This document shows, one piece after another, positions 1 through 36,026 of a stretch of 36,026 bases of DNA. Position numbers and translations under genes: made by a program. The notes under the pieces were generated by a model. That model did not search any database. It was not told where the DNA came from and worked only from the letters and a program-made list of their open reading frames with translations. Position 1 is the first letter of the stretch. Each line of letters opens with the position of its first letter. This stretch comes from an uncultured archaeon. GTDB taxonomy: Archaea; Asgardarchaeota; Thorarchaeia; Thorarchaeales; Thorarchaeaceae. The stretch spans positions 1 to 36,026 of the forward strand of contig CAZVZC010000019.1 of the NCBI GenBank assembly GCA_964631415.1, read 5' to 3'.

Positions 1-2
1 TC

Positions 3-284
3 ATTCGCGCTGCAAGTAGAAGGCCGCGGTCCGTAGGCTGTCAGGTCTATTACCAGCTGCTTGCAGATACCCTCTGATTTTTTAATGATACGGCGACCAC
101 CGAGATCTACACCGTACACTCTCTGAGAAAGCAGAGATAGTCCTTTGGGAGAGTCTAGGCCGTGCTCTTCTGCTACTTGACATCCGAGTGTGGCAGGTGA
201 CAAGAAGGCAAGCAACAGAACAATGAGGGCTATCCTTTGGCAATACAACTCAGACGCTTCCAGACTTGTCGACAGGCCTCGCAT
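3..284 (-). CDS. 5' part of a secreted protein, possibly an M28-family aminopeptidase (runs off the window edge)
   Basis: Manual translation from ATG 284: MRGLSTSLEASELYCQRIALIVLLLAFLSPATLGC...KQLVIDLTAYGPRPSTCSAN, open to the edge. It has a hydrophobic signal-like segment, and 'L..GPR...S.N' resembles M28 N-termini. Confidence 0.5.
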   Translation of the reverse strand, partial: MRGLSTSLEASELYCQRIALIVLLLAFLSPATLGCQVAEEHGLDSPKGLSLLSQRVYGVDLGGRRIIKKSEGICKQLVIDLTAYGPRPSTCSAN

Positions 285-420
285 GGGCTTAGACTTAGCC
301 CCATCTCATCTCTCTTGAAGCGATTGGCGGTCCTTGAACATAAGCAGTCAGTTTCGCGCAACCCCTCAGTTCAAGATAGTGAAAGCTAAAAAGGAAGCGC
401 GCAAACGTAAGAGGCCACCC

Positions 421-1716
421 ATGCCACTCAAAGAGCTGCAGATAGCGGTTGAAATCAAGGACCCCATTTACGGCTACGTGGGTCTGACACAGCTTGAGAA
501 GTCGATCCTGGACACAAAACAGTCACAGAGGCTCAGGCGAATCTCTTCCCCAGCATGTACGCATCTTGTGTACCCTGGGGCTGAGATTACGGCGATGGGA
601 AGACTGCCCGGAATCCTGCGCATCACTCACATGTTCTTCGAGAAGCTCAGCGCAGACACGGATGAAGTCCAATTGGCGAGACTAGTTTCCATGATGCTGA
701 CGCTCGCACAGGGACCTTGGGCGAATGTCATGGAAGAGTACCTCTTAGTGCGAGGTACAAGTCGACGAAAGCTAGCGGATCTCATTGTGACAAAGTCACA
801 GATTTCAGACATCGTGAAAAACAGCAGTTTCTCGCTGAGTACAGTCAAGGACTCAATAGAGCGTGGAGTGCTAGTCAAGGGATCCCATGTGGATCTCATG
901 ACGACTCCAATCAACCCTCATCTCATTGACAGCTTGAATAGAGACTCGTACTTTGCGGGAGTTGAGTATGCTCGTCTGGAATACCCGCGGCTGTTTGCTC
1001 AGACGCGCATCATCAAAGACCATGTGGCGGTGGAGCGAGCTTCCTTGTTCACGCTTGAGTCGTATCTGTCTGCAGGGGTCAACATGTTTGAGGCCATTTA
1101 CTTCCACAAGGCTGTGAGGGCCGGCGAGCTCATGCTCATGCGCATCTTGGATGAGGCGGGGTCCCAACTGATGCGGTTCTCAGACAAGGAAATCGAAATG
1201 TTCCTTAGCAATGACGATTTCACTTTGCGCGATACTCTGCTGTCGACGGGCTCCGATGCATCAGAGGAGATGGCATGGGCCAATCATTTATTCCGTGACT
1301 ATGACAAGCGCTATCTGGTCAAAATGGCCAGCGAGCGAGCGATATCCGATGAGGCGTTCCTCAAGAAACTCGCAACACCCGATGGCCAGTATGAGATAGA
1401 GCGCGAGATTGCAGAAGAGGCCGGCATCGACCCGAGGAATGTCTATGTCGACTACCCCGACCGTGCGTCAGTGAGTTACCATCCGGGCATGTATTCGATG
1501 GACGACCTGATGTTGTTCGAGCGGGGCTCGAGGGGGTACGAGTTCTGGCCCGTGACTGAAATGAGCCTCTTGGCTAGAAGCCTTGGCCGGACGCTGAAAA
1601 CTGTGAGGGTCTATACGACACGGGGCTACAGGACTAAGGTGAAAAAGGCCGGTGACCGTCTCCTTGAGAGCGTCGATGGTGTGGGGGCGCAGCTGGAGTC
1701 TGGCGAGCACAGCTGA
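421..1716 (+). CDS. HD-domain dNTPase/SAMHD1-like homolog with degenerate active site
   Basis: IKDPIYGYV, QRLRRI, LVYPGA, RDSYFAGV and IYFHKAVR match the COG1078 family, but the metal-binding His and HD motif are absent. ATG 421 preferred over TTG 334. Confidence 0.75.
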   Translation: MPLKELQIAVEIKDPIYGYVGLTQLEKSILDTKQSQRLRRISSPACTHLVYPGAEITAMGRLPGILRITHMFFEKLSADTDEVQLARLVSMMLTLAQGPWANVMEEYLLVRGTSRRKLADLIVTKSQISDIVKNSSFSLSTVKDSIERGVLVKGSHVDLMTTPINPHLIDSLNRDSYFAGVEYARLEYPRLFAQTRIIKDHVAVERASLFTLESYLSAGVNMFEAIYFHKAVRAGELMLMRILDEAGSQLMRFSDKEIEMFLSNDDFTLRDTLLSTGSDASEEMAWANHLFRDYDKRYLVKMASERAISDEAFLKKLATPDGQYEIEREIAEEAGIDPRNVYVDYPDRASVSYHPGMYSMDDLMLFERGSRGYEFWPVTEMSLLARSLGRTLKTVRVYTTRGYRTKVKKAGDRLLESVDGVGAQLESGEHS

Positions 1717-1835
1717 GTTTCATCAATGCCGCATCAGATGCAGCTACTGCGGCCACGAGGAATCACAGCAGGGCGCTCGGAAAAAGGCTGGCAATGGTCG
1801 CTAATCGCCGGCTGTGCCAAATATGGTATTAAAGG

Positions 1836-4166
1836 ATGAACTGTCCCACCTGTTGTTGCCTGGCTTTGAACCGGGATGAGGCGGAAGACATGTTCTGTTG
1901 TCGGAAGTGCGGCGAACCTCTCTACGTTCGAAGTGCGGAAATGCATGACATGATTCTGACCATGGACGTCCAATGCCTAAAGGGTCACAAGGGCGTTAGG
2001 CGTGCCTCTGAGCATCAGGCACAAGGAATGGCGAATGAAATCTTTGGCAGGATGTTCGTTTGCCTGGAGTGTGGACTAAACATGACTCTCGTTGACACGC
2101 AGACGGTAGGTCAGAAAGTCTATAGTGTCTTCCTCTGTCCTGTGCATGGTCCCCAGAAAAGAGAATACCCTGCTGCTTTCATTCCAACAATCGGACTTGC
2201 GGGGGCTGAGGTAGACAGCCCAAAGTCAGTTCTTGAGTCATTCAAGTGCAGCACATGTGGGCAGCCGTATGCGATAGGCGATATCACCGAGAGGCATGCA
2301 GTACTCGAGATGCTGGTCCGATGCTCCAACGGCCACAGGGCAATCCGATACGTGCCGACTTCGATAGAGTCCCCAATACTGAAGGGCATCCTGCAGCGCT
2401 TAGTTAACTGTGAAATCTGCGGTCTTCCTGGGATCGTATCGGGAACTGAGGAGCGGCGGGACATAACCAGGGTTATTACGTCCTGTCCTGTCCATGGGTT
2501 CACCAAGAAGGATGTTCCCTCCAGCCTGATCCCTGCTCTCAAAGAGGCTGTGTCTGAGATACCGGAAGACGCGGTCGTGAAGGCAATGCTAATGTCCCGC
2601 GACTGCACGCGCTCTCTTGTGATTCGGGCGATTGAGGAGGATCGGGCAGGATACAGGTTCAGGTGCGTCTGTCCTGCTGATGGCCGCCTGACCGACAGAG
2701 TCCTAGCATTGACATGGAGTGACAGCATCAAGGACCGAGTGGCCGCCGGGCTGCTTTCGTGTAGCGAATGTGGCCTCCTGACGCACATCCTCCGTGCTAG
2801 AAAAGCCCGCGACAAGGTCAACTTCGAGATCGTCTGTCCGGTGCATGGTGTGCAGGAGAGATCCGTGCCCGTTGAGGTGTTCGACTATGTCAAGAAGAGG
2901 GGGTCCGAAATGGACCATGAGCCCTCGATAGTCCGAAGCTTCATGTGCCAGAAGTGTAAGATGCCGCTCTTTCTCCGCGATGTCGAAGACCGTCGGGGAC
3001 TGATTGAGTTCGAGCTCGACTGCCGGAACGGGCATCGAACGAAGAGGCTCTTTGTGCCGGGACTGGACCAGAAGACACTCGTCAAGGCATACGAACACCT
3101 CTATCAGTGTCCGGAGTGCTATGAGCCACTCGACCTTGTCTACATCAAGGAGCAGGGAAGGGAATCGAGAGTCGTGCTCCTTTGCACCCTCCATGGCAAG
3201 TACATCTTCGACGTTCCTCCTGACCATGCAGAGGCGATGCGGGGCGCATTCAATGAGATTCAAGCTCGGAAGGCCAAGCCGCCGATGGAAGCACCGAAGT
3301 CTGCACCAGAGATCACCGCAGAGGAGATTGAAGATAGCATCGATGAGATTGCCCAGGAGGTCAAGGTGACTCGTGGGTGCGAGATAATAGGCGGCAAGTT
3401 CGACTACAAGGTGAAGGCAGAGAATCGGAGTGGCTATGTGATAACAAACGTGACCGTGAGCATAGTCGCTTATCCTCAGGACTGCATGGAGTTGGGGGGC
3501 GAATCGGTCAAGTCAATCTCGCGGATTGAGGTTGGTGGCTTCCGGAGCCCGCAGTTCACACTGTATCCCACCAAGGACTGCGTGCAGGGCAAGGTTGTAG
3601 CCACCGTATCATATATCGACTTCCGTGACCAGCTTCATACTCTCCAAGTGGAGCCCATAATAATCCGCTCTGTCTGCGATCTTCTGAAGCCTTCAGAGAA
3701 GACATCCAAAGACTTCGACCTGATTCTCACCAGTCTCACGAAGACAGATCAGGAACAGACTCTGGAGTGGAACGCCCGCATACTGTTCACAAAGGCAGAG
3801 AAGCTTCTCCCAGCGAAGAACTTCCATATTGTCGACAAGGAAGAGCACGTTGTGGCAGGAGATTTCATTGGCACCATCAGAGGCTACGCTGAGGGCAAAT
3901 ACACTCAGAAGAAAGTCGCGGTGGTAATCCTGATCACTGGTCCCGAGTCTGGACGACATGCACAAGTCAAGGTTGAGGCCCTTGGAGAGGATATCGCCAT
4001 GCTGCCGACCACGATTGACGAACTCGCCGAGACCATGGACTCATGGATTTGCCTACGTTGTGGGGGTCCTCTTGACTCAGATCAGGTTGAGGAGATGGAA
4101 CAACGCAGACCAATATGTTGCAGATACTGCTCACACACACTCACTCTTGGCCTCTACCTGCAATGA
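1836..4166 (+). CDS. Multi-zinc-module protein with C-terminal adaptin/coatomer appendage-like domain and terminal Zn ribbon
   Basis: 776 aa. Eight CxxC-x21-C(PxHG/xxGH) modules, an acidic/Pro linker, a beta-rich Ig-like plus alpha/beta region, and a C-terminal CLRC...CRYC. Confidence 0.65.
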   Translation: MNCPTCCCLALNRDEAEDMFCCRKCGEPLYVRSAEMHDMILTMDVQCLKGHKGVRRASEHQAQGMANEIFGRMFVCLECGLNMTLVDTQTVGQKVYSVFLCPVHGPQKREYPAAFIPTIGLAGAEVDSPKSVLESFKCSTCGQPYAIGDITERHAVLEMLVRCSNGHRAIRYVPTSIESPILKGILQRLVNCEICGLPGIVSGTEERRDITRVITSCPVHGFTKKDVPSSLIPALKEAVSEIPEDAVVKAMLMSRDCTRSLVIRAIEEDRAGYRFRCVCPADGRLTDRVLALTWSDSIKDRVAAGLLSCSECGLLTHILRARKARDKVNFEIVCPVHGVQERSVPVEVFDYVKKRGSEMDHEPSIVRSFMCQKCKMPLFLRDVEDRRGLIEFELDCRNGHRTKRLFVPGLDQKTLVKAYEHLYQCPECYEPLDLVYIKEQGRESRVVLLCTLHGKYIFDVPPDHAEAMRGAFNEIQARKAKPPMEAPKSAPEITAEEIEDSIDEIAQEVKVTRGCEIIGGKFDYKVKAENRSGYVITNVTVSIVAYPQDCMELGGESVKSISRIEVGGFRSPQFTLYPTKDCVQGKVVATVSYIDFRDQLHTLQVEPIIIRSVCDLLKPSEKTSKDFDLILTSLTKTDQEQTLEWNARILFTKAEKLLPAKNFHIVDKEEHVVAGDFIGTIRGYAEGKYTQKKVAVVILITGPESGRHAQVKVEALGEDIAMLPTTIDELAETMDSWICLRCGGPLDSDQVEEMEQRRPICCRYCSHTLTLGLYLQ

Positions 4167-4218
4167 ACAGGCGGCCGCTTCATCGACAGTATTGCGCGTG
4201 AATGGGGTGTCCCGGGTT

Positions 4219-4806
4219 TCAGTGCTCCTCCGTAGCTGAGTACCCCTTCCATTCGATTGTGGTCTGTGGGAGTATGCCCATGTGGACGAGGATTCGGTCC
4301 ACGATTGAGTCCACTAGTTCTTCGATTGCATCCGGTCTGTGCCAGAATGCTGGGCTTGCAGGCAGCACGACCGCACCCGCTTGAGTGACTAGTTCCATGT
4401 TTCTGATGTGTATCAGAGTAAGGGGAGTTTCTCGAGGGACCAGAACCAGGTGTCTTCTCTCTTTCAAGCTGCAGTCAGCCGCTCGTGTGACAAGGTTGTC
4501 ACTGTACCCATGTGCGATACCCGATAGGGTCTTCATCGAACATGGCACAACTGCCATCGCGTCGAGATGGAAGCTTCCACTGGATGGCCCAGCAGAGAGA
4601 TCATCTTCATCGTAGGCTTGGTCGACTTCAGCCTCAAGTTCCTCGACAGTCATATCCATCTCGTGTTTGAGCGTAGCGGCGCCCCACTCACTCACAATCA
4701 GATGGACTTCTTGACCCAGTCGTTTGAGAGTCCGCACGAGTCTGACGCCGTAGATGGACCCACTTGCCCCGGTAATGCAGACAAGTACCCGTTTCTTCGT
4801 CAACAT
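4219..4806 (-). CDS. ubiX: Flavin prenyltransferase UbiX
   Basis: Motifs ITGASG, SSGS, VPCSMKTL, RAAD..LKERR.LVLVPRETP and PAFWHRP. Confidence 0.95.
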   Translation of the reverse strand: MLTKKRVLVCITGASGSIYGVRLVRTLKRLGQEVHLIVSEWGAATLKHEMDMTVEELEAEVDQAYDEDDLSAGPSSGSFHLDAMAVVPCSMKTLSGIAHGYSDNLVTRAADCSLKERRHLVLVPRETPLTLIHIRNMELVTQAGAVVLPASPAFWHRPDAIEELVDSIVDRILVHMGILPQTTIEWKGYSATEEH

Positions 4807-4887
4807 CTCACCGCCACACTGGTTTTTGACACTAGGAATGGTCCCATTAACGCTTCTGGTCCGGCTTGCCGAAAACGGAAGTGGTCG

Positions 4888-6783
4888 CTACAGAAGGAGT
4901 GTCACCAATAGAGAGAGCAACAAGGCCACTCCTGCAGAAGAGGGCCCCACTCTCTTTGCGGCATGTGCTGCCTCAGTGACATCCTCTGTCAGGACGTCAA
5001 ACCCATTCTCTCCGTAGACCGAGATTCCTGTGAGTTTTCCAAAGCCCAGTCCTACTGTGACAGGTTGAAGACTTGCCTTGGCCCTCTCTGAAGCAATGAG
5101 AATGTGCTGAAGGATCTCTTGACGTCGCTGTCTTCCAACAGGTGGATAGCCCTTGTTTGACAGGGCAACAGCATTCACAGCATGTGTGTCAGTAGTCATG
5201 ACCTCTGCTTGGTTGTAGCCCTGTTTGTTGAGCGCCATTATGATATCCTCGCGAAAACCGGGTTCCATGTTGTTTCCGTCGATCGAGACCAAAGACGACA
5301 TGATGGAGCCGGTCTGCAAAGCTATGGCCACAATCCCTCCCGTTCCTACCCCATCATCGATGGCGATGCCATCTGGCACATGGTGGCAGATTCCGAGAGA
5401 AACTTCCTGTTGTGCTCTGCTGTTGGTTTCAACAATGGCATCTGAGACTGCGTCGATGTACTGAGAGGCTTCGGGATCGCCAGGCATAACAGAAACTGCG
5501 TCATCGTCTATGCAGTTGTGAGCGTCGACGATGGCGACACCTTTGAGTTGAGGAACGCGACTTATCGCAGTCCGCGCGGCCTCAAGGCCCACATCCATAG
5601 ACACATCGTCGGTGAACTCGGGTGCGCTCGTCGTAATTGCGAGAGCGTTGTTGCCCACGAAGAGTGTCCAGACCTTGAACTTGCCCGAGTCGGTCCAATG
5701 TGGTCCTGACATCTTCGGTTGCGTCTTGGTTTCTTCTATCAAGCGATCAATCTCTGCCATGACCTTGGGGTACTCAGCTTTCGAGGTCAGATTCTGATGA
5801 TGCGTGCAAGTTGCATGCATGACAAGAGCTGGAACACCGTATTTTGACTTGACGTGCTGTATGATCACCGATGGGAGACGGCTGCTGCCGATATTCCTGA
5901 ATGGCCCGGGATGGACGTACAAGACTACGCCGACTGCATCGAGCTTCTTTTCTGATTTGAACAGTACTACCTGCAGAGGGATCTCCTGAGCTATGCCAAT
6001 CGATGTGAGGATGTCCTCGAATGGCTCGGGGTTGTCCACGAGATAGGCGTGACCAAAGGCACGTAGCAGCTTGGGGCCGCTGATACCAAGGTCTCTCTCA
6101 AAGGGCCTGCTGACAGAGCGAAACAGGCGCAGAACGACAATCGTGAAAAGGACAAGCACGATAGGCAATGCTAGCGGCCAAGATTCGGGTGGTTGAGGGA
6201 CTGCATCTGTCACGATGCTCAGAATCAATGATAGACAGAGCCAGATCGCCGTTGGGATGAGAGCAGCGGCGAAGTTGCGCGAATCTGGATAGTCGCTGAG
6301 GCTTGTCACAAGAAAAGCAAACAACAAGTAGGCGACTCCGGAACCAAACATCCAAAGTCTAGGCTCGAACCATGAGGATCCTCTGATCAGGTCAAGCATG
6401 CCTCCGACGAGACCAAGCGAAAGCCAGAAGATGATACCGAACTGGACTGTACCGGTTGTCCTTCTTCGATCCAGAGGCGAACCTTTCCTCTTTATTCCTA
6501 GATACAACAGCTCAGTGCCGACGAACACAGGTATTCCTAGGAGAACCAGATAGTAGACGATGACCTCGGGCAGAAGCAAGCTGGGAAACCTGAGAACTCT
6601 AAGGGCTGCAGCCAAGAGCGAAGTGGCCGCCACAGAGAGAATCATCCTGAAGACAATGGTTCTGTAACTAGGAAGTCTCCACACCCTGCTGTAAAGCCCT
6701 GTGGTTTCCTTTACCTTAGCTCTCTCTCCCAATTGAACTTCCACCGATGTTGTTCCGTCGACGGCTGAGCGCAGTCTTATCAA
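4888..6783 (-). CDS. DUF2070 family membrane protein
   Basis: N-terminal multi-TM region, then HPGPFRNIGSS, H..TH, VDAHN, DGNN and TTDTH motifs, and a C-terminal TM segment. Confidence 0.8.
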   Translation of the reverse strand: MIRLRSAVDGTTSVEVQLGERAKVKETTGLYSRVWRLPSYRTIVFRMILSVAATSLLAAALRVLRFPSLLLPEVIVYYLVLLGIPVFVGTELLYLGIKRKGSPLDRRRTTGTVQFGIIFWLSLGLVGGMLDLIRGSSWFEPRLWMFGSGVAYLLFAFLVTSLSDYPDSRNFAAALIPTAIWLCLSLILSIVTDAVPQPPESWPLALPIVLVLFTIVVLRLFRSVSRPFERDLGISGPKLLRAFGHAYLVDNPEPFEDILTSIGIAQEIPLQVVLFKSEKKLDAVGVVLYVHPGPFRNIGSSRLPSVIIQHVKSKYGVPALVMHATCTHHQNLTSKAEYPKVMAEIDRLIEETKTQPKMSGPHWTDSGKFKVWTLFVGNNALAITTSAPEFTDDVSMDVGLEAARTAISRVPQLKGVAIVDAHNCIDDDAVSVMPGDPEASQYIDAVSDAIVETNSRAQQEVSLGICHHVPDGIAIDDGVGTGGIVAIALQTGSIMSSLVSIDGNNMEPGFREDIIMALNKQGYNQAEVMTTDTHAVNAVALSNKGYPPVGRQRRQEILQHILIASERAKASLQPVTVGLGFGKLTGISVYGENGFDVLTEDVTEAAHAAKRVGPSSAGVALLLSLLVTLLL

Positions 6784-6873
6784 ACTTCCCCTGTGTCTAG
6801 GTGTTGACGTTTTCTGTGGGGCTTTGCTGGACGTTCCCGGACTCTACGAGATACCCTGCTCGATGCTCCGTGT

Positions 6874-7626
6874 TCACAGTTCGCTGGCAGTCACCAAGGA
6901 TGCTCCAAGAAAGAGGTAGGACTCTGCGCCCATTAGTCCCGCCAAAGGTTCGCCGAAGAAGCCGAACACCCAGAGAGCGCTTCGCACAAGCGCCAGCAGA
7001 ATGCCCACAAGTCCAAGACCCATGGGCACGAACAAACGACCACTCCTGAAAACCCACGCCAACAGTGCCATGGTCAAAACGACGATTGCGAGGCCAAACG
7101 CAACCGGTGTCTTGGTCACAATCTCAATTGGACCTCTTGTGGGATTCTGACCGCTGATAGCGAGCAGCACAAGAACTGAGTACGCAACAGAAGGCAAAAC
7201 AAGGACTGCCCACATGGTTCTGGGGTTCATGTATCGTAATACCTCCCTTGATGCCATTAGGTAGCCCACAGTGCCGACTGCCCAGAGAAGGATGCCAATG
7301 AGCTGAATGAGATCGACTATGAAATAGAGAATCTCGTTGCTGATAAGAGGCGACATGGCCGCAGCTGTCAGTTCAGAGATGAGAAACGCCACCAGACCAA
7401 GTGAGATTGATAGGTTCAAGATGTGCAGGTGGTCCTCTCTGACGAGCCCGCGGTGTCCATAGAGCGCCAAGCCCACGGCGCTCATCAGCAGGGCCGAAGC
7501 AGCTGTTATGACCGAAACAACGATGACTGCGAGTGAATGCAGCTGAAGGATTTCAAGGAGCAGGGCAACAAGAAGAATGCCTATACCTGCAGTGAAAAAC
7601 GATGCAGCAATAGACTTGCCCCGCAA
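6874..7626 (-). CDS. Uncharacterized polytopic membrane protein (about 7-8 TM)
   Basis: 250 aa made almost entirely of hydrophobic helices; TTG start. Confidence 0.7.
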   Translation of the reverse strand: MRGKSIAASFFTAGIGILLVALLLEILQLHSLAVIVVSVITAASALLMSAVGLALYGHRGLVREDHLHILNLSISLGLVAFLISELTAAAMSPLISNEILYFIVDLIQLIGILLWAVGTVGYLMASREVLRYMNPRTMWAVLVLPSVAYSVLVLLAISGQNPTRGPIEIVTKTPVAFGLAIVVLTMALLAWVFRSGRLFVPMGLGLVGILLALVRSALWVFGFFGEPLAGLMGAESYLFLGASLVTASEL

Positions 7627-7753
7627 CTAAGCATCTAAGCTCCTCTTGCTTTCTCCCGGTCGATTCGGCCGCGCCCACTTTTGTCTTTTGCTGCTAGGGG
7701 TTTCAGCTGGTCATTCTATCTGAAATGAGCTCTTGATTGACCTTTCGTCCGTT

Positions 7754-8953
7754 CTACTCGGCCTGCATCCGCTCCCACTGGATGTCATATGCTCTGCTTG
7801 GGAATCTCCGTTGGACATCTGCTCTAGTTCTTGATAGGACCGCCTTCACAGGTTTGTGTCCGACAAGTTTCTCGACCTCCTTCGTTACGAAGCGAAAGAG
7901 CACATCGAACCCTTCGGCAATCGCGTCGGGCGTGATATCCCCCCTGACTGTGGCCGTGGTCAGAGAGCTCTTCATGCCTAGATCCATGTTCTCCTCCACG
8001 TTCACAAACGCAAGCCATGGGTGTTCGCCGAGGAGCGATTTCCGCACATCAGAGAACACGCGGTGTACAGTCTTGAATCCCACAATCTTCGCGTACATTC
8101 CAATCATCGTCTGCAAGGCCGATGTATGAAGAACAAGCGCGGCTTGGGAAGGTGAGACCCTCTCAACAGCCTTGTATCTAGTCAACAGAGCGATGTCATC
8201 CAGAAAGCGCTTCAAGTCTGACGTCTTCACTCTCTCAGCGGCGATCATGAGAGGTGTTTCACCGTCCAGCTCTGTAAGTGCCTTAGTGGTTTCTTCAGAA
8301 ACGCCGCTCACTCCTCCTCTTGTCCCCATAAGAGCAGTTGTCTGGTAGATGTCATCTGGCTTCACGGGGTTGGTCAGGAGAACGGCTTTCTCCCAGACGG
8401 CTTCCGCGACCCAGTTCAGGGCGACTTCGATGGGAACTTCAAGGAAGTCCGCCGCCTCTTTGACAGTACACAGTGGCGGTATCAACCTGAGAAGGGCCAC
8501 AACCTCTGCGTCCTTCGTGTAGAACTGCCAGTCCCGCTTCACCTGGATGATGGTGTCCGGATGAACTAGCTCCCAGACAAACTCCTCGATGACATCGCGG
8601 TCAAAACGTGTATGAACCGCAAGATCGAGGTCAACCCACCTTAGCACGTTGAACTGCTCCTCGAACTTAGAGATCGTCCTGCGTAGCTTCTCTCTGAGCT
8701 CGACCGTGTCCTTCACAGCAGAGAGCGCGCCCAGAGTCCAGTCTCCAAACTCGACGATTATCTTGTAGTCCGTCCCTTCGAAAGCCCTTGCCTGCGAAGT
8801 CACAGACCGTGTCGCTTCGTCAAAGAAAGAAGTCATCGCCACAACGAATGAGGAGAGGAGGTGAGGGTCGAAGATGGGCGGGTCGATGAAGTCATGATAG
8901 TACATACAGACCCCTGTTTCGCGTTTCACAAGATAGATGCTCTTGACTTCCAT
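7754..8953 (-). CDS. Longin-domain protein with tandem winged-helix domains (NPRL2/NPRL3-like architecture)
   Basis: N-terminal 'IYLVKRETGVCMY...DPHLLSSFVVAMTSF...YKIIVE' longin pattern, followed by two wHTH-like repeats (TVKEAADFLEVP; LDGETPLMIAAE) and a helical C-terminus. Confidence 0.65.
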   Translation of the reverse strand: MEVKSIYLVKRETGVCMYYHDFIDPPIFDPHLLSSFVVAMTSFFDEATRSVTSQARAFEGTDYKIIVEFGDWTLGALSAVKDTVELREKLRRTISKFEEQFNVLRWVDLDLAVHTRFDRDVIEEFVWELVHPDTIIQVKRDWQFYTKDAEVVALLRLIPPLCTVKEAADFLEVPIEVALNWVAEAVWEKAVLLTNPVKPDDIYQTTALMGTRGGVSGVSEETTKALTELDGETPLMIAAERVKTSDLKRFLDDIALLTRYKAVERVSPSQAALVLHTSALQTMIGMYAKIVGFKTVHRVFSDVRKSLLGEHPWLAFVNVEENMDLGMKSSLTTATVRGDITPDAIAEGFDVLFRFVTKEVEKLVGHKPVKAVLSRTRADVQRRFPSRAYDIQWERMQAE

Positions 8954-9120
8954 CAGGCGGTCTCCTCTCTAGACGGTTGATGAAGGCTTTATGAACTGAT
9001 GGCGTGTCTTCCTGCAGGCAGGCACATGTTCCAGAGAGAGGTCTGAACCCTTTTGAGCATTCTAGTCAGTGCGCCCGAGTTATGCCCAGCGCGAGTCTGG
9101 ATTGTACCAAGTGGTTACTG

Positions 9121-9127
9121 CTTTAAG
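9121..9127 (+). promoter_or_regulatory. Putative TATA box for the ZPR1 gene (near-leaderless transcript)
   Basis: CTTTAAG about 20 nt upstream of ATG 9144. Confidence 0.35.
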
Positions 9128-9143
9128 GTGACCGGCCAGAAGG

Positions 9144-9755
9144 ATGAGTGTGCCAGAGGATTACACTATACGGTGTCCGGTCTGCAACGAGGGCAATCTG
9201 TCGGTCCGGTCTGTGCTTTACCCGGTACCATTCTTCAACCAGCTTGTCATGTTCATGATTGCATGCCCAGCATGCCACTTCACGCACAACGACGTATTTG
9301 CCGCAGAGCAGAGAAAGCCAAGCCGCTGGACTCTAAGGGTAGACCGCCCCGAGCTCCTCGACACTCGTGTGGTAAGATCGGGCTCTGGCACGATAAGGCT
9401 GCCCGACTTTGGAATTGACATCGAGCCCGGCCCTACTGCTGAGTCTTTCATAAGCAATGCCCAGGGTGTTCTGTTGCGTACACGCCCTGTCGTGGAGGCT
9501 GCAGTAAAGTTTGCAGACAGGAAGGAAGAGAAGAAGAGAGGTTGGCAGATCCTCTCACTCATCGACAAGGCAATGGAGGGCAGGTTGCCATTCACTCTTG
9601 TGATTGAAGACCCTGCTGGAGTAAGCGGCATACTCCCTGACGACATGACGCTGGTCAGGTATGAGGAACTCACAATCGAGGAGGCATCGATGCTGAAAGG
9701 TGCTCCAGCGTGGCTCGACGAGATAAGATCAGACTATGCCGAGCGTAAGGGCTAA
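9144..9755 (+). CDS. zpr1: ZPR1-type C4 zinc-finger protein
   Basis: CPVC...VPFF...CPACHF, VVRS..GTIRLP, IEPGP..ESFISN..GVL and TLVIEDPAGVS. Confidence 0.9.
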   Translation: MSVPEDYTIRCPVCNEGNLSVRSVLYPVPFFNQLVMFMIACPACHFTHNDVFAAEQRKPSRWTLRVDRPELLDTRVVRSGSGTIRLPDFGIDIEPGPTAESFISNAQGVLLRTRPVVEAAVKFADRKEEKKRGWQILSLIDKAMEGRLPFTLVIEDPAGVSGILPDDMTLVRYEELTIEEASMLKGAPAWLDEIRSDYAERKG

Positions 9756-9815
9756 AAGGTTTCCAAGGTGACCTGAGGAAACCGTAGGCCTCGCGAGTGT
9801 GGCCTAGCATAAGAT

Positions 9816-9888
9816 GGGCCGATAGATCAGCGGTTAGATCGCCTGATTTGCATTCAGGAGGTCGCGAGTTCGAATCTCGCTCGGTCCA
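9816..9888 (+). tRNA. tRNA-Ala(UGC), intronless, CCA not encoded
   Basis: Cloverleaf: acceptor GGGCCGA/TCGGTCC with G3:U70; D arm GATC/GATC; anticodon stem CCTGA/TCAGG with loop TT-TGC-AT; T arm GCGAG-TTCGAAT-CTCGC; discriminator A. Confidence 0.97.
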
Positions 9889-10168
9889 TTCCCCACACAG
9901 CGCCATTCAGCCGTGTTGAACTCTGGCATCAATCTGTTTCTGGTCTGAGCTTCACGTACAACTCAGTGCGTCAGACACTCTCAACCATGTTACCGCTATC
10001 TGCACCCCCTTTCAACTGGCGGTCGACAGGCTCTGAGCCAATAGAGGATATCCTTAAAGGGAGCAATTCTCGGCGGGGCCGTCATAATCGCACAGGTGAC
10101 TTTGCAAGTCCGGTCCGTTCTGATTCGAACTTGCATTCATGCATAGCCTATGTGTGGTGAAGCTAAAC

Positions 10169-12508
10169 ATGCAAGGGTTATTCGATACTTTCCTCAATCA
10201 CTTTGCCCTACACGAGCAGATCATGGTCTTCCTTGTGATCGGAGCTGCTATCGTGAGCCTCATCTACGCCTCATGGCTCTGGTCAGGCGTAAAGGCTAAG
10301 GACAAAGGCACAGAACAGATGGTGGCCGTCTGGAGTGCAGTTCGAGAGGGCGCATTGGCCTATCTCAACCGTCAACTCAGAACCGTCGTCCCGATTCTGG
10401 CTTTACTCACGTTTCTGCTCTTTGGAAGCGTCTACATTGTAGCGCCCACGCAGGGAGCCGTAGAAGTCTTCGGGACAGAGGAGAACGCCAGAATCTGGGT
10501 CGCAATCGGCCGGACAGTGGCATTTGTCATGGGTGGAAGCTTTTCACTCATTGTGGGGCAACTTGGAATGCGTGTCGCCGTCAACTCCAACGTGAGAGTT
10601 GCGCAGGCAACACGGGCTGCAGGCGAGCGTGGCGAACGCTACAACCACGCACTCGAGATTGCCTACCATGGTGGAACGTTCACAGGCATGCTCACCGATG
10701 GTCTCGGTCTCATGGGCGGGACCACGATTTTCATATTCTTCGGTGCCGCTGCACCGGATGCTCTGCTGGGATTCGGTCTCGGAGGGACTCTGCTCGCTCT
10801 ATTCATGAGAGTTGGAGGTGGGATCTACACGAAGGCCGCAGATGTGGGTGCAGACCTCGTGGGCAAGGTCGAACACGATTTGCCCGAAGATGATCCCAGA
10901 AACGCGGCGGTCATTGCTGACCTAGTGGGAGACAATGTTGGTGACTGCGCAGGGATGGCTGCAGACATATTCGAGTCCTATGAGGTGACCATAGTTTCAG
11001 CCCTGATTATCGGTATCGCCCTCTATCTTGACCCACTCCGTACTCATCTTCTGATTTGGATTGTGTTCCCGTTGGTTGTGCGTGGCATTGGTGTCATCTC
11101 ATCGATGCTAGGTACCTACGCTGTTGCTCTGTGGGGTAAGTTCCTGCACAGGGAAGTGGGAGCAGAACACGCAATGTTCATGTCGTATGAGCTGTCGAGT
11201 GCATTCACCATATGTGTTTCGCTCGTGCTCTCATACTTCTATATGGGTGACATCCGATTCGGGCTTCTGATAGGAATCGGTGTAATGCTCGCGGTTTCGT
11301 TCAATCCAATCACGAGCTACTTCACCTCGACTGAGAAGCCTCCAGTGAAGGAGATTGTAAAGTCAACAGACACCGGCACTGCCACCTTGATACTATCTGG
11401 TCTTGCGTCTGGTTATGAATCAACAGTGGCGGCCTTGTTGGCCATCGTGACAAGCTTTGTGTTGGCGTGGCTCCTGTTCATGGGTGACAATATGATGGTG
11501 CTCTATGCCATCGCCCTTGTCGGTATTGGAATGCTTACCCACACTGGCAACAACGTGGCCATGGACTCATATGGTCCTATCAGCGACAACGCAGGCGGCA
11601 TCGCCGAACTCTCCGCGAGTGACTTCGACGATACTTCCCAACAGGTCCTAGCTGACCTAGACGCAGTCGGCAACACAACGAAGGCAATCACGAAGGGTGT
11701 GGCAATCGCATCTGCAGTGATAGCAGCAGTGAGCCTATTCGACAGCTTCATCGTTTCCGTGAACGAAAGGCTGATTGCGTTGGGACAAGCGACCATTCAG
11801 CTTCTACTGTCTGATCCAATAATCTTCTCTGGACTTCTGATCGGCGCAGCAATCCCATGGATGTTCTCAGCGCTGAACATCAAGGCTGTGGCCCGTGCTG
11901 CCGGCCAGATGGTCAAGGAGGTTCGCAGACAATTCCGGATACCCGGTGTGCTAGAGGGCACTGTAAAGCCTGACTACGACAAAGCAGTTGGAATCTCAAC
12001 AGCAGCCGCTCAGAAAGAGCTGATCAGCCTCGCCGTGATGGCGATTTCCGCCCCCTTGCTGGTCGGCGTTCTACTGAACATCCAAGCGTTGGGTGGTTTC
12101 CTAGCCGGCATCATCGTTTCTGGCCAGCTGCTGGCCGTGTTCATGGCCAATACTGGTGCGGCATGGGATAACGCAAAGAAGTCCATCGAGGATGAGCCGC
12201 GTGACTTGAAGGCGAATACTGGAAAGGGCTCAGAGCGCCACAAGTCGAGCGTTGCGGGCGACACCGTGGGAGATCCCCTCAAGGACACTGCCGGACCTGC
12301 ACTCAACCCGATGATCAAGGTGATCAACCTGATCTCCCTGATTGTCGCTCCTATACTCGTGACCTACAAGTTCGGGTCCGACATGATGCTGAACTTCGTG
12401 CTCGGAGGCGTGGCCCTACTTCTGCTCGCGGTTGTCATCTGGGCCGTCCGCAAGAGCACTAAGCCTTCGGATTTCGGAACGGGGCAGATTGCTGCAGTCG
12501 AACAGTAA
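10169..12508 (+). CDS. hppA: Membrane-bound ion-translocating pyrophosphatase, K+-independent type
   Basis: GGIYTKAADVGADLVGKVE, DNVGDCAG, GNTTKAITKG and GDTVGDPLKDTAGP. ATG 10169 is preceded by a GGTGA RBS. Confidence 0.95.
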   Translation: MQGLFDTFLNHFALHEQIMVFLVIGAAIVSLIYASWLWSGVKAKDKGTEQMVAVWSAVREGALAYLNRQLRTVVPILALLTFLLFGSVYIVAPTQGAVEVFGTEENARIWVAIGRTVAFVMGGSFSLIVGQLGMRVAVNSNVRVAQATRAAGERGERYNHALEIAYHGGTFTGMLTDGLGLMGGTTIFIFFGAAAPDALLGFGLGGTLLALFMRVGGGIYTKAADVGADLVGKVEHDLPEDDPRNAAVIADLVGDNVGDCAGMAADIFESYEVTIVSALIIGIALYLDPLRTHLLIWIVFPLVVRGIGVISSMLGTYAVALWGKFLHREVGAEHAMFMSYELSSAFTICVSLVLSYFYMGDIRFGLLIGIGVMLAVSFNPITSYFTSTEKPPVKEIVKSTDTGTATLILSGLASGYESTVAALLAIVTSFVLAWLLFMGDNMMVLYAIALVGIGMLTHTGNNVAMDSYGPISDNAGGIAELSASDFDDTSQQVLADLDAVGNTTKAITKGVAIASAVIAAVSLFDSFIVSVNERLIALGQATIQLLLSDPIIFSGLLIGAAIPWMFSALNIKAVARAAGQMVKEVRRQFRIPGVLEGTVKPDYDKAVGISTAAAQKELISLAVMAISAPLLVGVLLNIQALGGFLAGIIVSGQLLAVFMANTGAAWDNAKKSIEDEPRDLKANTGKGSERHKSSVAGDTVGDPLKDTAGPALNPMIKVINLISLIVAPILVTYKFGSDMMLNFVLGGVALLLLAVVIWAVRKSTKPSDFGTGQIAAVEQ

Positions 12509-12541
12509 GTGTACTCAAGTCGAAGGTGGCGACTACTGCTA

Positions 12542-12566
12542 CCTTCCTCTCTTCTTTTTCTTTTTC
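12542..12566 (+). terminator. Archaeal pyrimidine/T-rich terminator after hppA
   Basis: CCTTCCTCTCTTCTTTTTCTTTTTC beginning about 35 nt after the stop. Confidence 0.55.
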
Positions 12567-12660
12567 CCACTGTGTTCTCTCAGTGGCATTTAGATTGTTC
12601 AGAAACCACTTCCAGCCGGGCAACGGACATATATCCAGCTTAGTCCTAATCATAGTGAAC

Positions 12661-12740
12661 GGTCCGGCTCCGGAAAACGAGAAAGTAGTTGGTATTCGCG
12701 TGGTTAGGAGGGGAGATATGAAAAGTCCAGAGCCGGACCT
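12661..12740 (-). ncRNA. Candidate small hairpin RNA
   Basis: 14-bp terminal stem GGUCCGGCUCUGGA/UCCGGAGCCGGACC (U-G wobble only on the minus strand) closing a pyrimidine-rich loop. TTAATATA lies at 12770-12763, about 30 nt upstream of the stem start. Confidence 0.4.
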
Positions 12741-12866
12741 TGGACGTGCACGCTGTCTATTGTATATTAAGTCTTGAGTTTGAGGAAAGAGATACATATT
12801 GCTGCGCAGGTGCGCTGTTATCAAGCAAGTCAACTGAATAGCCGGGCCCGCGCCCCTTTCAGGCGA

Positions 12867-13253
12867 CTAATAGCCCCACTCTTGACCCAGTCTTTGCCTG
12901 TACCAGCGTTGTCCGCGTTTCGTCAGTCGATATGCTCCCTCGAACTCCTCAATCAAGCCCATTCCCACCATGCTTTGGATCGCTCCAAAGAGCTTGTCCT
13001 CGGATGATGAAGTCGCTTCAAGGAGCTTTGGAAAGGTCATCTTGCCTTCCCGCTTCAAGTGTTGAGCGATATCGAACTTGCCTACAGCTCGGGTTTCGCT
13101 GCGGCTGATTATTTGGCCGCAGTTCGTACAGAGCAGGTCTCCCTTGAGGTCATCACGCGCGACCTCATTGCTGCCACAGACTGGGCAGGTCGAATGTGCG
13201 AATCTGAGACTGCGTCTAGCTGACATCTTAAACCCAGACTTCGGGCGCGCCAA
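12867..13253 (-). CDS. TFIIB-type zinc ribbon plus winged-helix protein
   Basis: CPVCGS...GDLLCTNCGQII, then wHTH-like 'MTFPKLLEAT...GMGLIEEFEGAYRLTKRG'. Confidence 0.75.
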   Translation of the reverse strand: MARPKSGFKMSARRSLRFAHSTCPVCGSNEVARDDLKGDLLCTNCGQIISRSETRAVGKFDIAQHLKREGKMTFPKLLEATSSSEDKLFGAIQSMVGMGLIEEFEGAYRLTKRGQRWYRQRLGQEWGY

Positions 13254-13283
13254 TCATTGATAAAACTAGCGAAGTGGGACTGA

Positions 13284-13823
13284 TTACTCGCCTGCTGTCT
13301 GGTCCGGCTCTTGTGATAAACGTTCGAAGAAACCCTCATAGTCGAGTTCGAAGGCCACACGCAACCCGGGTCTAACCCTCTTCTTGTTCCCATCAAGTTC
13401 AACGTAACGCTGCCTCGCCAATTCCCTAAGATCCTCTTGTACACTCCTTGTGGTCTTCTTTCGAAACTCCTTGACGCGGCTTAGAGGCACCCAACCTCCC
13501 TCTTGGTAGGCGAGGGTCATTACTACAAGCAGCGTGGCGGCAAGCCTGTCTGGAAGCTTGGACTCCCCTTCCTCAGGAAACCCTGTTCCTTTGGTGTCTA
13601 GGTAGAACACATGGCCAATTGGGTTGTGGCGGATTGTCATGCCCAAGGGTTGGAGGATCTCATCTAGCTCGGAGAGCCGCTTGAACAACACACCCCGTCC
13701 GATGTCTTCGGGCAGTCCGAGTGCGTCCAGCATGTCTTCCACACCTGCGCCAATCGGGTCACCCGACCTTGTGATGAGCCTCATGAGAACCGAGTACTCA
13801 TTCATTGTTACGCCGCCCAGCAT
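13284..13823 (-). CDS. KITE-family tandem winged-helix protein (ScpB/Nse1/Nse3-like)
   Basis: Two WH-like domains ('LSELDEILQPLGMTI...FYL'; 'LAATLLVV...VQEDLRELARQRYV'); lies downstream of SMC and kleisin. Alternative start at 13805. Confidence 0.65.
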   Translation of the reverse strand: MLGGVTMNEYSVLMRLITRSGDPIGAGVEDMLDALGLPEDIGRGVLFKRLSELDEILQPLGMTIRHNPIGHVFYLDTKGTGFPEEGESKLPDRLAATLLVVMTLAYQEGGWVPLSRVKEFRKKTTRSVQEDLRELARQRYVELDGNKKRVRPGLRVAFELDYEGFFERLSQEPDQTAGE

Positions 13824-13853
13824 GTGTCATACTGACCGAGCGCCATTATCGGT

Positions 13854-13860
13854 GTATAAA
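13854..13860 (-). promoter_or_regulatory. Putative TATA box of the KITE / Zn-ribbon unit
   Basis: TTTATAC on the minus strand, about 30 nt upstream of ATG 13823. Confidence 0.45.
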
Positions 13861-14309
13861 CTCTCTCGAAGGAATCCATCCTCAGCGCGGTTCACAAGAC
13901 GGTAACATCGTGTGACTCTGTCAAGTGACCCCCGAATGTGGCTTCGCGTTATATACTAAGCATGACCAATGTGAATTGTGGAATAATATGGCACACGAAA
14001 GCGACTCCCGAATGACAACTGTTGTGAAGAAGAGCAGAACTGTGAAGGTTCCTACCACTGAAGCAGTGGCCTATGCCTTCATGACTGTAGTGAGGTGAAT
14101 ACGGTGATTGCCCCAAAGATGAAGGTCGGAATTCGAAGACAGAGACGACCCGGACTCTTGGCCTTAGCTCCAGCGATTCCTTTTGCCTGCCTCTCAACGT
14201 GTCTGACTGAGATTGGGCCGTGTGAGGCGGGTCCTTGGGCTTCGATAAGGCGCTGACGGATATGTTCAGGTTGGATGTCCCTACCTCGACCCACAGGCTC
14301 CGATGGGCA

Positions 14310-14945
14310 TCACACGCGAATGAGCACTCTGTTCAGAGGGTCATATGACACGATGCCCCTAGAGATCAGCATCACTACAAACAAGAAGCGTTTCAAGAAC
14401 TGATCGAAGTCTTTGGTCGCCAAGAGGTCATCGATTCTGGTTTCTCGCTCCTTGGGCAGGGTGTGAGCGAATCTGTCCAGATCCTCGAGGAAGACTGAGT
14501 CTTCGGTGGCAAACGCAAAGCCTTCTGGGACGCCTGCAGAGCTTGGGGGAGGCGCTACAGGTTTCTGTCTTGAGTGAAGGTCGATTCCTCTCAAGATTCT
14601 GTCTAGCGAACGATTGAGTCCGGCCGGTTGTATGCTTGCCATGATCACCGGCTGCCTGTACCGTATCAGCCGTGCAAGTCGCATTGGCCCTATCGACTTC
14701 AGCCTGCTCACATAGAGCTCGGGAGCTGCCAAGATGCGCGCTAATTCCTGAACCCGTGTCACCTTGGTGCCGAGGATGTCATTCAGCATCTCGTCGATGT
14801 CCAGTCTACTGTCAATACGTGCCGCCAGCTGCTGCAGTTCTTTGTAAGCTTGAGTCAAGTGCAGCTCAAGGGGGTCCAGTTCGCCGCATCTGATATCATC
14901 GGCCATCTTGATCACACGTTGATTCAGTTCGCGAAGCTGGCTCAT
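14310..14945 (-). CDS. Kleisin-like protein (ScpA/Nse4-like)
   Basis: N-terminal helical 'GELDPLELHL' (compare ScpA DPW.ID), a Pro-rich linker, and a C-terminal WH 'FLKRFLFVVMLISRGIV'. Starts 16 bp after the SMC stop. Confidence 0.7.
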   Translation of the reverse strand: MSQLRELNQRVIKMADDIRCGELDPLELHLTQAYKELQQLAARIDSRLDIDEMLNDILGTKVTRVQELARILAAPELYVSRLKSIGPMRLARLIRYRQPVIMASIQPAGLNRSLDRILRGIDLHSRQKPVAPPPSSAGVPEGFAFATEDSVFLEDLDRFAHTLPKERETRIDDLLATKDFDQFLKRFLFVVMLISRGIVSYDPLNRVLIRV

Positions 14946-14961
14946 TCTGACAATCCCTCTC

Positions 14962-17900
14962 TCATTGCCCCGAAAAGCTTGGGCTTTCTATGATCACTGA
15001 AGGTTCGACTCCGCCCGGAGAGACGACGCCTATCCTTCTGTCTGCATGTCTGAGTAGGTGAGTGCTCTTGGCAGGAGTGAAGAGGATGAACTGGCTCCTT
15101 CGTGATGAATCGTATAGGAGCCTGCTCACAAGCTCAGTGTTTGTTGCATCAAGGAACGTGTCAATCTCGTCAAGCGCATAGACAGGACCAGGGTTGAACC
15201 GTTGGAGAGCAAGAATCAGTCCTATAGCTATCAGAGACCTCTCCCCTCCGGATCCGGCGCTGAGCTTGTCATAGCTCTCTCCTCGGATTCTGGATCTGAA
15301 ATCGACACCATACTCGCCGTCAATCAGTGACAGCTCGAAACGCACTTTTCCAGTGAACTGTACGCCACTCAGGACACCCTCAGTTTCTTTCTCAAGTTTT
15401 GAGAGAGCTTCCTTCATGCCTGTCAGATACTGCCCTCTGATACTCTTGACAGTAGACTCTGCTTCATCCAGCTCTTCTCTTAGATCGATCACCCGGCTCG
15501 AAAGCTCTGCCAGCCGTTCCTTAAGCTTCGACTCGGTGTGAGCGACGCTCTCTGACACATCCTGATACTCGTCCAGCAGATGACGAATGCGTATGAGTTC
15601 CGCCCTTGCGTCATCAAGAGGTCTCACTCTTTCGGGTCTTGCTTGCTCACGAGTTGCCTCACTTACTTGTTGGTGTTCATGCTCCATGTTGTCCAACTGT
15701 CTCTTTGCCTGGATGACCTGCAGTCTGCCGTTCTTGATTGTCAGGTTCAGTTCAGTGAGCTTCTCGCTCATGGACCGCATTGAGTTTCTAATCTCATTGA
15801 GTCTCTCCTTGAGAGCGGTCTGTGTCTTAGCCATCTGGTCCCGGCTGGGCCTCAGTTCGTCTACGGCAGCGAGAATGGTCGCGCCCTCACTCTTTGACTG
15901 CTTCAGGTCTTCCCGCACCTCTTCGAGCCGCTCTGACAACATGATGACGCTCTCATCCAGTTGCCGGAGTTCCTGCCTCTTGAGCTCCTCCTCCTTCTCG
16001 ATGCCGTGAAGGCTTGACTCCGCCTTCGAAACATCTCCCTGCAGACGTTTCGTCTTGATCTTCACAGCCGACAGCTGACCTGCCAGCCTGCTTCTTTCCG
16101 CCGGCTGTGTGCTGTCAAGTTTGCGCAGCTTCGTCTGAGCAATTCCTAGGCTTCGCTGCAGTTCCTTGAGCTGGTCATCCGTTTCTGCAACTCTCTCCTC
16201 AATCTGGGGTATGCTCTCTGAGAGTACTCTCTTTCTCTCCCATGTTCCGCTCGACCGTGTGACTTGGCTGAGCAAGTCCATCACCTGCTCTTTCTCCTTC
16301 TCAGCCTTCTCTATCTTGGTCATCAAGTCTGTGAGTCGTTTCCGAACGAGCGTCAGTTCCTTGTCTGCCTTTTCCAATCGAGTCTGAAGCGGTGCCGTGG
16401 AGATGATACCGGTTGGTTCACACTTGGGGTAACTAATCGTTACAGTCTGCTGAAACCGCGTGAGATAGCCGTCCATCGAGACAGCTGCCAGTCCTGTCTT
16501 TATCACCACGAGGGACGCCACCCTGCCGCTAGCCACGAGCACGACGTCCCCGAAGGCACGGCGCAGGAGTTCCCTTGCTGCTGGATCAGGCGCGACTCTG
16601 TCCCACAACCAGCCTTCTACTCCCTCTAGGTCCGGAAGCTCGTGTGGAGGCAGGGTGTCATCTTGTCCGACAAGGACTATCGGCGAAGGTGCAAGTGCTT
16701 TGTTCCTCAGCCTTACAAGTAGCGTGTAATCCGGATCGTCGGATGCAATGAATGCGAACGCCATGTTACCAGGGAGGACTGCTTCAATGGCGAGTGACAT
16801 GTCCGCTTCACCGGCTAATGATTCGAGAAGCGGTCCCACGACGGTCTTCATGCCATGTTCTGACACTGCATGCTTCAGTTCGATGACAGTCTGTGGGACT
16901 CGTTTCGAGGTTTCAGATATGCTGATTCTGATCTCCTCGGTTTCCTTCTGCAACTGCGCGGCAAGGCTTGTTTCTCTTACACGGGTTTCGTTCAGTGCTG
17001 TCAGTTCATTCTCCAGCTGGGACTTTCTCCTTGTCAGTTCCTTCTCGTCTGCCTTCTCCAAGACTGCCCAGACGTGTCCCCACTTGGTTTCAATGGTCTG
17101 AAGTTCTGCCTCTTCGACCTGAAGCCGTTCCTTGAGGCTCCTAAGCAGAACGTCCTTTCCTTGCGCCTCGGCCTGAAGGGCCCTGTAATCTCCGAAGGCC
17201 TCGGCTCTTTGAGCGTTCCAATCGGAAAAGGCTGCTAGCTGGTCCTCTATAGTGACTCGTTCTTTCTCAGTTTCATCAATCTCGTGTCTGAGAGTCCTGA
17301 GTTCCTCCATGGACTGCTCCTTGGCCTTTGACGCATGAGCAATATCCTCAGTCAACCTGTCCTTCTTGCGTTTCTCGGTGCTCACATGTTGTTCGAGCTG
17401 TCTGACCTCAGCCGCCTTCTTCTTAGTGTCATCTTCAAGCCTGAGCAGTCTGCGTTCCTCGTCGTCAATCCTTGCCTCGACGGCTCCAATCTCTCGCTGG
17501 ACATTTCCGAGTTGGCCCTCAGCTTCTGCACGCTGGTGCTCCGATTGCGCCATGCCTGCTTCCAAGGCTCTCGACTTGTCAAGGACCTGTCCTATTCCTG
17601 ACTCCATGCTCTCGATCTCGAGCTTGGTCTTTTCCATTCGAGTTACCAAGTCGTCGATAACTGCCCACTTGACCTCTAGGTCCAGTTCTCTCTCTGTCTT
17701 CTGCAGGCCCCTCTTCTTTTCAAGTCTGACGAGGTCATGCTGCAGCAGCCCGATCTCCCCCTCGACTGCTCGCGATTCTGCGATGGCCGACTCTAGGTTT
17801 CCTCGTATGTGGTGCACTTGGGTTTCTTGAAGCAGGATTCTATCCCTTGCGACATAGAGGCCAGTCCCTTCCTCTACGAGCTTTCTGACCTCAATGGGAT

Positions 17901-18330
17901 CCATCTCCCGCAACGAGTTGATCCGCTCCTGGGGCATGAACACGAGTGGATTGTCTGGTTCCAAGCCAAATGACTCAATCAGCGTCCTCAGCTCGGCCGC
18001 TTTCACATGCTTCCCATCAACGTAAGATCGGGGCACACCATCTCGATCTATTCTCCTGACCAGCTTGCGGTCCTGCCCGTCAGCACTCAGTATCAATTCG
18101 ACTTCTGCTGAGCTGGCTCCATGTCTGACGAAGTCACTCCATTTGGTATACCTGTTTTCTCGCTGGTTCGAACCGAGAGCAAACTTCATGGCATGAAATA
18201 TCGAGGTCTTGCCAGAGCCGTTTGGCCCGACGATAACAGTGAGCCCAGGGTCAAAGGCCACGGTCCCATCATAAAAGCTGAGGAAGTCCTTCAGCCGGAC
18301 CGATGCGATGCGAACCTGAGTCCCCGTCAT
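14962..18330 (-). CDS. smc: SMC ATPase, SMC5/6 / coalescin-related type
   Basis: Walker A GPNGSGKT, Q-loop FMPQE, two long coiled coils flanking a central hinge, signature GSGGERS, Walker B YALDEID, and QFILFTP. Confidence 0.9.
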   Translation of the reverse strand: MTGTQVRIASVRLKDFLSFYDGTVAFDPGLTVIVGPNGSGKTSIFHAMKFALGSNQRENRYTKWSDFVRHGASSAEVELILSADGQDRKLVRRIDRDGVPRSYVDGKHVKAAELRTLIESFGLEPDNPLVFMPQERINSLREMDPIEVRKLVEEGTGLYVARDRILLQETQVHHIRGNLESAIAESRAVEGEIGLLQHDLVRLEKKRGLQKTERELDLEVKWAVIDDLVTRMEKTKLEIESMESGIGQVLDKSRALEAGMAQSEHQRAEAEGQLGNVQREIGAVEARIDDEERRLLRLEDDTKKKAAEVRQLEQHVSTEKRKKDRLTEDIAHASKAKEQSMEELRTLRHEIDETEKERVTIEDQLAAFSDWNAQRAEAFGDYRALQAEAQGKDVLLRSLKERLQVEEAELQTIETKWGHVWAVLEKADEKELTRRKSQLENELTALNETRVRETSLAAQLQKETEEIRISISETSKRVPQTVIELKHAVSEHGMKTVVGPLLESLAGEADMSLAIEAVLPGNMAFAFIASDDPDYTLLVRLRNKALAPSPIVLVGQDDTLPPHELPDLEGVEGWLWDRVAPDPAARELLRRAFGDVVLVASGRVASLVVIKTGLAAVSMDGYLTRFQQTVTISYPKCEPTGIISTAPLQTRLEKADKELTLVRKRLTDLMTKIEKAEKEKEQVMDLLSQVTRSSGTWERKRVLSESIPQIEERVAETDDQLKELQRSLGIAQTKLRKLDSTQPAERSRLAGQLSAVKIKTKRLQGDVSKAESSLHGIEKEEELKRQELRQLDESVIMLSERLEEVREDLKQSKSEGATILAAVDELRPSRDQMAKTQTALKERLNEIRNSMRSMSEKLTELNLTIKNGRLQVIQAKRQLDNMEHEHQQVSEATREQARPERVRPLDDARAELIRIRHLLDEYQDVSESVAHTESKLKERLAELSSRVIDLREELDEAESTVKSIRGQYLTGMKEALSKLEKETEGVLSGVQFTGKVRFELSLIDGEYGVDFRSRIRGESYDKLSAGSGGERSLIAIGLILALQRFNPGPVYALDEIDTFLDATNTELVSRLLYDSSRRSQFILFTPAKSTHLLRHADRRIGVVSPGGVEPSVIIESPSFSGQ

Positions 18331-18346
18331 AACGGCACCTCAACGT

Positions 18347-19417
18347 TCAGCGTCCCATTATTCTCGCTAGCCTGTCATGGCTCTTCTTGGCCCTAAGAAG
18401 CCTTGTGAGCCTGTCCTCAGGCGTACCGCCCAGTAGGAAAGGATACTGAGTCAAGAAACTGCGTTCGTTAGAGGACAGCGGGAGTCCCGCGTTGAGTGAT
18501 TCTATGACTCGCTGTGTCTTTGCGAAGTCTTCTCCGACCGCCATCAAGTATAGCTGATCCAGAAAGCTATCCGGATAGACCTCGGCTACTCTTCCCACCT
18601 CTGGAGCTCTCTCACTCTCGAGTCTGTCTACTGTGGACCTGATAAACCCCTTCTTTCCTACAGGCAGCACTCCGCTCTGACGAATGAGCTGCTCAAGCTT
18701 TTCCGCGCTGACTTGCCCCTGACCTTCTGGCTGTGTCATCAACAGGCTGACCGCAAGATGCTTCACGTCTGTGAAACTCCAGCCCTCCGTCATCTCTGCT
18801 ACTACAGCTGTGTCAATGTCCGTTCTACCCTTCAGGACTTGCTCCAAGACCCTGACCCGATCCGTGCTAATGGCTGATTCGAACAGGTATGCCCTATCGA
18901 ACACCGAGAGTATCCCTGGGTCAACTCTCGTCGGAAACGTAGAGGACGCGACAACCAATACATCATCCTTGTCCCAGCTTACATGCTCAAGTTCGCTCTG
19001 CAGGACTGCTGCTTCGGGCGTGTCCTTGGGCCCCAGCATCTCCAATCTTTCGAGGAACACGAGGCTCGGAGCGTTTCTGCGTGCAAATTCGACAATGATC
19101 CTGATTGACTCAATAGTGAGCGCGGAGTTGCCCAGAATCTCCGCCAGCCTGAATCGAATGATCTTGATGGGCATCTCAATCGCGACGTGATTGACGAATG
19201 CCTCGAAGTCAGTACCCAGACTGCCAATCAGGACCACTCGCCCTCCGAACTCAATTGGCCTCTCCTCCAGTTCGGGCTTTTGGCTGGCTTGCCTTCTGAT
19301 GACAGCGAGAAAGTCGGCGGCTCTCTCTCTGACAGAGGATTGGCTGATTCTGTTTGCCAGTATCTCCTCGGGCATCACAAGCTGTAGGGTTTCTGCGTGG
19401 CTTTCCTCGTCACCCAT
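18347..19417 (-). CDS. Classical-clade AAA+ (Cdc48/Vps4/PAN-like) homolog with inactivated ATPase motifs
   Basis: FARRNAPSLVFL, VLVVASST.P..VDPGIL..FDR and AEMTEGWSFTDV match the AAA fold. Walker A is GSLGTDFE and Walker B is FLERLE. Start probably ATG 19417 (or 19465), not 19570. Confidence 0.75.
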   Translation of the reverse strand: MGDEESHAETLQLVMPEEILANRISQSSVRERAADFLAVIRRQASQKPELEERPIEFGGRVVLIGSLGTDFEAFVNHVAIEMPIKIIRFRLAEILGNSALTIESIRIIVEFARRNAPSLVFLERLEMLGPKDTPEAAVLQSELEHVSWDKDDVLVVASSTFPTRVDPGILSVFDRAYLFESAISTDRVRVLEQVLKGRTDIDTAVVAEMTEGWSFTDVKHLAVSLLMTQPEGQGQVSAEKLEQLIRQSGVLPVGKKGFIRSTVDRLESERAPEVGRVAEVYPDSFLDQLYLMAVGEDFAKTQRVIESLNAGLPLSSNERSFLTQYPFLLGGTPEDRLTRLLRAKKSHDRLARIMGR

Positions 19418-19597
19418 TTTGGGACCCCTCTTTGCGGCTGCAGTGAGGCAGCCTTGGGAAGCCATATTACCTATTCGGAGTGACAGTGATTCCGCGCCGT
19501 TCGAAGGTGCCCAACCTAGGCGCTCATATGCCATGGCGCACAAATGGCCGCAGCCAAAAGCTGCTTTCAAACAAGAGCGAGAAAGGAGACAACCCCG

Positions 19598-21310
19598 ATG
19601 AGCAGCCCCAGTGACATGCTACGTGAGCAGGTCTGGAAAACAATAACCACCGTTGAGAGCAGAGGCCTGTTCGTACACTCTGCCGATATGCCAGTGAGGT
19701 TCGTGTCTGCCAGAGGCGATAAGGAGCACACCAAGACCACAAGGGTTCCACTAATAGTTGGCACGTGCGTGCTGAACGCCCTCGTCCCAAGATCTGCCAT
19801 GCTGCTTGTAGGGGGTCACGGCGGAGGCAAAACAACCCTTGTCAAACTGCTCGGACGCATGATGACAGGCAGGAGCATAGAGGAGATAGAGGATGGAATT
19901 CTAAGGGGTCACCCTCAGCTCACAGAAGAGAAGATGGTGGCGACGCTTCGCCCCGGACCGCTCATGAAGGAAGGCCTGGAAGTCGTGGTCTGGAGGAGAT
20001 TCGTGACCGGCTTCTGGAAGATTATCGATGAGGTCAACAGGCTCACACCATACGCACAGAACATACTGCTTTCAATGCTGGCAGAGGGCGAACTGAAGTA
20101 CTATGACGAAGTCAAGAGGTGCGACGAGTACTGCCTGTACGCCACAATGAACCCATCAGACCCCGGCACCTTCGAAATGCCGGTCCCGTTCATGGACCGT
20201 TTTGGAATCGCTGTGCCAATCACAATGCCGACAATAAACGATCTGGAACTCATTCTTTCCTCTCGTGACGAACGTTTGTTCGGCTATGACGAGCTGTGGC
20301 AGGTTCCAGCAATCCTCGGCGAAGAGGATCTGCTGACCATATGGAGCATTGTCGACAAGATGCCTGTTTCGTCCAGGGCATCAGAGTTCATACGTGCTCT
20401 TGTTCGTGAGTTCGATGCATGCATCCGTACGGACAAGAGCCAGGCACAAGACATGACTGTCGAGTCAGGCCTTTGCGAGGGATGTCATTTCAACACTGCG
20501 AAGAGCATATGCAACAAGGTGGTCATCCCTCTAAGCGTGAGAGCGGCCAAGGACCTGAACAGATACTGCAAGGCTGCCGCGTGGCTAGTTGGGGCTTCCG
20601 AGGTCGATGTTGAGACTGTGAAGTCGATAGCCCCGCTAGTGCTCTGGCACCGCACACGACTGTCACGCAGTGAGCTCGAACGATCACCCTACTACGGCGA
20701 CCGTTTCGCCTTCACTCAAGAGATTGTCGAGCTGGCCTCAACACGGTTTGCGCAGAGGGATGCTGCTCTCAGTCTTATGGAGAAGCTCAAGCAAGGAGAT
20801 GCACCAAAGACTGCTCTCGAGGAGCTCAAAGAGATGGGGAAGAGCGACTTGCTTGTCAGAGTCGACTATGCTGTATTCGCCAAGGAACTGACGAAGTCAG
20901 CCTATGTAGACATGGTCCGCAGCATGGAGAAGGCAATGAAGAACCGTGACGTCAAGGAGCTAGTGAAGATTGAGGAACGTCTTCTCACCGAAACCGACTT
21001 CCCGAACCGAAGCATGCTGCTTAACCGGGTTTCCGAGGCGCTTCACAGGCTGACGCTATCGCAGTTCACTTTGACCTTCGAACAGTGGCAGGAGCTTTGG
21101 AGCACCATCAGCATGCGTTTTCCAAAGATGACGCCCATCTTGAAGGAGACTCTCAAACCCCCGAAGAGGAAGGTCGTGCGGACCGATGGCCTCATGCTAG
21201 TAGTGTATGTCACTGGAGACTCGCCAGAGTCAGCAGTATTCCTTGAGGTTTCGGGCGGCAGTGAAGCGATTAGTCTCTGTGAGGAGATCAAAGGGCATTT
21301 GAAGAAGTAG
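19598..21310 (+). CDS. MoxR-family AAA+ ATPase
   Basis: Walker A GGHGGGKT, Walker B IIDEVNRL, sensor ATMNP and FMDRF. AGGAG RBS before ATG 19598. Confidence 0.85.
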   Translation: MSSPSDMLREQVWKTITTVESRGLFVHSADMPVRFVSARGDKEHTKTTRVPLIVGTCVLNALVPRSAMLLVGGHGGGKTTLVKLLGRMMTGRSIEEIEDGILRGHPQLTEEKMVATLRPGPLMKEGLEVVVWRRFVTGFWKIIDEVNRLTPYAQNILLSMLAEGELKYYDEVKRCDEYCLYATMNPSDPGTFEMPVPFMDRFGIAVPITMPTINDLELILSSRDERLFGYDELWQVPAILGEEDLLTIWSIVDKMPVSSRASEFIRALVREFDACIRTDKSQAQDMTVESGLCEGCHFNTAKSICNKVVIPLSVRAAKDLNRYCKAAAWLVGASEVDVETVKSIAPLVLWHRTRLSRSELERSPYYGDRFAFTQEIVELASTRFAQRDAALSLMEKLKQGDAPKTALEELKEMGKSDLLVRVDYAVFAKELTKSAYVDMVRSMEKAMKNRDVKELVKIEERLLTETDFPNRSMLLNRVSEALHRLTLSQFTLTFEQWQELWSTISMRFPKMTPILKETLKPPKRKVVRTDGLMLVVYVTGDSPESAVFLEVSGGSEAISLCEEIKGHLKK

Positions 21311-21318
21311 GTGGTCCT

Positions 21319-23070
21319 GTGGGAATGGGTTCTGAGTATCCACCAAGGGCTGTCGGGCTGATGGAGGTCGCGGAGAGGGCTTGGATTCAAGCTCTTGGAG
21401 ACTTCTACCACCCTCCTCTTCCTGAACCGAAGGTGGAGTATGAGGATGACAAGACTAGCTACTTCTACATCGACCCCATAAGCTGGACCGTGCACCTGAA
21501 CACGGCAGGAGTTCCTCTCCATCTCGACATGAATGGTGCAGAGCCCTTTCTTCGGTCTATCTGTCAGCATGAGATTCAGCACTACTTAGTATGTCCATTT
21601 GATGGCGTGGCCCACGGCATGATGTTTGCCGCCGCCAGAATTCATGTGAATGATCCAACTGCCATGTTTGTCTGCAATCTCTTTGCAGACCTCGTTGTCG
21701 ACTCCAGTCTACTGAAGAGAGTGCCCTCGCTGACTCATGACAGAATCATGACCTCTCTGCACGACTCTTCAATGAGGACGTCGGAGCACAGTCGCCTTTG
21801 GAGCCTGATTGTGGCCTGCTACCGTCAGATGTGGGGGTTTCCCATTCCTCCAATGGTCGAGGTAGATGAGCCAACACTGACTGCTGCCCAGGCAATTGTG
21901 ACCGTGACTCATGAGTGCCTTGATGATGAGAGTCGATGGCCAAAGGCGACAAAAGAGATTGCTAGGATTCTTACCGAGTGGCAGCCTGAGGAGAAGGGTC
22001 AGCTGGCAGGCTGTGATGAGCCAGACTCATCGTCCAAGAATGGTCAGCTACTTGGGAGTCCAGTCCTTGTTCCCCTTGATGTGGATGCGATTATGGGGAG
22101 CCCGGTAGAAATCCGAAACGGGGATCGTGCAAAGCGTTGTATGAAGTCGGCGTCTGAACACGACACTGAAGAAGAAATGGGACGACTGGCAATCGAGGCA
22201 GACCAGAGAGGGGGCGGCCTCTCGGACTTACAGGGAGTGTACCTTGTTGCTGGGGTAGGATATGATCCCTACAAGTGGGTGCAGTTCTGGTATCGAGCTA
22301 AGGCAAAGGGCCTGCTGCGCTCAGAGATTCGCGAGCGGACTGTTTCAGGTGCCACGCCGCTCGCATCTCAGGTCTGGCGGCTTGGCGACCCGATCGAGGA
22401 GTTGGATCTTGTGCAGTCCCTTCAGGCCTTCCCAGTGATTGTTCCGAACATGTCAACAAGGAAATGGGTCACAACCCTCATGCATGGAACGGAAACTCTG
22501 TACTCTCCTCCTGACCTTCTCATCGTCATTGACTCAAGCGGCTCGATGACATACTCCATAACATCAAAGAGGGTTTCAGGTCCATACCACACTGCACTCG
22601 TCTCCGCATTTGCAGCCATCGATCTTGCGCTCAGATATGGCAAGCGAGTTGCGGCAATCAACTTCTCGGACGGCATTCATCAGTGTGATTGGACCAACGA
22701 TAGGAGCACAGCAGAGAGCGTCTTGCTTCAGTACCAGGGCGGCGGGACAGTCGCACCTGTGAACGCCATCGTCGAGAAATGTCGACGAGCTCAAGCCGAT
22801 GTCATGGTGCTAATGGTCACTGACGCCGAGATTCACAACTGGGAGAATCTGCTTGGGTCAGTCAGAGAGATGATCAGTCACGGACACAAGTTCTTCATGT
22901 TCCGTATCGGATCGAGAGAGAGAGCTCTGGATGAGGCAGGCCAGAGTCTGTGCAAAGCCGGAGCGATAGTCATTCCTGTCGGTTCTGCGAAGGACCTGCC
23001 CGGACTTGTGATCCGAGAGGCAAAGCGAGTCTACGTCACTGGGCAGCACAGCCCTGCGACAGCGCCATGA
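21319..23070 (+). CDS. HEXXH metallopeptidase-like plus von Willebrand A domain protein (MoxR partner)
   Basis: HEIQH followed by N...D; C-terminal MIDAS DSSGS...GGT...TDAE. Starts 8 bp after the MoxR stop. Confidence 0.85.
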   Translation: MGMGSEYPPRAVGLMEVAERAWIQALGDFYHPPLPEPKVEYEDDKTSYFYIDPISWTVHLNTAGVPLHLDMNGAEPFLRSICQHEIQHYLVCPFDGVAHGMMFAAARIHVNDPTAMFVCNLFADLVVDSSLLKRVPSLTHDRIMTSLHDSSMRTSEHSRLWSLIVACYRQMWGFPIPPMVEVDEPTLTAAQAIVTVTHECLDDESRWPKATKEIARILTEWQPEEKGQLAGCDEPDSSSKNGQLLGSPVLVPLDVDAIMGSPVEIRNGDRAKRCMKSASEHDTEEEMGRLAIEADQRGGGLSDLQGVYLVAGVGYDPYKWVQFWYRAKAKGLLRSEIRERTVSGATPLASQVWRLGDPIEELDLVQSLQAFPVIVPNMSTRKWVTTLMHGTETLYSPPDLLIVIDSSGSMTYSITSKRVSGPYHTALVSAFAAIDLALRYGKRVAAINFSDGIHQCDWTNDRSTAESVLLQYQGGGTVAPVNAIVEKCRRAQADVMVLMVTDAEIHNWENLLGSVREMISHGHKFFMFRIGSRERALDEAGQSLCKAGAIVIPVGSAKDLPGLVIREAKRVYVTGQHSPATAP

Positions 23071-23172
23071 ACCTCACTGAAGGCTGGGCACCCAAATCCT
23101 TATCTCATGCCCCAGTGCGCTGCGCGGCATCGAAGGCTCAGGCGGTGCCTGCGCTTCGAGAGGCTATGCCAG

Positions 23173-24018
23173 ATGTATGAGATCAAAGCCAAGCGGGTGC
23201 TCAACTCTTCAACGAAGATGCTGGTGTTGACGGCCCCTGATGTCACACGGGTATGCAGGCCGGGTCAGTTTGTGATTGTCCGTGCAAATGAAACTGGAGA
23301 GAGAATACCACTCACAATAGCTGACTGCGACCGCGAGAAAGGCGAAATCACGATTGTGTTTCAAGAGGTGGGTAAGTCCACGAAGCTGCTCGGAAGCCTC
23401 GAGGTCGGGCAGAGCGTTCAGGACGTTGTGGGCCCACTCGGCAAGCCAACGGATGCTGAGAAGAAGTATGGCACTGTTGTTGTCATTGGCGGAGGATGCG
23501 GTACTGCAATCTGTTATCCTGTGGCCAAGGCATTCAAGGAAGCCGGCAACTATCTCATTACGATAAATGGAGCTCGGACTGCTGATCTCCTCATCTTCAG
23601 GAGGGAGATGGAAGCGATAAGTGATGAGATGTATGAAACTACTGACGATGGCACCTGCGGTGTGCATGGTTTCGTCACGACAGTGCTCGGCGACCTGATT
23701 CAGAAGGGAAGAAAGATTGACTTGGTCTTTGCAGTCGGACCAGTGCCAATGATGAAGTTCGTGAGCAAGACAACGGAGCCAAAGAAGATTCCAACTGTTG
23801 TCAGCCTGAACAGTCTCATGGTCGATGCGACCGGTATGTGCGGTGCTTGTCGCGTAACAGTCGGTGGCCAGATGAGGTTCACTTGTGTCGACGGGCCCGA
23901 TTTCGACGGCCATCAGGTTGACTACAACGAGTTGATGGGACGGCTGAATGCCTACAGGGACCAAGAGGTCATCTCGGACGCAAGATGGTCCAAGGAACAT
24001 GGGGGCTCGAAACAATGA
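23173..24018 (+). CDS. nfnA: NADH-dependent reduced ferredoxin:NADP+ oxidoreductase small subunit (NfnA / SudB)
   Basis: PGQFVIVR..ETGERIPLTIAD, GPLG, and the 2Fe-2S motif DATGMCGACR...CVDGP. Start at ATG 23173. Confidence 0.9.
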   Translation: MYEIKAKRVLNSSTKMLVLTAPDVTRVCRPGQFVIVRANETGERIPLTIADCDREKGEITIVFQEVGKSTKLLGSLEVGQSVQDVVGPLGKPTDAEKKYGTVVVIGGGCGTAICYPVAKAFKEAGNYLITINGARTADLLIFRREMEAISDEMYETTDDGTCGVHGFVTTVLGDLIQKGRKIDLVFAVGPVPMMKFVSKTTEPKKIPTVVSLNSLMVDATGMCGACRVTVGGQMRFTCVDGPDFDGHQVDYNELMGRLNAYRDQEVISDARWSKEHGGSKQ

Positions 24019-25430
24019 GCGAGAAGAAGCAGAGGAAGCCTCCCACCAAGAAAGTGCCCATGCGCGAACAGGAACCTCTCAAGAGACGCAGGAACTTCAA
24101 CGAGGTCGCGCTTGGATACTCTGAGAAGGAGGCGCTCGCTGAGGCCGAGAAGTGCATGCAGTGCCGAAACCCCAAGTGCGTGTCTGGATGTCCTGTGGAG
24201 GTGCCCATCAGGGAGTTCATTGCATTGGTCCGTGAGCGTGACTACATGGCCGCAGCTGCGAAGATTAAGGAAACTAACAGCCTTCCGGCAATATGTGGAC
24301 GAGTGTGTCCCCAGGAAACGCAGTGTGAGCACACATGCATATACGGGACCCGAAATGAGCCCATAGCCATTGGCAGACTCGAACGCTTCGTCGCTGACTA
24401 TGCGAGAGAACACAAGGAGCCCCTACCGCCTATCACGCCAAAGAATGGAAAGAGAGTCGCTATTGTAGGTTCAGGGCCTGCAGGTCTCACCTGTGCAGGA
24501 AACCTCGTGAAAATGGGCTATGATGTCTCGATACTTGAGGCCTTCCACAAGCCCGGAGGTGTTCTGATGTACGGGATTCCCGAGTTCAGACTGCCCAAGG
24601 CGATTGTAGAGGCCGAAGTCGAATTCCTCCGCAGGATGGGTGTGACAATCAAGTACGACTATGTCATAGGCAAGACGAGGACTATCCATCAGCTCATGGA
24701 AGAGGATAGATATGATGCAGTGTTCATTGGCACAGGTGCCGGTGCTCCCGTCTTCATGAAAATTCCCGGTGAGAGTCTAGTCACTGTCTTCTCTGCGAAT
24801 GAGTTCCTGACCCGAGTCAATCTTATGAAAGCTTACAAGTTCCCAGAGTATGACACTCCTGTCAGAATTGGTGACAGAGTTGCAGTCGTAGGGGGCGGCA
24901 ACGTAGCCATGGACGCTGCACGAACTGCTCTCCGGCTCGGTGCCTCCGAAGTCCATATCGTGTATCGCAGATCCAAAGACGAAATGCCTGCCCGGCACGA
25001 AGAGCTGGTACACGCCGAGGAGGAAGGTATCAAGTTCGACTACCTTGTGAACCCGGTGGAGATACTTGGAGATGACAAGAGCAAGGCAGTTGGGATGGCG
25101 TGCATCAGGATGGAGCTCGGAGAGCCGGATGAATCCGGCAGGAAGCGACCCGTGCCAGTCCCTGACTCAAGGTTCGTGATGGATGTTGACATGGTAGTCA
25201 TGGCCATCGGGACTGCCTCGAACCCGATAGTGCCCACATCAACCCCCGGTCTCGAACTGACCAAGTGGGGCTACATTGTCACAGATGAGAAGACAGGCAT
25301 GACCTCCATCCCGGGAGTCTTCGCAGGAGGTGACATCGTCACCGGTTCTGCGACAGTGATCAGCGCGATGGGCGCAGGCAAACGTGCGGCACGTGGGATT
25401 CATGAGTACCTGACTGCAAAGCCAGCCTAG
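24015..25430 (+). CDS. nfnB: Nfn large subunit (NfnB / SudA, GltD-like)
   Basis: CxxCxxxxCxxxCP, CGRVCP..QCE..C, GSGPAG, GGGNVAMD and FAGGD. ATGA overlap with the upstream gene. Confidence 0.9.
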   Translation: MSEKKQRKPPTKKVPMREQEPLKRRRNFNEVALGYSEKEALAEAEKCMQCRNPKCVSGCPVEVPIREFIALVRERDYMAAAAKIKETNSLPAICGRVCPQETQCEHTCIYGTRNEPIAIGRLERFVADYAREHKEPLPPITPKNGKRVAIVGSGPAGLTCAGNLVKMGYDVSILEAFHKPGGVLMYGIPEFRLPKAIVEAEVEFLRRMGVTIKYDYVIGKTRTIHQLMEEDRYDAVFIGTGAGAPVFMKIPGESLVTVFSANEFLTRVNLMKAYKFPEYDTPVRIGDRVAVVGGGNVAMDAARTALRLGASEVHIVYRRSKDEMPARHEELVHAEEEGIKFDYLVNPVEILGDDKSKAVGMACIRMELGEPDESGRKRPVPVPDSRFVMDVDMVVMAIGTASNPIVPTSTPGLELTKWGYIVTDEKTGMTSIPGVFAGGDIVTGSATVISAMGAGKRAARGIHEYLTAKPA

Positions 25431-25592
25431 TTTCTGTTAGTTCACCGAGCGTGGCTCATGGTGTGGGTACTCGCGGACATTAGCTTCTTGAGCATCATGC
25501 ATGTCCAAGATGGCCTACTGTTTCTAAATGAACTGCTTGAAAGAGTTCTTTAGTCCGTTGGGAGTGTGGAGTGACGTGCTGTGTGGTGTGCA

Positions 25593-27107
25593 ATGCGGCA
25601 GAATCCAATCTCCACAGAAGAAATGCGTATACTTGAGTTGAACGCGGACTATCTTGGTGTCACATTGGGCATGCTAATGCAGAGTGCTGGCAGGGAGGTG
25701 GCAGCAGTTGTCGAGGCAAAGGAGCATGTCAAAGGCAAACGTGTTGTGGTAGTGTGCGGCACGGGTGGTAACGGTGGCGATGGTATGGTCGCTGCGAGGT
25801 ATCTGTATGGAGCTGGTGCCAATGTTGAAGTGTGCTTGACGGGAAGTGAGGAAAGCATCTCGAGTCCTGACACATTGGTGAATTGGAGGATACTGAAGAA
25901 CATCCGAGGAATTAGCGTATCGTTTCTGAGGTCTGAGTCTGATGTGAAGTCCTGCAAGGCCATCACACATGCTGACGTTCTAGTCGACGCCATGCTCGGC
26001 GTTGGACTCGGAAGTCAGATACGCGAACCGATGGCGACTGCCGTGAAGGTGTTCAACAACTCCAAGGCCAGGAAGTACTCGGTTGACATTCCCACTGGCA
26101 TCGACTCAGACAGCGGTGACGTGCGTGGCGATGCTGTCAAGGCCGACGTCACAATCACTCTGCACGCTCCTAAACCGGGGCTTCTGATTGCGACAGAGTA
26201 CGTTGGCGAGTTGCGAGTGGCAGACATCGGTATTCCCAGAGATGCAGAATCGGTGTGCGGCACGGGTGACCTATGGTTGTACACTCGCCCAAGAAAGCCA
26301 ACGGCTCACAAGGGTGACTTCGGCAGAATACTTGTGATAGGTGGTAGTGACGTCTTCTCAGGTGCTCCAGCTCTGACTGCAATGGCTGCACTCAGGACTG
26401 GCGCAGACCTGGTTTCAGTACTCGCGCCCGAGCCTGTTTTTCAAGTGATACGTAGCTACAGTCCCAACTTGATGGTGCGGAGTCTGGGCACTCAGGTACT
26501 TGTGCCCGATTGCCTTGGCTTGGTTCAGGAAGCTGCACAGAACTGTGACGTGGTCGCCATCGGGCCAGGACTGGGCCAGAGCAAGGAAACTCTGAGTGCT
26601 GCTTGCTCAATAGTGGAAGCATTGGTTTCTGATCACAAGCTCCTGGTCGTGGATGCTGACGGCCTGAAGGCACTTGGCGCATCTGACTTGAAACTCGATC
26701 CGGAGAGATGCGTGGTGACACCGCACTGGGGCGAGCTCAAGATTCTGATGGGGAAGGAGATGGGTGATTATGACGATCCGGACAACAGAATCCAGAGAGC
26801 AGTCCAGGGGTCAGCGAAGTTCAACACTGTCGTTCTCCTCAAAGGAGCCGTAGATGTTGTGACATACCCCAATGGACGCTACAAGCTGAACTACACCGGG
26901 GTTCCCGCTATGACAGTGGGTGGAACAGGCGATGTCCTGACCGGGATTGTGGCCGCGATGCTATCACGTGGTCACGGTGCATTCAAGGCAGCATGTGCAG
27001 CCGCATTCGTTTCCGGACTTGCGGGTGAGTGTGCTTTCAGGGAGCTCGGAAATCACATCATGGCTACCGACTGCATTGCCAAGATACCTGACGTAATGAA
27101 GTCGTAA
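25593..27107 (+). CDS. nnr: Bifunctional NAD(P)H-hydrate epimerase/dehydratase
   Basis: YjeF_N motifs G.GGNGGDG and VDIPTG; kinase-fold motifs HKGDFG, GPGLG, VDADG, TPH.GE and GGTGDVL. Confidence 0.93.
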   Translation: MRQNPISTEEMRILELNADYLGVTLGMLMQSAGREVAAVVEAKEHVKGKRVVVVCGTGGNGGDGMVAARYLYGAGANVEVCLTGSEESISSPDTLVNWRILKNIRGISVSFLRSESDVKSCKAITHADVLVDAMLGVGLGSQIREPMATAVKVFNNSKARKYSVDIPTGIDSDSGDVRGDAVKADVTITLHAPKPGLLIATEYVGELRVADIGIPRDAESVCGTGDLWLYTRPRKPTAHKGDFGRILVIGGSDVFSGAPALTAMAALRTGADLVSVLAPEPVFQVIRSYSPNLMVRSLGTQVLVPDCLGLVQEAAQNCDVVAIGPGLGQSKETLSAACSIVEALVSDHKLLVVDADGLKALGASDLKLDPERCVVTPHWGELKILMGKEMGDYDDPDNRIQRAVQGSAKFNTVVLLKGAVDVVTYPNGRYKLNYTGVPAMTVGGTGDVLTGIVAAMLSRGHGAFKAACAAAFVSGLAGECAFRELGNHIMATDCIAKIPDVMKS

Positions 27108-27108
27108 C

Positions 27109-28110
27109 CTATGTTATGGTCGGCATGTCTTCGAGGTACGCTTGCGCCCGGCTCTTGTTTTCCTGGTCGGCAGGGCACCAGACAATTCCAACATCTGGCT
27201 GGCCGTACAGCATGACTGAACCTTCCGAAGCGAGAAGCACTACAGGAAACCCCATCAGATCCTCCTCGCCATCAACAACGATCAACGAACGTGCGTCATC
27301 GTGGATGGCAGTGTCTATCACGGACCAGGCCTCCGGGAATATCACAGCCGGAGGGTTGTAGATCACATACTCCTTTTCGCCTCTGAAAGATCCTTCGAAC
27401 CCTCCTCTCCTCGTGATGCCATCCACAATGCAGACGTCCGGTGTGTAGCCCTGAGCGATTACAGACGCGGTAGTCACATCTCCCACGGAGATGACCTTGG
27501 CCGGCCTATCTCTCTCAATCCTCGCCACGACCTCTTTCTCCGGGCAGACTTCGTGCACGTCATAGACATCGCCCTTTGGAATCTTCAGGCCGGATCTGGT
27601 CGAGAACTCAAGCCTTCTTGGAGGTTGAGATGTTCCTCTTAGATGGCGGCCCAGTCTGTCAATCTCCCCTTTTCGTATTCTCGCCGATGAAACTTTGTCA
27701 CCATCGTCTGCTCGCATGGGTTTGAGGTGCTCCACTATGTCCTTGAACCCAAGTTGCTGCTTTCTCAGGCTCAATGCTCTGGCTTCTATCTCTTCACAAC
27801 AAGGTCCTTCAAACATCAGGAAAGAAGTGGGACTGTGAGCTGATACAAGCTCGGCAAAGCTACTGACCACGCGCACAGGAATCATCTCGTTGAGTCCTGT
27901 GGCAGCAAGATATCCCTCCAGCTTCTTGAGCCTAGTAGTGGCAGGTTGGATGATTGCTGCCATTTCCAGTTCATGGGCAACCAGCTCACCGTCTGCGACC
28001 ACAGCGACGGGATTCGGCATATCCCTGAGTCTGTCAATAAGGACCTCGTGGCCGACATGAAGGCGGTCAAACAGATTAAGTGCCCATGTTTCTGTCATCA
28101 GCCTCATCAC
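27109..28110 (-). CDS. Fusion of phosphopantetheine adenylyltransferase-like domain and DUF359 GTP-dependent dephospho-CoA kinase
   Basis: N-terminal FDRLHVGH and DG.KVSSARIRKGEID; C-terminal SVGDVTT, IVDG.TRR, NPP..I, VDGEEDL and YGQP. Confidence 0.85.
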   Translation of the reverse strand: MMRLMTETWALNLFDRLHVGHEVLIDRLRDMPNPVAVVADGELVAHELEMAAIIQPATTRLKKLEGYLAATGLNEMIPVRVVSSFAELVSAHSPTSFLMFEGPCCEEIEARALSLRKQQLGFKDIVEHLKPMRADDGDKVSSARIRKGEIDRLGRHLRGTSQPPRRLEFSTRSGLKIPKGDVYDVHEVCPEKEVVARIERDRPAKVISVGDVTTASVIAQGYTPDVCIVDGITRRGGFEGSFRGEKEYVIYNPPAVIFPEAWSVIDTAIHDDARSLIVVDGEEDLMGFPVVLLASEGSVMLYGQPDVGIVWCPADQENKSRAQAYLEDMPTIT

Positions 28111-28189
28111 TCAGTGTGTCTAGACTCTAACATTTAATAACGGCTCTTCGGATAAGATTATGCTCAATATATCGGGGAGCGCTTGGACA

Positions 28190-28879
28190 ATGAGAATGCT
28201 TGCGGTTGCTGATGTGCATAGTCCCCGCTTCCTTGACCCCTTTCTGAGGAGTCTTGAGCAATTCAGCCCGCCAGACCTATTCCTCATGGCAGGGGACATG
28301 ATAAACCGCGGCAGGGCCGCCGAGTTCAGAGTGATACTTGATGCAATACACGACTGTCTTGGGAATGACTTTCGGATTGTGGCCTGCTACGGGAATGAGG
28401 AGTACTCCGAAGTCCGAAACGACATCACTGCGGCCATCGGCAAAGATATGGTCTTCTTGGATGAAACCATGACAGTGATTGAAGTGGATGGTCAGAAGGT
28501 GGGAATAGTGGGGACTCAGGGATCGCTCGACAAGCCCACGAATTGGCAGCGGCAGCATCTGCCCAGTGTAAGACGTACATTTGAGCTCAGAGCACATCGT
28601 GCGGGCTCTCTTCTCAAGAAGCTCAGGAACAAGGTGGATCGACGAATACTGCTCATGCACTATAGCCCATGTCTTGAAACGTGCGAGGGTGAGGACTCCC
28701 GGACCTTTGGTTGGCTCGGCAGTCGCAAGTTCTACAAGCTGATAATGTCCGAACAACCGGATCTTGTTGTCCACGGGCATGTGCACAACTCTGTCAACCA
28801 CGAGGCACACATCGGGGAAACGTTGGTCAGGAATGTGGCAATCCCTGCCGTTGGTACACTGACAGAGCTGAGTCTCTAG
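28190..28879 (+). CDS. Calcineurin-like metallophosphoesterase
   Basis: ADVH, AGD, GNEE, MHY and HGHVH motifs. Confidence 0.9.
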   Translation: MRMLAVADVHSPRFLDPFLRSLEQFSPPDLFLMAGDMINRGRAAEFRVILDAIHDCLGNDFRIVACYGNEEYSEVRNDITAAIGKDMVFLDETMTVIEVDGQKVGIVGTQGSLDKPTNWQRQHLPSVRRTFELRAHRAGSLLKKLRNKVDRRILLMHYSPCLETCEGEDSRTFGWLGSRKFYKLIMSEQPDLVVHGHVHNSVNHEAHIGETLVRNVAIPAVGTLTELSL

Positions 28880-28886
28880 TCGATGG

Positions 28887-29312
28887 CTATCTCTTGTGGC
28901 CCGTCACTTTCATTGTAGGCTCAAATTTGTATCCATAGACAATCAGTCCACCATGACCGAACTCGGTGATCCTCCTGAAGCAAGATCTGACTCTCATGCC
29001 GATGCACACATCTTCGACGTCACAGTTCACTATCTGGGCGGTGAGTCTGGCACCCTCATCGAGTTCAACTTGCGCCATCACGTAGGGAGCCTGTGTCTTG
29101 AAGTCCTCAGGGACCTGTCGCACAATCGCGAATGTGTGAACAGTCCCGAGGCCCTTGAACTTGTAGTCTTCAAGATGGCCCTTTCTTCTGCACTTGGGAC
29201 AGACAGGCCTAGGAGGGAAGTAGTAGGTGTTGCATGTTGTACAGCGGTTTCCAATGATGTTGTACATTGACTTTATCTTGCGCCAGATCTGTGCAACTCC
29301 ATGCTCTGCCAT
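28887..29312 (-). CDS. DUF35 Zn-ribbon/OB-fold scaffold of the thiolase/HMG-CoA synthase complex
   Basis: CTTC...PPRPVCPKC, G.V.TF and YGYKF; in an operon with thiolase and HMGS. Confidence 0.92.
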   Translation of the reverse strand: MAEHGVAQIWRKIKSMYNIIGNRCTTCNTYYFPPRPVCPKCRRKGHLEDYKFKGLGTVHTFAIVRQVPEDFKTQAPYVMAQVELDEGARLTAQIVNCDVEDVCIGMRVRSCFRRITEFGHGGLIVYGYKFEPTMKVTGHKR

Positions 29313-29318
29313 CTCGAA

Positions 29319-30479
29319 TCACCTTCCAAGAATGTGGACGATTGATGTCGCTCCGGTTCCTCCAATGTTCACGGCCATTGCCTGCTCAGCTCCATTGACT
29401 TGGCGACCCTCTGCATCACCCCTCAGTTGAAGGACGAGTTCCACAATCTGTGCAACTCCAGTAGCTCCAATGGGATGGCCTCTTGCCTTCAGCCCTCCTG
29501 ACGGGTTCACTGGGTACTTGCCGCCGATCTCGGTGATCCCTTCATCGAGGATCCTGCCACCTTGACCCTTCTGAGTCAAACCTATGTCCTCTGTCAAGAT
29601 GATCTCGCCTATGGTGAAGCTGTCGTGAACTTCGAACACATCGATGTCATCAACTGTCATACCCGCCTTCTTCAAAGCTTCCCTGCTTGAAACGACAGCC
29701 GCGTCCATGGTACAGATGTCTCGTCTGTCGTGGAGCGCCAGCGTGTCACTAGCTTGTGTAGAGGCCTCAACGTACACAGGCGTGTCCGTGAACTGTTTTG
29801 CTTTCTCCTCAGAGCACATTATGAGACCTGCCGCCCCGTCACTTATGGGTGATGAGTGAAGGACCCGAATTGGATCGGCCAGCATACCTGAGCTCATTAC
29901 GACTTCGAGAGGTACTGCCTTCTGGAACTGTGCCCAGGGGTTGTGCTCCGCATTCTTGTGGTTCTTCACAGTGACTTGTGCCAGATGCTTCTCTGTCGTG
30001 CCATACTCGTACATATGTCTTCGAGCCATGAAAGCATAAAGGGCAGGAAACGTCGCACCAAAGAGGCCCTCCCATTCCCAGTCACTCGCGACTCCAACAG
30101 TCCTCATTGCTTCACTCTGATTCACATCGCTCATCTTCTCACAACCGAGGACCAGCATCAAATCATGCTCGCCGGACCTTATTGCCATGTATGCTTGTCG
30201 AACAGCCGCGCCGCCACTTGCGCAAGCTGCTTCGACACTGTAAGCCGGTATGTGGCCAAGGCCACCCATGTCTGCAGCCAGAGCACCCAGGTGTTCCTGT
30301 CCGGTGAACCTCCCTGCACTCATGTTGCCAATGCAGATTGCATCGATGTCTTTCCCTGACACCTGACTGTCGAATATCGCATACATGCCTGCCTCGAGAG
30401 TTATATCGCGTAGGCTCTTGTCCCACAGTTCGCCAAACTTGCTCATCCCTACTCCAACGATGGCGACTCTCTTCTTCAT
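29319..30479 (-). CDS. acaB: Acetoacetyl-CoA thiolase (archaeal)
   Basis: EAACASGG, SDGAA, EVHD.F and NPSGGLKARGHPIGATG. GGAGG RBS before ATG 30479. Confidence 0.93.
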   Translation of the reverse strand: MKKRVAIVGVGMSKFGELWDKSLRDITLEAGMYAIFDSQVSGKDIDAICIGNMSAGRFTGQEHLGALAADMGGLGHIPAYSVEAACASGGAAVRQAYMAIRSGEHDLMLVLGCEKMSDVNQSEAMRTVGVASDWEWEGLFGATFPALYAFMARRHMYEYGTTEKHLAQVTVKNHKNAEHNPWAQFQKAVPLEVVMSSGMLADPIRVLHSSPISDGAAGLIMCSEEKAKQFTDTPVYVEASTQASDTLALHDRRDICTMDAAVVSSREALKKAGMTVDDIDVFEVHDSFTIGEIILTEDIGLTQKGQGGRILDEGITEIGGKYPVNPSGGLKARGHPIGATGVAQIVELVLQLRGDAEGRQVNGAEQAMAVNIGGTGATSIVHILGR

Positions 30480-30497
30480 TTTCTGATCCTCCAAACA

Positions 30498-31550
30498 CTA
30501 TGCCTTGATGGTGCGTCTATACTTGGCATAAACTGAGTAGCTGACGTATGTCTTTCTTGCGATGTAGTCGTCGACTGTTGGGACTTCGCCGCGATGCCTC
30601 AGTATCTCGTCCTCTACACGGATGGAGAAAGCATCACTGCCTGCTCCTGACCCATACGAAACCATGAAGATTCTTGCACCTGGCTTTGCTATGTCTAGCA
30701 CTCTTGCGAGCCCAATCATAGATGATCCCGAGTAGGTGTTGCCTATCTGGCGTACAACGAGACTGTCCTCTAGTTTCTCTTTGGGTACTCCAAGTACCTT
30801 GCCCATGGCGACAGGGAACTTGCCGTTGGGCATATGAAAGACAAAATAGTCGTAGTCGTCGACGGAAGTGCCCATCTTCTTGAAGAGGTTCGATGCACCC
30901 TGCTCGACGTGTCTGAAGTATGCAGGCTCACCTGTGAATCGTGCGCCGTGACTAGGAAAGTCCTCTCCCTCTCTGCGCCAGAAGTCGGGTGTATCAGTCG
31001 TGACGGACGATGTCATCTCAATGGTGACAACTGGGTTCTCTTCCCCGATGACGAAGGCAGCACCACCAGCCGCTGCGGAGTACTCTAGTGCGTCTCCCGG
31101 TCTTCCTTGGGCTGTGTCGGCACCAATCGCAAGACCATACTTCACCATTTTGGACGTCACAAGGCCCATACAACTCTGTATTGCGGCCGTCCCCGCTTTG
31201 CATGCGAACTCGAAGTCGGCGCATGTCATGTTCTCGGAACAACCGATGGCCTCCGCCACGATGGTACCTGTGGGCTTGACTGCATATGGATGCGATTCCG
31301 AACCGATGTATACTGCGCCTATCTCCTTCGGATCTATCTTTGCGTACTTGACTGCGTTTCTAGCTGCCTCAGCAGATATCGTGGCCACGTCCTCATCCGG
31401 TCCGGGGAGCGACTTCTCAAAGACACCAAGGCCTTGCGCGACAGCCTCGCCGTCGTCGCCCCAGACAGCAGCGATGTCTACGGTCTTGATGCGGTAGCGA
31501 GGTATGTAGACCCCGTATCCAATTATCCCTACCATAGCTGATACTTCCAT
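30498..31550 (-). CDS. hmgB: Hydroxymethylglutaryl-CoA synthase (archaeal)
   Basis: [35 protein letters not shown] and SYGSGAGSD. Confidence 0.95.
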
Positions 31551-31835
31551 TCAGTCTGTTCGGAGAACGTCGAACTCTACTTCGTCAATTGCCCACTGTG
31601 CGGCTCGTTGGCCCTTTAATAAGCTTGTTGTGGGTTTTGCACGATAGAACGGCTTTCACCGAACGGTGGTTCCTCCAGTTTTGCTATGCCGACGAGTTCT
31701 GATGTCGGTCGCGTATTTATGAATAACGACGAGGAATCTCACCATCCCATTCGCTATGACCGAGAAGAGTGCGGCAATGGCCTACCTCGGTTCTCAACAC
31801 GTTCGCTCTGCGTCTGCTCTGGTTAAGCATATAAG

Positions 31836-32063
31836 TTGTTAGAAGCGTCTATGTTATGGGTGAGTCGTCTGACTCAGGATCTCAGGACAATCAGGGCAAC
31901 AATGGTCGAAGTCACATCGACCAAGACCGTGGCTGACTTGCTGCACGAGCTTAATCTCTCTACAGACCACGTTGTCCTGGTTGACGGACGAAGACTGGAA
32001 CTGGATGCTCTTGTGCATGAGAACGACAGAGTCATCGTACTGCCGCTCATCACAGGCGGCTAG
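31836..32063 (+). CDS. MoaD/ThiS/SAMP ubiquitin-like protein
   Basis: Beta-grasp pattern 'TVADLL.EL.L...VVLVDG...D.V.VLPLITGG' with C-terminal GG. Exact start uncertain. Confidence 0.8.
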   Translation: MLEASMLWVSRLTQDLRTIRATMVEVTSTKTVADLLHELNLSTDHVVLVDGRRLELDALVHENDRVIVLPLITGG

Positions 32064-33571
32064 ACCCTTCTGATTCTTTCAATCAGTCTCATCGTTGGCA
32101 TTAGGTCGATCATCAGGTCCCCCCTCACTGGGTCCGCCAATGGTACGCCAATCTCAGAAGCAATCTTGTTCAGCGCGGCTTGAACCAAGGTGCTTCCATT
32201 CGTGGCACGTGAATCGATCTTGCTCCGGACGTTCGCACGTACTGCCTCAGCAATGACCCGTTCAGACCCCGAACTGTACTGTGCGGCCTTCTTAGGTGCT
32301 GTGGCAATCTCAACTGGCAGACCCATGTCTTGTGCGAGTTCTCTAAAGATGAGCTTCCGATCAGGCTTAGCGTTTGGTGCAACCTTCCATGAAGCTGGGA
32401 TAGACATGGCTGTCAGGATGAAGCGACCATCAAGATACGGAAAGAAAGCTGAGACCTGATTGTACTCGATGGCTCTCTCATCGCGTTCGATATTGTTCCT
32501 GTGAGTCGCGATCACGTCGTTCCATAGCTGCTTGTCCAATGCCTCTTCGCCTTCTTGAGTGAACGTCCGCACATATCGTGCATAACCCGCAAACAGTTCG
32601 TCAGGACCTTGACCTGATACGAGCACTGAGAGCCCCTTATCGTGAGCTTGTCGTGCTGCGAGATAGAAAGGGAGTGCCACCTCGATGTCAAGCCGACGGC
32701 TACTCTCGACGGCGTATATGAGCTCCGGCAGCGCCTCCCACACGGCCGCTGGCTCTATTGATACCTTGACCAAGTCCATTCCTAGCCTGTCTGCGACTCC
32801 GGAGGCCAGTCTGCCATCATAGGATTTCTCGGCACATGCCGCTATCAAGATGACATTATTGCAGACATCTCGGGCCAAGGTGGCGGCCAAGGAGCTGTCT
32901 ACTCCTCCCGAGAACAGGACTCCAACGTTTCTGAGGCCGTGCAATCTCCGAAAGGAGTTGCTGATGTTGCTTGAGAGAGTCTGAATGGCTTCTTTGCGGG
33001 ATGGTGGAGAGCCCGTATCGGGACGCGCCATCATTAGCTGCTGACCGGTTGATGGTTTCCGACCTGGAATGACACGTAGCATCTGTCCCGGTTGGAGTTC
33101 GGCAGCTTCGTTAAGACCGAGACGCCAGATTGCCTTGCGCTCGGTAGAGAAGATGAAGTCTGAGTTCTTGCATTGATAGTAGAATGGTTTCATGGAGAAG
33201 GTTGGCCGCAATGACATGAGCCCGGTCTTTCCAAGGCTAACGATCATTGCGTCCAGAGAGCTAAGGACACTGTCCGGACTAGAGTCCGGATCCAGTTCAT
33301 CCGTGATGTTGAACGGGATATCTGCCCGATCTCCAACAAACCCGCTCGGGTCCCAATGGTCGAGAACTGTTATTCCATCTTGGCTCAGACGAATGCTGTG
33401 GTCACAGTCGAGTCGTGACCGGACTGCAATCGCGCCGAATCCGTCTTCGCTGGATGGACACTTAAGAAGCCTCTCGTCACCCCTATGGCTGATGGCTTGC
33501 GACATCCGCTTCAGTAGTTCTGACTGATTCGCCGTACATCTTCGACCGAGAATGCCCACTATGCCGACCAT
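32060..33571 (-). CDS. asnB: Asparagine synthetase B-like protein with degenerate glutaminase domain
   Basis: Synthetase motifs FSGGVDSS, SGQGPDELFAGY, PYLD and KKAAQYSSG are present. The N-terminus is MVGIVG, lacking the catalytic Cys. Confidence 0.8.
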   Translation of the reverse strand: MVGIVGILGRRCTANQSELLKRMSQAISHRGDERLLKCPSSEDGFGAIAVRSRLDCDHSIRLSQDGITVLDHWDPSGFVGDRADIPFNITDELDPDSSPDSVLSSLDAMIVSLGKTGLMSLRPTFSMKPFYYQCKNSDFIFSTERKAIWRLGLNEAAELQPGQMLRVIPGRKPSTGQQLMMARPDTGSPPSRKEAIQTLSSNISNSFRRLHGLRNVGVLFSGGVDSSLAATLARDVCNNVILIAACAEKSYDGRLASGVADRLGMDLVKVSIEPAAVWEALPELIYAVESSRRLDIEVALPFYLAARQAHDKGLSVLVSGQGPDELFAGYARYVRTFTQEGEEALDKQLWNDVIATHRNNIERDERAIEYNQVSAFFPYLDGRFILTAMSIPASWKVAPNAKPDRKLIFRELAQDMGLPVEIATAPKKAAQYSSGSERVIAEAVRANVRSKIDSRATNGSTLVQAALNKIASEIGVPLADPVRGDLMIDLMPTMRLIERIRRV

Positions 33572-33679
33572 ATTGTTTCAGAGTCTTGCCGCTTTCCGTG
33601 CACTGTTGCCGCTAGTCCGAAGGGACGCGATGTAGTAGCATCGACATCAGGAATTCTGTATTGAGGCTGATTCGAGGGT

Positions 33680-34099
33680 CTACTTGGTCACAGGGACCTC
33701 TTGTAGGACCACGCGTTGTACACCCGCGATCGACTTGAGGCGGCGGTCTAGATCAGCGACTGACATCGTGAGCTGTTTCGGGGTGAAGTAGCATTCATAG
33801 TAACACTGGCTGGCAGCCTGACAGATGCCACTTGTGAACAGGATGTCTTGAAGCCCCGATTTCTCAAAGATGGACGTGAGCTCCTCTAGAAAGCTCTTGC
33901 TGAGCTTCTGAATCTCAAGCTTTAGGTACATCACTTTGTCGCTATCTACAGGATATATCTTGACGTTCTTGTCTTTCACAACGAGAATGGCGAGCCCGTA
34001 GGGTAGGCCTATCCCGTCGACGAATTCGGGCGGCAGCGTGACTGCATTGCCCTTCACGATCTTCAGCACTCTTGCCTGAGTCATATCGGTCTTGCTCAT
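33680..34099 (-). CDS. Putative regulator with AbrB/SpoVT-like N-terminus and ACT-like C-terminus
   Basis: 'KIVKGNAVTLPPEFVDGIGL' swapped-hairpin pattern; C-terminal beta-alpha-beta-beta-alpha-beta ending 'LKSIAGVQRV'. Confidence 0.55.
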   Translation of the reverse strand: MSKTDMTQARVLKIVKGNAVTLPPEFVDGIGLPYGLAILVVKDKNVKIYPVDSDKVMYLKLEIQKLSKSFLEELTSIFEKSGLQDILFTSGICQAASQCYYECYFTPKQLTMSVADLDRRLKSIAGVQRVVLQEVPVTK

Positions 34100-34208
34100 G
34101 TGATTCTTCCTCCGGACTTGGCCAAGTCGAGAATCTACCTGCGACGATTATATCTCTTGTGGGAGACCTTCACATGGCGTGTCTATCCCTTGAACAGGCG
34201 GGTGATGA

Positions 34209-35822
34209 CTACTTCTGTCGCCCAAGCCAGCGACGCACCGTCTTTGCCAGACTCGATTTGGGTTTCTTGAGAACTCGGAGTGCCCAAGGTTCGTCTGCAG
34301 AGGCGTAGTACTCTAGGAAGGCGCCTCCTCCCTCGGATGTCATGCCTGCCATCTCTCGCAGGCGGTCTTCAAGCCATGCCTTTTTCGTCATGGGGAGTTT
34401 CGAGGTCACGGCTTCAAACTGGGCCGGATTGAGGTCCATTACAAGAGCCCGGTCGCCCATGTACTCCAGCACTCCCTCTTGAAGGGCATTTCCTATCGTT
34501 TCCTTGTTGGTGAAGAATGAAGCAGCAACAGACATGTTGGGGAACCTTTCGGGGATTCGAAGCACGGATTTGAATGAGCGTTTGAAGCTGGAGAGATGTG
34601 TAGCTGCATCCAGCAAGATGATTGCCTTTGGTTTCCCTCCGAATGAGTCATCTCTGGCTGCGGCTTGGGGCTCTGTTCCTGCGCCTGCCTCTTCAATCAT
34701 TGTCATCATCAGACGACCCGTCACTGGAGGCAGTTCGCTCTCATCAACGTGGGTCATCTCACCGTCGGCGGATGCCTGACCTTCCTGTTGTTCCTCTTCA
34801 GTTCCACGCGAAGTGGGCTCCTCTCCTTCTGTGTGGGCACGAGGTCTCTTGCTTGGAGGCACGTAACCGATTTCGTCCATCAGATTCTGAAGGAGCAGAG
34901 GAAGAAACACATCAAACAACGTGGCACGAGTTTCGGTTATCACAAGGACGGGTTTCTTCTGTGACACGGCTTCTGCCAGACCCGAACTGTAATTGGGAGC
35001 GCTTTCGATGAACTTGCCCAGATTCTCGGCCGAGCAAGCACTCACAACGCGCTGCCGCCACTCAAGGTAGACGTCCTTTACCTCCTTCTTCCTGCGGTCC
35101 TTGACTGTACTCATGAACTTGCCAAGGTACTTGACCCCCTGAGTGACGGCAGTGCCCGGGCTGACTAGAAGGCCCAGAGCCTCTCCCGCATAGTCGCTGG
35201 CGCCGATGCCTCTTGTCTTGCTGGCGACTACCTTCTTCACCTTGTCAAAAACCTCTTCCGTCAGGGAGGGCGGGCCAAGCTTCTCGACCAAGACATCATG
35301 CAATCCGGACATATCCTCGAACGACACATCACCGGGGCCCAGATCCTCGCCCGTGGTGGACGCGTCTGAAAGCACCTCAGCGAGCACATTTGGCCTCTTC
35401 ACAAGCCACGACGCAGGAATCTTAAGGCGCTCCAATGCGTGCAGCCATGCGTTGCCAGAGTCTCCTGCACCGAAGTAGAACTTCGCGGAGTCAGGAAAGA
35501 CCTGGTCGAACAATGCCATGAACTGCCTGAAGTCGGCTTCGGTCGAGAACCCCATACCACCCTGCTCCAATGCATCCATGACAAACACGACGGTTCTATC
35601 TTCCCCTGCCGCCTCCTTTGCCATGGCGACCATCACTTGCTTTGGTAACAGGTATAGCGATTCGCTGTCGAAATATGGCGCGTCGTAGTACGAGAAGAGC
35701 CCTAGCTTGCGCCAAGGTCTGTTACTCATCACACTGTTAGTGAGCCGCGAGAACAGATCATAGCTTTGTCTGTATCGCGAGTTGAGCTGCTGGTCGTCCT
35801 TTTGTCTCTGCATCAGATACAC
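34209..35822 (-). CDS. Uncharacterized protein, possibly a degenerate HerA/VirB4-like P-loop fold
   Basis: 537-aa ORF. C-terminal 'KAIILLDAATHL...VLRIPERF.NMSVAAS' resembles HerA Walker B and RK regions; no Walker A is visible; contains an acidic low-complexity insert. Confidence 0.55.
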   Translation of the reverse strand: MYLMQRQKDDQQLNSRYRQSYDLFSRLTNSVMSNRPWRKLGLFSYYDAPYFDSESLYLLPKQVMVAMAKEAAGEDRTVVFVMDALEQGGMGFSTEADFRQFMALFDQVFPDSAKFYFGAGDSGNAWLHALERLKIPASWLVKRPNVLAEVLSDASTTGEDLGPGDVSFEDMSGLHDVLVEKLGPPSLTEEVFDKVKKVVASKTRGIGASDYAGEALGLLVSPGTAVTQGVKYLGKFMSTVKDRRKKEVKDVYLEWRQRVVSACSAENLGKFIESAPNYSSGLAEAVSQKKPVLVITETRATLFDVFLPLLLQNLMDEIGYVPPSKRPRAHTEGEEPTSRGTEEEQQEGQASADGEMTHVDESELPPVTGRLMMTMIEEAGAGTEPQAAARDDSFGGKPKAIILLDAATHLSSFKRSFKSVLRIPERFPNMSVAASFFTNKETIGNALQEGVLEYMGDRALVMDLNPAQFEAVTSKLPMTKKAWLEDRLREMAGMTSEGGGAFLEYYASADEPWALRVLKKPKSSLAKTVRRWLGRQK

Positions 35823-35922
35823 CCGGAACTGAGTCTGGCACTAGTGTTCTCAGGTAGAGATAGTGCAACCGATGATAAGCCTACTGTACTACCGTTCATT
35901 GTAAGTTGGACAGACCTGGACA

Positions 35923-36026
35923 TCAAGCAGTCCGCCCAGAAACGGCACTGGGCTTGGGTTGTTGAACCATCAGGATGTTTCTGGCTGCGTTCACATCTGC
36001 GTGCAGCCTGAGGTCACAGCTCGGGC
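35923..36026 (-). CDS. tnpB: C-terminal end of TnpB (IS200/IS605-family RNA-guided nuclease), truncated by the window edge
   Basis: Manual translation (C)PSCDLRLHADVNAARNILMVQQPKPSAVSGRTA*: Zn-finger CxxC followed by the RuvC-III hallmark ADxNAAxNI. Confidence 0.85.
   Translation of the reverse strand, partial: PSCDLRLHADVNAARNILMVQQPKPSAVSGRTA

Follow-up and report, generated by a model that had tools for sequence, protein, structure and literature searches.

The loading, regulation and release of SMC rings are central questions in chromosome biology. TACK and Asgard archaea carry second SMC-kleisin-kite operons that have been termed 'SMC5/6-related' (Yoshinaga & Inagaki 2021, PMC8665677); the same operon class is described by van Hooff, Raas, Tromer & Eme (2025, bioRxiv 10.1101/2024.01.07.573240). 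In the published trees, the second SMCs of Thor, Baldr and Loki fall in the SMC5/6-related clade and the Thorarchaeia kite protein is Nse1/3-related; one Thorarchaeia genome listed in Supplementary Table 3 has both SMC5/6-related SMCs and a kite related to Nse1/3 (PMC8665677; 10.1101/2024.01.07.573240). The kleisin goes mostly undetected in Asgard archaea, the Thor, Baldr and Prometheoarchaeum genomes each having an Nse4-related count of 0, and neither paper mentions an AAA, MoxR or vWA partner (PMC8665677; 10.1101/2024.01.07.573240).

The stretch of DNA analysed here (the window) comprises 36,026 nt of contig CAZVZC010000019.1 from an uncultured Thorarchaeaceae archaeon (GCA_964631415.1). By composition and linkage, it probably encodes the Asgard second SMC complex in its Thorarchaeial form, with a pseudo-AAA protein and a linked MoxR-vWA pair. 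Gene content, motifs, fold classes, gene order and genome distribution are direct observations. The SMC-kleisin-KITE core is already published as the archaeal 'SMC5/6-related' operon; the pseudo-AAA and MoxR-vWA partner genes are described nowhere in the literature found. All seven genes are confirmed in position, small start-codon corrections aside. Alignments of orthologs shift the start codons of four of them (the AAA-like, MoxR, KITE and Zn-ribbon genes). The features are as follows.

12867..13226, minus strand: Zn-ribbon and winged-helix (wHTH) protein, ~119 aa, corrected start ATG at 13226 (listed ORF 12867-13253, with the alternative start TTG at 13253)
13284..13805, minus strand: KITE subunit, tandem winged-helix protein, 173 aa from the corrected start M7 at 13805 (listed ORF 13284-13823, 179 aa)
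13806..14309, no strand: non-coding gap between the kleisin and KITE genes, about 500 bp
14310..14945, minus strand: candidate kleisin, 211 aa; helical domain at the N-terminus, then a disordered linker and a winged helix at the C-terminus (start as in the listed ORF)
14962..18330, minus strand: second, divergent SMC ATPase, 1122 aa, with SMC_N and SMC_hinge (start as in the listed ORF)
18347..19417, minus strand: pseudo-AAA+ protein, 356 aa from the corrected start M52 at 19417, with a Cdc48/VCP-type core and a C-terminal helical domain (listed ORF 18347-19570)
19418..19597, between divergent genes: intergenic region of the pseudo-AAA and MoxR genes, exactly 180 bp with ortholog-corrected starts
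19598..21310, plus strand: MoxR-type AAA+ ATPase, about 570 aa from the corrected start M19 at 19598, with AAA_5 and AAA_lid_2 (listed ORF 19544-21310)
21319..23070, plus strand: protein of about 580 aa with an N-terminal HExxH (zincin-like) domain and a C-terminal vWA domain (start as in the listed ORF)

The AAA-like gene is separated from the SMC gene by 16 bp, and the SMC gene from the kleisin gene by the same distance; these spacings were annotated correctly at first pass, as was the 180-bp upstream region shared by the divergent genes. No strong TATA box is seen when the sequence of this 180-bp region is read directly. The 30-bp gap annotated between the KITE and Zn-ribbon genes is correct only if the Zn-ribbon gene starts at TTG; with the ATG start the gap is 57 bp. 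Counted from the corrected KITE start, 504 bp separate the kleisin and KITE genes (486 bp if the listed ORF start is used), which are therefore not tightly coupled. Direct reading of this gap reveals a TTTATA box ~35 nt upstream of the KITE start, which suggests that the KITE and Zn-ribbon genes probably have a separate promoter there. The corresponding gap is only 25 bp in the nearest relative, and in many Thorarchaeia 2-8 kb of unrelated genes (e.g. an MFS transporter, oxidoreductases) lie at this junction; no remnant of an MFS gene is seen in the gap sequence of the window.

The SMC protein has the Walker A (GPNGSGKT), signature (SGGERS) and Walker B (LDEID) motifs and belongs to the SMC family, which is defined by two head halves, long coiled coils and a central hinge. 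It matches Pfam SMC_N over residues 8-1104 (139.5 bits) and SMC_hinge over residues 495-602 (30.7 bits); on the SMC equivalog model TIGR02169 it scores 262 bits against a cut-off of 729. The same genome also contains a canonical operon of Smc (1196 aa), ScpA and ScpB on contig C1. The window set is distinct from this operon, as had been proposed: a paralogous SMC, kleisin and kite are co-located in addition to the canonical set, as in archaeal SMC5/6-related operons. The further proposal that the motifs are SMC5/6-like rather than of the Smc-ScpAB type could not be demonstrated. The SMC profile scores higher on SMC3 (235 bits) and SMC2 (226 bits) than on SMC5 (179 bits) and SMC6 (163 bits), and ScpB is as good a fit to the KITE model as Nse1 or Nse3, or better. 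At E 1e-30, the canonical Smc on contig C1 gives no match to Smc5/6.

The KITE protein has no Pfam match, ScpB (PF04079) included. The KITE fold annotated for it, a tandem winged helix, is confirmed by an AlphaFold2 model of the 179-aa protein (pLDDT 82): each of the 12 Foldseek matches at E <= 1e-3 is a KITE protein or an entry of a KITE complex, and ScpB, MAGE-G1/Nse3, Nse1-Nse3-Nse4, JetB and MukE lead the list. ScpB ranks first (E 3.8e-6, TM 0.54-0.58); the MAGE/Nse matches have E values of 5e-5 to 1e-3 and TM scores of 0.33-0.45. The family occurs in 147 of 301 Asgard genomes; here and below, such counts are of related genomes, not of independent samples.

The 211-aa protein is the likeliest kleisin candidate by profile, model and position, which is as much of the original assignment as stands; all of its matches are weak. 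Its gene lies between SMC and KITE in all loci compared. The ScpA Pfam model does not match the window protein; the C-terminus of the family profile weakly matches four entries for the ScpA C-terminal winged helix (E 0.04-0.4). The AlphaFold2 model (pLDDT 78) has the kleisin domain order. No Foldseek match of this model reaches E 1e-3; below that level, the top ranks are held by chains of the Smc5/6 holo-complex, condensin entries, JetABC, ScpA-C and Scc1-C. The C-terminal winged helix resembles ScpA-C with a TM score of 0.65-0.66 (relative to the target) and a probability of 0.8-0.9, at E above 1e-3.

In the Zn-ribbon protein, a match to the TFIIB-type Zn ribbon PF08271 (E 1.1e-6) falls slightly short of the Pfam cut-off, and both CxxC pairs of the protein are invariant in eight orthologs. 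Its gene follows KITE in every Thorarchaeia locus that reaches that far, including those in which the pair is displaced or inverted; it is not seen in the loci of other Asgard families. It had been counted as part of the system; it does adjoin KITE, but is seen only in loci from the taxonomic order to which the window belongs, in the Thorarchaeia families f1 and f2.

The AAA-like protein has GSLGTDFE at the P-loop position and LERLE at the Walker B position; it lacks both the P-loop lysine and the DE pair of Walker B. It matches PF00004 weakly, and its family profile matches VCP and Cdc48 at E 1e-41. In all 20 aligned orthologs, the expected GxxGxGK[ST] is replaced by GxxGTD or worse, and Walker B has degenerated. 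The annotation as an inactive AAA+ is borne out across these orthologs; on its motifs and profile, the protein is a conserved pseudo-enzyme derived from the Cdc48/VCP-type AAA family. Assignment as a catalytic AAA+ ATPase of the classical clade is excluded, despite fold homology, by the lost P-loop lysine and the degenerate Walker B.

The C-terminal helical domain (~90 aa) is conserved. It occurs in 136 of 301 Asgard genomes, in one copy per genome, and in only 110 clusters among 1.84 billion representative proteins. The pseudo-AAA gene lies directly upstream of SMC in 80 of 80 Asgard loci (labelled Thor, Baldr, Loki, Hod and Hermod), and likewise in family f24, with gaps of 0-30 bp or overlaps; to this extent the predicted conservation of the neighbourhood across Asgard genomes holds. 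Pseudo-AAA and KITE are found in the same seven families (f1, f2, f7, f8, f9, f24 and f29) and are absent from ~20 other Asgard families, apart from weaker KITE matches in f19, f20 and f28.

Since the catalytic motifs are gone, and since the AAA core is truncated in Baldrarchaeum and f7 (proteins of 271-315 aa), the gene could be taken for a functionless, decaying relic, or for a separate gene that merely shares a promoter. This is highly improbable. The reading frame is intact in all 136 genomes of the seven families, the position upstream of SMC is invariant, and conservation of the C-terminal domain reaches E 1e-30 to 1e-40 between lineages whose SMCs are only ~25% identical. In Freyarchaeum and Helarchaeota, a homologous AAA gene with an alignable C-terminal domain occupies the same position and retains Walker A (GRSGTGKT and GPSGNGKT), which also argues against a relic. 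The pseudo-AAA is proposed to associate physically with the SMC complex. Its gene, always at the head of the operon, may encode a fourth, non-catalytic subunit with a regulatory or adaptor function. In role, though not by descent, such a subunit would be comparable to loaders or regulators like Nse5/6.

The MoxR protein is an AAA+ ATPase of the MoxR class, with Pfam matches to AAA_5 (2.7e-11) and AAA_lid_2 (1.4e-7). Walker A (GGHGGGKT), Walker B (IIDE) and the DRFG and SVRA motifs are invariant in 16 orthologs from eight families; the ATPase is predicted to be active. C276, C294, C297, H298 and C306, a Cys/His cluster that sits in an insertion, are invariant in the same 16 orthologs, and the protein has a long C-terminal extension. 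Its neighbour carries the motifs HEIQH and DSSGSM. In 12 orthologs of this protein, H84, E85 and H88 are invariant, as is a complete MIDAS (D405, S407, S409, T477 and D502) in the vWA domain. All 12 match VWA_2 and seven match VWA (best E 6.8e-9); the window protein taken alone falls below the Pfam cut-off. The HExxH domain has no sequence match in Pfam or the PDB; a weak Atlas match to DUF2201_N metallopeptidases (0.87) is all that hints at its affinity. With 263 clusters in 5.8 billion proteins, the vWA family is small, and all of its named members come from Asgard archaea.

MoxR-vWA genes stand next to SMC genes in four separate arrangements. In Thorarchaeia the pair is divergent from the SMC operon, including in a family with an SMC that is only 27% identical. 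In Baldrarchaeum and family f7 it belongs to an operon of six co-directional genes in which stop and start codons overlap. In family f20 it lies downstream of KITE, in the order kleisin-KITE-MoxR-vWA. In three Loki-type genera and Harpocratesius it is convergent to the canonical Smc-ScpB. At the family level, the distribution of vWA is nearly that of pseudo-AAA and KITE when unlinked cases are included; in one closed genome, the vWA gene is 480 kb from the SMC operon.

The pair is not obligatory. Five Loki-type genomes (93-100% complete) keep pseudo-AAA and KITE and lack vWA and MoxR in a positive-controlled search; the pair is therefore accessory, and the SMC complex can do without it. Among 20 sampled Loki-type loci, 14 have no SMC gene near the pair. 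Related pairs are also present in families f17 and f20, mostly without detectable pseudo-AAA or KITE and largely without the SMC paralog. The Thorarchaeia linkage is weak evidence at the family level, since the flanking metabolic genes are syntenic as well. Known MoxR-vWA pairs (CbbQO, NorQD, RavA-ViaA) also serve very diverse clients. All of this would fit an unrelated chaperone pair, e.g. for metal-cofactor insertion, that is a chance neighbour of a system made up of pseudo-AAA, SMC, kleisin and KITE only. Against such a reading stand the four gene orders beside SMC, six-gene operons with overlapping codons among them, the nearly matching family-level distribution and the small vWA family with named members from Asgard archaea only; it is rather unlikely to be correct. 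The proposed tie between MoxR-vWA and the SMC operon holds in that the gene orders go beyond simple shared descent.

A second alternative is that the cluster restricts plasmids or viruses in the manner of Wadjet or Smc5/6, with HExxH/vWA and MoxR as an effector or sensor in place of JetD. Wadjet and eukaryotic Smc5/6 both restrict foreign circular DNA, and MoxR-vWA modules are known in some conflict systems. In addition, the SMC is weakly similar to LmuB-type defence ATPases, and close relatives differ in whether they carry the pair. However, there is no nuclease in the cluster: JetD and Toprim genes are absent from it and from its flanks, where a proton pyrophosphatase and GltA-like oxidoreductases are encoded. 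PADLOC gives no match to any Jet protein and none for the kleisin, KITE, MoxR or vWA proteins; its SMC matches are generic head matches, far weaker than the SMC family match. The view that this is not a Wadjet, already taken in the first-pass annotation, is thus well founded. The cluster is single-copy; in more than 15 Thorarchaeia genera it occupies a conserved chromosomal site next to housekeeping genes. Its sequence divergence tracks relatedness. This pattern fits vertical inheritance rather than a mobile defence island. Defence is accordingly an improbable function.

If the second SMC complex with its linked partners is the correct reading, the SMC is presumably homodimeric, with its own short kleisin and its own KITE. 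MoxR-vWA may act on the complex. The MoxR and HExxH/vWA proteins would then be an accessory ATP-driven remodeller: the vWA MIDAS domain would dock on a component of the SMC complex, the remodeller would help to load, release or dismantle the ring, and the HExxH site might cleave the kleisin or a partner. This mechanism is tentative and, on balance, doubtful. Loader, scaffold and kleisin-processing roles for the partners, as raised in the initial annotation, are speculation. No paper was found that makes AAA or MoxR/peptidase proteins components of SMC complexes, in agreement with that annotation: in full text, none links a MoxR or AAA protein to these SMC operons, and in the literature searched no SMC client is reported for MoxR-vWA pairs. 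It is less likely still that the pseudo-AAA, as a stoichiometric fourth subunit, forms with MoxR and HExxH/vWA a dedicated machine for opening or unloading SMC rings or for taking them apart by proteolysis, e.g. through cleavage or extraction of the kleisin. If true, this would be a prokaryotic precedent for regulated release of SMC rings in the closest archaeal relatives of eukaryotes, with separase- or Wapl-like logic or Cdc48-type extraction.

To our knowledge, the eukaryotic regulators Nse5/6, Scc2/4, Wapl, separase and Cdc48 have no known archaeal forerunners. Here, an archaeal SMC complex held to be a cousin of Smc5/6 has a conserved fourth gene, encoding a Cdc48-derived pseudo-ATPase, across Asgard lineages, and a recurrent genomic tie to an ATP-driven MoxR/vWA module. 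The cluster points to helper machinery for SMC rings. If the partners act on the ring, they are a tractable set of small proteins for biochemistry and a new element in scenarios for the origin of eukaryotic SMC regulation; if they do not, the pseudo-AAA still belongs in the published subunit inventory of these operons.

Like the archaeal SMC5/6-related operons, the window combines a second SMC with a kleisin and a kite of its own, in addition to the canonical Smc-ScpAB of the genome; unlike in those published, a pseudo-AAA gene heads its operon and MoxR-vWA is linked to it. With Smc-ScpA-ScpB it has in common the division into an SMC, a short kleisin and a kite of tandem winged helices. ScpB gives the best superposition with the KITE model, and the C-terminus of the kleisin resembles the C-terminal winged helix of ScpA. 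In contrast to Smc-ScpA-ScpB, the window set is a separate, paralogous one, and its KITE and kleisin miss the ScpB and ScpA Pfam models.

The eukaryotic Smc5/6 set consists of Smc5, Smc6, Nse4, Nse1 and Nse3, plus Nse2 and Nse5/6. The window complex is likewise of the KITE type, its SMC profile matches Smc5 and Smc6 at 163-179 bits, and extra regulatory subunits are common to both systems. By profile scores, however, the SMC is no closer to Smc5/6 than to Smc2/3. The single SMC gene and single KITE gene imply homodimers, unlike in eukaryotic Smc5/6; the cluster also lacks a RING or SUMO-ligase domain, and the pseudo-AAA is unrelated to the alpha-solenoid Nse5/6.

As in Wadjet (JetABCD) and MksBEFG, the SMC-kleisin-KITE set is additional to a housekeeping condensin, and JetB and JetA are among the structural matches of the KITE and kleisin. 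The window differs from Wadjet in having no JetD/Toprim nuclease, a conserved chromosomal position and what looks like vertical inheritance. The accessory pair follows the logic of CbbQ-CbbO, NorQ-NorD, RavA-ViaA, CoxD-CoxE and BchI-BchD, in which an active-type MoxR-class AAA+ stands beside a MIDAS-vWA protein. It differs from these known pairs in three respects. Firstly, the vWA protein has an N-terminal HExxH domain without a Pfam match. Secondly, a Cys/His cluster is conserved in the MoxR protein, which also has a long C-terminal extension. Thirdly, the genomic partner of the pair is an SMC operon.

The seven genes of the cluster lie on contig C19 of a 2.16-Mb archaeal MAG with a completeness of 85%, which its named relatives place in Thorarchaeota, a lineage of Asgard archaea. 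Coordinates are from the ORF list; four start codons (13226, 13805, 19417 and 19598) have been corrected by ortholog alignments.

12867-13253 as ORF, start moved to 13226; minus strand; Zn-ribbon/winged-helix gene (ORF list and ortholog alignment)
13284-13823 as ORF, start moved to 13805; minus strand; KITE gene (ORF list and ortholog alignment)
14310-14945; minus strand; kleisin candidate gene (ORF list)
14962-18330; minus strand; second SMC gene (ORF list)
18347-19570 as ORF, start moved to 19417; minus strand; AAA-like (pseudo-AAA) gene (ORF list and ortholog alignment)
19544-21310 as ORF, start moved to 19598; plus strand; MoxR gene (ORF list and ortholog alignment)
21319-23070; plus strand; HExxH-vWA gene (ORF list)

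The first-pass annotation read these genes as an SMC5/6-like complex with a MoxR-vWA chaperone pair; all motifs that it quoted are present in the translations. The SMC gene is separated by 16 bp from the AAA-like gene on one side and by 16 bp from the kleisin candidate on the other, as the ORF coordinates confirm, and the region shared by the divergent AAA-like and MoxR genes is exactly 180 bp with the corrected starts. The KITE and Zn-ribbon genes are indeed neighbours, but the 30-bp gap reported between them becomes 57 bp with the corrected starts; the kleisin and KITE candidates are about 500 bp apart. The cluster is flanked by a membrane pyrophosphatase and a GltA-like oxidoreductase pair. 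Upstream in the window are a 399-aa protein without a Pfam match (7754-8953) and a ZPR1-type zinc-finger protein (9144-9755); both are syntenic in some Thorarchaeia relatives (locus L022).

The SMC protein (1122 aa) matches the Pfam models SMC_N and SMC_hinge; on the SMC equivalog model it scores 262 bits, against a cut-off of 729. A canonical operon is found on contig C1 of the same genome (G000; locus L153:3099-7959, minus strand), with overlapping genes for Smc (1196 aa), ScpA (239 aa) and ScpB (185 aa). This operon and the low equivalog score identify the SMC of the window as a second, divergent paralog. A PDB profile search, used in place of a tree, gives its family profile 235 bits with SMC3, 226 with SMC2, 179 with SMC5 and 163 with SMC6. 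SMC3 and SMC2 thus outscore SMC5 and SMC6, and the scores do not confirm an SMC5/6 affinity. For the canonical paralog, the profile search gives no match to SMC5/6 at E 1e-30; relative to it, the second SMC is therefore shifted toward SMC5/6. The second SMC of Freyarchaeum deiterrae (L150:6570-9077) is only 835 aa long, with much shorter coiled coils; the gene before it encodes an AAA protein whose Walker A is intact.

The KITE protein (179 aa) has no Pfam match. The only significant Foldseek matches of its AlphaFold2 model (pLDDT 82) are KITE proteins: ScpB first, then MAGE/Nse3, Nse1, JetB and MukE; its fit to ScpB is no worse than that to Nse1 or Nse3. The 211-aa protein encoded between SMC and KITE in every locus is the likeliest candidate for the kleisin. 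Its profile gives weak matches, at the right position, to four ScpA C-terminal winged-helix entries, and its model (pLDDT 78) begins with a helical domain, followed by a disordered linker and, at the C-terminus, a winged helix. Chains of Smc5/6 holo-complex entries, condensin entries, JetABC, ScpA-C and Scc1-C head the Foldseek ranking of this model, and none of them reaches E 1e-3.

The AAA-like protein at the head of the SMC operon has a family profile that matches the AAA domains of VCP and Cdc48 (E 1e-41). In all 20 aligned orthologs the P-loop position reads GxxGTD or worse, and the DE pair of Walker B is likewise missing (20/20). Conservation is highest in a helical domain of about 90 aa at the C-terminus. 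This domain occurs in only 110 clusters among 1.84 billion representative proteins, C-terminal in all of them, and in 136 of 301 sampled Asgard genomes; it is present as a single copy in each, in seven families only, and its family-level distribution is that of KITE.

Gene neighbourhoods across Asgard archaea bear out the proposed synteny of the AAA-like gene with SMC: it lies directly upstream in all 80 named loci recovered with SMC (80/80), and Harpocratesius-type genomes have it in the same place. In Freyarchaeum deiterrae and Helarchaeota, the gene in this position encodes an AAA protein (PF00004) in which Walker A is intact and Walker B altered; its C-terminal domain can be aligned with that of the pseudo-AAA. 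These homologues imply that an AAA gene at the operon head is ancient in Asgard archaea and that the Thor, Loki and Baldr lineages have lost the P-loop. Apparent pseudo-AAA-SMC fusions in two Loki-type genomes (frames of 1589 and 1563 aa; G180:C4 and G099:C48) were rejected since a TGA stop lies between the genes.

The Zn-ribbon/winged-helix gene is found beside KITE only in Thorarchaeia, where it keeps the company of KITE even if the two are displaced or inverted; its product may be a regulator or a lineage-specific subunit. In many Thorarchaeia, insertions at the kleisin/KITE junction have brought in unrelated genes such as an MFS transporter; the inserts of 0.4-8 kb (e.g. L036:14070-15410 and L075:14057-21473) include an opposite-strand MFS transporter, a flavin oxidoreductase and a metallo-beta-lactamase-fold gene, among others. 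Since the junction is a hot spot for insertion in Thorarchaeia, KITE and Zn-ribbon probably often form a separate transcription unit. In the window, the junction (13806-14309) comprises about 500 bp of non-coding sequence with a TTTATA box upstream of KITE; a search of this gap for a remnant of an MFS gene found none.

In the MoxR protein, the Walker A, Walker B, arginine and sensor motifs are invariant in the ortholog alignment. C276, C294, C297, H298 and C306 are also invariant (alignment A8); they lie in an insertion that follows the AAA core and probably form a zinc site. To our knowledge, a Cys/His cluster of this kind is undescribed for MoxR proteins. In the partner protein, HExxH is invariant and the MIDAS motif is complete, and 12 of 12 orthologs match a Pfam vWA model. 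Neither Pfam nor the PDB yields a profile match for the HExxH N-terminal domain of the vWA family; the only lead, a weak one from the Atlas, is to DUF2201_N (0.87). The vWA family comprises only 263 clusters among 5.8 billion proteins, its named members being all Asgard archaea. Of 301 Asgard genomes, 143 have it, and the families concerned are nearly those in which pseudo-AAA and KITE occur, even where it is unlinked. A second, partial vWA domain copy, 46% identical to residues 391-572, sits about 3.5 kb downstream of the full gene in genome G022 (L028:17629-18177). In G025, from the sister family of Thorarchaeaceae, a 1164-aa opposite-strand gene lies between MoxR and vWA (L030:12696-16190, the same as L086).

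Association of the MoxR-vWA pair with SMC genes persists through four gene orders. Firstly, the pair is divergent from pseudo-AAA in Thorarchaeia, including a sister family in which SMC is only 27% identical. Secondly, Baldrarchaeum and family f7 have a co-directional six-gene operon (MoxR, vWA, pseudo-AAA, SMC, kleisin, KITE) whose stop and start codons overlap. Thirdly, kleisin, KITE, MoxR and vWA follow one another in this order on one contig of family f20. Fourthly, in three Loki-type genera, and also in Harpocratesius, the pair converges on the canonical Smc-ScpB operon. In several Lokiarchaeia (L125, L129, L140, L146, L147 and L149), ScpB directly follows canonical Smc with no ScpA between them; MoxR-vWA converges on Smc-ScpB in these loci.

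The metabolic neighbours of the cluster are syntenic in Thorarchaeia as well, and related genomes are not independent; weight is therefore placed on rearrangements rather than on counts. Some Thorarchaeia have lost pseudo-AAA, KITE and vWA together. This was discarded as support for a functional link: with the genes side by side there, a single deletion suffices.

The association of the pair with SMC genes does not extend to all Loki-type genomes. The pair is not near any SMC gene in 14 of 20 sampled Loki-type loci, and five Loki-type genomes (93-100% complete) retain pseudo-AAA and KITE while a search run with a positive control finds neither vWA nor MoxR. This indicates that the pair is accessory and was lost as a unit. 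Related pairs also occur in families f17 and f20, where the second SMC set is largely absent. The findings as a whole support an SMC module of four genes (pseudo-AAA, SMC, kleisin and KITE) with an accessory MoxR/vWA pair.

In such a module, the pseudo-AAA would have no catalytic role; as a subunit or regulator, it would bind the SMC complex by way of its conserved C-terminal domain. MoxR-vWA would act as a remodeller, with the MIDAS domain docking on a component of the SMC complex; the HExxH site may add proteolysis. The cluster could alternatively be a defence system. This is less likely, as there is no nuclease among the cluster or flanking genes, PADLOC gives no specific match, and inheritance is apparently vertical at a fixed chromosomal position.

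The core of the finding has already been published. Archaeal 'SMC5/6-related' SMCs were defined by Yoshinaga & Inagaki (2021; PMC8665677). Supplementary Table 3 of van Hooff et al. (bioRxiv 10.1101/2024.01.07.573240) has an entry for a Thorarchaeia genome in which SMC5/6-related SMCs and an Nse1/3-related kite, but no Nse4-related kleisin, were detected. Neither paper mentions the AAA gene that heads the operon, and no paper in the searched literature reports the pseudo-AAA or the link between MoxR/vWA and SMC. The cluster is of real interest to SMC and eukaryogenesis specialists.
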